Shown here: in pieces, positions 1 to 64,000 of the stretch | How positions within the stretch are numbered: position 1 is the stretch's first letter | How the letters are laid out: the number at the start of each line of letters is the position of its first letter | Origin: Verrucomicrobiota bacterium | Lineage (GTDB): Bacteria > Verrucomicrobiota > Verrucomicrobiia > Limisphaerales > AAA164-E04 | Direction of reading: 5' to 3' | Length of the DNA stretch: 64,000 nucleotides | NCBI GenBank assembly: GCA_047947115.1 | Contig: CP170459.1 | Location: 1,728,001 to 1,792,000 of the forward strand | Notes under the pieces: generated by a model | Seen by the model: only the letters and a program-made list of their open reading frames with translations | The model's database searches: none | Told to the model about the DNA's origin: nothing | Translations under genes and position numbers: made by a program

Positions 1-1
1 T

Positions 2-3000
2 GCATTTTCCGACGCGAGTATGGAAGCGCTCCAGGCGGACGAAGAGATTCTTTGGGTGGGGACGGACAAAGGGCTGGTAAAAATACATCAGGGAACACAG
101 CGGTTTTTTACGATGGACCATGGACTTCCGCACAACAAGGTTTTGGATTTGGCATTGGACTCCGACCGGCGTTTGTGGATTGGAACACAAAAGGGAGCCG
201 CCTACTTTGAAGGTGGACAATTGAATTCTTTTGGAGAGCATGGCGGATTGGGCGGGGTGACGGTCACGGCTGTTCACATTTCAAATGATCAGGTGAAATG
301 GTTTGGGACGAACAAGGGAGTGACACGTGTTGATGAACACACGGTGGAGCATTTCGGGGTTCGGGAGGGGATTTTGTCGCCAAGGGTGTACGATATTACG
401 TCTGATTCGGCAGGTAACATTTGGATCGCCACCTATGGGAATGCTTATCGGATTCGTCAAGGGCACGTAGAAGGACTGCATTCCAGTGCGGCTCAAAAAA
501 TGACTCAAGGGGTTGAGGCGATTCTGGTGGACAACAATCATACTGTGTGGTTCGCCACCGGCATCGGTGGCGTTCATCGGTATCAAGAGGACATCAAATC
601 CATCGGCAAGCTGAAGGGGATGCATGATCAATTTATATCCAACACCTATCTGGATAAAGACAATCGACTTTGGGTGGGAGGCATCAGCGGACTGGTAAGC
701 ATGTCCGGTTTGTTGGAAGATCCCCCCGCTCTTTCATCGTCCGCTTCAGAACGTTCACATATGGTGATCAGAAAGTACTCTGCCGCGGAAGGAGTTCCGG
801 GTAAATACATCAGTGTGATCGAGCCGGATGATGAGGGTGGGCTCTGGATTGCATCAGGTGGCATTTTTTCGAATTCAGAGGGCCTTTCAAGATATGATGG
901 GAGGCAATTCAAGCGTTTTACCACAAGGAACGGTCTTCCTAACAATAGAGTCCACACTATTCGTGCTTCCACTTCCGGCTTTCGATGGATTGCCACTCAG
1001 GAAGGTTTATTGCCCCTGACATCTGAATTGACCATTCCGGAAGTTTCGTTGCCGTTACATCTTTTCTCAGAATTTCTAGAAAAGCATTCCGCCAGTCCGA
1101 CGACTTATGATGTCCTGCAAGATACGGAGCATTCGTTATGGATCGCCACCCTGAACTCCGGGTTCGTGCGTGTGGATGGGGATCAAATCACTCGGTTTAC
1201 CATCAAGGATGGTCTGCCTTCGGACAATATCATGCGGATGGCGCAAGACCGACATGGACGGATATGGTTCGCCACTTTGAACGGGATGGCTGTATACGAC
1301 AATGGACAGATCAGATCTTTCGTTGGAGGGGCCGATCGATTTCCGGTGCATCGGTTTGAAGATGTCATTTGCGATTCAAACGGGACGGTCTGGTTCGCCT
1401 CATGGGGGAGCGGGGTGTTTGGTTTCGACGGGGATGCCTGGACACGATTGGACGAAAGCGATGGTATTGCGAACAACCGTGTTTTTGCCATCAACGAGGA
1501 TCATGAGGGTAGGTTGCACATATGCACCGCATCCGGATTGAGCACTTATCGGCGATCGGCTTCAAAGCCCAGTGTCATTCTCCGATCGCTCCAGACAGAC
1601 AGAGGTGAAGCTGTTGATGGAAAGCTTCCCGACATCCAGACCGCCTCACGTGTGACGCTCAAGTTCGGGAGCGTTGATTTCAAGACGCATCCGGATAAAC
1701 GTCAGTATCGCATTCGTATTTCAGAACCGGGACAGGACAGTGATTGGGGCAACCCTCAACATTTGGATACCTTTGAGTGGATTCCGGAACATCCTGGACC
1801 AGTCACCATCGAAGCGCAGGCCATTGACCGGGATCTGAATTATAGCGATCCCCTCAGTCTGACCATGAACGTGTTTGTTCCCTGGTATCGGAATGTCTGG
1901 GTGATTGGCCCTTTCCTTGCGGGCTTTTTGATCGTGTCGGGTTCGGCGTTTTCCTATGGGTGGCGGTATTACATGAATCGGCGTAATTCCAGAAAGCTGG
2001 AGCGTCAAACGCACCGCCTCAAAGAGAAGATGCTGCAGGAACAACAGCGTCAGAACAAGGCCTTGAGCGAGGCAAAGGAAGAGGCCGAACGCGCCAACAA
2101 GGCCAAGACCATCTTTCTGGCCAACATGAGTCATGAAATCCGCACGCCGATGAACGCTATTCTCGGTTACGCCCAGATTCTGTTGAGAGATCGTGGCTTG
2201 TCTGCCAAACAACATGGAGCGGTGCAAACAATGGCGGACAGCGGTAAACATCTGCTCAGACTGATCAATGACATCCTGGATCTTTCCAAGATCGAAGCGG
2301 ATCACGTCAAAGTGGAGTCTGCTGATTTTGATTTGAGATCCACAGTGGAGGGACTTTCAGCCATGTTTCGACCAAGATGTCAGTCGAAAGGTTTGGTCTG
2401 AAAAGTGAACTGGTGTTCTAATTCGGATCAACGCATGAACGGACCGATTCCCTTGTCGGGGGATGAGTCCAAACTGCGTCAGGTTTTAATCAACCTGGTA
2501 TCCAACGCCATCAAGTTCACCGATCATGGAAGTGTTGAACTAACCATCAGTCGGGCATCCGAAAATATGGATCCGAACATGGTAGGTTACCAGTTCAGTG
2601 TGAAGGACACAGGCTGCGGTATTTCCAACGCAGATCAATCATCCATCCTGACTCCTTTTCAACAAGGAACCAATGCGGCAGCGGTTGGAGGAACGGGGTT
2701 AGGGTTGGCGATAGTCCAACGTCATGTTGAATTGATGGGAGGTCGATTGACTTTTGAATCGGTGAAAGGCCAGGGATCACGTTTTGAGTTCAGCCTGGCC
2801 TTCTCCGCAGCCCAGACCGATACAAGTTTCTTTCGCAAGACGAACGAATTGTCGCCGGTTCCGATGCGATCGGAGAAATCCTTCAGGGCGTTGATCATTG
2901 ATGATGTTGCCGAGAACCGTGAAGTGTTGAGCCGGATTTTGAGCGACATGGGGGCGGAGGTTTCCACCGCTGAAAACGGGTTAATGGGGCTGGAGTTTCT

Positions 3001-3508
3001 GGAGACGGAATCGTTCGACGTTGTCTTTTTGGATATTCGCATGCCGGGTATGGACGGGTTTCAGGTGATCGATGAAATCAGGAGCCGACCCGAACCTGTC
3101 TCCCGATTGAAAACCATTGCCATTTCCGCTTCCACATTCAGCCATGACGAAGCCGCCTATCAGGAATCAGGATTTGATGCATTTATCTCCAAGCACTTTC
3201 TGATCGAAGATCTGATGACTTGCTTGAAGGCGCAATTGAATTTGAAGTTCATAGCGATCAGCGGACCAGATGAAAACCAATGGAGCGAAAGCCATCCACT
3301 TCCCGAGTTGCCAGACACCTTGTTGAGTGAACTCGGTGAAGCTGCTGAAACATATCAAACCACTGAACTCAAGGAACTACTTGAGGAAGTGCGAAAAGTA
3401 GGTCCCGAGGCCGCAGCATTTGCTGATTACCTCAATGAGCTGGCAGGCAACTTTAACATGAAACAATTTGTCACCATTTTGAAACGACACGACCATGAAT
3501 CCAACTGA
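2..3508 (+). pseudogene. Hybrid two-component sensor kinase (periplasmic beta-propeller/Y_Y_Y, TM, HisKA, HATPase, REC), 5'-truncated by the window edge and interrupted by one in-frame TGA at 2399-2401
   Basis: Repeated 'GLP.N.V..I..D..G.LW.GT' propeller blades, TM helix, H-box [17 protein letters not shown] 2405-3508 is in the same frame and supplies N/G1/G2 boxes (NLVSNAIKF, DTGCGI, GTGLGL) and REC (DD, FLDIRMP); frame is open from position 2. Confidence 0.9.
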
Positions 3509-5078
3509 GATCAACACTGAAGGAGCACGCATCCTCACTGTGGATGATGTCCCTGCCAATCTGCGTATATTGAGTGAAGCTCTTGAAAGCAAAGGCTATC
3601 GAATCCAGGCAGCCACCGATGGAGAAACCGCTATGAAAATTGTCGAAGCGGGCGCCCCTGAACTCATCCTGATGGATGTCATGATGCCCGGATGGAATGG
3701 ATACGAGACCTGCCGCCGGATCAAGGCCTTGCCTGGGATGGAAAACGTCCCGATATTGTTCATCACTGCACTCAATGAAACGGAAGATATAGTGGAAGGA
3801 TTTGAAGCGCGCGGGATTGATTATCTAAGCAAACCATTTTCCGAAGCCGAAGTACACGCGAGAGTGAACACACACTTGCGCGTCGGCCGTTTGACAAGGG
3901 CTTTGCAGGAGCGAAACATCGCACTTGAAAAAGCCATTCAGGAACGTAAACAAGCTGAACGCGCCACGGCGAACCTGACCCGTCAATTGGAAATCATCGC
4001 CGATCAGGATGCGGATTGCTGGGGCTATGCCGGAATCATCGGCGATAGTCAGCAATTTGCAGCCATTCTCAAGCAAGTGCAGTTGCTTCAAAAGTCCGAA
4101 CGCACCAGCACGTTGGTGACCGGTGAAAGCGGCACCGGCAAGGAAATGATTGCCCGTGCCATCCACCATGGCGGTGTGCGCTCCAAAGGGCCATTCATCG
4201 CAATGAATTGTTCTGCCATTCCCCGGGAACTCTTTGAATCCACATTGTTTGGACACATCAAAGGCGCATTCACAGGTGCGGCATCAGACAAGCAAGGACT
4301 CTTTGAAATGGCCAACCACGGAACGCTCTTTTTGGATGAAATTGGAGAGATGCCATTGGACCTTCAAGCCAAACTGTTGCGTGTGCTTGAAACAGGAGTT
4401 TTCACGCCGGTGGGAGCGAACGGCGAACGTCAGTCCGACGTACGCATCATCGCCGCAACACATGTCAATTTTGCCAAGCGCATTGAAGAGGGCACCTTCC
4501 GGGAAGATCTTTACTATCGACTGGCAAGGTTTGTGATTGAGCTTCCACCGTTGCGGGATCGGGCTGAAGATATCCCGCTACTTGCCGCGCATTTTGTCGA
4601 ACATTTCTCTGCCGGACTTGGATACGCCAACATCGTTCCCATTTCACGGGAAGCCTTGGAGCGCCTGACGCAACATTCCTTTCCCGGTAATATACGCGAA
4701 TTGAAAAACATCATTGAACGTGCCGTGCTGGAATCGGGTGGAGAACACATTTCCAGTGAGCACTTGCACTTCCTGACAATGCGTGCACCAAAAGACGCCG
4801 TGACAGTAAAGGAAACTCCCAAGGCATCCACTCCTGTCGATGCAGAAAAACTGATGAACAAGCGTTCATCCAGTTTCAGCGGAGAAAACTTGGAATCCGA
4901 CGAATCCCAAATCATGCAATATGTTCGCGAGCACGGCATGATTAACAACACCGACTGCCGCGAACTGCTGCAAGTCGATCGACACCGCGCAAATTATCTT
5001 CTTAAGAAATTGAATCAATACGATCTACTCCAAATTGTGGGCACCGGACGATGGGCGGTATATCGGCTCAATGAGTGA
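3495..5078 (+). CDS. Sigma-54-dependent response regulator (REC, coiled coil, AAA+, C-terminal HTH)
   Basis: REC (VDD, LMDVMMP), Walker A GESGTGKE, GAFTGA, FLDEIGE, FREDLYYRL, FPGNIREL. Confidence 0.95.
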   Translation: MNPTEINTEGARILTVDDVPANLRILSEALESKGYRIQAATDGETAMKIVEAGAPELILMDVMMPGWNGYETCRRIKALPGMENVPILFITALNETEDIVEGFEARGIDYLSKPFSEAEVHARVNTHLRVGRLTRALQERNIALEKAIQERKQAERATANLTRQLEIIADQDADCWGYAGIIGDSQQFAAILKQVQLLQKSERTSTLVTGESGTGKEMIARAIHHGGVRSKGPFIAMNCSAIPRELFESTLFGHIKGAFTGAASDKQGLFEMANHGTLFLDEIGEMPLDLQAKLLRVLETGVFTPVGANGERQSDVRIIAATHVNFAKRIEEGTFREDLYYRLARFVIELPPLRDRAEDIPLLAAHFVEHFSAGLGYANIVPISREALERLTQHSFPGNIRELKNIIERAVLESGGEHISSEHLHFLTMRAPKDAVTVKETPKASTPVDAEKLMNKRSSSFSGENLESDESQIMQYVREHGMINNTDCRELLQVDRHRANYLLKKLNQYDLLQIVGTGRWAVYRLNE

Positions 5079-5212
5079 TGGATTTCGAGGGTTGATAAAT
5101 TGTTGAGTGAATGAACATCAATCCACCTTCTGGCAAAGGCGGCTGCTTGGGGCGATGTGGCTGGCTTTTTTAATAGATAGAAATCTTCTCATCGCTTCCT
5201 CGAAAACAAGTC

Positions 5213-6556
5213 TCATTCATTCCCAAAGCAGTAAAGATGTTCGCTGCTCCGGATATAGATTCGGTTTCCAACAATCGCGGGTGAAGCCTGGAATCTGCCT
5301 TCGAGTTCATTGATGGCAAGGATGGTTGGTTCTGGACCTTTTTTGACAACGAATGTCCTTCCTTCTTCGCTGAGCAAATAGATGCGGTTTTTTGCGCCCA
5401 CAGGTGAGGCGCTGAAATTGGCGGGACTTGGCAGGCGGTGTTTCAGGTAATGTTGTTTTCCATCAATGGCTCGCAGGCTGGAGAAAAAGCTGTGGTCTTC
5501 AAGTAGGTAAATTTCATCTCCCCACACCATGGGGCAGGGGACGTAGGGGGCTCCGCGATCGAGTTTCCAGACAATGTGTTCGGTGTTGGTGAGATCTCCC
5601 CGTTGTCCGAGGCGGATGGCATGAACGGTGTCCTTGCGCCAGCCACTGGCTGCGAATGCGAGACCCAGACCAACGGCAGGCATGGGGACGGCACTCAGGC
5701 TTTGACCGGCACATTCCCACAGGGGTTCGCCTGATTGAAAATCATAACAGATGACCGGCGCCCCATTCACCAGGATCTGGGTGCGGTTCTCGTGGGTAAA
5801 GATTCTGGGGGTGCTCCAGTTCGAAACTTCGGCTCTTTTTGTTTTCCAGATTTCCTTTCCGGTGTGTTTGTCGATGGCGATGATGTAGGACTGTTGCTCC
5901 TGGTCGGCAACAATGATGAGGCGGTCGCCGTGCAGTGCAGGGGAGGTGCCTTCCCCAAGAGAATCTTCCATGGCTTGGGGTTTGAATGGTTTTTCCCAGA
6001 TTAAGTTTCCGTCGAAATCGAAACAATACAGTCCAAACGAACCGAAATAGGAGTAGAGATAGTTACCATCCGTGACCGGAGATTGCGACGCGAATCCACC
6101 TTTGCGATGATGTCCCTGATGCGGCATGCCTTCGAAGATGAACCGTCGCCAGAGTTCGCTTCCGGTGCTTCGGTCGATGCAAATGATGCCGATGCGTTGG
6201 GCTTTCCAAGTGGGTGAAACGTCCGGATGTTCCCCAATGTTGGGGGTGCCGAGTGGGATGACATCCGGGATGGGGAGTTTCTTTTCCATCGGAATGGCGG
6301 TGTGGAGGAAGATGTGATTACCCCAAACAATGGGCGTGCTCCAGCCTTGGCCTTCGATAGGGGTTTTCCAGATCAGATTCTTGCTTTCACTCCATTCGAC
6401 AGGAGGATCTCCTTGATCTGCGACACCATTCCAAAGTGGACCTCTCCACTGAGGCCAATAGGCGTCCGGATCGTCAGCTTGGAGGCTGCTGACAAGGAGC
6501 ATTCCCATCAGCCATAACAGTGTTCGTGTCATGTGGAGAAACCTATTTAGCGACAA
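5213..6556 (-). CDS. Secreted PQQ-like beta-propeller repeat protein (PVC BamB-like family)
   Basis: Signal peptide; WPQWRGP N-terminal motif; repeated STP/SP...G..IW blades; C-terminal ASPAI...IYIRS...LYCFG. Confidence 0.9.
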   Translation of the reverse strand: MSLNRFLHMTRTLLWLMGMLLVSSLQADDPDAYWPQWRGPLWNGVADQGDPPVEWSESKNLIWKTPIEGQGWSTPIVWGNHIFLHTAIPMEKKLPIPDVIPLGTPNIGEHPDVSPTWKAQRIGIICIDRSTGSELWRRFIFEGMPHQGHHRKGGFASQSPVTDGNYLYSYFGSFGLYCFDFDGNLIWEKPFKPQAMEDSLGEGTSPALHGDRLIIVADQEQQSYIIAIDKHTGKEIWKTKRAEVSNWSTPRIFTHENRTQILVNGAPVICYDFQSGEPLWECAGQSLSAVPMPAVGLGLAFAASGWRKDTVHAIRLGQRGDLTNTEHIVWKLDRGAPYVPCPMVWGDEIYLLEDHSFFSSLRAIDGKQHYLKHRLPSPANFSASPVGAKNRIYLLSEEGRTFVVKKGPEPTILAINELEGRFQASPAIVGNRIYIRSSEHLYCFGNE

Positions 6557-7026
6557 GCATCATTGCAATGACATTGTGGATTGCGTGTGTCTTGACACCG
6601 CTTTGGATATATCAGGGGAAAGTTATTGTTCTTTTGTGCCAGTTCCATTCCATTCCTATTACTCGCACACTTTGCCGTTTTTTTTAAAGTTCTCCCAAGG
6701 TTGAATGTGAGATTCGAGAGATGACAATCTCCTAATTTGTATAATTTAGGAGAATAGGATCACCTAAATTCATGATTTGGGTTGCTTTTAAGAAAGTGTG
6801 GCATCCAGCTCTAAGGTGATTGTCTTCGTTGCCACACACGAATCATGCTTTAATGCAAGTGTTGCCTTAAACCAAGGGATTGTTAAATTCTGTGAGCGAA
6901 CGGTAATCTCAGAAAGCTTTAATAGTCGTGACGGCTCCGAAACCTATTGTGTGGTGATATTCTTGAATAACTTGAAAATCTAAATGAGTGGTTGAATGAA
7001 CGGACAGGAGCTGATTTGTTAGAAGG

Positions 7027-8217
7027 ATGATCCGATTCATGATGATTTGTTGCATTGCCATCCTTTGTGAAAGAGGCAGGTACAACATGCGCGTGGTTCA
7101 GGCCGAGGAACCACCCTATCAGATCAAACAAATCCCGGGTGTCCGAAAAGAGGTGCTTCTTCCACCCGGTCCGGAGAATCCGCGCAATAGTGAAGGTGAC
7201 TTCATTGAACTGCGGGACGGGCGTGTGCTGTTTGTCTATACGCACTTCACAGGAGGGAGCAGTGACCATGCCTCCGCTTTTCTCGCAAGTCGCTCATCCA
7301 ATGACGGTGGACGAACCTGGTCCCGGGAGAATGATGTCGTTTTGTCCAATGAAGGCGGCTTTAACATCATGTCTGTTTCTTTGTTACGTTTGAACAATGG
7401 TGACATTGCCCTGTTTTATATTAGGAAAAACTCTCACAGAGACTGTCGTCCGCTGATGCGTGTTTCCAAAGATGAGGCGCAGAGCTGGAGCGAAGCGGTT
7501 GAAATCATCACCGATCAAATCGGGTATTATGTATTGAACAACGACCGGGTCGTGCAATTGAAGGATGGACGTTTGATTTGTCCGGTTGCCTTGCATCACC
7601 TGCCGGAATTTGAAAAACCGGATTGGCAGGGATTGTTGATGTGTTACCTGTCGGATGATCTCGGTAAGTCCTGGAATCGATGTGAGTCAGTTCTCAAAGG
7701 GGCTCGATCGGATGGTTCGCGCGTGACTTTGCAGGAACCGGGTGTGATTGAATTGAAGGATGGTCGCCTGATGATGTTTGCTCGCACCGATGGCGGTAGC
7801 CAATATTTAAGTTGGTCGTCAGACCGGGGGAAGACATGGTCACAGCCGACTGCAAGTAGCATTCGTTCACCACAATCACCTGCTACGATAGAACGAATTC
7901 CCGGCAGTTCGGATTTGTTGATGGTCTGGAACGATCATGCAGCCATTCCTGAATCTTTGAAAACCCGACGCACGCCATTCAGTGTGGCCTTGTCCCACGA
8001 TGATGGTAAAACGTGGACAAAAAGCATGTCACTGGAAGACGATCCCAATGGTTGGTATTGCTACACGGCTTTGGATTTTGTGGCTGATCGGGTTCTGTTG
8101 GGGCATTGCGCTGGGGGTCGACGCAATGGAGGTTTGAACAGTACGCAGATCACCAGCTTCGATGTGGCGTGGCTGTATGAAACTTTGGGAACGAAGAAGC
8201 ATGAAACGCACGAATAA
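7027..8217 (+). CDS. Sialidase-family (BNR/Asp-box) glycoside hydrolase
   Basis: Asp boxes SNDGGRTW, SKDEAQSW, SDDLGKSW, SSDRGKTW, SHDDGKTW; PRNSEG motif. Confidence 0.85.
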   Translation: MIRFMMICCIAILCERGRYNMRVVQAEEPPYQIKQIPGVRKEVLLPPGPENPRNSEGDFIELRDGRVLFVYTHFTGGSSDHASAFLASRSSNDGGRTWSRENDVVLSNEGGFNIMSVSLLRLNNGDIALFYIRKNSHRDCRPLMRVSKDEAQSWSEAVEIITDQIGYYVLNNDRVVQLKDGRLICPVALHHLPEFEKPDWQGLLMCYLSDDLGKSWNRCESVLKGARSDGSRVTLQEPGVIELKDGRLMMFARTDGGSQYLSWSSDRGKTWSQPTASSIRSPQSPATIERIPGSSDLLMVWNDHAAIPESLKTRRTPFSVALSHDDGKTWTKSMSLEDDPNGWYCYTALDFVADRVLLGHCAGGRRNGGLNSTQITSFDVAWLYETLGTKKHETHE

Positions 8218-9664
8218 TACTCTCCGGTCCATTTGGATGGCCGCTCTCAGCGGGGCCGCCTTGCTCTTGTCTGCCACCGGATATGCCAGGGCTGTTGGAG
8301 ATCGTCCCAATGTTGTTATCTTTTTTCTGGATGACAGCGGCTACGGTGATTACTCCCACAACGGCAACCCCACCATTCACACCCCCAACATCACCAAAAT
8401 GGTCCAGGAGGGCATGAATTTTTCCCAGTGCTACGTGACATCCCCTGCGTGCAGCGCTTCCCGATATTCGTTGTTGACCGGGCGGTATCCGATCCGGTCG
8501 GGACTGGGATCCTGGGTGATCGGACCAGGGGCGCCGCGTCATTTGCATCCGGAAGAATTTACTTTGGCCGAAGGATTGAAGCAACGTGGTTACAAAACCG
8601 GCATCTTTGGCAAGTGGCATCTGGGGAGTCCCAATGCAATGAATGAGTTCTCTGTGGATACGCTTCCGCTGGCCCATGGATTTGACGAGTGGTTTGGGAC
8701 GAATGTATCGCATGATTATGACGTGGCCATGTTGATACAGTCTGATTCGGAGGGGACAGATCCCGTTGCAGGTTACCGCGTGTTGACTCGAGATTTGCCG
8801 TCCAAGCATGATGTTTGCGCCTCCCTGACCGGTCGTTGCACCGACGCGGCGATTTCGTTTATTAAAAAAAGCGAAGACACCCCGTTCTTTGCCTACATTC
8901 CATTCAACATGCCTCACCTTGGGATTCATGCGAGCGAGGCCTTTGCGGGAACATCACGACGAGGTTTGTTGGGGGATGTCATGGCGGAGATTGACCACTC
9001 GGTGGGGCGCATACGCAGCTTGCTCGATGAAATGAAGTTGACCGACAACACTCTGATTGTTTTTTCATCGGACAATGGCCCTTGGATTCGATTTAACGAC
9101 ACTGCAGATCACCCGAAATACGGCGAAGCTCGCATGCACGTCGGCTATGCCATGCCGTTTCGGGATGGTAAAGGTTCCACATGGGAAGGTGGCCATCGAG
9201 TACCCGGCATCTTTTGTTGGCCGGGAACAATTCCTGCAGGTCAAATCGAACAAACTCCGATCAGCACCCTGGACCTATTGCCAACCATCTTTGCATTTGC
9301 CGGTGTCGACCTCCCTGGCGATCGGACCATTGATGGGCGCAATATCGGTTCCATGCTTTTGGTGAATTCCGCACAAAAAGCAGTCCCGCCATTCGAGTTT
9401 TTCTACTCATCATCCGACAACAATCCCTCCGCTGTTCGGATTGGACCATGGAAGATGCATGTTCGCATCTCCTCCCAAACCGGAAATCAATACGGCTTCA
9501 TAGCTTCACGTGAAACACCTCTGCTTTTCCAGGTGGAACAAGATCTGCCGGAACGCATTGACCGCGCCGGTGCACAAACTGAACAAATCCTTTCAATGAT
9601 GGCCAAGTTGAACGCCTTCGAAACGCAGGCCAGTGAAGAAGGCACCTTTTGGGATGAGAAGTGA
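8201..9664 (+). CDS. Arylsulfatase A-like formylglycine-dependent sulfatase
   Basis: Signal peptide, PNVVIFFLDD, CSASRYSLLTGR, GKWHLG, SDNG, GKGSTWEGG; ATG at 8201 overlaps the end of the sialidase gene. Confidence 0.95.
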   Translation: MKRTNNTLRSIWMAALSGAALLLSATGYARAVGDRPNVVIFFLDDSGYGDYSHNGNPTIHTPNITKMVQEGMNFSQCYVTSPACSASRYSLLTGRYPIRSGLGSWVIGPGAPRHLHPEEFTLAEGLKQRGYKTGIFGKWHLGSPNAMNEFSVDTLPLAHGFDEWFGTNVSHDYDVAMLIQSDSEGTDPVAGYRVLTRDLPSKHDVCASLTGRCTDAAISFIKKSEDTPFFAYIPFNMPHLGIHASEAFAGTSRRGLLGDVMAEIDHSVGRIRSLLDEMKLTDNTLIVFSSDNGPWIRFNDTADHPKYGEARMHVGYAMPFRDGKGSTWEGGHRVPGIFCWPGTIPAGQIEQTPISTLDLLPTIFAFAGVDLPGDRTIDGRNIGSMLLVNSAQKAVPPFEFFYSSSDNNPSAVRIGPWKMHVRISSQTGNQYGFIASRETPLLFQVEQDLPERIDRAGAQTEQILSMMAKLNAFETQASEEGTFWDEK

Positions 9665-9727
9665 AGTGTTGTTTGGTTCCTGATCGACCTTTGCGTTTCA
9701 TTTTGAAACGGCAAATTCACAAAAAAT

Positions 9728-9781
9728 GGGCCGGCCAAGCTGCAAGAGGCTTACTTACTTGCGTTTTGCTTTGACCGGCCC
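9728..9781. terminator. Possible hairpin/terminator between convergent genes
   Basis: GGGCCGG...CCGGCCC inverted repeat with an A-run on its left, between the sulfatase and TSP3 gene ends. Confidence 0.4.
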
Positions 9782-9816
9782 GGTTTGGGATCATATCCCG
9801 ACCCATGATTCAGGTA

Positions 9817-10996
9817 TTATTTTTTACCTTTGGAAAGGATGTGAATGTTGTCAGCGCCGAGGGTCTGCTTTCCATCCAGTGTCCATCCATCCAAGTATAC
9901 CTGGATACATTCTCCGTCTTCAAGGGGGCGATCCAACATGGTTTCCAATGCGGAAAGCACTTCTTGCTTGTCGAAGTGCATGACCAGGTCTGTTGTGTCA
10001 TCCGATGAAGAACTCAGGCAATCGAGACAATCCATTGGCGGAATGGCTGGGAAATAGGGGGATGTCACATCCGCATAGCCTGTTCGCAAAGGCGCAACTG
10101 CCGCCAGGTTCAGTGAATCCAAATCCACTTCAGCTACAGAAAAGGAATCCGTTCCGGCAATGGCCACAGGGAGAACGCCGCGACTGCGGGTGTTTACAGG
10201 GTTCGGGCATGAAGGCGGCTTGATGTCCAATGCAATATTGATCGCATCACAAGCATCCCCGATTCCATCACCGTCACTGTCAGCTTGATCGGCATTGGCG
10301 GTGAATGGGCAGTTGTCAAGCGGGTCCGGGACACCATCCTCATCCTGATCTGCAAACTGGTCGGTGTCCAGAAAGACATAATCGACTGCCAGAAAGGGTT
10401 CGTTGGGTGCATCGATCTGCACGACCACTTCACCGTCCAGCATATCTACCCAGGTGACTGTTGCAAATGCGCTTTGAATCAGTCCGTCATCAGCTCTGGT
10501 CTGCGCTGTCAGTGGAACGCTGACACCCTCCACAATGAGTTGTGCCGGAATAACATCGTAATCCCCAAAAACGAAATTGATGAAATGATCCACGCCGTAG
10601 TCAATATCACCCAATACCGGTAGTGGGAAATTAAACGTGAAGCTTCTCAGATGTGAAGCGCCGGCGCCTTCCATGGCGATGTCTGTCCATTCCGCACCAT
10701 TGGTGGCCGAGAGTTCAGTGGCATCACGGTTGTCAAACGAATCACCACGGTTGACTGCGGTGATGCCGTCTTGATTCCGGTCCGGAAGGAACTCTCCGAC
10801 TTCAAGTAATCCGTCGCCATCCGTATCGGCGGGGGAGCCGTTTGCGGCAACGAGGCCGACTGTGGATGAAAACCCGAATCCATCAACATCGCCGATCAGG
10901 CTGTTGACGGCCTTGGTTTGGTAAGTGGTGAGCGCTGCGAAAACGCAGCCGAGTACGAGTGCGTGTCTGTTATTATAACGTTTCGTTGATTCTCAT
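9817..10996 (-). pseudogene. Secreted Ca-binding protein with thrombospondin type-3 repeats; start codon is out of frame by 1 nt
   Basis: [33 protein letters not shown] repeats; the frame stays open ~105 codons upstream of 10674 (signal-like [23 protein letters not shown]) with no in-frame start; ATG at 10996 is shifted by one base. Confidence 0.75.
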
Positions 10997-11026
10997 TTTG
11001 GTGACAAGATTGTCAATTGATGGAAG

Positions 11027-11043
11027 AGCAAACTCGATGCCAA
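11027..11043 (-). promoter_or_regulatory. Sigma-54 (-24/-12) promoter
   Basis: TTGGCATCGAGTTTGCT on the minus strand (GG-N10-GC), 30 nt upstream of the ATG at 10996. Confidence 0.65.
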
Positions 11044-11171
11044 CGCAAAAATGAGAAATTATCATCAGGAAGATAAAAGGTTAAAATCATTGAAAATCCG
11101 CCAAGCGTTTGTTACAGTCGTTTTCTTCTCTTCAAGAAGACCAAGGAGTAAAAATACAACCAACAGAAAAA

Positions 11172-12486
11172 ATGAAACATCAAACAACCGTTGATGGATG
11201 CGTACGCGTATCCTGGAAGGTGTACCTGCTGTGTACGCTGCTCGCACTTCAGGCAAACATTATGACCGCCCAGGGCAATCGGCCCGCGCAGGCAGGTCGG
11301 AATCAAATAGAAATCACCAGTGCTGAACCCGATCTGGATGCTGATACACTTCTTATCACAGGTCGGCACTTGGGCAGCATTTTTAACGGAAGCGTCCAGT
11401 TGTATCTCGCGGAAGATGGATTTATCTGTAATTGATTTCAGCCCGTTAACCCAACAGATCCTCGTTGAACTTCCCGACGGCTTGGAAGCTTACGCCGGAT
11501 CTCATTTGCTCATTGTGCATTCCGGGAACGGAGCCAATGGAATGGATGCATTCAATATCACGTTCGGAACTGTTGGCCCTTCCGGACCTCTGGGACCTCA
11601 AGGCGAACCCGGTCCGAAGGGGGACAAAGGAGATACAGGTGATCAAGGACCAAAAGGAGACACGGGAGACGCTGGTCCACAGGGTGATCAGGGTGATCAG
11701 GGACCGCAAGGCGAGGTAGGCCCGAAGGGGGATGCTGGAGATACCGGACCGACTGGCCCGAAGGGGGACAAAGGTGACAAGGGAGATCAAGGAGAGAAGG
11801 GCGACACCGGCGACAAAGGTGAAAAAGGCGATCCGGGGGATCAAGGCCCCAAAGGAGATCCTGGAGCAACAGGCCCTCAGGGCATTCAAGGGATTCAAGG
11901 GATTCAAGGGATTCAAGGTCCGAAGGGTGATAAGGGAGATCAAGGTGATCCAGGAACACCAGGTGCGGGCGTGCCCTTAACGAGCACACCTGGAAACATT
12001 CTTCGTTCGGATGGAGTGCAGTGGGTGGAAGTTCCATTTCCCACGACTTCCACTGGCAACACAGGTGGTAATCAGCCCTTCAGTGTGCGCGACCCATCTC
12101 TAGCGGTGAACTATATCATTGCTCTTCAGGGGCTATTTCCTTCCCGATCGAGTGCCGATCCCTTCATAGGCGAAATCATCATGTTCGGAGGTAATTTTGC
12201 ACCTCGGGGTTGGGCTTTTTGCGATGGACAATTACTTCCTATCTCAAGCTACAGCGCCTTGTTCTCCATATTGGGTACCACTTTTGGAGGAGATGGTCGT
12301 ACAACCTTTGCTCTCCCGGATTTGAGGGGACGCGCAGCGATACACGAAGGTTCTGGTCCTGGATTGTCGAGCGTTTCATTGGGGCAAAGAATCGGGAGTT
12401 TGGATGCCACATTGAATGTCAATCATTTGCCCGCACACAATCACTCACTCAATGTTGATGATGCCCCGGTTCCGGCTACTCCATAA
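11172..12486 (+). pseudogene. Secreted collagen-like protein with C-terminal phage tail-collar (MdpB-like) domain; frameshift near 11415-11430
   Basis: Signal peptide and Ig/IPT-like start in ORF 11172-11435; ~45 G-X-Y triplets and [25 protein letters not shown]...[10 protein letters not shown] in ORF 11320-12486. Confidence 0.85.
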
Positions 12487-12588
12487 GGATTGCCTGGCCA
12501 GGAATGGCATGTGGAACTGACATCATCCGGAGAGCCTGAAGAAGGAGTTGCTTGAACGGATTAACAAAGTTCAGAATGAATCACTCAA

Positions 12589-12627
12589 GGGTCTGGAGGA
12601 CGTTGTGGCTCACTCCAGACCCATTTT
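12589..12627 (+). terminator. Probable intrinsic terminator
   Basis: GGGTCTGGAG...CTCCAGACCC 10-bp stem followed by ATTTT. Confidence 0.55.
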
Positions 12628-12648
12628 AACTCATCTCACTTTTCTAGT

Positions 12649-14376
12649 ATGGGAGTCATTTCGTTTATCGTAAGATGGAAGATTAGTTTGCTTATATGTT
12701 TGATTACCTTCGTAAGGTTATGTGTTTGCGGGCAACCATCGACCCAACCGTGGCACCTTTCCGCTGTCAACCTTCCTGCGAAAATGGGCATTCAAAAAAA
12801 TGGGAACCCGATTGTAGTCGCCATTGTTGATGACGGCATGCGTGGGACGCATGAAAGGATCCAACCATTTCTCTGGCGCAACCCGGGAGAAGTTCCATTC
12901 AACGGTGTCGATGATGATCAAAATGGATTTGTTGATGATGTGGCGGGATGGGATGTATCCGATGATGATCCCAATACGACGCCTCCACCGACGCGTCTTG
13001 AGGAATTTTACCACGGGACGCATCTTGCCGGAGTGGTTGCTCAAATGGCGAACAGGGTTTTGGGGGAAGAAGCCCACAACTATATCAAGATCCTTCCTGT
13101 CAAATCCATTTCCGATTACTCGCAGCGAAGCTATTTGAAAGAAGGTTACAAAGGAATTGAATATGCCGTCTCCGTTGGGGCTGACATCATATTATGTGCC
13201 TGGAATGTCGGGCGCATCAAAGCCGACGAAGCCAGAATCTTGCAGCAGGCGGCTCAAAAAGGGTGTTTCGTTGTCGGTGCCGCTGGAAATTATCCCGACA
13301 ATAAGGAAGTTTTCCCTGCGGCATACGAGACCGTTTTTGCCGTCGCGGGGCTGGACCGCATCAACCAGAAAATGCCTGAATCCAACTACGGCACGTTTGT
13401 TGATTTATCCGCTCCCGGCGTCGATATTCTCGGTGCTGGAACGGTATCCGATCAGGCGGTCCTATTCAAGACAGGCACTTCCCAAGCGTCCGCCATTGTT
13501 GCCTGCGCGGCGGCATTGCTTAAAGTGTTGCACCCTCATTACACACGATTGGAAATGGAGATGGCATTGAAAAATGTGTCCCAACCTCTGGCGATGGATA
13601 ATCCTCTTTGGAATGCGAGACTGGGCAGTGGAAGATTGGACGTTGCAGCGACCTTGGCATCAGACGCCTTGTCACCGCGCCATTCCGGCAAGGAAAACCT
13701 TGAGCGTTCACAGGGGTTCTTACACTATCGCTCAATTGACGACCTGACTCCGGTAACCTGGGAGATCAAACATGAAGCAACAGCGAACGGAACTTGGCTT
13801 TCCATGGCTTTTATGAACGCCTTGCCAGGTGATGGTTTGCTCCAGATATTTCCAACCCATAATGGCGTTCCCCAAGCAGACAAAAGACAATCGATTCGCT
13901 TGGGAGACATGCATGCTCCGTTATGGATTGAAGGCGCTTCCCCTGTGGTGATGTTCTACCCTGACAAGGAAGTTTCATCACTGGAATGGGTGATGCGTTA
14001 CCAGATGCAACCGAACGATTTGACAACAAGATTTTGTGAAGGTGTCCTGCAATTATCCCAACCTGGTATCATAGAAGATGGCAGTGGTGATGCCCCATAT
14101 TCCCCACATACAAACTGCAAATGGCATATCACCGCGCCGGAAGGAAAAGTTGTTCGATTTCACTTTTTAAAATTCGACACCGAACCCAATAACGATTCCC
14201 TTTACTTTTTCAACGGCAGGGAAACACAGAAAAACACCCTTGCCATTTTTAGCGGTCAAAATGTTCCATCCGACTTCGATTCGCCGGGATCCGACGTCAT
14301 CATCTGGTTTCTCTCGGATGATCACAACCAGGCCGATGGGTGGAAACTGGAGTATGAGTTCGTGACACACCATTAG
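12649..14376 (+). CDS. S8 (subtilase) serine peptidase with C-terminal CUB domain
   Basis: Catalytic motifs VAIVDDG, HGTHLAG, GTSQAS; insert DDDQNGFVDDVAGWD; CUB motif YSPHTNCKWHI...VRFHFLKFDTE...DSLY. Confidence 0.9.
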   Translation: MGVISFIVRWKISLLICLITFVRLCVCGQPSTQPWHLSAVNLPAKMGIQKNGNPIVVAIVDDGMRGTHERIQPFLWRNPGEVPFNGVDDDQNGFVDDVAGWDVSDDDPNTTPPPTRLEEFYHGTHLAGVVAQMANRVLGEEAHNYIKILPVKSISDYSQRSYLKEGYKGIEYAVSVGADIILCAWNVGRIKADEARILQQAAQKGCFVVGAAGNYPDNKEVFPAAYETVFAVAGLDRINQKMPESNYGTFVDLSAPGVDILGAGTVSDQAVLFKTGTSQASAIVACAAALLKVLHPHYTRLEMEMALKNVSQPLAMDNPLWNARLGSGRLDVAATLASDALSPRHSGKENLERSQGFLHYRSIDDLTPVTWEIKHEATANGTWLSMAFMNALPGDGLLQIFPTHNGVPQADKRQSIRLGDMHAPLWIEGASPVVMFYPDKEVSSLEWVMRYQMQPNDLTTRFCEGVLQLSQPGIIEDGSGDAPYSPHTNCKWHITAPEGKVVRFHFLKFDTEPNNDSLYFFNGRETQKNTLAIFSGQNVPSDFDSPGSDVIIWFLSDDHNQADGWKLEYEFVTHH

Positions 14377-14668
14377 CTTTCAACTCAGCGAGATTGGAAA
14401 GATGGATGCAACACGACTATTTGTTCATCCGCTTTGCATTTAGAAGCGATAAGCCAAGGTGCCTATCACGGAGAAATCAGCAAAAGCAGCATCACCATGG
14501 ACTCGGTTTCCGGGAGTGAAGTTTTCTTTGTCAGTCAGGCTTTGAACGCGATCTCGCAGCACAGCTACGGGTGTTGTTAATGAAAATTGCCAAGTATGAG
14601 ATGCGAGAACGCTACCCGTTTCTACCGAAAGCGTGTAACCTGGGCGCCTGAAACCTTTGCTGCCGTTT

Positions 14669-16723
14669 TTACTCCTGTGATATGAGTTGGAAGAATGTGG
14701 TTTCGGTAACTTGAATCGTTACGCTGGATGTCCCGTCGACGGTAGTCGGTTCTGTCGGGAAAGGGCTCCATGCGCCGGAGTTCAAATCCGACGTTGATTC
14801 GAGTTGGAAGTCTGCCGAATCCCCCGGCCATTGAATGGTGATTTCACCTGCTTCAGTGCGGCTGATTGCCAAAGCAGGTGTATTGTCCATGGGTTTGCAC
14901 TCTTCCAAAGGATTGATCCCCGCAAATGGTCCGCAAGGTCGGATCACGCCGTATTGGATGCGTGTGAAGTAGATCTTGTCGGTGAATACGAAGCGCGCTG
15001 CCGCCTGCGGGCCTTGGTTGACTCCGTTGAATTTCAGATTAGGGATTTCAAAATAGGCCTCCCGCCAGGTCCCGGTTCCTTCAAGCGTTGCGACTCTGTC
15101 TCCGGGAGTGAATCCGAAGGTGGTCAGTCCTCCAAGTTCCGTTTGGTAAACTTCGGGGCGAAAGGTGGCGCCGGTCAATTCCGGATCGTCATAATAGGTG
15201 ACGCAGATAGAAATGTGCGCATTGGGTTGGCTGGTCGGGCCGAACACTTCATCCTGAATGGCAAAGTTCATGTAGATATGGGGGAATCCGGGTGTGCCGT
15301 CATCCATGGCGGGGCGAACCGCTAGGCGCCGATCTCCGTCAGGTCCTGCTTCTTCCGTGATCATTTCCTGGTCGCCGCCATTGTTGCCCGCACCGAGGCC
15401 GTTCTGGATCTCGTTGTGCAGATCGTATTCAGCAAAGTTTCCGTAGAGGTCGGTGCAGATGGCGGGGTCTTCGAAACAATCGGTGAGGGGATCCTGTCCT
15501 GCCAAAGGATGTTCGCCGTCTCTGAGAATGGCCATATCCACGCGTGAGACGTAGAGACCGGTAGTTTCAAACATCAGGCGTGGTCCACCTGTCAGGTTGC
15601 CTGTGTTGACGCCTTTCAGATTCACGTCTGGAATGCGGAACGCGATCTTGCGCCATTCGCCGGATCCCTGGGTGACCCAAAGCTTGTTGGCCGGGAATAT
15701 ATCGATTCCCCCCTGTGCATCGGTAGCAAACGCTTCGGGACCGAATGAAATGCCGGTGAGTTCCGGATCATCATAATACTCGACGCATACCTTCACAACG
15801 ACCGGATCATTACAGGCTTTGCCTAGGTATTCTTCAGTGATGCCGAAATTCATATACATGCCATCGACGGTGGCCGCGCGGCGCCTGTCACCGGCCGGTC
15901 CGACGTTGGTGGCGATGCTCACATTCTGATCTCCGTTGTCGAGTAACTCCAGGTGATCGGCTGTTTCATTGGCCAGGTCGATCCATACATGGTTGGTTTC
16001 GGGTGGAGGTTCGCAAAAATCCTTGTCTAGAAACTGGTTGATTTCCTCCGGTTCGCCAAAGGCTCCCTCTTCGCCGAACGCCACCACACGCACGGTCAAT
16101 CCTGGAACGCCTTGAAATCGGATGGTGCCTCCGTTCACGCCACCGGCGCTGATGTTGCCTTGTGCATTGTCTGCGGGCTGATCAACGTAGCTGCCGCCAT
16201 CGGGGCGTATACCGTTTTCAATGCGGAACAATCCCCAATTCCACTTCCCATTGTTGGCTTCGACGGGGAGGGTGCCGCCTGTCACATTGTTCAGATTGCC
16301 GTCCGGCCCGTCAGGGAGGGTGCCGGTGAGGAAATCAAAATTGCGCGGGGTGCCGTCCGCCGCCAAGATTGAATCGTCGCCATAGAACTGGATCAGGATA
16401 TCAATGACGGGCTTATCGGCCCAGTCGAAATAAAAGGCGTCGGCGATGTTGAGGTAGTTTCCCAAAACCCGCGTGCCGCGTGCTCCGCCGATGACAACGC
16501 TGCGTGTTGCCTGGTCTCCGCCACTCAGTACGGTCAGATCTCCTTCAAACCAATTGTTGCCGAGTGGTTCATAGATCGCGTCCGGATCAGTGACGACGTA
16601 ATGCACTTCTTTTGAAGCGTCGGCAGTGGCCGGCCAATCGTCCGGAGAAAAGGGGCCTTGCTGGGCCAGGGTTCCGGTGATGCCGAGTGCAAGTAGAAGT
16701 GAGGCAACTGAAGTCTGTTTCAT
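14669..16723 (-). CDS. Secreted protein with 2-3 internal repeats of a beta-sandwich (CBM-like) domain and a C-terminal surface domain
   Basis: Signal peptide; duplicated GP.GDRR.A...YMNF.I...C V.YYDDPELTG..F.PE...G.W...F.IP....GVN units; C-terminal LESTSDL...W...FFQL. Confidence 0.75.
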   Translation of the reverse strand: MKQTSVASLLLALGITGTLAQQGPFSPDDWPATADASKEVHYVVTDPDAIYEPLGNNWFEGDLTVLSGGDQATRSVVIGGARGTRVLGNYLNIADAFYFDWADKPVIDILIQFYGDDSILAADGTPRNFDFLTGTLPDGPDGNLNNVTGGTLPVEANNGKWNWGLFRIENGIRPDGGSYVDQPADNAQGNISAGGVNGGTIRFQGVPGLTVRVVAFGEEGAFGEPEEINQFLDKDFCEPPPETNHVWIDLANETADHLELLDNGDQNVSIATNVGPAGDRRRAATVDGMYMNFGITEEYLGKACNDPVVVKVCVEYYDDPELTGISFGPEAFATDAQGGIDIFPANKLWVTQGSGEWRKIAFRIPDVNLKGVNTGNLTGGPRLMFETTGLYVSRVDMAILRDGEHPLAGQDPLTDCFEDPAICTDLYGNFAEYDLHNEIQNGLGAGNNGGDQEMITEEAGPDGDRRLAVRPAMDDGTPGFPHIYMNFAIQDEVFGPTSQPNAHISICVTYYDDPELTGATFRPEVYQTELGGLTTFGFTPGDRVATLEGTGTWREAYFEIPNLKFNGVNQGPQAAARFVFTDKIYFTRIQYGVIRPCGPFAGINPLEECKPMDNTPALAISRTEAGEITIQWPGDSADFQLESTSDLNSGAWSPFPTEPTTVDGTSSVTIQVTETTFFQLISQE

Positions 16724-16793
16724 GATATTCCTGTTGTTGATTCATTCATGACGCAATAAGCCGCTTGCGCGCTGTCTGATCGTTTCTGAATGC

Positions 16794-18665
16794 TTGAATT
16801 CAAGCTTTGGCCGGACTAAAAGTAAAGACATTAACACGTCCAGGTTCATTGGGAATTCCATCAACGCGAATGCATGCTTGTTCGCGGTTGTCTGGTTTGC
16901 GTGTGTGGCGATGGTTCGATCGGCAGAACCTGAGAACGTCCGTTTCAATGAAGCTCCCGGTGAATTTGTTAACTTTCCGAAAGAGCCAATCGACGACTTG
17001 GCATCCTGGACGACTCATGATCGGGTGATCATGACGCCCTACTTCTACTGGTATGATGTCTGGACCCAAGCGCATCTGCTGAATCCCGACCACTCAGACG
17101 CTCTCACAACACATCCGGCCACCTTGACAGGATTTTCCTATAAATCGGTTCAGTGGCATAAATCGCAACTGCTCGATATGGAAGCTGCCGGCATTGACGT
17201 TGTGCTGCCGGTTTACTGGGGTGATCCATCTCAATTGGCGGAAATTGGACCTTCCCACTGGAGCTATGCCGGGATACCTCCCTTGGTTGTCGCACGCGAA
17301 GAGCTGTTGAATGAGGGGAAATCACCTCCGCTCATCGGCATGTTTTATGACACCACCACACTGGAGCATAACGTCTGGAACGAGAAGATCGACCTGACCA
17401 CTCCTCGTGGGAGGGCTTGGTATTACGAATCCATCCGTGATTACTTTTCATACGTGCCTTCCAAGCACTGGGCCATGATCGATCATCAGCCGATCATCTT
17501 CACCTGGGTGTCCAGTTGGGCAAAAGCATACGATCAGTCTCATGTCACCGAATCCAAAAGAAGATTTGCTGAAGATTTCGGTGGGAGACCTTTCTACCTC
17601 GTTAAAGAGATTTCTTGGAATATCGAGTCGGATGATGTCTACGCATGGGGCGGGGCTTTTGGTTTGAGGCCGCTCAGTGTGGCGTCCCTCGGTCCCGGGT
17701 ATGACCATTCCAATGTGCCGGGACGGGATCCGGTTATCATTGATCGTGAGGATGGAGCTTTTTTCGAACGGAACTGGATCCGATTGCTTCGTTCCGGATT
17801 CAATCGCGTCATGATTGAAACGTGGAATGAATACCATGAGGGTACGGATATCTCGCATTCACTGGAATACGGTCGTCAATACATTGATCTCAACCGGCAG
17901 TACGCAGACCTTTTCAAAGAGAGATTTGTTCCGCCTCCCGTGGATGGGCCGTACGCCGAGTCAACGAAGGTTGATCTTGATTTTGCACATCCTAAAAATC
18001 CGGAAGCCATTCAATGGCTGGATTGGAGCGATGGTCCATCAGAACTGGTCTGGAACGACGGTGAAGCCTGCCGCAGATTCAAATCGGATTCTGATGACGT
18101 TTCCTACCTCTACTTTCGCGTGCATGATTCATTTCGGTGGGCAGGAACGCTGAATTTGAAACTACGTGTCACAGCGGAAGTTGATCGGAATGCCGCGTTG
18201 GACGTTCAGTTTGATGGATCCGATGCGATGGCGCCGTTCATGGGGGCGTATACTTCGGCACCGGTGGCCCTCAAGATCAGGGTGGCGCCTGATGTGTTGA
18301 CCTATGAATTTGATCTCAAGGACGCGCGTTTTTTGAATTCACAAAATGGCGGGGCCGACTTCAGGCTTCAAAAACTGAGGGGAAGTATTTGCATTCGATC
18401 TCTGGAGTTAATAAAGCCATTGGAAAACGGTAACAATGTCAGCCTTGGGCCTGGAATATCGATCGAATCCATTTCAGATACAAGCTTGTCGATAAAGGTG
18501 CAGGGCGTGTCTGGAACAAGATATGTTGTCGAATCTTCGCGAAACCTCAACGAATGGAGCCCTCTGTCCTCTTTGTTGATTGAGGACAATCGGGCAGTTG
18601 GCGAATTGAGCGTTCCAATCCGCTGGTCCATGCAATATTTCCGAGTGCGTCCCGCGTACCAGTAG
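16794..18665 (+). CDS. DUF5010-like putative glycoside hydrolase (GH71/99-like barrel) with CBM-like and C-terminal surface domains; true start probably downstream (~16871-16911)
   Basis: YFYWY, DMEAAGIDVVLPVYWG, IGMFYDT, PGYDHS..PGR, IETWNEYHEGT; QNGGADFRL domain. Confidence 0.75.
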   Translation: MNSSFGRTKSKDINTSRFIGNSINANACLFAVVWFACVAMVRSAEPENVRFNEAPGEFVNFPKEPIDDLASWTTHDRVIMTPYFYWYDVWTQAHLLNPDHSDALTTHPATLTGFSYKSVQWHKSQLLDMEAAGIDVVLPVYWGDPSQLAEIGPSHWSYAGIPPLVVAREELLNEGKSPPLIGMFYDTTTLEHNVWNEKIDLTTPRGRAWYYESIRDYFSYVPSKHWAMIDHQPIIFTWVSSWAKAYDQSHVTESKRRFAEDFGGRPFYLVKEISWNIESDDVYAWGGAFGLRPLSVASLGPGYDHSNVPGRDPVIIDREDGAFFERNWIRLLRSGFNRVMIETWNEYHEGTDISHSLEYGRQYIDLNRQYADLFKERFVPPPVDGPYAESTKVDLDFAHPKNPEAIQWLDWSDGPSELVWNDGEACRRFKSDSDDVSYLYFRVHDSFRWAGTLNLKLRVTAEVDRNAALDVQFDGSDAMAPFMGAYTSAPVALKIRVAPDVLTYEFDLKDARFLNSQNGGADFRLQKLRGSICIRSLELIKPLENGNNVSLGPGISIESISDTSLSIKVQGVSGTRYVVESSRNLNEWSPLSSLLIEDNRAVGELSVPIRWSMQYFRVRPAYQ

Positions 18666-18790
18666 ACGTGTTGCCTGGAAGATGACAGCCTCGCAGACGA
18701 TCTCTTGAAACAGTGCCCAATGAATGATTGTAACCATCGTTTGTTTCGCCACGTCTTTTGGAATCGCGGCAATGAGTGATCTAATACGAC

Positions 18791-20563
18791 ATGTTGCACC
18801 AAATACGTTCAACCAAACAAAAAATGGTAACCACGATGAAAAGAATCAAAAATGATGAAATGAATAGCCGTTCATCCGGGCTACTTCGAAAAGGATCCCT
18901 AAAGGTGGCCTGCACTCTTCAGTTAAGCGGGATGTGTTCGCTCCTGTTACTGTTTGGGCATGTATCCAAGGCGCAACCAACAGGTCCCTTTGGAGGCCCT
19001 CCCGGGCGCGGGCCGGGTGGTGGAAATCAACAACGCGAGATTGTTGATCAATTCGACATGGATGGGGATGGACGCCTTAACGCGGAGGAACGTGCTCAGG
19101 CAGTCGAGTTCATGAAGGCAAATCCTCAAGGTCGAGGTGGAGGCGGCCTTCGTTTTCGCGGTCCGGGTGATGGACGTGGTCCCGGCCGTGGACCGGGTGG
19201 ATTTCGCGGCCCCGGAAGGCGGGGAGGTCCGGGAGGTCCGGGGGGAATGGGACCCGGTGGACCCGGTGGACGTGGCGGACGTGGCGGACGTGGCGGACGT
19301 GGCGAAATCAGACCACTTGCTACAAAGGGTATTTCCCTGACGCCTGATGACGTGAAACACTATCTGGATGCACCTCTCTACGATGCCTCCGTACTGCGCA
19401 CTTTCTTCATCGATTTTGAGAATCCTGACTGGGAGACGGAAATGGTGGCATTTAACAATACCGATGTTGATGTTCCAGCCAAGGTGACGGTTGATGGCAA
19501 AGTGTATCCCGATGTGGGAATTCATTTTCGCGGCAACTCTTCTTTTGGCGTGGGTGATGGCTACAAACGTTCACTCAACCTGAGCTTTGATTTTGTGCAC
19601 CAAGGACAGTCGGTTCATGGATACCGCACTTTGAATTTCCTGAACGCGAATGAGGATCCGACCTTTCTGCACACCGTGTTGTCGCTCCGTATCGCCCGCG
19701 AATACATCCCGGCTCCTAAAGCCAATCTGGTGCGTGTAGTGATCAACGGGGAGAACTGGGGGATCTACGCCAACCAGCAACAGTTCAACAAAGATTTCCT
19801 TCAAGACTTTTTCGACACCAAGAAGGGCACACGTTGGAAAGTACCGCAAGGAGGGGCTCGCAATGGCATCGGTGCCTTCCGTTATGCCGGAGATGATGTG
19901 GATGCCTATCGAAACGTGTTTCAGATCAAGTCCAAAGACAAACCTGAAGCTTGGCAAGCCATCATTGGTTTGGCGGAAACTCTCGATCAAACACCTCTGG
20001 AAGTCTTGGAGTCAGCTTTGGCGGACAAATTGGATGTGGACAGTTACCTTCGCTTTCTGGCGCTCGACAATGCCTTGGTAAGCGGCGATGGATTCTGGAC
20101 ACGCGGAGCCGATTATACCATTTATCTGGATCCGGACGGGAGATTTCATTTTGTACCATACGACATGAACGAAATGTTCAGTTCCCATGGAGGAGGACGA
20201 GGGCCTGGAGGTGGTGGAGGAAATTACCAAGGTGGTACCGGAGTCGCACTTGAGCCTCTCGCAGGATTGTCTGATCCTCAAAAACCTATCATTTACCAGT
20301 TACTGTCGGTGCCTTCGTTGCAAGAAAAATACCTTGGATATGTTCGTGCGATTGCCGAAAACCACCTCGACTGGAATACCATTGGCCCATGGGTGAATCA
20401 ATACCGTGAACTGATTCAGGAAGATGTCCAGCGAGACACTCGCAAACTTTTCACAACTGAAGCATTCCTGAGCGGGACAGCCGATGTTTCATCGGGAGAG
20501 AGCCTGAGAGCATTCTTCGATCAACGCCGCGCGTTTCTGCTCAAACACAAAGATCTTCAGTAA
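18791..20563 (+). CDS. CotH-family secreted kinase with EF-hand-like motif and Gly/Arg/Pro-rich inserts
   Basis: FDMDGDGRLNAEE, VGIHFRGNSS, KRSLNL, GIYAN.Q, LDVDSYLRFLA, F.FVPYDMN. Confidence 0.85.
   Translation: MLHQIRSTKQKMVTTMKRIKNDEMNSRSSGLLRKGSLKVACTLQLSGMCSLLLLFGHVSKAQPTGPFGGPPGRGPGGGNQQREIVDQFDMDGDGRLNAEERAQAVEFMKANPQGRGGGGLRFRGPGDGRGPGRGPGGFRGPGRRGGPGGPGGMGPGGPGGRGGRGGRGGRGEIRPLATKGISLTPDDVKHYLDAPLYDASVLRTFFIDFENPDWETEMVAFNNTDVDVPAKVTVDGKVYPDVGIHFRGNSSFGVGDGYKRSLNLSFDFVHQGQSVHGYRTLNFLNANEDPTFLHTVLSLRIAREYIPAPKANLVRVVINGENWGIYANQQQFNKDFLQDFFDTKKGTRWKVPQGGARNGIGAFRYAGDDVDAYRNVFQIKSKDKPEAWQAIIGLAETLDQTPLEVLESALADKLDVDSYLRFLALDNALVSGDGFWTRGADYTIYLDPDGRFHFVPYDMNEMFSSHGGGRGPGGGGGNYQGGTGVALEPLAGLSDPQKPIIYQLLSVPSLQEKYLGYVRAIAENHLDWNTIGPWVNQYRELIQEDVQRDTRKLFTTEAFLSGTADVSSGESLRAFFDQRRAFLLKHKDLQ
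19268..19303 (+). repeat. 9-bp tandem repeat (GGACGTGGC)x4 encoding GRG/RGG
   Basis: Read directly from the sequence. Confidence 0.85.
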
Positions 20564-20616
20564 AACGAATCACATAGCCCAGCGTCTGCTTTCGCAAAAA
20601 AGCAGTCATAAAAGTT

Positions 20617-20664
20617 GATCCGATCTACCCGGGGAGTCGCCTGACCCTGTGGGTGGATCGGATC
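20617..20664. repeat. Inverted pair of GTAG/GTGG-ATCGGATC REP-like motifs
   Basis: GATCCGATCTACCC...GGGTGGATCGGATC, 13/14 complementary. Confidence 0.55.
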
Positions 20665-20775
20665 GGTTGCATGAACTCTTGACAAGGCCATCCTCAAAAT
20701 CTTTCAGCTACTTGCTTTGCAACATGACGGATGGCGTTGTTTCGCTTTTGCCTCTGGTGTTCCTTTTGTTGAGGC

Positions 20776-20928
20776 TCACTTGTTGGGTAAAGTGCTTGGG
20801 ATCCTGTGTGTTTTTCGGATGTTGTTGAAGTAGTTTACGTTGATGAAGTGGATGATGCCGAGGACCAGCATGACCACGGCTAGTTTTGTGGCAGCATATT
20901 CGATGCCTTCGGTTATGTTGCTCCAGGG
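20776..20928 (-). pseudogene. 3' fragment of a small integral membrane protein
   Basis: Start-less 50-codon frame PWSNITEGIEYAATKLAVVMLVLGIIHFINVNYFNNIRK...*; a TM helix with LG.IHF.N. Confidence 0.5.
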
Positions 20929-20938
20929 TTATAGGTAG

Positions 20939-21523
20939 CTGGTTGATCTGAGGGTTCACGGCCTTCAACTTGCTCAAATTGGACTGCCGACCGATTTGCA
21001 TCGATTAGAACAACTCAGCTTGTTCAGTGAGAGAATAACGGAACTTAAATTGCAGGAAGGGCAAATTTCTCTAAAGCATTTTTCCTTTTATGGTGGTAAT
21101 CTCCGAGATATCACTCTTTCCAGTGATATGGTCCAGTCGCACGAACTGGAATTGACGCGTAACCGCATCGAAACGCTTGTCATACCGGAAGGTGTTGGAA
21201 TCAATACGGAGTTCCCCCCCAACGTTTTCTTGTGGGAAAATCCGATCCGGTCAGTCAAGGCTCCTGCTCAGCGGAGCAATGGAATCAATGCCAATCGAGC
21301 TTTTTTTCGAGCTGGCCGAACAGTTTTTGATCGATCAGGGAATTTTCAATTCCTTGTTTCGGGGCAGTTTGGGCCCGTTATCATAGAGAAATCTCTGGAC
21401 ATGAAAACTTGGAAAGAAGTAGGGCATTTTCAAATAACGAATCCGGGCGGCGTGCAACGCTTTCGGGAATCGAATGCTTTTGCTGATCGCAATGGGTTTT
21501 ATCGGGTGAGAATAATGCAGTGA
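20939..21523 (+). pseudogene. 3' fragment of a leucine-rich-repeat surface protein
   Basis: LPTDLHRLEQLSL...N.L..I.L...N.I..L.IPEG LRR-like periodicity, LWENPI cap, C-terminal EKSLDMKTW...FYRVR; no signal peptide and no 5' part. Confidence 0.6.
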
Positions 21524-21532
21524 CAAAGGAAG

Positions 21533-24220
21533 ATGACAATGAAATTACAGAATACATTAATGGTGTTGCTTCTTGGGTGGGGGCTAATTCAACCGAAAGC
21601 GCAATCTGCCACATCCCAACTCTCGGTGCGACGAACGCCATCAGGCCAGGGAATAAAGCTTCATTTGGCTGATCCCGAAGCGTTTGTTCAGACTGGCGTT
21701 TGGCTTGAGTTGGAGCGTAGTACGGACCTTGTTCATTGGGAAGAATTATTGGCGGCTCCTTCCTGGGCCTTTTTGGAGGAGGGGGAGGCATTATTTGAAG
21801 AGGCGGGAGGGCAAATGGCCTTCTTTCGCCTCCGGATCAACCACAAGGTCACCGCAACCTCCTCTTCCGGTGAGGAAATTTTTGGGTTTGCGTCAAGCTT
21901 TGCAAAGGAGTTGGAGAAAGTCGGACAGTTGAGTGTTGAGGAATTTCTGGAAAGTTATAGTGATGCGGATGATCGCTTGGGTGCCATTGATTTCAATCCT
22001 GAGGAATCTGAGTTTTGGGATGAATTTAATGCGGTCCCTACGAAGCGAATGCCACCCGGCAAGGACAACGACCAGGAGCGGCGTTTGCTGGATTTTCGTT
22101 TGAACGACGTGGAATTGGCTTTGTTCAAAAGGAACGGGATGGTGGTCAGCGGTCGATTGGGGGCGCACAGCTTTGTGGACGCTTATTATGGAATCTTTAC
22201 CGAAGATTTACCGGTGTTCGTGACGGCGGATTCCATCATGCATGCCTGGCATATCTCCTATGTCGAAATGCTCAAGGAATTGGAGAATGGTTTTCTCGCC
22301 CCAAAATTAAGTGACTTTCTCAATGCCTTGCATGCTGCTCTGCCCGGAGTGGCTGCGGAGATTGATTCAGATATTCTGGGGGATAGTTTGCATGATGTGG
22401 ATTATTACCTGACGGTTGCACGCAGTTTGTTTGCCGGCTCGTTGCAGGATGATCGACTTGGGGCATCCGGAGCTAAGGCCAAACAAACTTTGGATGACAT
22501 AAAAAAAGGTTTTGTTGGACCTTATGATTTGTTCGGTCGTCAGGGAAATAATGCATGGGTGGATTTTTCCCAAATGACGGTAAGAGGTCATTATGCTTCT
22601 TCCGCAGCTTTGAGCCACTATTTTCAAGCCGCCATGTGGTGCGGTCGGATTGATTTTCGTGTTGCCGGTCCGGAGGAATTTTCCTCGCCCCGCGAGTTGG
22701 GAGCCGCCATCATTTTGAACGAATTGGTCAAACGGACCGAAACGCTCCAGCAGTGGAAGGATTTTGACGACCTTTTGAAGGTGTTCGTCGGTGTCAGTGA
22801 CTCGATGGGATTTGATCAATTGGGATTGTTGCTCGCATCAGCAGGCATTCAGGATCCGATGCAAATTGGTTCAATGGATGTGCTGAAGTCGGTGCAGGAC
22901 ACAATTCAAGCTGGGGACTTTGGGTTTCAGCAGATACTGTCACATCCTTTCGTGGCGAAACCCGGAGGAGCCTCGTTGGTACTCCCAAGGTCTTTTACCG
23001 TCTTTGGTCAAAAGTTCGTGATGGACAGCTGGGCCATGAGCCAACTCGTCTTTGATAAAGTGACCTGGGATGAAAGAAAACTTCCACGACGCCTTCCGAG
23101 TGCCCTGGACGTGGCATTCACGGTTTTCGGAAACAGGAATGCCGCTGATTTGTTGGCGGAACGTATCTTGCGAGAGGAAGGCGTGCCGTTTCGGGATGGA
23201 TACCCCATCCAGCATCACCTGAGTTCTCTGCATGAGGTGTTCCATCAAATGCCTGACGCTTCTTGGCAGGAAAGTTTCTATACAGGATGGCTGAAAGCTT
23301 TGAGAGAATTATCTTCAGGAACTGGATCCGATTCTGGTTACATTCCGCAAGCCTTCCGGACGAAGGCATGGGGAAATCGTGTGATGAATACCCAGTTGGC
23401 TTCCTGGACGGAATTACGTCACGACACGGTTCTCTATGCCAAGCAATCTTCCTCACCGCCTCTGTTGTGCAGCTTTCCCTACAGTTATGTGGAGCCAAGG
23501 CCACGCTTCTGGAAAGTGATGAAGGCATTGTGTGGTTCGGCTGCGCAGAAACTGAACGAAGTCGATGCATCAGGCAGAGTTCAGATTGCAACTCAATGGG
23601 GTGGATTTGAATGGAAGAGCGTTCGTGAAATCGTTGAGAAACAAATGAATCATCTGAAAAAGTTTGAATCAACCATGCAAGCTTTGCTCGATATTGCCGA
23701 TAAACAGGATGCTCAGGAAGATTTGTCCGATGATGAAATCAGTTTTTTGAAAAACATGGTTGAAATTATTTCCGATTACGTCGGACAACGCACCTATAGC
23801 GGATGGTATCCCAAGTTGTTTTATCCTTCCGAGGGCAATTCCTGGGGCGGAACATTACCCACCGGTCATGCTTCCGATGCATGGGATCCGGTTGTGACTG
23901 ATGTTCACACTGATTTCCCTGACCAGATTCACGGAGATCCGGGCACCGTCCTGCTGGAAGGAGTTGGTAATGTCGCGATGATGTTGGTCGCGATTGATTG
24001 TGAAGACGGGGAATCCAGAGTCTATGCCGGTCCCACCTACACGCATTATGAATTCACGTCGGGCGCAGGTAAATTCGATCGCATGACTGACGAACAATGG
24101 AAACAAAAAGTTAAGGCCAACGATCTGCCGCCCCAGCCCGAATGGACTGAGGACTTCTTTGTCCCGGGAGAATTACGTCTTCCCTCTTGGGCCACTGAGG
24201 CGGATCCTTTTCCGTTTTGA
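21533..24220 (+). CDS. DUF3160-family secreted protein with an N-terminal S.DL..W surface domain
   Basis: PVFVTADSIMHAWH, DFSQMTVRGHY, YFQAAMW.GR, NTQLASWTELRHDTVLYAKQ, YVEP, DVHT, RMTDEQWK. Confidence 0.85.
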   Translation: MTMKLQNTLMVLLLGWGLIQPKAQSATSQLSVRRTPSGQGIKLHLADPEAFVQTGVWLELERSTDLVHWEELLAAPSWAFLEEGEALFEEAGGQMAFFRLRINHKVTATSSSGEEIFGFASSFAKELEKVGQLSVEEFLESYSDADDRLGAIDFNPEESEFWDEFNAVPTKRMPPGKDNDQERRLLDFRLNDVELALFKRNGMVVSGRLGAHSFVDAYYGIFTEDLPVFVTADSIMHAWHISYVEMLKELENGFLAPKLSDFLNALHAALPGVAAEIDSDILGDSLHDVDYYLTVARSLFAGSLQDDRLGASGAKAKQTLDDIKKGFVGPYDLFGRQGNNAWVDFSQMTVRGHYASSAALSHYFQAAMWCGRIDFRVAGPEEFSSPRELGAAIILNELVKRTETLQQWKDFDDLLKVFVGVSDSMGFDQLGLLLASAGIQDPMQIGSMDVLKSVQDTIQAGDFGFQQILSHPFVAKPGGASLVLPRSFTVFGQKFVMDSWAMSQLVFDKVTWDERKLPRRLPSALDVAFTVFGNRNAADLLAERILREEGVPFRDGYPIQHHLSSLHEVFHQMPDASWQESFYTGWLKALRELSSGTGSDSGYIPQAFRTKAWGNRVMNTQLASWTELRHDTVLYAKQSSSPPLLCSFPYSYVEPRPRFWKVMKALCGSAAQKLNEVDASGRVQIATQWGGFEWKSVREIVEKQMNHLKKFESTMQALLDIADKQDAQEDLSDDEISFLKNMVEIISDYVGQRTYSGWYPKLFYPSEGNSWGGTLPTGHASDAWDPVVTDVHTDFPDQIHGDPGTVLLEGVGNVAMMLVAIDCEDGESRVYAGPTYTHYEFTSGAGKFDRMTDEQWKQKVKANDLPPQPEWTEDFFVPGELRLPSWATEADPFPF

Positions 24221-24460
24221 ACCGCAGATTATGCCGATTTTCGCAGATTTGGGTAACAGGTGTGAGGTGATCATTCAGTTATCAAGTCACATTGCTGCTG
24301 AGTGGACTTACCCCAGGTTACAAGAAGAAGCAGATGAAATAAATACACACCTTTCACTCAATCGCTGGGATTTGCTTAATGATGATCGCTTTTGCATGCC
24401 TCCGAAGTGATCTTCATACCTTTATATATCTGTGGGAATCTGAGAAATCTGTGGTTTAAA
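24216..24460. repeat. ~245-bp segment bounded by 33-bp imperfect inverted repeats made of CAGATT units
   Basis: Left TTTGAACCGCAGATTATGCCGATTTTCGCAGAT vs reverse complement of right TTTAAACCACAGATTTCTCAGATTCCCACAGAT (24/33 identical). Confidence 0.6.
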
Positions 24461-24549
24461 GCCTCTTTTCTCACCGTGAAGATCTTAGGGGAGGGATGTC
24501 TCGTTTTGCTTTGCCCGTTTGAAGGAAGGTGGGCAGAATACCGGCCTTT

Positions 24550-26613
24550 ATGGCAAAGGAATACCAGCTCAAGCGTGACAATGTAGTCAAATCCGATGTG
24601 GACCTGAGGATTGATTATCGTGGTGAACTGAATGATCAACAGTATGCCGCGGTGACCTCTCCCAAGGGGCCGGCGTTGGTGATTGCCGGCGCTGGGGCAG
24701 GGAAGACGCGCACGCTTACCTACCGTGTTGCTTATCTGTTGGAGCAGGGGATTCCCGCCGATCGTATCCTGCTGCTGACCTTCACCAACAAGGCGGCCCG
24801 TGAGATGATGCAACGGGTGGGAGACTTGTTGGGGAACGATGCCTATGTTCCGTGGGGGGGGACGTTTCACTCCATCGGCGCACGCATGTTGCGGCGTCAT
24901 TGCGAGTTGATCGGGTACAAGCAGGATTTCACCATCATGGATCGCGAGGACGCGGTGGATTTGTTGAGTACATGCATCGGGGAATCCAAGATTGACATCA
25001 AAGCCACCCGCTTTCCCAAAGCCAAGGTGTTGGCCGACATCATTTCTTTAGTCGTCAACAAGCAATGCAGCATGGAGGCGCTCCTTGAGAGACAGTTTCC
25101 TTATTTTGCTCATTTGGAAGATGAGATGTCCAAGATTCTGAAGTTGTATCAAGAGCGCAAACGGTCGAACAACATGATGGATTTTGACGATTTGCTGGTG
25201 CGTTGGCTATACTTGTTGCGATCGAATGCAGAGGTTCTCGAGCAGTATCAAAGGCAGTTCCAGTTTGTGTTGGTGGATGAGTATCAGGATACCAACCGAA
25301 TCCAGAGCGATCTGGTGGATCTCATCGGGGCGAGGCATCAGAATGTGATGGTGGTGGGGGATGATTCGCAAAGCATCTATTCCTGGCGTGGGGCGCATTT
25401 TGCCAACATCTTCGAGTTTCCCAAGCGGTATGGCGATGCCAAGGTTCACAAGATTGAGGTCAATTATCGGAGCACACCGGAGATTCTACACTTCGCCAAC
25501 GCGGTGATTCGGGCCAATACCAATCAATTCGCCAAGCAATTGGAACCTGCCCGTAAGTCCGGGATGGAACCTCTGGTGGTGGTCACCAATGACGCTCATG
25601 AACAGGCCATGTTCGTGGCGCAAAGGGCGCTGGAACTCCGGGATGAAGGCATTGAATTAAATGAAATGGCCATTCTCTATCGTTCGCATTTCCACGCCAT
25701 GGAGCTGCAGATGGAACTGACCAGCCGTAACATCCCGTTTTCCATCACCAGTGGCATCCGCTTTTTCGAGCAGGCGCATATCAAGGATGTGACGGCCTAC
25801 ATCAAATTGTTGGTCAACTCAGCGGATGAATTGTCTTTCAAACGTATCGTGAAACTCATGCCGGGCGTGGGAGCCAAAGGGGCAGATAAGCTGTGGGGCT
25901 TGTTCCAGATGGGGATCGCAAAGGCAGAACCTCCCGCGCAGGAACTGCCTCCAGAAGATCCCGGGGCGGAACCGGACTGGACACCATTTGCTTCACTTGT
26001 TCCAGGGCTGGAAGCATGCGCCCCCAAAGTGCCCAAGAAAACAAAGGAGCCCTGGGATCAGTTTCATGCAACCATCGAGCAGATGGAGGATCCGGAGATT
26101 CGGACGAGTGTTCCGAAGATGATTCGTCATGTGCTGGATGCGGGGTATGAGGACTATCTGCAGTCTGAATATTCCAATTACAAAAATCGACAGGAAGATC
26201 TGGAGCAGTTGGCCGTCTACGCCGAGCAGTTCGAAACCCCTGAAGCTTTCCTGACCCAATTGGCATTGGAAACCGATATGGATCCGGGCAAAAAGCAGGA
26301 GGTGGCCGATGATGAAGAACGCATCCGCTTGTCAACCATCCATCAAGCCAAGGGATTGGAGTTTAAAGTGGTGTTCGTCATCATGCTCTGTGAAGGATTG
26401 TTCCCGTCAGAACGATCAACCAACGATCCCGAATCCGAAGAAGAGGAGCGACGCTTGTTTTATGTCGCTTCGACTCGCGCCATGGACGAGCTTTATCTTT
26501 GTTATCCGCTGATGAGGTTTGCTCAACGGGGGAGCGGAGATCTTTATCAGACGCCGTCGCGGTTTATCACCGAGTTGCCTGCTGATGTTTACGAAGAGCT
26601 TAGGGTTAGGTGA
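24550..26613 (+). CDS. UvrD/PcrA/Rep superfamily-1 DNA helicase
   Basis: AGAGAGKT, TFTNKAA, TFHS, VDEYQDTN, VGDDSQSIYSWRGA, NYRS, STIHQAKGLEF, EERRLFYVASTRA. Confidence 0.97.
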   Translation: MAKEYQLKRDNVVKSDVDLRIDYRGELNDQQYAAVTSPKGPALVIAGAGAGKTRTLTYRVAYLLEQGIPADRILLLTFTNKAAREMMQRVGDLLGNDAYVPWGGTFHSIGARMLRRHCELIGYKQDFTIMDREDAVDLLSTCIGESKIDIKATRFPKAKVLADIISLVVNKQCSMEALLERQFPYFAHLEDEMSKILKLYQERKRSNNMMDFDDLLVRWLYLLRSNAEVLEQYQRQFQFVLVDEYQDTNRIQSDLVDLIGARHQNVMVVGDDSQSIYSWRGAHFANIFEFPKRYGDAKVHKIEVNYRSTPEILHFANAVIRANTNQFAKQLEPARKSGMEPLVVVTNDAHEQAMFVAQRALELRDEGIELNEMAILYRSHFHAMELQMELTSRNIPFSITSGIRFFEQAHIKDVTAYIKLLVNSADELSFKRIVKLMPGVGAKGADKLWGLFQMGIAKAEPPAQELPPEDPGAEPDWTPFASLVPGLEACAPKVPKKTKEPWDQFHATIEQMEDPEIRTSVPKMIRHVLDAGYEDYLQSEYSNYKNRQEDLEQLAVYAEQFETPEAFLTQLALETDMDPGKKQEVADDEERIRLSTIHQAKGLEFKVVFVIMLCEGLFPSERSTNDPESEEEERRLFYVASTRAMDELYLCYPLMRFAQRGSGDLYQTPSRFITELPADVYEELRVR

Positions 26614-26636
26614 CTTTAAGTTTGGGAGTGTTCTGC

Positions 26637-26860
26637 CACCTTCTGGCGAAGGCCGCTACGTGGATGCTTTTGTCAGAAAGTGTAGGTACAGGTAGATCGT
26701 GACGTCGCGTCGCGTTCCTTGTGGCGTCCATAAACTGATCTGCCCTTGTTTTGGGAAGCCTTTGATATTCGCGCGCCACGCATTCGTATCGCTGTTGTTT
26801 GAGGTAAATCGAGACGATATTGTTTGCCCAAACAGCCACATTCTTGCGAATGCGGCTACG
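26637..26860. repeat. Diverged single copy of the 187-bp REP-containing unit
   Basis: CACCTTCTGGCGAAGGCCGCTAC, GTAGATCGTGACGTCGCGTCGCGTTCCTTGTGGCGTCCATA and CACATTCTTGCGAATGCGGCTAC match the 27586-28570 array. Confidence 0.85.
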
Positions 26861-26889
26861 GGGCTGCGCTTTTGAAAGCGCGGCAGGGA

Positions 26890-27270
26890 TCAGTCCCATC
26901 CGATTCGTTCGATGGTTTTTACTAGGTCAAAGTGTTTGTCGTTGCTGAGGACGGGAAGTTGATGTTGTTTTGCGAGCGCAGCGATCCAGATGTCATTTTC
27001 CGGAATGGGAGTTCCTGCTTTTTTGAGTTGGTGTCGGATAGCAGCGTAGGATCGTGTCGTTGTTTCGGTGACGTCAAGAATGCTACAGAAATTCATGAAT
27101 GCTTCGAACTGAGGTTCCACTTCTTTTTTAAGTCGCGAACCTCGCAGTCCAAATCGGTATTCACCTACCACGATGACGGGTAAGTAGATCCCCGTGACAT
27201 CATTGAGCAAATTAACGATGCCTGGATTTCCTTCCAAAAAATCAGAAAGCCCGTTGGTATCCAGAATCAT
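26890..27270 (-). CDS. vapC: PIN-domain toxin (VapC family)
   Basis: MILDTN, VVGEYRFG, GTPIPENDIWIAALA, SNDKHF. Confidence 0.95.
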   Translation of the reverse strand: MILDTNGLSDFLEGNPGIVNLLNDVTGIYLPVIVVGEYRFGLRGSRLKKEVEPQFEAFMNFCSILDVTETTTRSYAAIRHQLKKAGTPIPENDIWIAALAKQHQLPVLSNDKHFDLVKTIERIGWD

Positions 27271-27521
27271 TTCCAGGATTCCTCATCGATGCGCCCACAT
27301 TCAGATTCAATGCGCTCGAGGATTTTTTTGGTTTCGGTTCGGTGGTTTTTCAGGATACCAGCAAATTTCATCCAGGGTTTCTCCATGGACGCTTTTTGGT
27401 TCATTTTTAACTTTTCTTCGATCGCTGCGTTGATGAAAGCTCCCATCGTTTGGCCTTGTTTTGCGGCTGATATTTTCACATCGCGCAGCAAGGCGTCGGG
27501 AACTTCAAGTGTTGTTTTCAT
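27267..27521 (-). CDS. vapB: Ribbon-helix-helix antitoxin
   Basis: MKTTLEVPDALLRDVKISAAKQG; ATGA overlap with the PIN toxin. Confidence 0.85.
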   Translation of the reverse strand: MKTTLEVPDALLRDVKISAAKQGQTMGAFINAAIEEKLKMNQKASMEKPWMKFAGILKNHRTETKKILERIESECGRIDEESWK

Positions 27522-27533
27522 TGTGTTTATTCT

Positions 27534-27556
27534 TACCCATATTTATGGGTAGTCAA
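27534..27556 (-). promoter_or_regulatory. vapBC promoter with palindromic antitoxin operator
   Basis: TTGACT -35 followed by perfect TACCCATA-N2-TATGGGTA palindrome (27534-27551) and a -10-like AAGAAT just upstream of the ATG. Confidence 0.7.
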
Positions 27557-27585
27557 GGATGTTTCGATTCATGTTGGGGGGGCGT

Positions 27586-28570
27586 CACCTTCTGGCGAAG
27601 GCGGCTACGGGAATAGCCAGAAGGGTAGATCGTGACGTCTCGTCGCGCTCCTTGTGGCCTCCATAAGCTTGATCTGCCCGTTGTTTTGGGAAGCCGTTGA
27701 TATTCACGCTCGATGTATTCGTGTCACTGTTGATTTTGGAAGGATCAAGGTTGTCCTACGCGCCTGCGCGGCCACCTTCTGGCGAAGGCGGCTACGGGGA
27801 ATGGCCAGAAAGGTAGATCGTGACGTCTCGTCGCGTTCCTTGTGGCGTCCATAGGCTGATCTGCCCGTTGTTTTGGGGAGCCTTTGATATTCACGCTCGA
27901 TGTATTCGTGTCACTGTCGATTTTGGAAGGATCAAGGTTGTCCTGCGCGCCTGCGCGGCCACCTTCTTGCGAATGCGGCTACGGGGAATGGCCAGAAAGG
28001 TAGATCGTGACGTCCCGTCGCGTTCCTTGTGGCGTCCATAGGCTGATCTGCCCGTTGTTTTGGGGAGCCGTTGATATTCACGCTCGATGTATTCGTGTCA
28101 CTGTTGATTTTGGAAGGATCAAGGTTGTCCTACGCGCCTGCGCGGCCACCTTCTTGCGAAGGCGGCTACGGGGAATGGCCAGAAAGGTAGATCGTGACGT
28201 CTCGTCGCGTTCCTTGTGGCGTCCATAGGCTGATCTGCCTGTTGTTGTGGGAAGCCGTTGATATTCACGCTCGATGTATTCTTGTCACTGTTGATTTTGG
28301 AAGGATCAAGGTTGTCCTACGCGCCTGCGCGGCCACCTTCTGGCGAAGGCGGCTACGGGAATAGCCAGAAGGGTAGATCGTGACGTCTCGTCGCGCTCCT
28401 TGTGGCGTCCATAAGCTGATCTGCCCGTTGTTTTGGGAAGCCGTTGATATTCACGTTCGATGTATTCGTGTCACTGTTGATTTTGGAAGGATCAAGGTTG
28501 TCCTACGCGCCTGCGCGGCCACCTTCTGGCGAAGGCGGCTACGGGGCCACCTTTTTGCGAAGGCGGGTGC
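27586..28570. repeat. Tandem array of five ~187-bp units, each with two back-to-back GTAG-REP hairpins (BIME-like)
   Basis: The motif CACCTTCT(G/T)GCGAA(G/T)GCGGCTAC starts at 27586, 27773, 27960, 28147, 28334 and 28520, with a degenerate copy at 28548; the intervening sequence is nearly identical between units. Confidence 0.95.
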
Positions 28571-28639
28571 TTTGTGGCTTGATCATATGGGGGGATGTCG
28601 GTTTGCTTGGGTGGTATCGAACCCGGTCTACTACGATTT

Positions 28640-29860
28640 ATGATAACCATTGATTCATTCTATTGGCGAGTTTCTCTGACTCTGTTGTCCCTTACCGCAT
28701 TCCTTGCCTTGCACGCTGAGCCTGTTCATCAATCACAGCTTATTTTTCCATTGGAATCCTGGCACAATCATGGTTCGTGCATTGTTGAGGCTTCGAATGG
28801 GGATTTGATTGTCTGTTGGTTTCATGGTTCCGGAGAGCGAAAAGCGGATGACGTGATGATTCTGGGGGCTCGCAAAGTCAAGGGATCCGAAACATGGAGC
28901 CAGCCTTTTGTCATGGCGGATACTCCTGAGTTTCCGGACACCAATTGTTGTATGATCATTGATCCTCAGGATCGCTTGTGGTTGCTGTGGCCGACGATCC
29001 AGGCGAATCTTTGGGAGTCCGCGTTGATGAAATACAAGATTGCTTCGGATTACATGCAAAAGGATGGCCCGCCGGAATGGGAAACGGAGAAGGTCTTGCA
29101 CATCAAACCGGGTGAGGGATTCGAGGATGAAGTGCGCCAAAAGACGGCTGAGTATATGAGTCACATGGAGTTGACTCCTGGGATGATTGATTGGGCGTAT
29201 CATAATTTCCAGCAGGCGGATGACAAGCTGACACGGAGGTTGGGATGGTTCACGCGGGCGCATCCTTTTATTTCAGATGGTTCGAGAATGTTGGTTGGTC
29301 TGTATTCGGACGGGTTTTCATTTTCGTTGGTGGCCTATACAGATGACTGGGGTAAATCTTGGCGTTTCAGTGAGCCCATTGTTGGCGGGGGAAATATCCA
29401 ACCAAGTTTTGCGAGGAAACAGGACGGCACTCTTGTGACCTACATGCGTGACAATGGGCCTGCGCCGAAGCGCGTTCATGTTTCCGAGTCCGCCGACAAT
29501 GGGGTGTCATGGTCCAAGGTTTATGATCACCCCCAGCTTGTGAATCCCGGAGCAGGGTTGGAGCTGATGACATTGAAGGATGGACGGTTTTTGACCATTT
29601 ACAATGACACGGAAAGCGGACGTCACCAGTTGGCGGTTTCGATTTCGGATGACGGAGGGAAAAGTTATAAGTGGACGCGACATTTGGAGAAGCGCGAGCC
29701 TGGCGAAGGTTCTTTCCATTATCCGTCCATCATTCAGGGGAAGGATGGGATACTTCACTGTACCTACAGCTATTTCGGTCCCGGCGAGTTGAATGGCGGG
29801 GAGGGGAAATCCATCAAGTATGCGAGATTCAATCTGGATTGGGTGTTGGCGGGGGATTAA
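28640..29860 (+). CDS. BNR-repeat sialidase-family protein
   Basis: Signal peptide, HNHGSCIVE..NGDLIVCWF.GSGE, TDDWGKSW, SADNGVSW, SDDGGKSY, YPSIIQ. Confidence 0.9.
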   Translation: MITIDSFYWRVSLTLLSLTAFLALHAEPVHQSQLIFPLESWHNHGSCIVEASNGDLIVCWFHGSGERKADDVMILGARKVKGSETWSQPFVMADTPEFPDTNCCMIIDPQDRLWLLWPTIQANLWESALMKYKIASDYMQKDGPPEWETEKVLHIKPGEGFEDEVRQKTAEYMSHMELTPGMIDWAYHNFQQADDKLTRRLGWFTRAHPFISDGSRMLVGLYSDGFSFSLVAYTDDWGKSWRFSEPIVGGGNIQPSFARKQDGTLVTYMRDNGPAPKRVHVSESADNGVSWSKVYDHPQLVNPGAGLELMTLKDGRFLTIYNDTESGRHQLAVSISDDGGKSYKWTRHLEKREPGEGSFHYPSIIQGKDGILHCTYSYFGPGELNGGEGKSIKYARFNLDWVLAGD

Positions 29861-29934
29861 TACTCACGCCCACTCGCTTTTGCTCGTTAGAGGCGCGGAG
29901 ACGCTGAGATTTTAGATCTGAGATCCGGGGTTGA

Positions 29935-29950
29935 TGGCACGGGGTGTGCT
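29935..29950 (+). promoter_or_regulatory. Sigma-54 (-24/-12) promoter
   Basis: TGGCACGGGGTGTGCT (GG-N10-GC), 20 nt before the ATG at 29971. Confidence 0.6.
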
Positions 29951-29970
29951 GCTTTCTGACTCTTTAAAAT

Positions 29971-32900
29971 ATGAATATTTTGCTGACCATGCCCGCAAAT
30001 TTGCGGGTGTTTTGTGGGCTTTTCCTTTTCATTGTTTTGATGGGGATGGAAGCTCAGACATTACGTATCAATGAGTTTATGGCATCGAATGACGGTGTGT
30101 TGCTTGATGAGGATGGGGATAGTTCGGATTGGATTGAGATTTGGAATGAAGGACGGTCGCCGGTTTCGTTGGGGGGGCTGACCTTGACGGATGATTTGCA
30201 GGAGCCGGATCGCTGGGTTTTTCCAGATATGGAACTGGGTGCGAATGGATATCTGGTGGTGTTTGCGTCATCCAAGGACAGGCGTACGCCGGGTCGTGAA
30301 CTGCATACAAATTTCGAACTTGATCGAAATGGAGAAGCCCTGGCTTTGATGAAGAGAGGTGAAAATGGATATGAGCCCATTGAGGTTTTTGAATCCTATC
30401 CCCGGTTTCGGTCCAATGTCTCTTATGGTTTAGTCGTGGATCAGCCAACGGACACCTTTGTGTTCTTCAAACAACCCACTCCCGGAAGTGTCAACAGGGG
30501 CACTGGCGTTTTGGGATTTGTGCGGGATACCACTTTCAGTGTGGATCGGGGGTATTATGATGAGGCGTTTGATTTGGTGATTACAACCCCGACCCCGGGC
30601 GCAACGATTGTTTATACTTTGGATGGAACCATTCCTTCGGCGTCCAATGGCATTCGGGAGACCGCTTCGGGTGCTTCGGTTGCCCCTCAGGTTACGTTGC
30701 GCATTGAAAGCACCACACTGATACGTGCGATGGCGTTCAAGAACGGTTTCGAACCGACGGATGTGGATACACAATCGTACTTGTTTCATCAAGCATTGCT
30801 TCAGCAGGATGGAAGAGGTGAGCCCTACAGTCAATCCGTCCGATGGGGGCATGCCGGAGAGGATTGGGAGATGGATCCTCAAATATTGCAGCACAACAAC
30901 AGCGAGATTCGACCTGTGAAGGAGGATTTTTTACGACTGCCAACGTTGTCAGTTGTGATGGATTTTAAGGAAATGTTTGGTTCGGGGGGGATTTACATTG
31001 CCGGTCAAAGTGTGGAGCGCGATATGTCTGCGGAATGGATCAATCCGGATGGCGATATTCAGTCCCCTAACCAGAAGGCAGGTTTTCAGCATGACGGCAC
31101 GATTCAAATTGTGGGAGGAAGCAGTCCCAGCCGATGGAAATCGGATAAGTTGTCCATGCGATTGAAATTTAGCGGTGATTTGAGGTATCCCGTTTTTGGT
31201 GAGGAGGCCACCGATCGTTTTGATACCCTGGTGCTGGACGCGCGGTTGAACAACGTGTGGCATTACGGTGGCGGGGTGGAACCTGTTCCCCAACGGGATC
31301 GCGCCCAATACACGCGCGATCAATACGCCGCCAATCTGCATCAGGCCATGGGTGGACTTTCTCCGCATGGAAGGCATGCGCACATCATGATCAACGGCGT
31401 TTACTGGGGAATCCACACGGTGCATGAACGGCCTGACGACAATTTTGCCGCGAGTTATCTTGGGGGTGACAATGAGGACTACGATGTCGTTAAGCATGGA
31501 CCGGATGACGTCCTGCAGGGGAGTTCGGTCAATTACAGACAACTGCACAACCTGGCTGGACGTGATCTGTCTGATGCATTCAACTATGCTGCTGTTGAGG
31601 CTTTATTGGATATCGATGCGTTCATTGACTACATGGTCATGAATTATTACATCGGCAATGGTGATTGGGCGCATCATAATTGGTACGCCTCCTACAACAG
31701 AAAAGATCCGAACGGACGTTGGCGGTTTCACAGTTGGGATGCTGAGAAAGGATTGCACAATGTGACGGACAATGTCACGGGCAGGAATGATAACGGCGGG
31801 CCCACCTATTTGCATCATCAATTAGTTCGAAACGAAGCCTATCGTTTACGATTTGCCGATGATGCGTATCAGCACTTGCGCTATGGCGTGTTGACTCCGG
31901 AACAGGCGGGGCAGCTTTATCGGGAGATTTCGGATCCGATTGATTTGCCTATTCGTCTGGAATCCGCCCGTTGGGGGGATAATCAGCGAGGCAATCCTTA
32001 CACACGTTTGGATTGGATGGAGATTCGAGATTCGTTGTATGGCCAGAGCGCGAACAGGAATCTGGCAACTTACGATTATTTCAATCGTCGCAGCGAGATC
32101 GTGCTGAATCAGTTCAAATCGCAGAACTGGTTGCCTTCGATTGAACCTCCCACTTTCAACCAGCATGGAGGGCGTGTCAGCGGCGATTTCCGTCTGTCCA
32201 TTCAGGCTGCTGAGGCAGGGACGATATATTACACGACGGATGGAACAGATCCATTACCGGAGCTGGTAGCCGATTCCAGAATTGCTGTGGATCTGGTAGC
32301 AGAGACGGCGATGAAACGGGCCATCATGCCGACGGATGATTCGCTTGAGACTGTTTGGAACAAAGTGACCTTTAATGATGCAGCCTGGACAATTGCTCGT
32401 GACGGGGCGGGATATGAAAACAGTTCCGGTTATGAACCGTTTCTGGCTTCGGATTTTGATTTTGGAGATCAAGTCAGTGGAGGCGCTGTTGAGTCCATTT
32501 ACATGAGAGTGGTGTTTCAGATCAGCGATCCCGCAGCACTGGATTTACTGGAGTTGGGCATGCGGTATGACGATGGGTTCATTGCCTATTTGAACGGCCA
32601 GGAAATAGCACGCGCAAATGCTCCGGGTAGTGTGGGTAGGCCAGTAGCGTGGAATGCCTCCGCCTCCGGTAGTCATTCCGATGCTGCCGCTGCGGGGTTC
32701 GAGATCTTTGATGTCACCGCTGCCAAGGAATTTTTAAAGGAAGGTGAGAATGTTTTGGCTATTCATGGATTGAACGTTTCTGCAAGCAGCAGCGATTTCC
32801 TGATTTGGCCGATTCTCAAAGGCGTGATGGTGGAATCGGAGGAGCTTCCCACCACCGAGGCCGGAATCCAAGTCTACGAATCTCCGATTTCTCTCACTGA

Positions 32901-33909
32901 ATCGGCCACCGTCAAAGCACGAATTCAGTTGGCCGGCGTTTGGTCTCCGATCTTATCCGCGGACTTTGTGGTGGACGCTGTCCAGGCGGATGCATCGAAT
33001 GTGGTATTATCCGCGATTCACTATCATCCGGGCGCCCCTACACGGACTGAGATGGAGGCGGGATTCGACAATCGGCGTGATTTTGAGTTTCTCAGATTGA
33101 CGAATGTCAGTGATCAAACCGTTGATTTGCGTGGAGTCACCTTTACTTCGGGAATAGATTTTGCCTTTACACCGAATGTTCCGGTGCTGGAACTGGCACC
33201 CGGTGAATCGCTCGTTTTATGTTCGAATCCGGAAGCTTATCAAGCACGCTATAGATTGGCTGATCGGTTGGCCGGGGCGTTTGAAAACGGCACCAATCTA
33301 AATAATGGAGGCGAGCGGATTACTTTGGTAAATGCCGTTGGTGAAGTGATTGCGAGTGTCACTTATGGCGATCAAGCTCCTTGGCCCAATGAAGCTGACG
33401 GGAATGGTTATTTTCTTTCATTGTTACCAGATGCGACTGGAGAAGCCGTTGCTTTGCCGGAATCTTGGATAATCGTTTCGGAACAGGATATCCGGTTGCC
33501 GAGTGGTGCATTGGCAGCATTTCGTGAATGGTTGTCGCTTTATTTCAGTTCCGATGCATTGGCGGATCCTGCCGTGACGTCCTGGACCTCCGATCCTGAC
33601 GGTGATGGAATGAATCACTTCCAGGAGTATTTCCATGGGTCCGACCCCTCCATGCCTGGTACATCACCGAATTGGCCAATGGTCGTCAATGATCCCAACG
33701 AACCTGCTGCTGGGTGGGTGTTTGAATTTACCAAATCGAATCTGTTGCCCGGTGTGACGTGGGAAGTTCAGACCTCCACCGATTTGCTCAACTGGAGCAT
33801 ATTGCCTGCCGGAGCCCCGTCGAATGTGCCAGGCGGTCAGCGGTTCAGTTGGAATGCGGCCAACTCCACCGCTCAGTATTTTCGTTTATCCATTTCGGTG
33901 TCGGAATAA
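29971..33909 (+). CDS. Large secreted protein: lamin-tail domain, chitobiase/Fn3-associated domain, CotH kinase, second lamin-tail domain, C-terminal surface domain
   Basis: INEFMASN...DWIEIWN, YTLDGTIP, NGVYWG...ERPDD.F, DIDAFIDY, DW..HNW, WDAE, ESARWGD, DPDGDG.N...EY..G.DP, QTSTDLLNW...YFRL. Confidence 0.9.
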   Translation: MNILLTMPANLRVFCGLFLFIVLMGMEAQTLRINEFMASNDGVLLDEDGDSSDWIEIWNEGRSPVSLGGLTLTDDLQEPDRWVFPDMELGANGYLVVFASSKDRRTPGRELHTNFELDRNGEALALMKRGENGYEPIEVFESYPRFRSNVSYGLVVDQPTDTFVFFKQPTPGSVNRGTGVLGFVRDTTFSVDRGYYDEAFDLVITTPTPGATIVYTLDGTIPSASNGIRETASGASVAPQVTLRIESTTLIRAMAFKNGFEPTDVDTQSYLFHQALLQQDGRGEPYSQSVRWGHAGEDWEMDPQILQHNNSEIRPVKEDFLRLPTLSVVMDFKEMFGSGGIYIAGQSVERDMSAEWINPDGDIQSPNQKAGFQHDGTIQIVGGSSPSRWKSDKLSMRLKFSGDLRYPVFGEEATDRFDTLVLDARLNNVWHYGGGVEPVPQRDRAQYTRDQYAANLHQAMGGLSPHGRHAHIMINGVYWGIHTVHERPDDNFAASYLGGDNEDYDVVKHGPDDVLQGSSVNYRQLHNLAGRDLSDAFNYAAVEALLDIDAFIDYMVMNYYIGNGDWAHHNWYASYNRKDPNGRWRFHSWDAEKGLHNVTDNVTGRNDNGGPTYLHHQLVRNEAYRLRFADDAYQHLRYGVLTPEQAGQLYREISDPIDLPIRLESARWGDNQRGNPYTRLDWMEIRDSLYGQSANRNLATYDYFNRRSEIVLNQFKSQNWLPSIEPPTFNQHGGRVSGDFRLSIQAAEAGTIYYTTDGTDPLPELVADSRIAVDLVAETAMKRAIMPTDDSLETVWNKVTFNDAAWTIARDGAGYENSSGYEPFLASDFDFGDQVSGGAVESIYMRVVFQISDPAALDLLELGMRYDDGFIAYLNGQEIARANAPGSVGRPVAWNASASGSHSDAAAAGFEIFDVTAAKEFLKEGENVLAIHGLNVSASSSDFLIWPILKGVMVESEELPTTEAGIQVYESPISLTESATVKARIQLAGVWSPILSADFVVDAVQADASNVVLSAIHYHPGAPTRTEMEAGFDNRRDFEFLRLTNVSDQTVDLRGVTFTSGIDFAFTPNVPVLELAPGESLVLCSNPEAYQARYRLADRLAGAFENGTNLNNGGERITLVNAVGEVIASVTYGDQAPWPNEADGNGYFLSLLPDATGEAVALPESWIIVSEQDIRLPSGALAAFREWLSLYFSSDALADPAVTSWTSDPDGDGMNHFQEYFHGSDPSMPGTSPNWPMVVNDPNEPAAGWVFEFTKSNLLPGVTWEVQTSTDLLNWSILPAGAPSNVPGGQRFSWNAANSTAQYFRLSISVSE

Positions 33910-33920
33910 TCGATCTTCCC

Positions 33921-34745
33921 TCATGGAATCAGAAGTCGGTAAAAGACAGGTTCAGGCCCTGTGATCCATGGTTCCGAAATGGTTGTTGGTTCGTCGCCAA
34001 GCGTGATGGTTTGAATTGTTTCCCAGGACACACCATCGCGAGAAACCTGCACACTGATCTCTGAACCTGCCGTTCCTTCTGCTTGAAAGGTGAATGCTCC
34101 GTCGACCAGAGCAGGAGATGAAAGAGTCGGTGGTATCGCTGGCACTGACGCTGCTTCGATTGAATCGATGGCATTCCGGATGGTATTGATGCTTGGCCGG
34201 ATGGACTCGATATGCAGGATTTCCCATTGCTGGTGGGAGGGTGAATGATTTACGCCATTGATCACCACGAAATCCGATGCGCTGGTCCCTTCACCTCGAT
34301 TTGGAGGGAAGAACTGGTGTAGCGCCGTGTGAGCCCCGTCGTCCAGGACCAGGTCGAGGCCTGCCCGATCGGCAAAAAACAAGGAACTTCCTGTGGGCGC
34401 TCCACGATCATCTTTTTCCAGACCAATGACCTGAACGGGGATGCCGTGGGCATTGCCGCCACGTTCTTCGTAATACTGATGAATATCTTTCTCAACGACC
34501 GCTGAGTTGGCTCGGCAGGTGCCTCACCAGTAGAAAAAGAAATCCAGCAGGATGATGGACCCTTCGGCTTCGCTCAGGTTAAACGGTTCATCCGTTCTGA
34601 TATTCGTGAGTTCAAACAAGTCGGCTACTTCTCCGACACTCCTGCGAACGGATTGGGCTTGCAGGCCCGTAGCTGAGATACACACCACTGTTGCGATCGT
34701 GATTGCCAGCCATTTACCCAAAGGTTTTTTTGGTGAAATGTTCAT
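33921..34745 (-). CDS. Secreted TlpA/redoxin-like selenoprotein (UxxC) with C-terminal surface domain, 274 aa with Sec at codon 74
   Basis: ORFs 34524-34745 and 33921-34382 are one frame broken only by TGA at 34524-34526; LDFFFYW*GTC aligns with LDFFAYWCAPC of the adjacent paralog and homology continues past the stop; SECIS-like hairpin downstream. Confidence 0.88.
34491..34506 (-). promoter_or_regulatory. Candidate bacterial SECIS element
   Basis: mRNA CUCAGC-GGUC-GUUGAG 6-bp stem starting 17 nt after the UGA; GGUC apical loop like E. coli fdhF SECIS. Confidence 0.75.
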
Positions 34746-34765
34746 ATATCGTCTCCTTGAATGGA

Positions 34766-36412
34766 TTAAAACTTCACGTCAAATGCCGCCTGAAACAAGC
34801 CCCAATTTCTGTTTTGATAAATATCTTCGAAAAAAGGCGCGGCAATGTTTGCTTCTTCATATCGTGTCCAGTAAGGGCCAGCACTGACTCGCACACTGGA
34901 TTTTTCACCAACCCATCGCAAGCCCAGTCCCAAATGATAGCTCTTCAGTCCGGGAGGTGCATTGGAGGAAGGTAACGAGTTTTGTATCTCACCCGTGTCC
35001 TCGTAGAAGCGTCCGAAAAAACTCAGAAGCCATGATTCGCTCAAATCATGTTCCAGGGTCAGCCCGGTAAACCAGGAATTGAAACTCGGGTTTTCAGTTG
35101 CGGTAGCTGTTTGCCATCTCATGACCCAGGTTTCAGAAAGTGCCGCGTTGAGAGATCCTTGAAGGGACCAGCGCAGCTGTCGATCGGTCGTGTCTGTCAG
35201 TTGAAGCTCAAGCAGGGAACGCAGTCGCTTGGTCAGGACGTTTTCGGTTGCGATGCGATAAATGATGGAATCGATGCGGTCGCGTCCCAGGATGGTGACT
35301 CGTTCGAATTCCGCGCTGGGGGCGATATGATCACGGTAGAATCCTGCACCGGATTCAAGGTAACCTGATCCCGGCAGGTATTCCCACCGGGCCTGGGTGG
35401 ATAGTTGATAACCACGGGGATCGATTTCAGGATATCCGGCAAAAATGGGGAGGTTGCCGATCTGTTTGTAATACTCATGCAGCCATAGTGCGCGGTAGCT
35501 TTGGAATCCTTCGTAGTAACCTCCCTGCAGACGTAGTGTGAAATCGTCATTGATTTGCTGTGAAGCTCGTAGCTGACCGAGTATGCGTTCATTCCGAACA
35601 TTCATGGAGGTGAAAAACGGATCCGGCGAGCGCATGTCCAAATCGAATGTTTGAATCATGAGCCCCGCATCCCATTCGGTACGGCCGTAGGTATGACCGT
35701 ATCTCATATTCCATTGTGTCAGTTGATAATCATCCGTCAGAAGCGCTTCGCCGGCTGTTTCGAATGTGCGTTCTGTCAGCAGGTTTCTTTTCGAGTCAAA
35801 TTCGGGATCATTGGGTGTTTCTGCAGATGGTGTCGCGTCTGCATGTGGTTTTTCACCGATGGCATCAATCACGGATCTCAGTTGTTCGACGCCTTCAAAT
35901 CCGGCGTGTTGATAACGAATGACGAAACCGGACTCGGAACTTGTGCCGTCCAGCACCACAATCAATGGGATCCCCTGACTCTTGAATTGTTGCAGCAAAT
36001 GCCCTTCCAGGTCCTGAATCACGTGGGAAAGACCTGCACGACGGATGAACATGTCCGTCCGTCGAGGATTGGCGGACTCGACATTCACTGCGATCAATTC
36101 CACCGGGATCCCATGAGGGTTGCCTTCTTGGGAGGCGTAATAGGAGGCGATTTCGTTTTCCAGAATTGGGGACGTGCGGGCGCAAGGGGCGCACCAATAG
36201 GCAAAGAAATCCAGCACGATGATTTTCTCCTGATGTTGTTCAAAGGAAAATGTTTTCCCCGGGGAAGGAAGGAGCTCGGGTAAGTTGAGGTTGGAGAAAT
36301 CAAGGGCCACCTTCTGGCGAAGGCGGCTACTGGGGGTTGCGCTGTGGACGGGCCCGGTTGATAGCAAACTTACCAGGCACATTACGACCAAAATGAATCT
36401 TAATGGGCGCAT
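34766..36412 (-). CDS. TlpA-like thioredoxin (WCAPC) fused to an outer-membrane beta-barrel (DUF3570-like)
   Basis: Signal peptide, LDFFAYWCAPC and GIP cis-Pro loop, Pro/acidic linker, ~330 aa of alternating aromatic beta strands ending in AAFDVKF. Confidence 0.8.
   Translation of the reverse strand: MRPLRFILVVMCLVSLLSTGPVHSATPSSRLRQKVALDFSNLNLPELLPSPGKTFSFEQHQEKIIVLDFFAYWCAPCARTSPILENEIASYYASQEGNPHGIPVELIAVNVESANPRRTDMFIRRAGLSHVIQDLEGHLLQQFKSQGIPLIVVLDGTSSESGFVIRYQHAGFEGVEQLRSVIDAIGEKPHADATPSAETPNDPEFDSKRNLLTERTFETAGEALLTDDYQLTQWNMRYGHTYGRTEWDAGLMIQTFDLDMRSPDPFFTSMNVRNERILGQLRASQQINDDFTLRLQGGYYEGFQSYRALWLHEYYKQIGNLPIFAGYPEIDPRGYQLSTQARWEYLPGSGYLESGAGFYRDHIAPSAEFERVTILGRDRIDSIIYRIATENVLTKRLRSLLELQLTDTTDRQLRWSLQGSLNAALSETWVMRWQTATATENPSFNSWFTGLTLEHDLSESWLLSFFGRFYEDTGEIQNSLPSSNAPPGLKSYHLGLGLRWVGEKSSVRVSAGPYWTRYEEANIAAPFFEDIYQNRNWGLFQAAFDVKF
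36305..36330. repeat. Exact 26-bp REP copy inside a CDS
   Basis: GGCCACCTTCTGGCGAAGGCGGCTAC is identical to array units at 27770, 28331 and 28517. Confidence 0.9.
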
Positions 36413-36646
36413 GTAGGGTGTTTACAGCATTATTGGCACGCCGTGCAACCAGCAGCTTGAGCTCCGCCTGAACCGGCCGTGCCGGGTTCGATCTGGGTGA
36501 GCACGGTGGATTGATAGGCGAATACCGGTGAATCGGAAAAGGTCATATTGTGCTTGGAAACAAGACGTTGATCCTGTAAAGGGACCGCCTTGCATCCTGA
36601 AAGGAAACCCATGGCGATCAATAACGTGATACCTGTCCAACTTTTT

Positions 36647-37994
36647 GGTTCTTCGACAAAAACAATGGAATTGAGCATTTGGAACTATCGTGAGATGATG
36701 GCTCCATGAATATTGAGAAGACCATACATGGATTGCTGGGACTAGATGAGTGTTGGGAAGTTCGAGGCGTTGACTACGATTCTGAGACGGAAAAGTTTTT
36801 CATGGTTATTACTGAAACTGACAAACTCTGGGAGAAACAAGTTTGTCCCCATCAGACCTGCAAATCGTCTGGGATTACCTGTTACGATCACACCGAAACA
36901 AGGTCTTGGCGACATATGGATGTATTTGGAAAACGATCTGAAATTCTCTGCAATGTGCCTCGCGGCAAATGCCCATCTTGTCACCGAACCTATCGGGTTA
37001 AAGTCCCCTGGGAGGGTAAGGGAAAACATTTTACTCAAGCTTTTGAAGGATTTGCATTGGCGTTGATGAGGGAGATGCCAGTTAGTAAAGCATCAGGACT
37101 GATTGGAGAGTGTGATCAACGCATGTGGCGCATTCTTTTTGCCCATGTCGACGAAGCTTATTCAAAGTTGGATATGAGTGAAGTGGTTTGGATCGGTGCG
37201 GACGAATTGTCTGCACGCAAAGGGCATGATTACCTGACGGTGTTTGCTGATTTGATGGAGAAGCGAGTCATTTTTGCCACCGAGGGCAAAGACGCTGAAA
37301 CATTCCAACGCTTTGCAGATGCGTTATATGCGCACAACGGACATCCAAAAGCGATCACTCAAGTTGCCATCGATATGAGTCCGGCCTATCAAAAGGGAGT
37401 AAGGGAGAATCTAGGCAACGCAGAGATTGTATTCGACAAGTATCATGCTGTGGCCATGGTCAATGACGCAGTCGATAAAGTGCGCAAAGCCGAAGCAAAT
37501 CAAGGAGACAAGGATTCCAAAAAGGAGCTCAAAGCAAGTCGTTGGATATTTCGTAAAAATCCCTCCAATCTAACCAAGAGTCAAACCCAGCAGCTAGAGG
37601 AATTGGATTTGAAGAATTTAGTAACCGGAATCGCCTGCCAGATGCGATTAAATTTCCAACAAGTCTATCGCAGTCGCAATGAGGTTACAGCGCGAAAAAA
37701 CATGGTCAAATGGATAGGATGGGTAAAACGAAGGGCGAAAAATTCAGGGGACTTGTTGGAACCAATGATCAAGGTGGCAAACAGTATTGAACGTCACTTG
37801 GAAGGTATACTTGCTCATTGGAAAAAGAAACTGACCACAGCGTTCATGGAAGGATTGAATAGCGTTTTCAGCGCGGTCAAGCGGAAGGCCAGAGGTTTTC
37901 GCTCATCCGTATACATGACCACTATGCTTTACTTTGTAGCCGGCAAACTCAGAATCCCGGCTTAATTTAATTCCACTGGAATTGTCGAAGAACC
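36647..37994 (+). mobile_element. ISL3-family insertion sequence
   Basis: 26-bp terminal IRs GGTTCTTCGACAA...TGGAATT (22/26), 8-bp target duplication AACTTTTT at 36639-36646 and 37995-38002. Confidence 0.95.
36706..37965 (+). CDS. ISL3 transposase
   Basis: Zn finger CPHQTC...CPSC, IGADE, IDMSPAY, FDKYH, EGLNS...KRKARGF. Confidence 0.97.
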   Translation: MNIEKTIHGLLGLDECWEVRGVDYDSETEKFFMVITETDKLWEKQVCPHQTCKSSGITCYDHTETRSWRHMDVFGKRSEILCNVPRGKCPSCHRTYRVKVPWEGKGKHFTQAFEGFALALMREMPVSKASGLIGECDQRMWRILFAHVDEAYSKLDMSEVVWIGADELSARKGHDYLTVFADLMEKRVIFATEGKDAETFQRFADALYAHNGHPKAITQVAIDMSPAYQKGVRENLGNAEIVFDKYHAVAMVNDAVDKVRKAEANQGDKDSKKELKASRWIFRKNPSNLTKSQTQQLEELDLKNLVTGIACQMRLNFQQVYRSRNEVTARKNMVKWIGWVKRRAKNSGDLLEPMIKVANSIERHLEGILAHWKKKLTTAFMEGLNSVFSAVKRKARGFRSSVYMTTMLYFVAGKLRIPA

Positions 37995-38084
37995 AACTTT
38001 TTCTTATCCAATTGGTTTTCATTGTTTTGATTTAAGCCCGAAATCGTTTAGGAGCTGAGCCGACTCCTTCCAGAGCATGCCAAC

Positions 38085-40682
38085 ATGATCTTATTCCCAA
38101 TTATTTTCAAATATTCCAATAAAAGCAAGATAGGCATGGGCAAACCATTGCTTACCTGGTTCGATTACGCTAGGATGCAGCCCATGACTCCCCGAACCAT
38201 TTGCAGCTTGATCGTCTTGTTAAGCATGTTTTGGGGCTCTCATTCCTTGCGGTTGAATGGGGGAGACTCGTCGCTGCACTGGTCTTTCCAGACACTCAGA
38301 CCTCTGTCAGAAATCGATTCCAAACTGCAGCCCATTGATTATTTTATTCAATCCAAACTGGAGGCATACGATCTTCAATTTCAGGAACAAGCTCCACCGA
38401 GAGACCTCCTGCGCCGACTTCATTTTGACATGCATGGATTGACGCCATCATTTGAAAGGATTCGAGCATTTGAACGGGCTTGGAATCCTGATGAAGCCTA
38501 TCGTCGTGAAGTGGAAAGTGTGTTGGCCAGTCCGCGTTATGGAGAGCGTTGGGCGCAGCATTGGTTGGATCTGGTGAGGTATGCCGATACACACGGATAT
38601 GAGGTCAATACCGAACGCCCCAATGCCTGGCCTTATCGGGACTACGTGATCGACGCGTTCAATCAGGACAAGCCCTACGATCAATTTGTCTTCGAACAAT
38701 TGGCAGGCGACACGGTGGGCGCGGATGCGGCAACAGGTTTTTTGGTGGCCGCTCCCGCGTTGTTGCCCGGACAGATTGGGCAGGATGATGCGTCCAAACG
38801 CCTGGCGCGTCAGGATGCGTTGGATGAAATCATTGTCGGGACAGGGGAAACGTTTCTGGCTATCAGCATTGGTTGCGCGCGTTGCCATGAGCATAAGTTC
38901 GATCCGATATCTACCGAAGATTATTACGCTTTCCAGGCTTTCTTTGCCGGTGTGGAGTATGGGGATCGTCCCATTCGGGATCCGGAAAGGGAGCGGACGA
39001 GGAAAGCGGCCCTGAAACAGATCGATCAACAATTGGTGGACACTCAGCATCAGTTGGAAGCATCCACCCCGCTGGCCAATGCGGATGCTGCGAGCGAAAT
39101 CAAAGCACGCGAACCGGTCAACACCCTTCGAAATGTCGATCGCTTTGCTCCGGTTGAAGCGAAAATGGTTCGCTTGACCGTGCTGGCTACCATGGATGAC
39201 AATCGTCATGAGCCGTGCATAGACGAGTTGGAAGTTTTTGGCACCGGTGCGACTCCCGTCAATGTGGCGCTTGCTGATCAAGGAGGCCAACCCAGTTCTT
39301 CGGGCAATTATTCAGAGACGGGGATTCATCAGTTAAAGCACGTCAATGAAGGTTTGTATGGCAATAGTCACAGTTGGATTTCCAACGAAAAGGGCGGGGG
39401 CTGGGTGCAGATCGAATGGCCGGAAACGCAAACGATCGACCGCGTGATCTGGTCGCGTGATCGCACCGGGCAATTCAAGGATCGGTTGGCCACGCGTTAC
39501 CGAATCGAAGTGGCCACAGAACCAGGCAAGTGGACGACCGTGGCTGGTTCTTGGGATCGTGTACCTTTCGGTGCTAGTGAATCAGAACTGGAATCCTTGA
39601 ATGCACAGGCGTTGAGCGAGGACGGGAAACAAAGAAAAGCTCTACAAGCAAAGCTGGCAACACTCACCAAGGAAAAGGAAGCTTTCCAGCAACGGTCCAT
39701 GGTTTACGGAGGCACCTTCCGCGAACCGGACACCACCTACGTTCTCCATCGCGGCGATCCCGAACAACCCCGTGAAACCATTGATCCAGGGGTGGCTTCT
39801 GTCTTGGGATCAGTGGGATTGGATGCAAACGCTTCGGATGCGGAGCGTCGAAAATCCCTGGCCGAATGGATCATCCGTCAGGACAATCCACTCACTGCAC
39901 GGGTGATGGTGAACCGGATTTGGCAGTTTCATTTTGGGCGCGGTCTGGTGGATACACCGAGTGATTTCGGTATCAATGGTTCGGCTCCGACGCATCCCGA
40001 ATTGTTGGATTGGTTGGCGGGTGAATTCATTCGGAGCGGATGGTCGGTCAAGCACATGCACCGACTTATTCTGTTATCCAAGACCTACCGGCAGTCCAGC
40101 CGCGTGCACGCTGAGGGAACGCGAGTGGATGCCGATGCACGATTATTATGGCGATTTCCATCAAGGCGATTGGAAGCCGAAGCCATTCGGGACAGCATGT
40201 TGCAGGTCAGTGGTTCATTGAATTTTACCATGGGGGGCGCGGGATTTGATTTCTTTAAAACCCGTGGAGGTTTGAGCGGTTACCCACCCGTGGAACAGTT
40301 CGGAGCCGAAGGGATGCGTCGCATGATTTATGCCCACAAGGTCAGGATGGAAAGGGTGCCGGTCTTTGGGGCCTTTGATTGTCCCGATGCCGGGCAACCG
40401 ATGCCGCGCCGCAATCAATCCACTACGGCGATTCAGGCCTTGAACCTGTTCAACAGTCCCTTCGTCATGGAGCAGTCCCAAAAGTTGGCCGGCCGAATCC
40501 GAGGTGAATGGCCCGATGATGTGATGACGCACCAATTAGTTGCTCAAACGTTTCAACAAACCCTTGGGCGCGATCCCAAAGTCCAGGAACGAAACGGCGC
40601 TGTTGCGTTGGTGGAAGCCGAAGGGTTGCCGATGCTTTGTCGCGTTTTGTTCAACAGCAATGAATTCCTGTTCATCCCATGA
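38085..40682 (+). CDS. DUF1549/DUF1553 (PSCyt2/PSD1) protein with F5/8-type insert; start probably ~38176-38184
   Basis: [81 protein letters not shown]. Confidence 0.95.
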
Positions 40683-42160
40683 AGTTTTCCCGACCATCTC
40701 CCTACACTGAAGGACAACAAGGCAAGGCTTTGCTCAATCGGCGTGACTTCCTTGGGAGCACGGCGACGGGGCTGGGAGCAGTTGCCTTGACGCATCTGCT
40801 ATCACGGGATGCTTTGTTGGCCAAAGAAGTTCCATTGATTGATCCGGCACGTCCGCATCTGGCGCGAGATCCTCATTTTCCCGCGCGCGCCAAGAATGTG
40901 TTGGTGCTGTTTTGCGCCGGAGCCTGCAGTCAGTTGGAAACATGGGACTACAAACCGGAATTGTTCCGGCGCGACGGACAACCCATGCCCGGCGGACCTT
41001 CGGTGACGTTTCAGGGACCATCCGGTAACCTTGCGAAACCACAGTACGCCTTTCGTCCGCGCGGACAAACCGGCAAAATGGTTTCCGATATGTTGCCTCA
41101 TTTGGCGAAGTGGACCGATGAGCTGGCTTTCGTGCACACCCTGACCAGCAAAAGCAACACACACGGACCCGCCGAGAATTTTCTATCGACTGGTTTTGCT
41201 CTCGACGGATTTCCCAGCATTGGCGCCTGGGTGACTTATGCCTTGGGAACCGAGAATGAGAACCTTCCTGCCTTTGTGGCGATTCCCGATCCTCGTGGCG
41301 TGCCTCAGGCGAGCATCAACAACTGGGGGCCGGGATTCCTGCCGGCGGAATTTCAAGGCACGCCTTTCAATGTCAGGAATCCCATACAAAACTTGAATCG
41401 ACCTGAGAACGTCAGTGCTCAGGGAGATGTGGCAGCGAGAAACTTTTTGCGTCAGATACAGGAGGAACACCTGGCATCCAACGCCGGTGATTCGCAGTTG
41501 TCGGCAAGGATTGCCAGTTACGAACTGGCCGCCCGCATGCAATTGAGCGTGCCCGACATCATGGATCTGTCCACCGAACCGGATTACATCCTGAAGTCTT
41601 ACGGCGCGGACGATGGCGACAACAAGGTGAAAGCCGACTTTGCCAAAAACTGCATCCTGGCACGTCGATTGATCGAGAAAGGCGTGCGATTTGTTCAGTT
41701 ATTCAATGGCGCCTACGCCTCAGGTGGGGCGCTCAACTGGGATGGTCACAACAAACTGAAACCCCAATACGACGTGCACGCCGAGATCTTCGATCAGCCC
41801 GCCGCCGCCCTTCTGGAGGACCTCAAGCAGCGAGGGTTGTTGGAAGACACTTTGGTCGTATGGTGCACAGAATTCGGGCGCATGCCGATGTTCCAGAAAG
41901 GAGCCCAGGGACGTGATCACAATCCCAACGGATTCACCGCCTGGATGACCGGCGCCGGAGTGAAAGGAGGCGTCAGCTACGGCGCCACCGACGAACTAGG
42001 CTACGAAGCTGTGGAAAAGGTCAGCTCCATCCACGACCTCAACGCCACCATCCTTCACCTGCTCGGACTGGATCATGAGTTGTTGACCTATCGCCACAAT
42101 GGGTTGGAGCGGAGATTAACGGATGTGCATGGGTATGTGTTGAAGGAATTGTTGGTGTAA
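40679..42160 (+). CDS. DUF1501 protein with Tat signal
   Basis: [47 protein letters not shown]. Confidence 0.95.
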
Positions 42161-42187
42161 CGATAGCCGTTGATGAATAATTGGAAC

Positions 42188-42436
42188 ATGGAGCGAGCGA
42201 AAATCATCAATGATGGAGATGATCAGATGGTGATACTTCCACCGGAATATCATTTGGATGCGGATCACGTATTTGTAACACGTAAAGGTTCGTCTGTGAT
42301 GTTGTTGAGTAACCAGAAAGCATGGGATGTGATATTTCAGATTACCGATGAAATCACAGATGATTTTATGGAAGAACGACATCAAGTCTCCGGTAACTGT
42401 AGAAAAACCAAGTTAGATGAAAGTCAAAAGAGATAA
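42188..42436 (+). CDS. Orphan AbrB/VagC-type (VapB-like) antitoxin
   Basis: AKI..DG..Q.V.LP.EY.L....V.V.R.G..V.L...W......TDDFMEERHQ; no PIN toxin follows. Confidence 0.7.
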   Translation: MERAKIINDGDDQMVILPPEYHLDADHVFVTRKGSSVMLLSNQKAWDVIFQITDEITDDFMEERHQVSGNCRKTKLDESQKR

Positions 42437-42498
42437 AAAGGCAGCAGCGATGAAAGATCCTTCAGGTGGAGTGGTACGCGTTCTTAAGGTGCGATGAT

Positions 42499-45276
42499 CT
42501 AATTTTCTTTCGTGTTATTTCTATTGTTCATTGTTCTTAGATACTCCCTAAACTCCTGCTGCATGCACCAGGCTTCGATTTCGAACCAGGAGTAGGGCCA
42601 TTCCCCCTCATTAACGTCCACTTTTCGTTTTGTGTTGGATGGCAGAAGAAACTGCCATTTGTCCAAATCATCCACTCGGTCAAGAGCGTTCAGGATGCAA
42701 AAGGAGTGAAAGCCAGCCCAAGTATCGCGTGCGCCAAACTGGGCGCTAGGACCTCCATTGATTTTGTAACGAGACTTTTTACTGCGAACGTAAAAACGTC
42801 CTTTTCCGAAATAGTTTCTTAGCAATCCTTCAATGCAGGCTTCGCGGTCAATAAAATGCAGACCTCCCGTGAGATCCAGTATGGACAGAGCTTGCCAAGT
42901 GTCCGTGAAAGGGTCGTTGTCATTCAGGAAAAACAAGCCATGCATATCCTCCAGAACAATGGGTTGATTTCTCCCAACGGAAAGTGTGGTGTCCAGATAT
43001 TGGTTGTTCGCGATAATCTTGTGAGTTTCTTCAAAGTCCAATTGTTCGAGATTGACTCGATCCTGAAGGAATAATATTTGCTTGTGCAGAGTGGAGGGCC
43101 ATATCCCAATCGAAGTATAACCTTCATATTGACCGGACATCACTACTTTCCAGTCCGGTGTTTTTTTATCCAGTATTTGAAGCCAATCTGTCTCATTCAA
43201 TTCCGGAATCTCCCAAACAGGTGAGTAGGAAATATAAGATTGTGTCATGAAGGACAGATAAACCGCGGGTTTGGTGTATGAAGTATCGATCAATCTGTCT
43301 TCCAAAAGTTTGTCGAATTCCCTTTGAAAAGTGTTGTTGACCGCTGAAAGTGCAGTTGGTGAATACATTTTTAACGTAGGTGCGGCGTGACCGAACTGAT
43401 GGAGTTGACGGTATTTTTCCCAAGCTTTTGTTCCTTTTTCACCGGGATCGGCTAAAAAATCCAAAAACTCCCGGACATCCCTCTCCTGCAGGCTGATTTC
43501 CTTCATCTGCCATAAGTCCAATGGAATGACCATTTCTTCCACCAAGAACTGAAAAAGGCAAAGAAGGGCCAGGAAAACGTTCCCACCTATTCCAAAGCGA
43601 ATGCGCATTTGATTTCCTTTGGCTTTTGCGGGTGTTACATGAAATGTTTCCGATTCGCCTCCAAGACCAAGCTCTTTTCTTGTTTGGTCTAATTCATCGC
43701 ATCGCCAATGGGTAAATGCGGAACGAATGGCAGATGTAACCAGTTGGTTGATTCTTTCCTGACCATTTTGTAGGTCACCCTTGAACAAAAAAACCGGCAG
43801 TTTTTCGATATCTTTTTGTCCCAGTTTGGCTCGGAATTCCCCGTTGTAACCCAGAAAGACCACGGAAGCCCCCTTCCACCAGAACGGGTAAAGAATGGAG
43901 GAGATGGGATTTGCTTTGTAAGGGGTTGTTCTTACCCATATTCCTTCTTTGACGGCTCGCATCGACACTACATGGAATTCCTTGGCCAGATAGGTCACGA
44001 ATGATCTGATTTCAGACTTTTGAACATTGGGCGGTTCAATCGGCACTGGTTCACATTCCGCGGACACATCATCACCGGAATGTCGGTGGGCCAGTCTGGA
44101 AAAAAGGGATAAATCCCGGCCCATGGGAAAGTTTTTTGTCGCTAATGTATTGATAAGGATAAACAGAGCAAAACAGAATTGCTGCACATAAATGGGCCAC
44201 TGCAGGAAGTGGTATCCAATCACGCCCAGTCCGAGAATGCCTAGCCCCACAGTCATCTGCAAATACATGGAATGTCTCATGGCGGGACCTTGGGTGATGA
44301 GCGGTATGATTGGTAAGATCACAAAAATGCAAGAAAATGCTGCATAGAATTGCATGCCGTCTAGCCGTGCTGCGATTTAAGCAAGGAACATGAATAGGAT
44401 CGACATTCCAAGAACCATAAGAAGATTCCATTTTGACTGTGAACGAAATGACTGCGCTTCGTACCCAGTCTGGTCCTTGAAATTTCGCATGACCAGTCGG
44501 TCATACCATTTCCACAAAAGCGTCATGGGCAGCAAACTCAATAACTGGGCTCCGAACAAGAACCAGTTCAGCACCGGCAGGCTTGCGACACTCATTCCAA
44601 ATGCCTTCAGTCCATACGAACCCGGTGTCTTCAACATGACGGCTGCCATGATTGCATGTCTGGCCTTTTCCGATGGTTTCAGTTTTTTGAGTTGGGTTTC
44701 GATGTGGTGTTCCAGTTGGGTGCGGAGAGCGGTGCGGGCCCGGTGGAGGCGGGTTTTGAAATTGCCGGGGGTGATGTTCAGCGATTGTGCCGAGGCTTCG
44801 ATGCTTTTGCCTTCCAGATAAAACAAGGTCAGGCATTCACGGTAGGAACCCCGCATGCCGGACATGATCTCGCTGAGTGTTTCCTTGTTGACGGGTTCCC
44901 CGGAATCATTGGATTCCTCCGTTTCGGATAATTCTTCTGTCGGCGTGGGTTGTTCAAACGCCCAGCGGCGGCGCTTCTTCAGTTCGTTCCGGTGTCGGAT
45001 GCCCAGGTTGATCGCCGTGTTCCTTGCGATGCGCACAATCCAGGAGAGAAACTTGGACGGATCCTTCAACTGGTTCAATCGTTGGTAACCTTGAATGAAG
45101 GTTTCCTGAACAACCTCCTCCGCCAGGTGCCGGTCGCCCAGACGACTCCACGCCACCGCGTAGACCTTGTCGGAATGACGATCCACCAGATCGTGATATC
45201 GCTCCCGTTGACCGCCGAGAACGGCTTCGATCACTTCAGCTGCTTCTGTCTGTATCTTATCCCTGGAATGCTCCAT
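42499..45276 (-). pseudogene. ECF sigma factor fused to a multi-pass membrane region and C-terminal helical domain, interrupted by one in-frame TAA at 44377-44379
   Basis: Sigma2 (AEEVVQETF..GY..L..L.DP..F..W...IARN) and sigma4 (LFYLEG.S...A..L.I....KTRLHRAR); ORFs 44377-45276 and 42499-44355 share a frame, with only GCT TAA ATC between hydrophobic helices. Confidence 0.8.
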
Positions 45277-45291
45277 AAAACGTTACCCCAA

Positions 45292-45318
45292 AGACATGCG
45301 ACCGTCCAAAAGGTTACA
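45292..45318 (-). promoter_or_regulatory. Candidate ECF autoregulatory promoter
   Basis: TGTAACC-N16-GTCT on the minus strand, 15 nt upstream of the sigma ATG. Confidence 0.55.
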
Positions 45319-45586
45319 GTTTGTCATGAGGTTTGAAACGTTTACGAATGATGCAGGAAATTCAATGACAAGGAAATCCAGAAAATGTCCTTGGCTTTGC
45401 GATAAAAACAAAAAGGAATGAAGTGAGGTATGCCTCTCGAAGTTTAATTCTAAAAAAAGAACTCAGTATTTGAACTGAGCAGTTATGTATTTACGACATT
45501 AGGTATTAAAACGCGACATTTTTACCTGCACGTAGCAAATAGGTTGTGCAGGAAGGTGGAAAAAACAATAAAGATCACCGAATCTC

Positions 45587-45881
45587 TTGACTGTCATTAT
45601 GGTTGTTGGTATCTACGTCGTATTGCGATACCAAATAGCCGGGTTTTGCCTCAATCCGATCGATAGGAAATCGATAGCTTTCTGCAAGGTTCCAGCAATT
45701 GGAACGATTGGTGATTCGCAAAGAAGAGGGCGTGTTTATGGAGGAGATTCCTCCCTCATCGAAGCTGTATCCTTGGGATACTTTGTGGTTTTCGCACACA
45801 ACAGCGAACGACCCGGTGATATTCCATTGGACCTCATTCCGTGTTGTGAAACATGGGGGTTATAAATCAAACAAAAGGTAA
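45587..45881 (+). pseudogene. Possible small membrane-anchored protein, frameshifted near 45695
   Basis: Hydrophobic TVIMVVGIYVVLR in one frame, continuing in ORF 45699-45881 that ends 6 nt before the next ATG. Confidence 0.3.
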
Positions 45882-45887
45882 ATCACG

Positions 45888-46940
45888 ATGAAACACACGC
45901 AACTCAGTAAAATGGCCATCACCCTGTTGATTGGCTCGATACTCACCTCCGTCACCCTACAAGCCGGATGGATCAAAGGCGCCAAGTATGCCTACAACGT
46001 TCTGGACGGTTTCGGTACCTGGTCCTTCTACTCTGAACTGCTTGAAAATGAAATCTTCAAACCAAATCGCGCGGAAGCCAAACTCCGTGCAAGGCCTGAT
46101 CTCTACACCTATGAAAAAACGACGACCAGTGGAGCATACCATGGAAAAGCACTCGAAGAATCCGAAGCGGGAGCATTCGGCCAAACTCATAATGTTCACA
46201 ACTACGCTGGAAATTATGCGGAATACATCATTCATTGGATCATTGTGGAGTACGATGAGGAAGATGAAGAACATTACGTGGTCAATGGGGCGGGAGGAGC
46301 CTCCAACGGTCCTCATTGGTGGTCGAAAAGCATCTGGGAAAGTTTCGTTGACTCACCTGCAGCTGCCAAAGAAAGCAGTTGGTGGGAAGCCATGATGACC
46401 GGAGACAATTGGTCACGCACAGGTTTCTGGATCACCATCGGCAGTTCCGTCAAGCTGGAATACCCTGACGTCACCATCAAGTCGGATGTCTGGAATCCTG
46501 CACCATTTGGAACCGTCCTCGACGGCCAACTCGTCAACACCGCCAAAAACTTCGGCGGGACTGGACTCAATTACACCGCAAAGGTGCATTTTGAACTGCA
46601 AAAACTAACATGGATTTCTGGCCCCAATGGCACGGGTTACTGGACTAATACAGATTGGAAAACTAATATTGCAGACAAGTTCACGCATGTTTTTCCTGGT
46701 TACCAAGATTCTTCTACAACCAAGTCGCTTTGTCCCCAAAATCATCGTATCCGGCGCGAGGAAGTCAAAGGTGGAATGGATATATGGTGGAACCAAAACA
46801 TTAGCTATTCCAATGCAACTGTTGAGACTCAGGAACTCGATGAGCAAGGCAACCGAACGGGACCAATCGAAACACATACTGGATACATACAGAAGAACAT
46901 CGATTATGTTATAGATTTCAGCACTGAATCACCAGATTGA
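45888..46940 (+). CDS. Secreted hypothetical protein, Trp/Asn/Thr-rich
   Basis: Signal peptide ending LQA; 350-aa ORF with no recognised motif. Confidence 0.75.
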   Translation: MKHTQLSKMAITLLIGSILTSVTLQAGWIKGAKYAYNVLDGFGTWSFYSELLENEIFKPNRAEAKLRARPDLYTYEKTTTSGAYHGKALEESEAGAFGQTHNVHNYAGNYAEYIIHWIIVEYDEEDEEHYVVNGAGGASNGPHWWSKSIWESFVDSPAAAKESSWWEAMMTGDNWSRTGFWITIGSSVKLEYPDVTIKSDVWNPAPFGTVLDGQLVNTAKNFGGTGLNYTAKVHFELQKLTWISGPNGTGYWTNTDWKTNIADKFTHVFPGYQDSSTTKSLCPQNHRIRREEVKGGMDIWWNQNISYSNATVETQELDEQGNRTGPIETHTGYIQKNIDYVIDFSTESPD

Positions 46941-46958
46941 TCCATTATTTACACGATC

Positions 46959-48179
46959 ATGAAACGAAAACAAATTTTCCAGGTTTTGGTTTTGATTCCT
47001 CTGGCCATCCTTTGTGGTCTGATCATCAGGGATCGTAGCCCTTATTTTACCCCGATGGTTATTGACTCCTTCAGAGAGGAACCTGATATTCCCACGCCCT
47101 TGCCGCAGAAAAAGTGGAAACCCTTGTCCCAACGTCTGAGTGAGTCGGGGCTTCTAGCCGAGAAACCCGAAAAAGTTGAAGAGATCCGTTTGGCCAAATG
47201 GAAAGCAGAGTTCCCTTGGAAACCAACCCATGACCCAAAATTAGAATTCGATCCAGACCGACATTTCGAAAACCGTGCTTTGGGAAATAAGAGTAACACC
47301 GAATGGGCTACGAGGTTTAACCATACTTATTTGAAAAAGTTCTTTCAAAATGATGAGCGCTTCCTGCCTCAGTTTGAAAAGTTTTACCGGATACTGAAAG
47401 AGTATGATCGAGGCCATAACCCAGTCATGGTAGGAAGGGCATTTTGGGCTTTTAGGCATTACCATCACGCCGCCTTTGAGCGTGATCCAGATGAATACGT
47501 TCTATCAAATGGAAAAAAGGTTAGAAACGGTCTTTTTAGTTACCTGACCTGGGGAGATGAAGTTTCAGGCTATCATGAGAGTCTACGAGGATATTTAAGG
47601 GATTGGGAGTGGTTACGTCCTTCATTTGAAACGATAGAAGGTAAGTTCAATGCAAATGCGTTAATTGAAAAACTCGTGGCTGAAATTGATGGAATGGAGA
47701 CATTGCCCCTAGATGTCATGACCAGTGGAGGTCCTTTGTTAGATTCCTATCCTGATGCCGAAGCACTACTTTCCGGTGAAGAAGAACTGCTGGTTCCCTA
47801 TGCCGGTTGGAATGAGGAGAGCGAGCGCTATTGGGGGGAGCAGACGCGTCAGTTTGAAAAGAGTTACGCAGAAGGAGATCCATCCCTTAAAGCGGCCGCT
47901 CCGGAGCTTTTCCCGCCGGTGGGTGTGAAAGATGGGCAATTGGTGGACAAGGACGGCGATCCGGTGCAATGGCGGGAAGGCACCGATATCGTCCTTGTCA
48001 ATGAACGTGGCGAACGCGTCCCGGTGATCATTGAGGATGATGGAACCATCAGTCTTCCTTCGCCCGAGGACGTCGCCGTTATGCGCGAGAACGGCCAGGT
48101 TCAAAGTGCTGATTTCAATGATCTGCCTCCTGAAATGGCTGAGGCGATTTTAAAGGAAAAAGCAGCAGAGAGTCCATAG
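46959..48179 (+). CDS. Membrane-anchored hypothetical protein, paralog 1
   Basis: Basic N-terminus plus TM helix; full-length homology to 48196-49415. Confidence 0.8.
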   Translation: MKRKQIFQVLVLIPLAILCGLIIRDRSPYFTPMVIDSFREEPDIPTPLPQKKWKPLSQRLSESGLLAEKPEKVEEIRLAKWKAEFPWKPTHDPKLEFDPDRHFENRALGNKSNTEWATRFNHTYLKKFFQNDERFLPQFEKFYRILKEYDRGHNPVMVGRAFWAFRHYHHAAFERDPDEYVLSNGKKVRNGLFSYLTWGDEVSGYHESLRGYLRDWEWLRPSFETIEGKFNANALIEKLVAEIDGMETLPLDVMTSGGPLLDSYPDAEALLSGEEELLVPYAGWNEESERYWGEQTRQFEKSYAEGDPSLKAAAPELFPPVGVKDGQLVDKDGDPVQWREGTDIVLVNERGERVPVIIEDDGTISLPSPEDVAVMRENGQVQSADFNDLPPEMAEAILKEKAAESP

Positions 48180-48195
48180 ACGGTGGTGCCATATC

Positions 48196-49415
48196 ATGAA
48201 ACGGAAACGCTGCTTGCAAATCGTGGTTTTGCTACCTCTGGCCATCCTTTGTGGTCTGATCATCAGGGATCGTAGCCCTTATTTTACCCCGATGGTTATT
48301 GACTCCTTCAGAGAGGAACCTGATATTCCCACGCCCTTGCCGCAGAAAAAGTGGAAACCCTTGTCCCAACGTCTGAGTGAATCGGGGCTTCTAGCCGAGA
48401 AACCCGAAAAAGCGGAAGAGATCCGTTTGGCCAAATGGAAAGCAGAGTTCCCTTGGAAACCCACCCATGATCCCAAACTTCAATTTGATCCTATTAGGCA
48501 TTTTTCAAATCGAGCTTTGGGCAACAAAAGCAACACGGATATGGAGACAAGAATCAATCACTCATATCTGAGAAAGTTCTTTCAAAGTGATGAGCGATTC
48601 CTTCCTCAATTTGAAAAGTTTTATAGGATCATGGCCGAGCATGACAGAGGACACAACCCAGTCATGGTGGGGCGGTGTTTTTGGGCTTTCAAACATTACT
48701 ACAATGCCGCCTTTGAGCATGATGCTGAGGATTATGTTTTTGAGAATGGTGAAAAGGTGAAGAAAGGATTGTTTAGCTATTTGACTTGGGGAGATGAGGT
48801 TGAAGGATATAGGGAAAGTCTCTGTGGGTATTTACAGCATTGGGCGTGGTTAAATCCGACATTTAAAACGGATAAGGGTGAAGCGGATGCTTATTCATTA
48901 ATCAACCGTTTGGTTTCTGAAATTGATGGTATGGAGCTATTACCAATTAACGTCATGAGTGGTGAACGAATATTATGGGATGAACACCCCGATGCCCAAG
49001 AGCTTCTTTCCGGCGAAAAGGAGCTCTTGGTTCCCTATGCAGGTTGGAACGAGGAAAGTGAACGATACTGGGGGAGCAGACGCGTCAGTTTGAAAAGAGT
49101 TATGCCGAGGGAGACCCTTCCCTCAAGGCGGCCGCTCCGGAGCTTTTTCCACCGGTTGGTTTCAAAGATGGGCGATTGGTGGATAAAGATGGAGATCCTG
49201 TGCAATGGCAAGAAAGCACCGACATTGTCCTTGTCAATGAGCGTGGCGAACGCGTCCCGGTGATCATTGAGGATGATGGAACCATCAGTCTTCCTTCGCC
49301 CGAGGACGTCGCCGTTATGCGCGAGAACGGCCAGGTTCAAAGTGCTGATTTCAATGATCTGCCTCCTGAAATGGCTGAGGCAATTCTGAGGGAAAGAGCT
49401 GAAGGTGAACAATAA
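48196..49415 (+). pseudogene. Membrane-anchored hypothetical protein, paralog 2, with a 1-nt deletion frameshift in a G-run at 49070-49074
   Basis: G5 here vs G6 at 47833-47838 in paralog 1; ORF 49176-49415 continues the homology. Confidence 0.85.
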
Positions 49416-49560
49416 ACAATCGATAGGGTTTCATGTTGCCTGGCATCCCTTACTTCCCCTTACCTTCCGTCAATGCGCGAAGCCTAAAGAGTTTGATCGG
49501 GGCGTCGGATCATCGATTTTGAACTTGAAGATTATCTTGGAATGTCTGGTTTAAGTAGAC

Positions 49561-49803
49561 ATGGAAGCTTCGGTTGATGATTTGAGATATCATATGAAAG
49601 ATGTACTACAGGCTTTGGGAAGGAATGAAGAAGTCAAGGTGCTCCACCGAGGGACACTCATAGGGGCCATTGTGCCTGCAAAATCAAAAAGAAAGGGTAT
49701 GCTTGTGCAAGATCATCCGCTATTTGGTTGTCAAACGAAGTCCCGGAAAACGGTGGAAGAGATCATAGACGAACTAAGAGAGCCCAGTTACCGTGATATT
49801 TGA
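49561..49803 (+). CDS. Phd/YefM-like antitoxin
   Basis: ASVDDLRYHMKDVLQAL.RNEEV.VLHRG...G.IVP; followed by an overlapping PIN-type start. Confidence 0.8.
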   Translation: MEASVDDLRYHMKDVLQALGRNEEVKVLHRGTLIGAIVPAKSKRKGMLVQDHPLFGCQTKSRKTVEEIIDELREPSYRDI

Positions 49804-49810
49804 TACCGAC
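49793..49810 (+). pseudogene. Six-codon stub of a PIN toxin (MIFDTD)
   Basis: GTG ATA TTT GAT ACC GAC overlaps the antitoxin stop, then the frame loses any PIN resemblance. Confidence 0.55.
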
Positions 49811-50109
49811 TCATTCAAACCTGCCTTCAATTGCGGTGCTCATAAGGTGCAATTTTGGACTACGGTGTGCAGCACCCCTTTGGATACGCAAGGGAAGGGT
49901 TATGGGCTCGCTTCTGCAATTTGAGCAACACCTTTGCATGCGGACAGTATCCAAAGCGATGTCGTGACCACCGCAATCCAAAAAGGTGTTGGATATTCCC
50001 GGGTTGCTCGATGCTTTACCTCTGTTTTTTAACCTTTATCCTAGCGGGATCTCAGTTCTGAAAGAAATGAAGAAGTGACTATTGTTTTGATTGAAGTAAA
50101 ATCGTCTTC

Positions 50110-50475
50110 ATGGAACAGACCGTTGCCGTCATTGGAGCGAGTGACAAACCGGATCGATATGCCTACAGGGCGGCCGAGATACTGGAAGCGCATGGGCATC
50201 AGGTCGTGTTGGTGAATCCTTTCAAAGAGTTGATTAATGGAGAACCTTGCTTGAAAGATGTTTTACAGTTTGATGGCGCATTGGACACGGTGACCGTGTA
50301 TGTCAATGCCAAGCGATTCCAGGAACATCTGGCGTCCATCTTGGAAAAGAAACCCCGACGCATCATTTTTAATCCGGGAGCGGAAGCTCCCGAGGCCTAT
50401 CCGCTGATCGAAAGGGAAGGGGTTCTGGTGGAAGAGGCCTGTACTTTGGTGTTATTGAACACTGGACAGTTTTGA
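50110..50475 (+). CDS. CoA-binding protein (YccU-like)
   Basis: VAVIGASDKPDRYAY, VNP, DTVTVYV, IIFNPGAE, ACTLV. Confidence 0.9.
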   Translation: MEQTVAVIGASDKPDRYAYRAAEILEAHGHQVVLVNPFKELINGEPCLKDVLQFDGALDTVTVYVNAKRFQEHLASILEKKPRRIIFNPGAEAPEAYPLIEREGVLVEEACTLVLLNTGQF

Positions 50476-50483
50476 AGAGGTGC

Positions 50484-52169
50484 TCAGGAAACGCCTACCA
50501 GTTCGATGGAGAACTCGGTTCCTTGGCCTTCTTTGCTGACGACTGAGATGGTGCCTTTCATGGCTTTGATCAGTGATTTCGTCAACGTCAGGCCCAATCC
50601 ACTGCCTTCGATGTGGGATTGTTCCCTTTCTGCATCCAGGCGGTAGAAGGGTGAAAACAAGCGTTCGATCTTGGATTCAGGAATTCCGATCCCGGTATCT
50701 GCAATTCTTACTTTGACCCGTTTGTCCGGCAGTAGTTCGACGCTCAAAGTGAGTGAACCTTGCGGTTTGTTATACTTGATTCCGTTGGAAATCAAATTTT
50801 GGAAGACTTGGAGCAAGTAGTCATGGTGAGCCCAAACGCTTAGATTCTGGCTTGGAAGTTTCTCGACCTTAATGCCAACTTCCTTCTCACTCGCCAAAGG
50901 GTTCATGGCAGCGATCGCTTTGTCGAATACGGACGTCAACGGTATGGGTTCCAGGTGAATTTCTTTTTGGTGGTGATCAAGTTTTGAGATATTCATGACC
51001 TCATTGATCATCCGCAACAGATGCTTGCCGGAACGTTGGATTCGGTCGACATTTTCTTTGTTTTTGGGGGAAAGGTTTTCCATACCCAACAGTGTTGAAA
51101 AGCCGAGGATTCCATTGAGAGGGGTGCGTAATTCATGACTCATACGCGAGAGAAATTGGGTTTTGGCTTGGTTGGCTTCCTCTGCTTTTTTGCGGGCGGT
51201 GATGAGCAGTCTTTCCGTTTCCTTGCGTTCGCTGATATCCCGCACAAGACCGACAAAGAACCTATTGTCTTTATCTTTAAACTCTCCAAGTGCCAGTTCC
51301 ATGTCAAAGGTGGTGCCATCTTTTCGACATCCAACCACTTCACGGTATCCGCCCATAATGTGTTTGGTGCCGGTTTGGCGATACCGGTGCAGATACTGGT
51401 CATGCTGGCCCTTGTCAGGTTCGGGCATGAGCATGGAAACATTTTTGCCTATTGTCTCGCTTGACTGGTAACCAAAGATCCGTTCCGCGGCCTGATTGAA
51501 TTCCAGGATGCATCCGTAAGCATCAATGCAAACAATACCTTCGACAACATTTTCGAATATGGACTGGAACTTTTCTTCACTGGCTTTTGCCAAATTAATC
51601 GCTTCTGCGGCGATTTGATTACTCCTGGCGATGCCAACGGAGTGATTCAGGGCCAGGACGATGATTGTCAGCAGCGCCAACACAGTGCTTATCATGATCA
51701 GAATGGCGGTTCGCGTTTGTCCATAGGAAGACAATGCTTCCTGTCCATTGATTTCGGCTATTAGTCCAATTTCCAGATGCTCATCCCATTGCCAGGCGCT
51801 GAGCACACGAATACCTCTATAGTCCCTGATTCCGCTCAGGCTTTCTCCGTTTTCCTGCTTGATGACGCTTGATGCAGCCTCGGTCCAAGGCCACGCATCT
51901 CTTTGTTCGGGAAGGCTGTGTCCTTTCGGCAAAAGGGCCCCGGGATCTTTTGCTTCGAGGTTGAAAATGATCGGTTCATCAGGATCAACCAGTCCCAGGT
52001 GATGGAGATCCTCTGTGAATCGGCTGGGCGAGACGAAGCGTCCGGTTTTATCTATGGCATACGTTTCACCTGTTCGCCCCATGCGGCCGGCCTGGATGAT
52101 GCCGATAAAATCCTTATACGGATCGATGGAATAAGCCATGATTGCGACCACTTCATTTTCCGGAGTCAT
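50484..52169 (-). CDS. PAS-domain sensor histidine kinase with partial Cache domain; N-terminus appears truncated
   Basis: GRTGETYAID, DYRG..V..AW, one TM, FixL-like PAS (HDQYL.RY), SRMSHELRTPLN, NLISNGIKYN, DTGIGI, GSGLGL; first TM missing, in-frame TGA ~23 codons upstream. Confidence 0.85.
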   Translation of the reverse strand: MTPENEVVAIMAYSIDPYKDFIGIIQAGRMGRTGETYAIDKTGRFVSPSRFTEDLHHLGLVDPDEPIIFNLEAKDPGALLPKGHSLPEQRDAWPWTEAASSVIKQENGESLSGIRDYRGIRVLSAWQWDEHLEIGLIAEINGQEALSSYGQTRTAILIMISTVLALLTIIVLALNHSVGIARSNQIAAEAINLAKASEEKFQSIFENVVEGIVCIDAYGCILEFNQAAERIFGYQSSETIGKNVSMLMPEPDKGQHDQYLHRYRQTGTKHIMGGYREVVGCRKDGTTFDMELALGEFKDKDNRFFVGLVRDISERKETERLLITARKKAEEANQAKTQFLSRMSHELRTPLNGILGFSTLLGMENLSPKNKENVDRIQRSGKHLLRMINEVMNISKLDHHQKEIHLEPIPLTSVFDKAIAAMNPLASEKEVGIKVEKLPSQNLSVWAHHDYLLQVFQNLISNGIKYNKPQGSLTLSVELLPDKRVKVRIADTGIGIPESKIERLFSPFYRLDAEREQSHIEGSGLGLTLTKSLIKAMKGTISVVSKEGQGTEFSIELVGVS

Positions 52170-52557
52170 GATTGGAGACAGGAGAAATATGGCAGGTGCT
52201 TGCAGGGTGTGTTTTGATAGACCAGCGGCGGTTCATGTTCAAAGCTGATTCTGATATGGTTTGAAACTTGAAATGCCGCTCATTCAACAACAATGGAGAG
52301 GCCGGTTCCACACGGCTCCCAAGCATTTTCCTTGAAACCATTCCTAAGCAAAAGATGTGGAGCGAGGGAAGCTATCTGTGTGGTTAGAATTATGGCGTTT
52401 CCATGGCTTCATGAAAGCCGTATGCATGCACTGGGGATGGAAGTGGGTGTGAGGTGGAATTTACTCCTTTGACCAAGTGTGTCGGAAATCGAGCATTCTT
52501 TGCTTGGTTTCAATTTACAGGATTGTTTGTTTCAGCGATTTGTTTCAAGTTAGGCAC

Positions 52558-52917
52558 ATGTCGAAGCGATATCAAATGGTGCAGTTGGATGAGGTGGAAG
52601 CAGTGCGTTGTCCTTGTGGTTTTGCGAAACGTGCCTTTGCTTCTCCGGAGAACAAAACGGCGACCTTGCACATGGTGGATATTCAATCCGATTCCAGAAC
52701 CCATTATCATAATAAACTCACCGAGATCTATCTGGTGCTGGAAGGGGAGGGGGAAATGGAATTGGACGGCGAACGGTTTCCGGTACGCCCGATGAGTGCG
52801 GTCATGATTCAGCCCGGTTGCCGGCATCGCGCGATTGGTAAATTGAAAATCATCAACATTCCCGTCCCGGCATTTGATCCGGAAGACGAATGGTTTGATG
52901 ATGAAAATGAGTCATAG
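52558..52917 (+). CDS. Cupin-domain protein
   Basis: CPCG, HYHNKLTEIYLVLEGEG, IQPGCRHRAIG. Confidence 0.9.
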   Translation: MSKRYQMVQLDEVEAVRCPCGFAKRAFASPENKTATLHMVDIQSDSRTHYHNKLTEIYLVLEGEGEMELDGERFPVRPMSAVMIQPGCRHRAIGKLKIINIPVPAFDPEDEWFDDENES

Positions 52918-52938
52918 TTCTTGATACAATTTGCATTC

Positions 52939-53652
52939 ATGAAAAACGGAATCTTTTTAACGCTGGCGATCTGTCTGGCTTCTTTCATGTTCCCGGTTCA
53001 TGCACAGGAAACAGGACACGCCAAGGAAGCAGTCACCGGGACCTGGAGCTGGACGACACGTCAGAGTAATGGGGAATTGTATTCCAGTGTCATGGACATT
53101 GAACTCAATGATGCTGGCAATTTGGCTGGAGCACTTCGGCATGCGTCAGGGGACAGGATTGCATTTGAATCGGTCCACTGGTCGGACAGCACCATCAAGT
53201 TTCTATTATCTTATGAAGTTCTTGGTCATCCATTTCAGGCAGAATACGAAGGGAGACTGACAAAGGACGCCTTGGAAGGGATTGTTCGAATAAAGTTTGT
53301 TGAGCGTACGATTGAGCGGAGCTGGAAGGCTGTTCGTGTTCAAGATTACCCTCTGGATGGTGAGTGGGATTGGAAGCTCCAAACGCCGGATGGGAACGAA
53401 CTCAAAGCAGTGTTGCGCATTCATCACACCAAAGATGGCGTGGGAGGAAGGCTGGTCTCGGATCAGTTTGATTCGGAACTCAACAATGCGAGATTCTCTC
53501 AAGGGGTGTTGCAATTCACGACCACCAGTCAGGATGGCAACACGACCTATGCCTCCAAAGGCAAGTGGCACGGCAATCGTCTTGTGGGTGAAGTGGGATC
53601 CCCTTCGTTTGGTGATGATTTGAAACTGACGTGGGAAGCTGTGAAACGGTGA
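52939..53652 (+). CDS. Secreted protein with two tandem beta-rich domains
   Basis: Signal peptide; duplicated G.W.W......G...L.G...Y.G...L.G...W.A.R units. Confidence 0.7.
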   Translation: MKNGIFLTLAICLASFMFPVHAQETGHAKEAVTGTWSWTTRQSNGELYSSVMDIELNDAGNLAGALRHASGDRIAFESVHWSDSTIKFLLSYEVLGHPFQAEYEGRLTKDALEGIVRIKFVERTIERSWKAVRVQDYPLDGEWDWKLQTPDGNELKAVLRIHHTKDGVGGRLVSDQFDSELNNARFSQGVLQFTTTSQDGNTTYASKGKWHGNRLVGEVGSPSFGDDLKLTWEAVKR

Positions 53653-53657
53653 TTGTT

Positions 53658-53860
53658 TATCCGCAGATTTTGCTTTGGGTAGATAGGATCGTCTCGATCC
53701 GCCCGCGAGCGCCAGCGATGCGGATGTGGGGCGTTGGGAGCTGAGGGGGTATCCTTCTTCAAATGAAAAGCAGGGGATGGAAGCCTCAAGGGTTCGCGTC
53801 GAGACGACCCGATCTACCTTTTGTGCCTGGATAAAATCTGCGTTCATCTGCGAAATCTCG
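53658..53860. repeat. Inverted REP doublet nested in CAGAT-type inverted repeats
   Basis: GTAGATAGGATCGTCTCGATCC at 53679 (+) and GTAGATCGGGTCGTCTCGACGCG ending at 53817 (-); outer CCGCAGAT / ATCTGCGTTCATCTGCG. Confidence 0.7.
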
Positions 53861-53920
53861 AAGATCCCGCTCCCGCGGTGGTGCGGTTCATAAACTCTCC
53901 AACAATCCCATTTTCCTGTC

Positions 53921-55855
53921 TCAGAAAACAGGTTCGCCGAATTCGCAGTTGTAGATGGTCCCGCATTGGGTGCATTCGGCGTCGAGGATGTTGAGCTCGG
54001 GGGTCCATCGATAGGCCTCACCGCATTTCGGGCAGGAAACTTTGTATCCTTTGACACGATCTTGTTTCTGGAGGACTTCCTTTGGGAGATTCGTTAGATC
54101 GCTGTCGTGGAGGGTGACCAGATCGTTTTGTTCCGGTTCATCGATTTCCGCCAGGCGGTTGGCTTGGGCGTTGACGACTTGTTCGAAGCAGTTTCTCACC
54201 AGACGTGCGTTGCCGAAGTGTTCCTCTTTATCTTCGTGCAGCAGGTGGAAGTAATGCAGGAGTTGTGTTTTCAGTTGGGGCGAAAGCCGGAGGTCGTTGC
54301 GTCGACAGAGCAGGCTGAAGATGCGGCAAAGTTCAGTGGGATCATAGTCTGGAAATTCCACAAAACGCGTGAACCGACTGTGCAAGCCCGGGTTCGAATG
54401 CACGAAGTCTTCCATTTCCGCCGGATAACCCGCCACGATCACGATGAGCCGATCGCGATCGTCTTCCATACGTTTGAGCAAGGTGTCGATGGCTTCTCTG
54501 CCGAAGTCCTGATCCTGCTTGGCTAGGGTGTAGGCTTCGTCAATAAACAGGATGCCATCCAGTGCCGCATCGATCATGCGGTTGGTTTTGATAGCGGTCT
54601 GACCAACGTATTCGGCGACCAACGAGGAACGGTCGCATTCCACCAGATGCCCTTTTTTCAAAACTCCGAGCGCTTTGTAAATGCGGGCCATTAATCTGGC
54701 TACTGTGGTTTTACCGGTGCCGGGGTTGCCGGTATAAACGGCGTGGTAGCTTGTAGGTATGGACTTGAGTCCACGGGACAAACGCATCTGTTGCATCTTG
54801 GCGAAGTTGGCGGTTTGACGGACTTTGTCCTTCACCTCGTGAATACCGATCAGATCGTCCAGTTCGGCCAAAACCTGGGCGAGATCTTCTGCGGAGCCTC
54901 GGTGTTGACTGGATTGTGATTCGTCATGTTCGGCGCATACGTCGTTGATCTGTTTCAAAAGGTAACTGATGAAGCGGTGCTCTTTGGACGATAGCGATCC
55001 GTCGATGTGTGAAAATGCATAGCACACCTCTTGGGTCAGGTGGGCCAGGAAGAAGAGAATCCCCGGGGGGAGTTCCAGTTTTTTGAGGATGTGAGCGGCA
55101 TCCAGAAAAAACTTGTCGAGTCCCAGTTTGATGTTTTCCTGTACCGCATCCTGCAGTGTGATGAATCGTTCCTGTGAATTTTCGATGTATTCGGAAATGG
55201 CGTCCTGCAGCCGCATGCCGCTTTTGCGGATTTTTCCGCGATCCAATGACAGGAAGCGATCGCGATGGGGGGCGAAAAAATAGCCTTGGAAGGCCTGCAG
55301 CATGTCCTCAGGGCGGTTATTGTAGAGGCATGCCGTCCAGAACTGTGCGGTGGCATCCGCCACCAACCCAAATTCCTCACGAGGAAAAAAAACGCCCCAT
55401 GCACCGCCGACAATCTTTCGAAAGAGGTCCGATAGATCCTGAAGTAGATCCTGAGTACCTTCCGGTGTTTTCTCGTAGGAAAGCTCTGGCGGTATCAGGA
55501 CTTCCATGTATTCCCAAAGCAAGCGGCCGGCAAATAAAGAGCGGGCCAGTTGTTTGACTGAGATTTCTTCCGCATTGGTGACCTGGGCAATTTCGGGGAT
55601 CTTTTGTTCTAGTTTTTTAAAGGATTGAAGAAAGCGTTCTTCGATTTGCTGCAATCGACTGAATTGATCCTCGTGAAGGAGTCCGCTTTCGGAGAGCCAT
55701 TTTAAATTTTCTTCGGTGGTTCTATGATTGGCGCTTACCAATGTTTCATGCAGGATTGGGAACTCACGACGCGAGCTCGGGGTGCCCGCGAGCGAAACCA
55801 ACACGGATCCGGGAATCAGTGTGTGATGGGAAAAGTCTTTGACCAGATTCTTCAT
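53921..55855 (-). CDS. CbbX/SpoVK-type AAA+ ATPase with a long N-terminal domain and C-terminal Zn-ribbon
   Basis: LDDLIGI..VK, GNPGTGKTTVAR, LVAEYVGQTA.KT, LFIDEAYTL, IVAGY, NPGL.SRF, FGNAR.VRN; CPKC...CTQC. Confidence 0.9.
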   Translation of the reverse strand: MKNLVKDFSHHTLIPGSVLVSLAGTPSSRREFPILHETLVSANHRTTEENLKWLSESGLLHEDQFSRLQQIEERFLQSFKKLEQKIPEIAQVTNAEEISVKQLARSLFAGRLLWEYMEVLIPPELSYEKTPEGTQDLLQDLSDLFRKIVGGAWGVFFPREEFGLVADATAQFWTACLYNNRPEDMLQAFQGYFFAPHRDRFLSLDRGKIRKSGMRLQDAISEYIENSQERFITLQDAVQENIKLGLDKFFLDAAHILKKLELPPGILFFLAHLTQEVCYAFSHIDGSLSSKEHRFISYLLKQINDVCAEHDESQSSQHRGSAEDLAQVLAELDDLIGIHEVKDKVRQTANFAKMQQMRLSRGLKSIPTSYHAVYTGNPGTGKTTVARLMARIYKALGVLKKGHLVECDRSSLVAEYVGQTAIKTNRMIDAALDGILFIDEAYTLAKQDQDFGREAIDTLLKRMEDDRDRLIVIVAGYPAEMEDFVHSNPGLHSRFTRFVEFPDYDPTELCRIFSLLCRRNDLRLSPQLKTQLLHYFHLLHEDKEEHFGNARLVRNCFEQVVNAQANRLAEIDEPEQNDLVTLHDSDLTNLPKEVLQKQDRVKGYKVSCPKCGEAYRWTPELNILDAECTQCGTIYNCEFGEPVF

Positions 55856-55909
55856 GCGCCCTTTGAGGTGGTTATCTTAAGACGTGAGGCGGGGCATGGC
55901 CAGTCCAAT

Positions 55910-55945
55910 AAAAAAGAAAAGGGACGCAATGACTTGCGTCCCTTT
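55910..55945 (-). terminator. Intrinsic terminator
   Basis: AAAGGGACGCAA-N4-TTGCGTCCCTTT stem with a T-rich tail on the minus strand, after the oxidoreductase stop. Confidence 0.85.
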
Positions 55946-55976
55946 GTGTTTGATTTGCTGAAGCCGAATGTCCAGA

Positions 55977-57380
55977 TTATGCGCTGGCAGCTTCCTGGTA
56001 TTCGCGATCGCGAACAATACCCGGTTGTGGGATGGGGTATCGGCCGTCCGGATTCTTGGCTAGAGGGGCATCGGATTGCAGAGTCAGCTTGTCTGCATTC
56101 GGTGCGAATTCGTGATCGTGGTTGTAGATCTGATCATAGGTGATTTCCTGCCCTGTGTGAGCGGCCATACGGCCCATGGAAGAAACCAGGCTGGCGGTGG
56201 CGCCGCGTTTGACTTCGTTGTAAGGCTTGTCGTTGCGGATGGCGTCCAGCAAGTCATCCCATTCCAATTGGTAAGGGTTCTGCTCAGGCTGCGGGAAGGC
56301 CCAGATCATGTCGCGACGGCTCATGTTTTGTCCGTTGAAAGTGCGGCAGCGGCCTGGAGAGTGGGATGAGGTGGAAACAATCCCCAAACCTTTGGTTCCG
56401 TGTACATAACTTGCAAAGTTGTCGTGACATCCGATCATGGTGCGTCCGTTCAACTGGAACTTGGAACCATCTTTGAAGGTGTACTCCACCGCGTAGTTGT
56501 CGAAATTTTGATCGACGGCCTCTTCGTCACGATAGTGGCGTCCACCCAGTGCATGGGCTTTAATCGGCCAGTCGTTTTTCATCCAACAGCATTCGTCGAC
56601 CTGGTGAATATAGAAATCGTTGAACAAACCACCGCTGGCCCACAGGAAGCTGTGGAAACGGCTGATTTGATACATCAAGTCGGACATGTTGCCGGGGTTC
56701 GGGCCGGAGAAGGCGGAACCAACGGGGCCGTGCATACGATAGGCGCGCATGTTGAGGATGTCGCCGATCTCACCGTCTTGAATGCGCTTGTAAAGTTCCT
56801 GACGCGCACGGCAGTGACGCACCATGAGGCCGACCCCGACCTTCAGGTTTTTCTCTGTGGCTTTGTCAGCGAGAGCAATCATGCGGCGAGTGGTTGGGCC
56901 GTCCGCGGTCAATGGTTTTTCCATGAACACGTTGACGCCTTTTTCAATCGCGTAGGTGAAGTGCACCCAACGGAAAGCGAGAGGAGTGGTGAAGATGGCC
57001 ACATCGCCCGGGTTGAGGGCGTCGATCGCGTGTTTGTAGGCATCAAAACCGATGAACTGGCGATCGATGGGTACTTCCATCTTGTCTTCATACCGCTTGT
57101 TAAGCGTGTTGAAACTGCCGTCCAAACGGTGTTGGAATACGTCCGCCATGGCGACCAGCTTGGTAGGCCCATTTGAAACGGACAAGGCATTCGCTGCGGC
57201 ACCCGTTCCACGTCCGCCGCAGCCGATGAGGGCGACCTGGACGGTTTCACTGCTCTGTGCGTGTACGTGTGGCAAAGCGACGCTGGCCAATGCGCTGGCA
57301 GCGGTCACTTTGCTCGTGTTTTTGATAAACTCACGACGCGAAGACTGTTTCGCGTCCATTGGATTTGATGATTTATTCAT
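55977..57380 (-). CDS. Tat-exported Gfo/Idh/MocA oxidoreductase
   Basis: SRREFIK, IGCGGRGTGA, EKP, YIHQVD. Confidence 0.93.
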   Translation of the reverse strand: MNKSSNPMDAKQSSRREFIKNTSKVTAASALASVALPHVHAQSSETVQVALIGCGGRGTGAAANALSVSNGPTKLVAMADVFQHRLDGSFNTLNKRYEDKMEVPIDRQFIGFDAYKHAIDALNPGDVAIFTTPLAFRWVHFTYAIEKGVNVFMEKPLTADGPTTRRMIALADKATEKNLKVGVGLMVRHCRARQELYKRIQDGEIGDILNMRAYRMHGPVGSAFSGPNPGNMSDLMYQISRFHSFLWASGGLFNDFYIHQVDECCWMKNDWPIKAHALGGRHYRDEEAVDQNFDNYAVEYTFKDGSKFQLNGRTMIGCHDNFASYVHGTKGLGIVSTSSHSPGRCRTFNGQNMSRRDMIWAFPQPEQNPYQLEWDDLLDAIRNDKPYNEVKRGATASLVSSMGRMAAHTGQEITYDQIYNHDHEFAPNADKLTLQSDAPLAKNPDGRYPIPQPGIVRDREYQEAASA

Positions 57381-57481
57381 GATGATTTCGTTTACTGATA
57401 TGAAACCTAAAAGTGCTTATGGGATCTGACGGGATTATCCCGTGAAACATTCAGACTTGGCAAGGGATTTGTTGAAAACAT

Positions 57482-59197
57482 ATGATGCGGCTCATGATTC
57501 CCAAAATCTTGCTCAAGGAGTCCATCGTGGCGCCTCCCGGTTTCAACCGTTGGCGTGTACCTCCGGCCTCCATCGCCATCCATTTATGCATCGGATCCGT
57601 TTATGCGTGGAGCATTTTCAATCCGGCTCTTATCCGTGAACTTGGCGTGGTCGGATCTTCAGCTGGGGACTGGACGCTGAGTTCGGTGGTGTGGATCTTT
57701 TCCGTTGCCATTGTGTTTCTGGGCTTGGCGGCTGCCGTTGCCGGCAAATGGCTGGAACGTGTCGGGCCACGTTGTGTTGGTGTGACGGCCGCGATTCTTT
57801 GGGGGGGAGGTTTTGTTATTGGCAGTATGGGGGTGGCAATGCATCAGCTCTGGCTGATCTACCTGGGTTACGGGGCCCTGGGGGGCTGCGGACTTGGGTT
57901 GGGGTATGTCTCGCCGGTCAGTACGCTGATTAGGTGGTTCCCGGATCGAAGGGGATTGGCCACCGGCCTGGCCATCATGGGGTTTGGCGGTGGGGCGATG
58001 ATTGGCGCTCCGGTCAAAGAAGCTCTCTTAAAAGCTTTTTTTAAAGCCCCGGACTACGTAGGCGCCGAATCAGATGTTACCATGAAAACAGAAGAGGGTA
58101 AACGATTTGTGCAGGTGGATGGTGATTGGAAGGAGGCCGTTCTGGCCACGTCATCTGATATTGCGAAACTTCCCGATCCAAACCTGCAGGAGGGAGCTTA
58201 TCTGGTGGGTACGGGTAACACGGGGGCGGCCGGCACGTTCATGACCTTGGGGGTTGTCTACTTTCTGGTGATGATGGTGGCATCATTTTCATATCGAGTT
58301 CCGGCAGCGGATTGGCGTCCGGATGGTTGGGAACCTCCCACCGACACGGAATCCAGCAAACGCATGATTACCACAGGCAATGTCGATATGGATCAGGCCT
58401 TGAAAACGCCGCAGTTCTACTTCCTGTGGATTGTGCTTTGTTTCAACGTTACGGCAGGCATCGGAGTGATCGGTGTGGCCAAGACCATGATGAATGAGAT
58501 TTTCGGAACCACTCTGCCGGCGGTGGTGAATGGGGCCTTTGCTGCGACGTACGTGCTGATGATTTCCGTATTTAATATGTTGGGACGCATCATTTGGGCC
58601 AGCGCCTCGGATTACATTGGGCGCAAAAACACCTATCATTGCTTCTTTGTGCTGGGAACATTGCTTTATTTATCGATTCCGTGGACCGCCGGGCAGGTAA
58701 GTGCTTCCCCGGCAGTGACCTGGTTGGTGATGTTCTACGGCGCGACGATGATCATCTTCACCATGTATGGAGGTGGATTTGCGACGATTCCGGCCTATCT
58801 GGCTGATATTTTCGGCATGAGATTTGTCGGCGCCATTCATGGGCGTCTGTTGACGGCATGGAGCACAGCGGGTGTGTTGGGGCCTCTGGCCATCACTAAG
58901 TTACGTCAGGCTTCGGTTGATGATTCCATTCGGGATCTGGCCACCAAAGTTGACGATCGCCTGTTTATACAAACTTTTGGGGCTGGGAAAGATCAGATTG
59001 AATCCCTGATGGCCGCGAAGACTGTTACCGTCTCCAAGTTGATGTCGATTGTTCCGGACGGAACCATTGATCCAACATCAGGACTATACAATTCAACCAT
59101 GTATGCCATGGCAGCCTTATTGGTGGTGGCCTTTTTCGCGAATCTGGCCATTAAACCCGTGGCCAGCCATCATCATATCAAAGGCGAAACAAACTAA
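57482..59197 (+). CDS. MFS transporter, oxalate/formate antiporter (OFA) family
   Basis: FNRW.VPPA..AIHLCIG.VYAWS, WFPDRRGLATG.AIMGFGGGA, YGGGFATIPAYLAD.FG, IHGRLLTAWS. Confidence 0.93.
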   Translation: MMRLMIPKILLKESIVAPPGFNRWRVPPASIAIHLCIGSVYAWSIFNPALIRELGVVGSSAGDWTLSSVVWIFSVAIVFLGLAAAVAGKWLERVGPRCVGVTAAILWGGGFVIGSMGVAMHQLWLIYLGYGALGGCGLGLGYVSPVSTLIRWFPDRRGLATGLAIMGFGGGAMIGAPVKEALLKAFFKAPDYVGAESDVTMKTEEGKRFVQVDGDWKEAVLATSSDIAKLPDPNLQEGAYLVGTGNTGAAGTFMTLGVVYFLVMMVASFSYRVPAADWRPDGWEPPTDTESSKRMITTGNVDMDQALKTPQFYFLWIVLCFNVTAGIGVIGVAKTMMNEIFGTTLPAVVNGAFAATYVLMISVFNMLGRIIWASASDYIGRKNTYHCFFVLGTLLYLSIPWTAGQVSASPAVTWLVMFYGATMIIFTMYGGGFATIPAYLADIFGMRFVGAIHGRLLTAWSTAGVLGPLAITKLRQASVDDSIRDLATKVDDRLFIQTFGAGKDQIESLMAAKTVTVSKLMSIVPDGTIDPTSGLYNSTMYAMAALLVVAFFANLAIKPVASHHHIKGETN

Positions 59198-59268
59198 ATC
59201 CGGGCAAAATTGCGCTCGACGACAAGATGATCCTGTGATTTGATCCTCAGTCAAATTCCACTCAATTT

Positions 59269-60609
59269 ATGAAGATGCAAAACATGACTCGTTCCGTATG
59301 TGGTGCAGTGGCTGTCACCTTGGTGACATCCCTTGCGACCTTGGCACAATCCAACACTGCTCGACCCGGTGGTAAACTTTCCCATGATGTGGCCATTCAC
59401 CTGGAAAAAGTTGCGGGCGGTTTCGCCGATCCCATCAATGTGGTGAGTCCCAAAGACGGAACCGAACGACTTTTTGTTGTCGAACGTCCCGGAGTGGTGA
59501 AGATCGTTGACAAAGATGGCGAGGTTTTGCGTCGTCCGTTTCTTGACATCAAGGAAACAGTGGTCAGTTCTTTTCTGGAACAAGGGCTGTATGACTTGGA
59601 ATTTCATCCTGACTTCAAGAATAACCGCAAATTCTATGTTCACTATTCCGACATGTGGTTCAACGGGGATTCTTTCATCGTGGAATACCAGGCATCCGCC
59701 GACAACCCGAACCGCACCGATCCGGATTCCGTGCGGGTGGTGATGCAGATCGAACAGCCTTACTCCAATCATAACGGTGGTGAACTGGTGTTTGGTCCGG
59801 ACGGCTACCTTTATATTGGTAGTGGTGATGGAGGATGGGAAGGGGACGTGCTTGGAGCGGGGCAGGACTTGAGCACTTTGCTGGCGAAAATCCTTCGAAT
59901 TGACGTGAATACCAGGACTGCCGAGAAGGGCTATGGGATTCCCAAGGATAATCCTTTTGTCACACCATTGCAGCAGATGGTCTTGTTTGGTGTGTCCGAA
60001 GAACGTTTTGCGGAAATACACCCGAATGCGCGTCCTGAGATATGGGCCTACGGTGTGCGTAATCCCGTCAAGATGACTTTCGATTACAAAACCGGCGATC
60101 TTTACATCGCTGATGTTGGACAGAACCACTGGGAAGAAATCAACTTCCAACCCGGCTCCAGCAAGGGCGGCGAAAACTACGGATGGAAGTTCATGTGCGG
60201 CACGCATCCGTTTCCCATCTCAGCCAAGGATGCTCCGCAGGTGGGAGTGCTTCCGATTGGGGAATATTCTCATGTGACGGATGGCATCTGTGTGATTGGC
60301 ATTGGTGTTTATCGAGGCACCAAATACGAATCACTGGACGGTGTTTACTTTGTGGCCGACTGGGGTTCCGGCAAGATCTGGGGCATGGAACGTGACAAGG
60401 ATGGCAAGTGGCAGATGCAGGAAATGCTGGATACTCAGTTGCGTCCGACTGGTGCTGGCGAGGGTGAAGACGGAACGCTTTACGTCACGACCGCAACACC
60501 CAATTACGGTGGTCCGGTCAACCCATACGATAACGAGCCGGGTTCACTCTGGCGATTGGTTGAGAAATCCAAGGTTGCCGACGGAGTCGAGACTGTGCCT
60601 TTGGACTAA
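59269..60609 (+). CDS. PQQ-dependent glucose/sorbosone dehydrogenase family protein
   Basis: EQGL....FHPDF..N..FYV.Y, NHNGG.L.FGPDG.LYI..GDGG, KILRIDV, EIWAYGVRNP, ADVGQ..WEE.N, NYGW. Confidence 0.92.
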   Translation: MKMQNMTRSVCGAVAVTLVTSLATLAQSNTARPGGKLSHDVAIHLEKVAGGFADPINVVSPKDGTERLFVVERPGVVKIVDKDGEVLRRPFLDIKETVVSSFLEQGLYDLEFHPDFKNNRKFYVHYSDMWFNGDSFIVEYQASADNPNRTDPDSVRVVMQIEQPYSNHNGGELVFGPDGYLYIGSGDGGWEGDVLGAGQDLSTLLAKILRIDVNTRTAEKGYGIPKDNPFVTPLQQMVLFGVSEERFAEIHPNARPEIWAYGVRNPVKMTFDYKTGDLYIADVGQNHWEEINFQPGSSKGGENYGWKFMCGTHPFPISAKDAPQVGVLPIGEYSHVTDGICVIGIGVYRGTKYESLDGVYFVADWGSGKIWGMERDKDGKWQMQEMLDTQLRPTGAGEGEDGTLYVTTATPNYGGPVNPYDNEPGSLWRLVEKSKVADGVETVPLD

Positions 60610-60658
60610 TCGTTTTCTGGGAAAATACCAAATTTAGAATCAGGGTGTCAGTTAGATC

Positions 60659-61258
60659 ATGAAGCATTTGATGTATTGGTTAAGAGTTTCATTGTTTGTT
60701 TCCGTGTTGGCTGCGGGCGTCTTCTCTGTGGAGGTGGGCGGCCTGAACGTTCTGGCCGCAGATGCGGGCCACGGAGACCATCCGGCAACCGGAAGAAAGA
60801 TTCCTTCGCCCGGCCCGGATGATGTTGAAAAGTTCATCAAAGTTGATCGAGATGCCAAGCATGTCATCTTTCCACTTACGGCGACTTTCAATGACGCCAA
60901 TCATGGCATGAACTTCAATGGTCACTTCAAGGGGCGGGCTGTCTACACGGTTCCCAAAGGGTGGAAGGTCACATTCGAATTCAAAAACATGAGCCCTGTT
61001 CCGCATAGCGCGGTGGTGGTGGAAGCCTACATGGCGCGTAAACTCCAGGTCGGGGAACCTTACTTCGACGGAGCCTCCACGACGGATCCGTTGAAAGGGC
61101 TCAAGAAGGAAGAGAAATTTACCTTTGAAGTGGACGAAGCGGGCAAGTTTGCCGTTGCCTGTGGATTTCCCGCGCATTCCGCAAGTGGTCATTGGTTGTC
61201 CTTCAATGTCAGCAAGGACGCGGAGGTTCCCAGTATTGAATTCCCCATACGGCCCTGA
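60659..61258 (+). CDS. Sulfocyanin (SoxE)-like cupredoxin
   Basis: MNFNG, VP.GW.V...F.N....PHS, AG.F..ACGFPAH..SG.W..F.VS. Confidence 0.8.
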   Translation: MKHLMYWLRVSLFVSVLAAGVFSVEVGGLNVLAADAGHGDHPATGRKIPSPGPDDVEKFIKVDRDAKHVIFPLTATFNDANHGMNFNGHFKGRAVYTVPKGWKVTFEFKNMSPVPHSAVVVEAYMARKLQVGEPYFDGASTTDPLKGLKKEEKFTFEVDEAGKFAVACGFPAHSASGHWLSFNVSKDAEVPSIEFPIRP

Positions 61259-61271
61259 GGCTTCGCCTCTG

Positions 61272-61372
61272 GTAGGGCCCCGCTGCCGCGGGGCCGCGAG
61301 CGCGCAATGGATTTGGGAATGATAATGGCGGGATGCGGACACGTTGGCGGACGCTCGGCAGCGCATGCCTAC
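61272..61372. repeat. Inverted GTAG-REP doublet (third REP class)
   Basis: GTAGGGCCCCGCTGCCGCGGGGCC (+) and GTAGGCATGCGCTGCCGAGCGTCC (-), between convergent genes. Confidence 0.7.
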
Positions 61373-61388
61373 CGCGGCAGCCGCCGTT

Positions 61389-62285
61389 TTATTCACTTTC
61401 TCGCGATACGTGCGAGCCGCTCCACTGCATTTTTTGGCGAAGGGTGTTGAAGAATGCGTTCTCCGGAAGGTTTAACAGGTTGACCTGATCGGGTATGGAC
61501 TGGATTTGGATACGGTCATGGGGAGCGACATCGATCTGTTTTTGCCCGTCCGCTGTAAGCACTGTTTCCACATCACGGCTGAGGATGCTTACCTCGATGT
61601 TTGCCTGCATATCCACGATGACGGACCGGTTCGAAAGTGTATGTGGGCAGATGGGGGTGAGGGTAAACACTTTTGCGTTCGGGGAAACAATCGCTCCGCC
61701 GGCCGAGAGCGAGTAGGCGGTCGAGCCGGTCGGACTGCTGATGATGAATCCGTCACAACGAAAATGGGTCAATAATTGTCCGTCCACCCTTACTTCCAAC
61801 TCAATCATGCGGGAAGCCATGCCACGACTGATGACGATGTCGTTGACGGCGATGAGTTCCGTTGATGCATCTTGATTCACCACCGACCGGATGAACGGTC
61901 GTGTGTCATGAATGAGTTCTTCCTTCCAGACCCTTTCCAGCGTTGTTTCCAGAGCTTCGACCGGGGCAGCTGTCAGGAATCCAAGTCCACCGGTGTTGAT
62001 TCCCAAAAGCGGAATGGGGTTTCCCTGCAACGAGCGGGCCACGTGCAGCATGGTGCCGTCGCCGCCGAATACGATCAGGATATCTGATTGAGCTGCTGTT
62101 TCGCGGATGGCATCGACGCCTTCGGTACGGAAGGATTCGAGCGTTTGTGCCCTGTCAATGTGTACTACAGAGCGGCCAGTTCGTTCAATCAGCTCCCGCG
62201 CGGTGGCGATCGCAGATTTCCAAACGGGCTTCTCCGGGTTGGCCACAAGACCGATGCGGCTGAGGTTGAGTTTAGTGTTTTTCAA
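61389..62285 (-). CDS. nadK: NAD kinase
   Basis: GGDGTML, GINTGGLGFL, VND, DG....PTGSTAYSLSAGG, TPICPH. Confidence 0.95.
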   Translation of the reverse strand: MKNTKLNLSRIGLVANPEKPVWKSAIATARELIERTGRSVVHIDRAQTLESFRTEGVDAIRETAAQSDILIVFGGDGTMLHVARSLQGNPIPLLGINTGGLGFLTAAPVEALETTLERVWKEELIHDTRPFIRSVVNQDASTELIAVNDIVISRGMASRMIELEVRVDGQLLTHFRCDGFIISSPTGSTAYSLSAGGAIVSPNAKVFTLTPICPHTLSNRSVIVDMQANIEVSILSRDVETVLTADGQKQIDVAPHDRIQIQSIPDQVNLLNLPENAFFNTLRQKMQWSGSHVSRESE

Positions 62286-63015
62286 GCCAGACTAAAAATT
62301 CTTTGTTTCCTGCGGGGCCAAGTATGGGGGATTCAATCACGCCATGCCAGTCCAGAGGTAGTTCATTTGTGGCAAATGTTTGCAACGATTCGATGACCTG
62401 TTGGTGAATCTTTGAATCTGTGATCACACCACGTCCCTTATCGGCTTCTTCTTTGCCGGCTTCGAACTGGGGTTTGATCAGGGCCACGATGCTGCCGCCG
62501 GACTCGAGCAGATTCACGGCAGAAGGAAGAATGTGTTTGAGACTGATAAAAGAGCAGTCCACTGCAATCAGATCAACTGGCTCATCCAGTTGATCCTTCT
62601 TCAAGTGGCGTGCATTGGTTTTTTCCATAACCACCACTCGTTCATCGGTGCGGAGCTTCCAGGCCAACTGGCCTTGTCCGACATCAATGGCGAACACTTT
62701 CTTCACGCCGCGTTGGAGCAGGCAATCTGTAAATCCACCAGTGGAAGCTCCCAGATCGGCGGCAATCCTGCCACGCACATCCATGTCAAAGTGCGTCAGG
62801 GCGTGATCGAGTTTAAGTCCACCCCTGGAGACGAAAGGATCGGATTCCTTTAGACGAATGACCACATCGGGCTTGATCTGCTGTCCGGGTTTTGTGGCGG
62901 GTTGATCATTCAAAAGAACGAGTCCGGCCATGACCGCCCGTTTGGCGCGTTCGCGGCTTTCATAATGGCCGCGTTCCACCAGGACCTGATCCAGTCTTTT
63001 TCGTTGAGCGCTCAT
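62272..63015 (-). CDS. tlyA: TlyA family rRNA 2'-O-methyltransferase
   Basis: S4 domain RLD..LV.RG, VSRGG.KL, DLGASTGGFTD.LLQ.G, D.SFISL, LIKPQFE, GNKEFL. Confidence 0.95.
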   Translation of the reverse strand: MSAQRKRLDQVLVERGHYESRERAKRAVMAGLVLLNDQPATKPGQQIKPDVVIRLKESDPFVSRGGLKLDHALTHFDMDVRGRIAADLGASTGGFTDCLLQRGVKKVFAIDVGQGQLAWKLRTDERVVVMEKTNARHLKKDQLDEPVDLIAVDCSFISLKHILPSAVNLLESGGSIVALIKPQFEAGKEEADKGRGVITDSKIHQQVIESLQTFATNELPLDWHGVIESPILGPAGNKEFLVWLEKH

Positions 63016-63126
63016 GTGTTCGCTGTTCCGCGAGCTTAAAGATCCTGACGCTTTCGTGCAATGTATGGTTGTGAATATATCCTTTCATCCCCGGGCTGAG
63101 TTATGAGACGATGTCGGCACTTTTCC

Positions 63127-64000
63127 ATGAAAACGATTTCTCTTTTATTAGCGTTATTATGCTGCCTGGCTGGAGGCACGACTGTCCGTGGTGATCAGGC
63201 AAGGCCGAATGTTTTGTTGATTTGTGTGGATGACTTGCGGCCTGAACTCAACTGTTTCGGTCAATCCTACATCTACTCCCCGAATATCGATCGTCTAGCC
63301 GCTGCCGGGCGCATCTTTCGCAGTCATTATGTGCAGGCTCCAACTTGTGGCGCTTCCCGCAACACGCTGCTCACCGGCAGGTATGGCAGTGCCGGAAACG
63401 ATGCTCTGTTCCGGCGTGCCGCTGCCCTGAAGAAGCAGCCGGACTCTTATCCCCCGAGTATGCCTGAATGGTTTCGTCAACATGGATACACCACCGTTTC
63501 CGTTGGAAAAGTGTCGCATCATCCCGGCGGTTGGGGAGGGGAGGATTGGGATGACCTGACCCAGATCGAGATGCCCGGTGCCTGGTCCAGGCAGTTGCTT
63601 CCGTCCGGACCCTGGCAGCATCCGCGCGGATGGATGCATGGGCTTGCGAACGGGGAGATTCGCGTGAAAGCAGGAGATATGGATTTGTTCCAATCCGAAG
63701 AGGGATCGGATTCGATCTATCCGGATGGCATCTCGGTGGATGAAGCATTGCGGCAGATGGACAGCTTGGCCTCCGATGCGGACCATCCATTCTTTCTCGC
63801 CGTAGGTATCCTGCGACCTCACCTGCCGTTCGGGGCGCCCGCAAAATACATGACCCATTACAAAGATGCCGAGCTTCCGGCGACACTGCACCCATCCAAA
63901 CCGGAAGGGCGCACGACTTGGCATCGGTCCGGAGAATTCATGAAATACAATCGGTGGGGGCGCAATCCGAATGACGATGACACGTTTGCAGTGGAGGTGC
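63127..64000 (+). CDS. Sulfatase (iduronate-2-sulfatase-like), 3'-truncated by the window edge; absent from the ORF track
   Basis: Manual translation: [16 protein letters not shown] signal, [55 protein letters not shown]. Confidence 0.92.

Follow-up and report, generated by a model that had tools for sequence, protein, structure and literature searches.

A very likely UxxC selenoprotein with a predicted TlpA/ResA-type fold, split by gene callers, in a Verrucomicrobiota bacterium

Thioredoxin-fold selenoproteins with a UxxC active site exist, as the preliminary description of the locus studied here had stated, and are an established bacterial class, exported members included. UxxC Prx-like, Redoxin and TlpA-like (cd02966) bacterial selenoproteins are catalogued in Table 1 of PMC13188914, and the GOS selenoproteins 'Prx-like 1/3' and 'Trx-like 1' appear in passages of PMC2398784. 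In the thioredoxin fold, the cis-proline (cis-Pro) is described in passages of PMC2757866 as more conserved than the CxxC motif and as a likely component of the site that binds polypeptides, while in peroxiredoxins a catalytic Arg stands in its place. A further described system is the DsbD-linked flavinylation cluster of ApbE, DUF3570 and thioredoxin-like proteins along with DUF4266, in which DsbD is often unlinked (passages of Meheust et al., 2021, PMC8238504); the main text of that paper does not mention selenocysteine (Sec). The string 'Verrucomicrob' has no match in the main text of the catalogue papers PMC13326102, PMC12013277 and PMC2398784, and the literature that we searched holds no description of the present family, although BSepDB or supplements may list single members under generic names.

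The window that we analysed is a stretch of 64,000 nucleotides from a Verrucomicrobiota bacterium. Within it, positions 33921..34745 of the minus strand form one frame of 274 codons with a single internal stop, a TGA at 34526-34524. The residues before the stop read LDFFFYW and those after it GTCRANS, which puts the stop where a W-x-x-x-C thioredoxin motif would have its first Cys, and the upstream paralog reads LDFFAYWCAPC at the equivalent place. The homologous column is Cys in 145/145 Cys representatives (a comparison set of 145 of the 150 listed). Standard gene calling yields two ORFs here, of 73 aa and 153 aa, and the downstream piece alone is present in public protein sets (P0002-P0008). 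The preliminary description had read these two ORFs as one frame split only by TGA, with the stop exactly on the nucleophilic Cys, in a gene that annotation would divide; retranslation, alignment and gene calling bear out each of these points. Read through, the 274-aa product would combine a signal-peptide-like N-terminus, a TlpA/ResA-fold domain and a C-terminal beta domain, with the UGA (34524..34526, minus strand) as predicted Sec74 at the first position of UxxC, on translation and alignments, and Cys77 (34515-34517, minus strand) as the resolving residue. The codon at 34524-34526 is without change among the variants listed in 4/4 independent public runs, compared as contigs, although the source sample itself could be among them as one of the DNA runs; contigs from RNA runs cannot bear on transcription. 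The listed run pieces across the codon carry 0, 1, 22 and 4 differences, and the region is found in metagenomes from estuary, marsh, seawater and unspecified sources.

The interruption recurs throughout a wider family. Among the matches listed, 36 TGA genes occur in 28 genomes of the order Limisphaerales, in all 36 it is the first Cys that the stop replaces, and the alignment column of the UGA holds 36 TGA and 84 Cys rows. In the gene's own lineage, 15 genomes of its family carry 19 genes, 17 of them with TGA and two with TGC at the same codon; in both TGC relatives the frame is unbroken. The relatives with TGA and hairpin that had been called for do exist. A scan of all species genomes with the lineage alignment returned 16 loci, all at places already known, while a looser profile matched in 75/401 genomes of the order and in 3/300 others of a phylum sample. 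A metagenome scan gave 89 Cys and 1 TGA, and is uninformative on Sec frequency since its pattern required Cys; TGA-free family members are likewise biased towards Cys because databases truncate Sec genes. It is very improbable that the TGA is a true stop, in a pseudogene or between two genes, or a sequencing error: the separate database proteins made of the downstream part would fit such a stop, but the TGA sits at the catalytic position in gene after gene, two close relatives read TGC through it, and four runs retain it among the variants listed.

In phylogeny, a long branch (0.53, support 100) sets the gene's own lineage apart, and both Cys members sit within that lineage, suggesting a change from Sec to Cys, a direction described as rare in bacteria in passages of PMC13188914. 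A quick tree of the wider family requires six Sec/Cys label changes and thereby suggests several independent origins of Sec, yet a single Sec clade stays acceptable under an AU test (p 0.17), and we did not adopt that history. Several relatives have unusual architectures. In one genome (G014, L049:4193-10360, minus strand), the Sec-thioredoxin domain stands at the N-terminus of a protein of 2056 aa that also has 14 MBG_3 repeats, a candidate for a giant, adhesin-like selenoprotein. In a pair of paralogues (L054:9810-10952 and L055:8977-9711), a long Pro-Glu linker separates the thioredoxin domain from the C-terminus; TGA is present in one of them, while in the other the codon is TGC and the hairpin has decayed.

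The SECIS element of E. coli fdhF has a GGUC-containing loop. At our locus, a SECIS-like hairpin, CUCAGC-GGUC-GUUGAG, occupies 34491..34506 of the minus strand, its 6-bp stem beginning 17 nt after the UGA, as first reported, and its GGUC loop (34497-34500) 23 nt after it. The bSECIS model, as set out in passages of PMC13188914, takes a loop of 3-9 nt, a stem of 4-16 bp, a G in loop position 1-2, a distance of 16-37 nt from the UGA and an MFE of at most -7.5; the present hairpin agrees with a loop of 4 nt, a stem of 6 bp, G first, 23 nt and -10.7. That energy, in kcal/mol, is for the stretch from UGA to hairpin, and the hairpin alone gives -6.7. Against shuffles the folding is unremarkable (z +0.28 for one stretch and between -0.49 and -1.26 for the other three), and in 2/16 short stretches another fold is favoured over the stem. 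In the fold check that had been proposed, the hairpin fits the model, and its energy does not rise above shuffles; we rejected folding energy as SECIS evidence, and the case for a SECIS rests on conservation. Across 16 lineage TGA genes, 95/96 stem cells are paired, compared with 29-53% in slid controls; one stem pair is double-changed (A-U, C-G, G-C) and another varies as G-U, A-U or G-C. The four-fold degenerate third positions in the hairpin (n=4) have pairwise identities of 0.76, 1.0, 1.0 and 0.76, compared with 0.34 on average and 0.53 at most for such sites in the rest of the domain (n=43). With its synonymous sites frozen, the hairpin is under a constraint that acts on RNA, which again speaks against a true stop. 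One of the two Cys members retains the hairpin, and the other has an altered loop and a broken outer pair. Other Sec lineages have different hairpins, mostly with GGUC or GGUCA loops, and one group has a CCGUG-type. The exact 16-mer occurs once in the host genome, and a genome-wide hairpin scan returned 90 candidates, mostly noise.

The host genome (one contig, 6.08 Mb, 95.8% complete) encodes the Sec machinery that the preliminary description had proposed to look for, with selA (391 bits) adjacent to selB (302 bits, over cut-off), a selD (398 bits) itself interrupted by a single in-frame TGA, and a tRNA-Sec whose anticodon is TCA. Across the family, selA is found in 27/28 genomes with a TGA gene, the exception (G019) being 85% complete, and in 15/45 Cys-only genomes (14 over cut-off); these genomes are kin and not independent, and we attach no p value to the comparison. 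UGA-to-Trp reassignment is reported in some Verrucomicrobiota (abstract of PMC13462651), and one database protein (P0004) reads W at the codon, but we rejected such a genome-wide recoding, to which we give next to no chance: prfB is present, over cut-off, TGA terminates 931/1893 host ORFs of at least 400 aa, the sole tRNA-Trp reads CCA, the only TCA-anticodon tRNA is tRNA-Sec, and the homologous column holds Cys, not Trp. We are thus close to certain that 33921-34745 (minus strand) is a real selenoprotein gene, and UGA74 very likely encodes Sec. Two other host genes also have in-frame stops. One (L164, G000:C1:3457302, minus strand) is a known Trx7/PDZ selenoprotein, whose read-through translation matches NF041199 at 416 bits (cut-off 300). 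The other (L163, G000:C1:5559634, plus strand) is an FG-GAP-like gene with an in-frame TGA between 642 and 662 codons and a GGUCG hairpin 17 nt 3′ of it, making it a candidate selenoprotein; the 600 residues scanned have no NCBIfam match over cut-off.

The protein is predicted, on hydropathy and the structure model, to be exported via a cleaved signal peptide. The predicted signal peptide spans roughly residues 1-30 (34656..34745, minus strand), with a model helix at 10-25 and a hydropathy peak of 2.42 at residues 13-25, and no later hydrophobic segment occurs in the protein. At the other end lies a domain of about 70 aa, all-beta in the model, a candidate sorting or surface tag (33924..34133, minus strand). 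A profile of it matches 44 host proteins, of which 38 have the domain no more than 15 aa from the C-terminus, and many of the proteins bearing it are large with signal-like N-termini; reversed ORFs gave 0 matches. The domain also ends 14/17 complete Sec genes of lineages outside the profile. It has no Pfam or NCBIfam match, an Atlas search with the copy of another protein returned unnamed Verrucomicrobiota clusters, and the literature searched holds no description of it. The copies close with an F-Y/F-R motif, as in L161:925-1920 (G000:C1). Of the 'surface-type' C-terminal domain in the preliminary description, the domain itself is real and shared, while the surface role is read from its terminal position in 38 proteins. 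By analogy, it may be a sorting or surface-anchoring tag, and possibly a sorting signal of Verrucomicrobia more broadly. Stand-alone paralogues place the Sec domain ahead of a Pro-Glu linker or of about 1,900 residues of MBG repeats, an arrangement in keeping with an extracellular role.

The Sec gene is usually the last of a three-gene cassette. Its upstream neighbour (34766..36412, minus strand) encodes a CAPC thioredoxin domain, with cis-Pro kept, fused to an outer-membrane beta-barrel, and before it lies a small, distantly DUF4266-like lipoprotein gene with a C-terminal CxxC (36430..36646, minus strand), whose 5′ end is cut off by an ISL3 element of 1348 bp (36647..37994, plus strand) inside its first codons. 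The element is flanked by an 8-bp target duplication (36639-36646 and 37995-38002) and has 10 long copies in the host genome at 96.8-100% identity. Loose ends reveal an unoccupied site in 4/4 public runs, so that the insertion is probably specific to the strain. A lipoprotein gene followed by the barrel and then the exported thioredoxin is found at 13/19 lineage loci, and also at many Cys-type loci; the cassette is absent from the other 6/19. The lipoprotein's terminal CxxC is invariant, and the barrel comes without a thioredoxin domain of its own in 7/13 cassettes. An ortholog barrel, modelled at pLDDT 92, has generic OmpG/FadL-like matches at 7-12% identity. Genes for dsbD and apbE lie elsewhere in the host genome, away from the cassette, and a promoter scan found no site. 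In the surroundings, prepilin-type N-methylation (DUF1559-like) and YegS/DAG-kinase genes recur upstream of the cassette in genus g3 (L044, L045, L047, L053, L057, L059). Elsewhere in the window, 27820-28643 holds at least three near-identical repeats with 187-bp spacing, giving repeated short ORFs (MTSRRVPCG...), and 26890-27521 (minus strand) encodes, judging by translation only, a PIN-like toxin with a small antitoxin-like gene.

In the structure model (pLDDT 87, from an alignment of 18), a helix at the N-terminus is followed by a thioredoxin domain and, set apart from it, a C-terminal domain that is all-beta. The thioredoxin-fold domain, about residues 31-200 (34146..34655, minus strand), finds its best structural matches in ResA, DsbE and TlpA-type proteins (Z 16-17; Foldseek E ~1e-9), with peroxiredoxins at Z 15.5-15.9, and is predicted from the model to fold as TlpA/ResA with the N-terminal hairpin and the insertion present. 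The preliminary description had noted an apparent lack of the cis-Pro, which the alignment confirms: the column holds Ser then Asp in 18/18 lineage rows (Ser157-Asp158; 34272..34277, minus strand) and Pro in 143/145 Cys representatives. Glu110-Lys111 is likewise fixed in the lineage, at sites where Asn followed by a hydrophobic residue predominates in the others. We rejected loss of cis-Pro as a consequence of Sec, for 13/36 Sec genes retain the Pro and Pro-less Cys proteins exist. It is absent from 4/84 Cys rows, two inside the gene's own lineage and two outside, and the latter two could be basal to the Pro-less group. A sister Sec lineage, f141 (L168, L169, L172, L175), has S/A-R at the cis-Pro position, its Arg close to the position of the peroxiredoxin Arg.

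Taken together, UGA74 is very likely decoded as Sec via the hairpin, producing a UxxC oxidoreductase of predicted TlpA/ResA fold and predicted export that probably forms the outer catalytic end of a three-gene envelope relay, and we consider this reading as a whole likely; the most likely role of the gene product is that of a redox enzyme in the envelope or at the surface. In this mechanism, SelB with Sec-tRNA would almost certainly bind the GGUC loop and insert Sec74, and the signal peptide would very probably carry the protein across the inner membrane. The shared C-terminal domain would then direct it to the outer membrane or surface, a step to which we give a little better than an even chance. 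The Sec74 selenolate would, with high probability, attack the oxidised substrate, Cys77 resolving the intermediate as a selenenylsulfide. Re-reduction may draw electrons from DsbD that pass through the lipoprotein's CxxC tail and the beta-barrel, an assignment that we make tentatively.

For the substrate, we lean towards a small oxidant (a peroxide or small disulfide) over a folded protein, at somewhat short of even chances. The lean follows from the replacement of the cis-Pro and the usual Asn and hydrophobic residue by Ser-Asp and Glu-Lys, given that passages of PMC2757866 link the cis-Pro to polypeptide binding and note its replacement in peroxiredoxins. The protein could instead be an ordinary periplasmic protein-disulfide reductase or isomerase selenoprotein, TlpA/ResA-like and helping to fold or repair exported partners, for instance the barrel or the lipoprotein, in which Ser-Asp only tunes the active site. 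ResA, DsbE and TlpA-type proteins are indeed its best structural matches, Sec and the resolving Cys are both retained in 18/18 lineage rows, and over a third of the Sec members (13/36) keep the cis-Pro; this reading is possible but somewhat doubtful to us, as the polypeptide-binding residue (passages of PMC2757866) is lost lineage-wide on the long, fully supported branch, and peroxiredoxin folds score nearly as well. The same loss could also suit metal or metalloid handling at the U-x-x-C, feeding the barrel as an uptake or detoxification module, for cis-Pro may prevent metal binding by CxxC (passages of PMC2757866, citing Su et al., 2007), E110, K111 and D158 are new and invariant, and the barrel resembles substrate channels. 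Yet across the 21 loci mapped, genes for transporters or for metal resistance do not recur next to the cassette, and the barrel matches are generic, so that we regard metal handling as improbable.

Beyond an envelope oxidoreductase acting on small oxidants, a bolder and rather unlikely extension is that lipoprotein, barrel and Sec-thioredoxin together form an undescribed thiol/selenol conduit that brings reducing power across the outer membrane of Verrucomicrobia, leading to a surface selenoenzyme sorted by a phylum-specific C-terminal domain; in this lineage, Sec and the loss of cis-Pro would have converted a protein-disulfide reductase to a different chemistry, and the family may have gained Sec repeatedly, with different hairpins. 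Whichever chemistry applies, the locus adds a selenoprotein family that is split by gene callers and missed by the curated models searched. The family offers natural pairs of Sec and Cys and of Pro and non-Pro members, including the two Cys members nested among Sec genes, and hence one scaffold for two questions, what benefit Sec brings to a thioredoxin and what purpose the cis-proline serves. In addition, it draws attention to a redox cassette of the envelope that lacks annotation and to a C-terminal domain of Verrucomicrobia that has no name.

How does this locus compare with described systems? With the DUF3570/DUF4266/ApbE cluster, as presented in passages of PMC8238504, the cassette shares a small secreted protein bearing C-terminal cysteines, a thioredoxin, a partner of about 400 aa and an unlinked DsbD, but its lipoprotein ends in CxxC, not CxC. 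The lipoprotein's match to DUF4266 is under cut-off (E 0.02, 16 bits vs 27, positions 5-47 of 50, in 2/31 members), a search of the host genome found no DUF4266, the barrel has no DUF3570 match, the flavinylation motif [S/T]GA[S/T] is absent from the window's barrel copy and the cassette holds no apbE; we therefore consider its assignment to that system unsupported. Peroxiredoxins (BCP/AhpE) share the fold class (Z ~15-16) and a replaced cis-Pro position, but the present protein has UxxC in place of their PxxxTxxC/U motif, and in its own lineage Ser-Asp, not Arg.

ResA, TlpA and DsbE (CcmG) share the fold (Z 16-17, rmsd 2.2-3.2 Å over 136-150 residues), the W-C/U-x-x-C motif and predicted export. 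They differ in that here Sec replaces the attacking Cys, Ser-Asp replaces the cis-Pro, identity is 14-21% and an extra C-terminal beta domain is present; the cis-Pro before the third core strand that is a trait of this group gives way to Ser157 in 18/18 lineage rows, and the curated cut-offs are missed (ResA 25.2 vs 170, DsbE 13.4 vs 123). All Pfam scores of the protein are likewise under cut-off (AhpC-TSA 19 vs 26), as are those of the NCBIfam selenoprotein models, of which NF041057 is the best at 12.4 bits vs 190; two other Sec lineages of the family also match no NCBIfam model at cut-off. With the catalogued UxxC Prx-like, Redoxin and TlpA selenoproteins, the protein shares the thioredoxin fold, the UxxC, an in-frame SECIS following the UGA, numerous Cys homologues and weak PF00578, PF08534 and PF00085 matches. 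Compared by table rows and passages, it differs from them in its lost cis-Pro, its shared C-terminal domain and its lipoprotein-barrel cassette.
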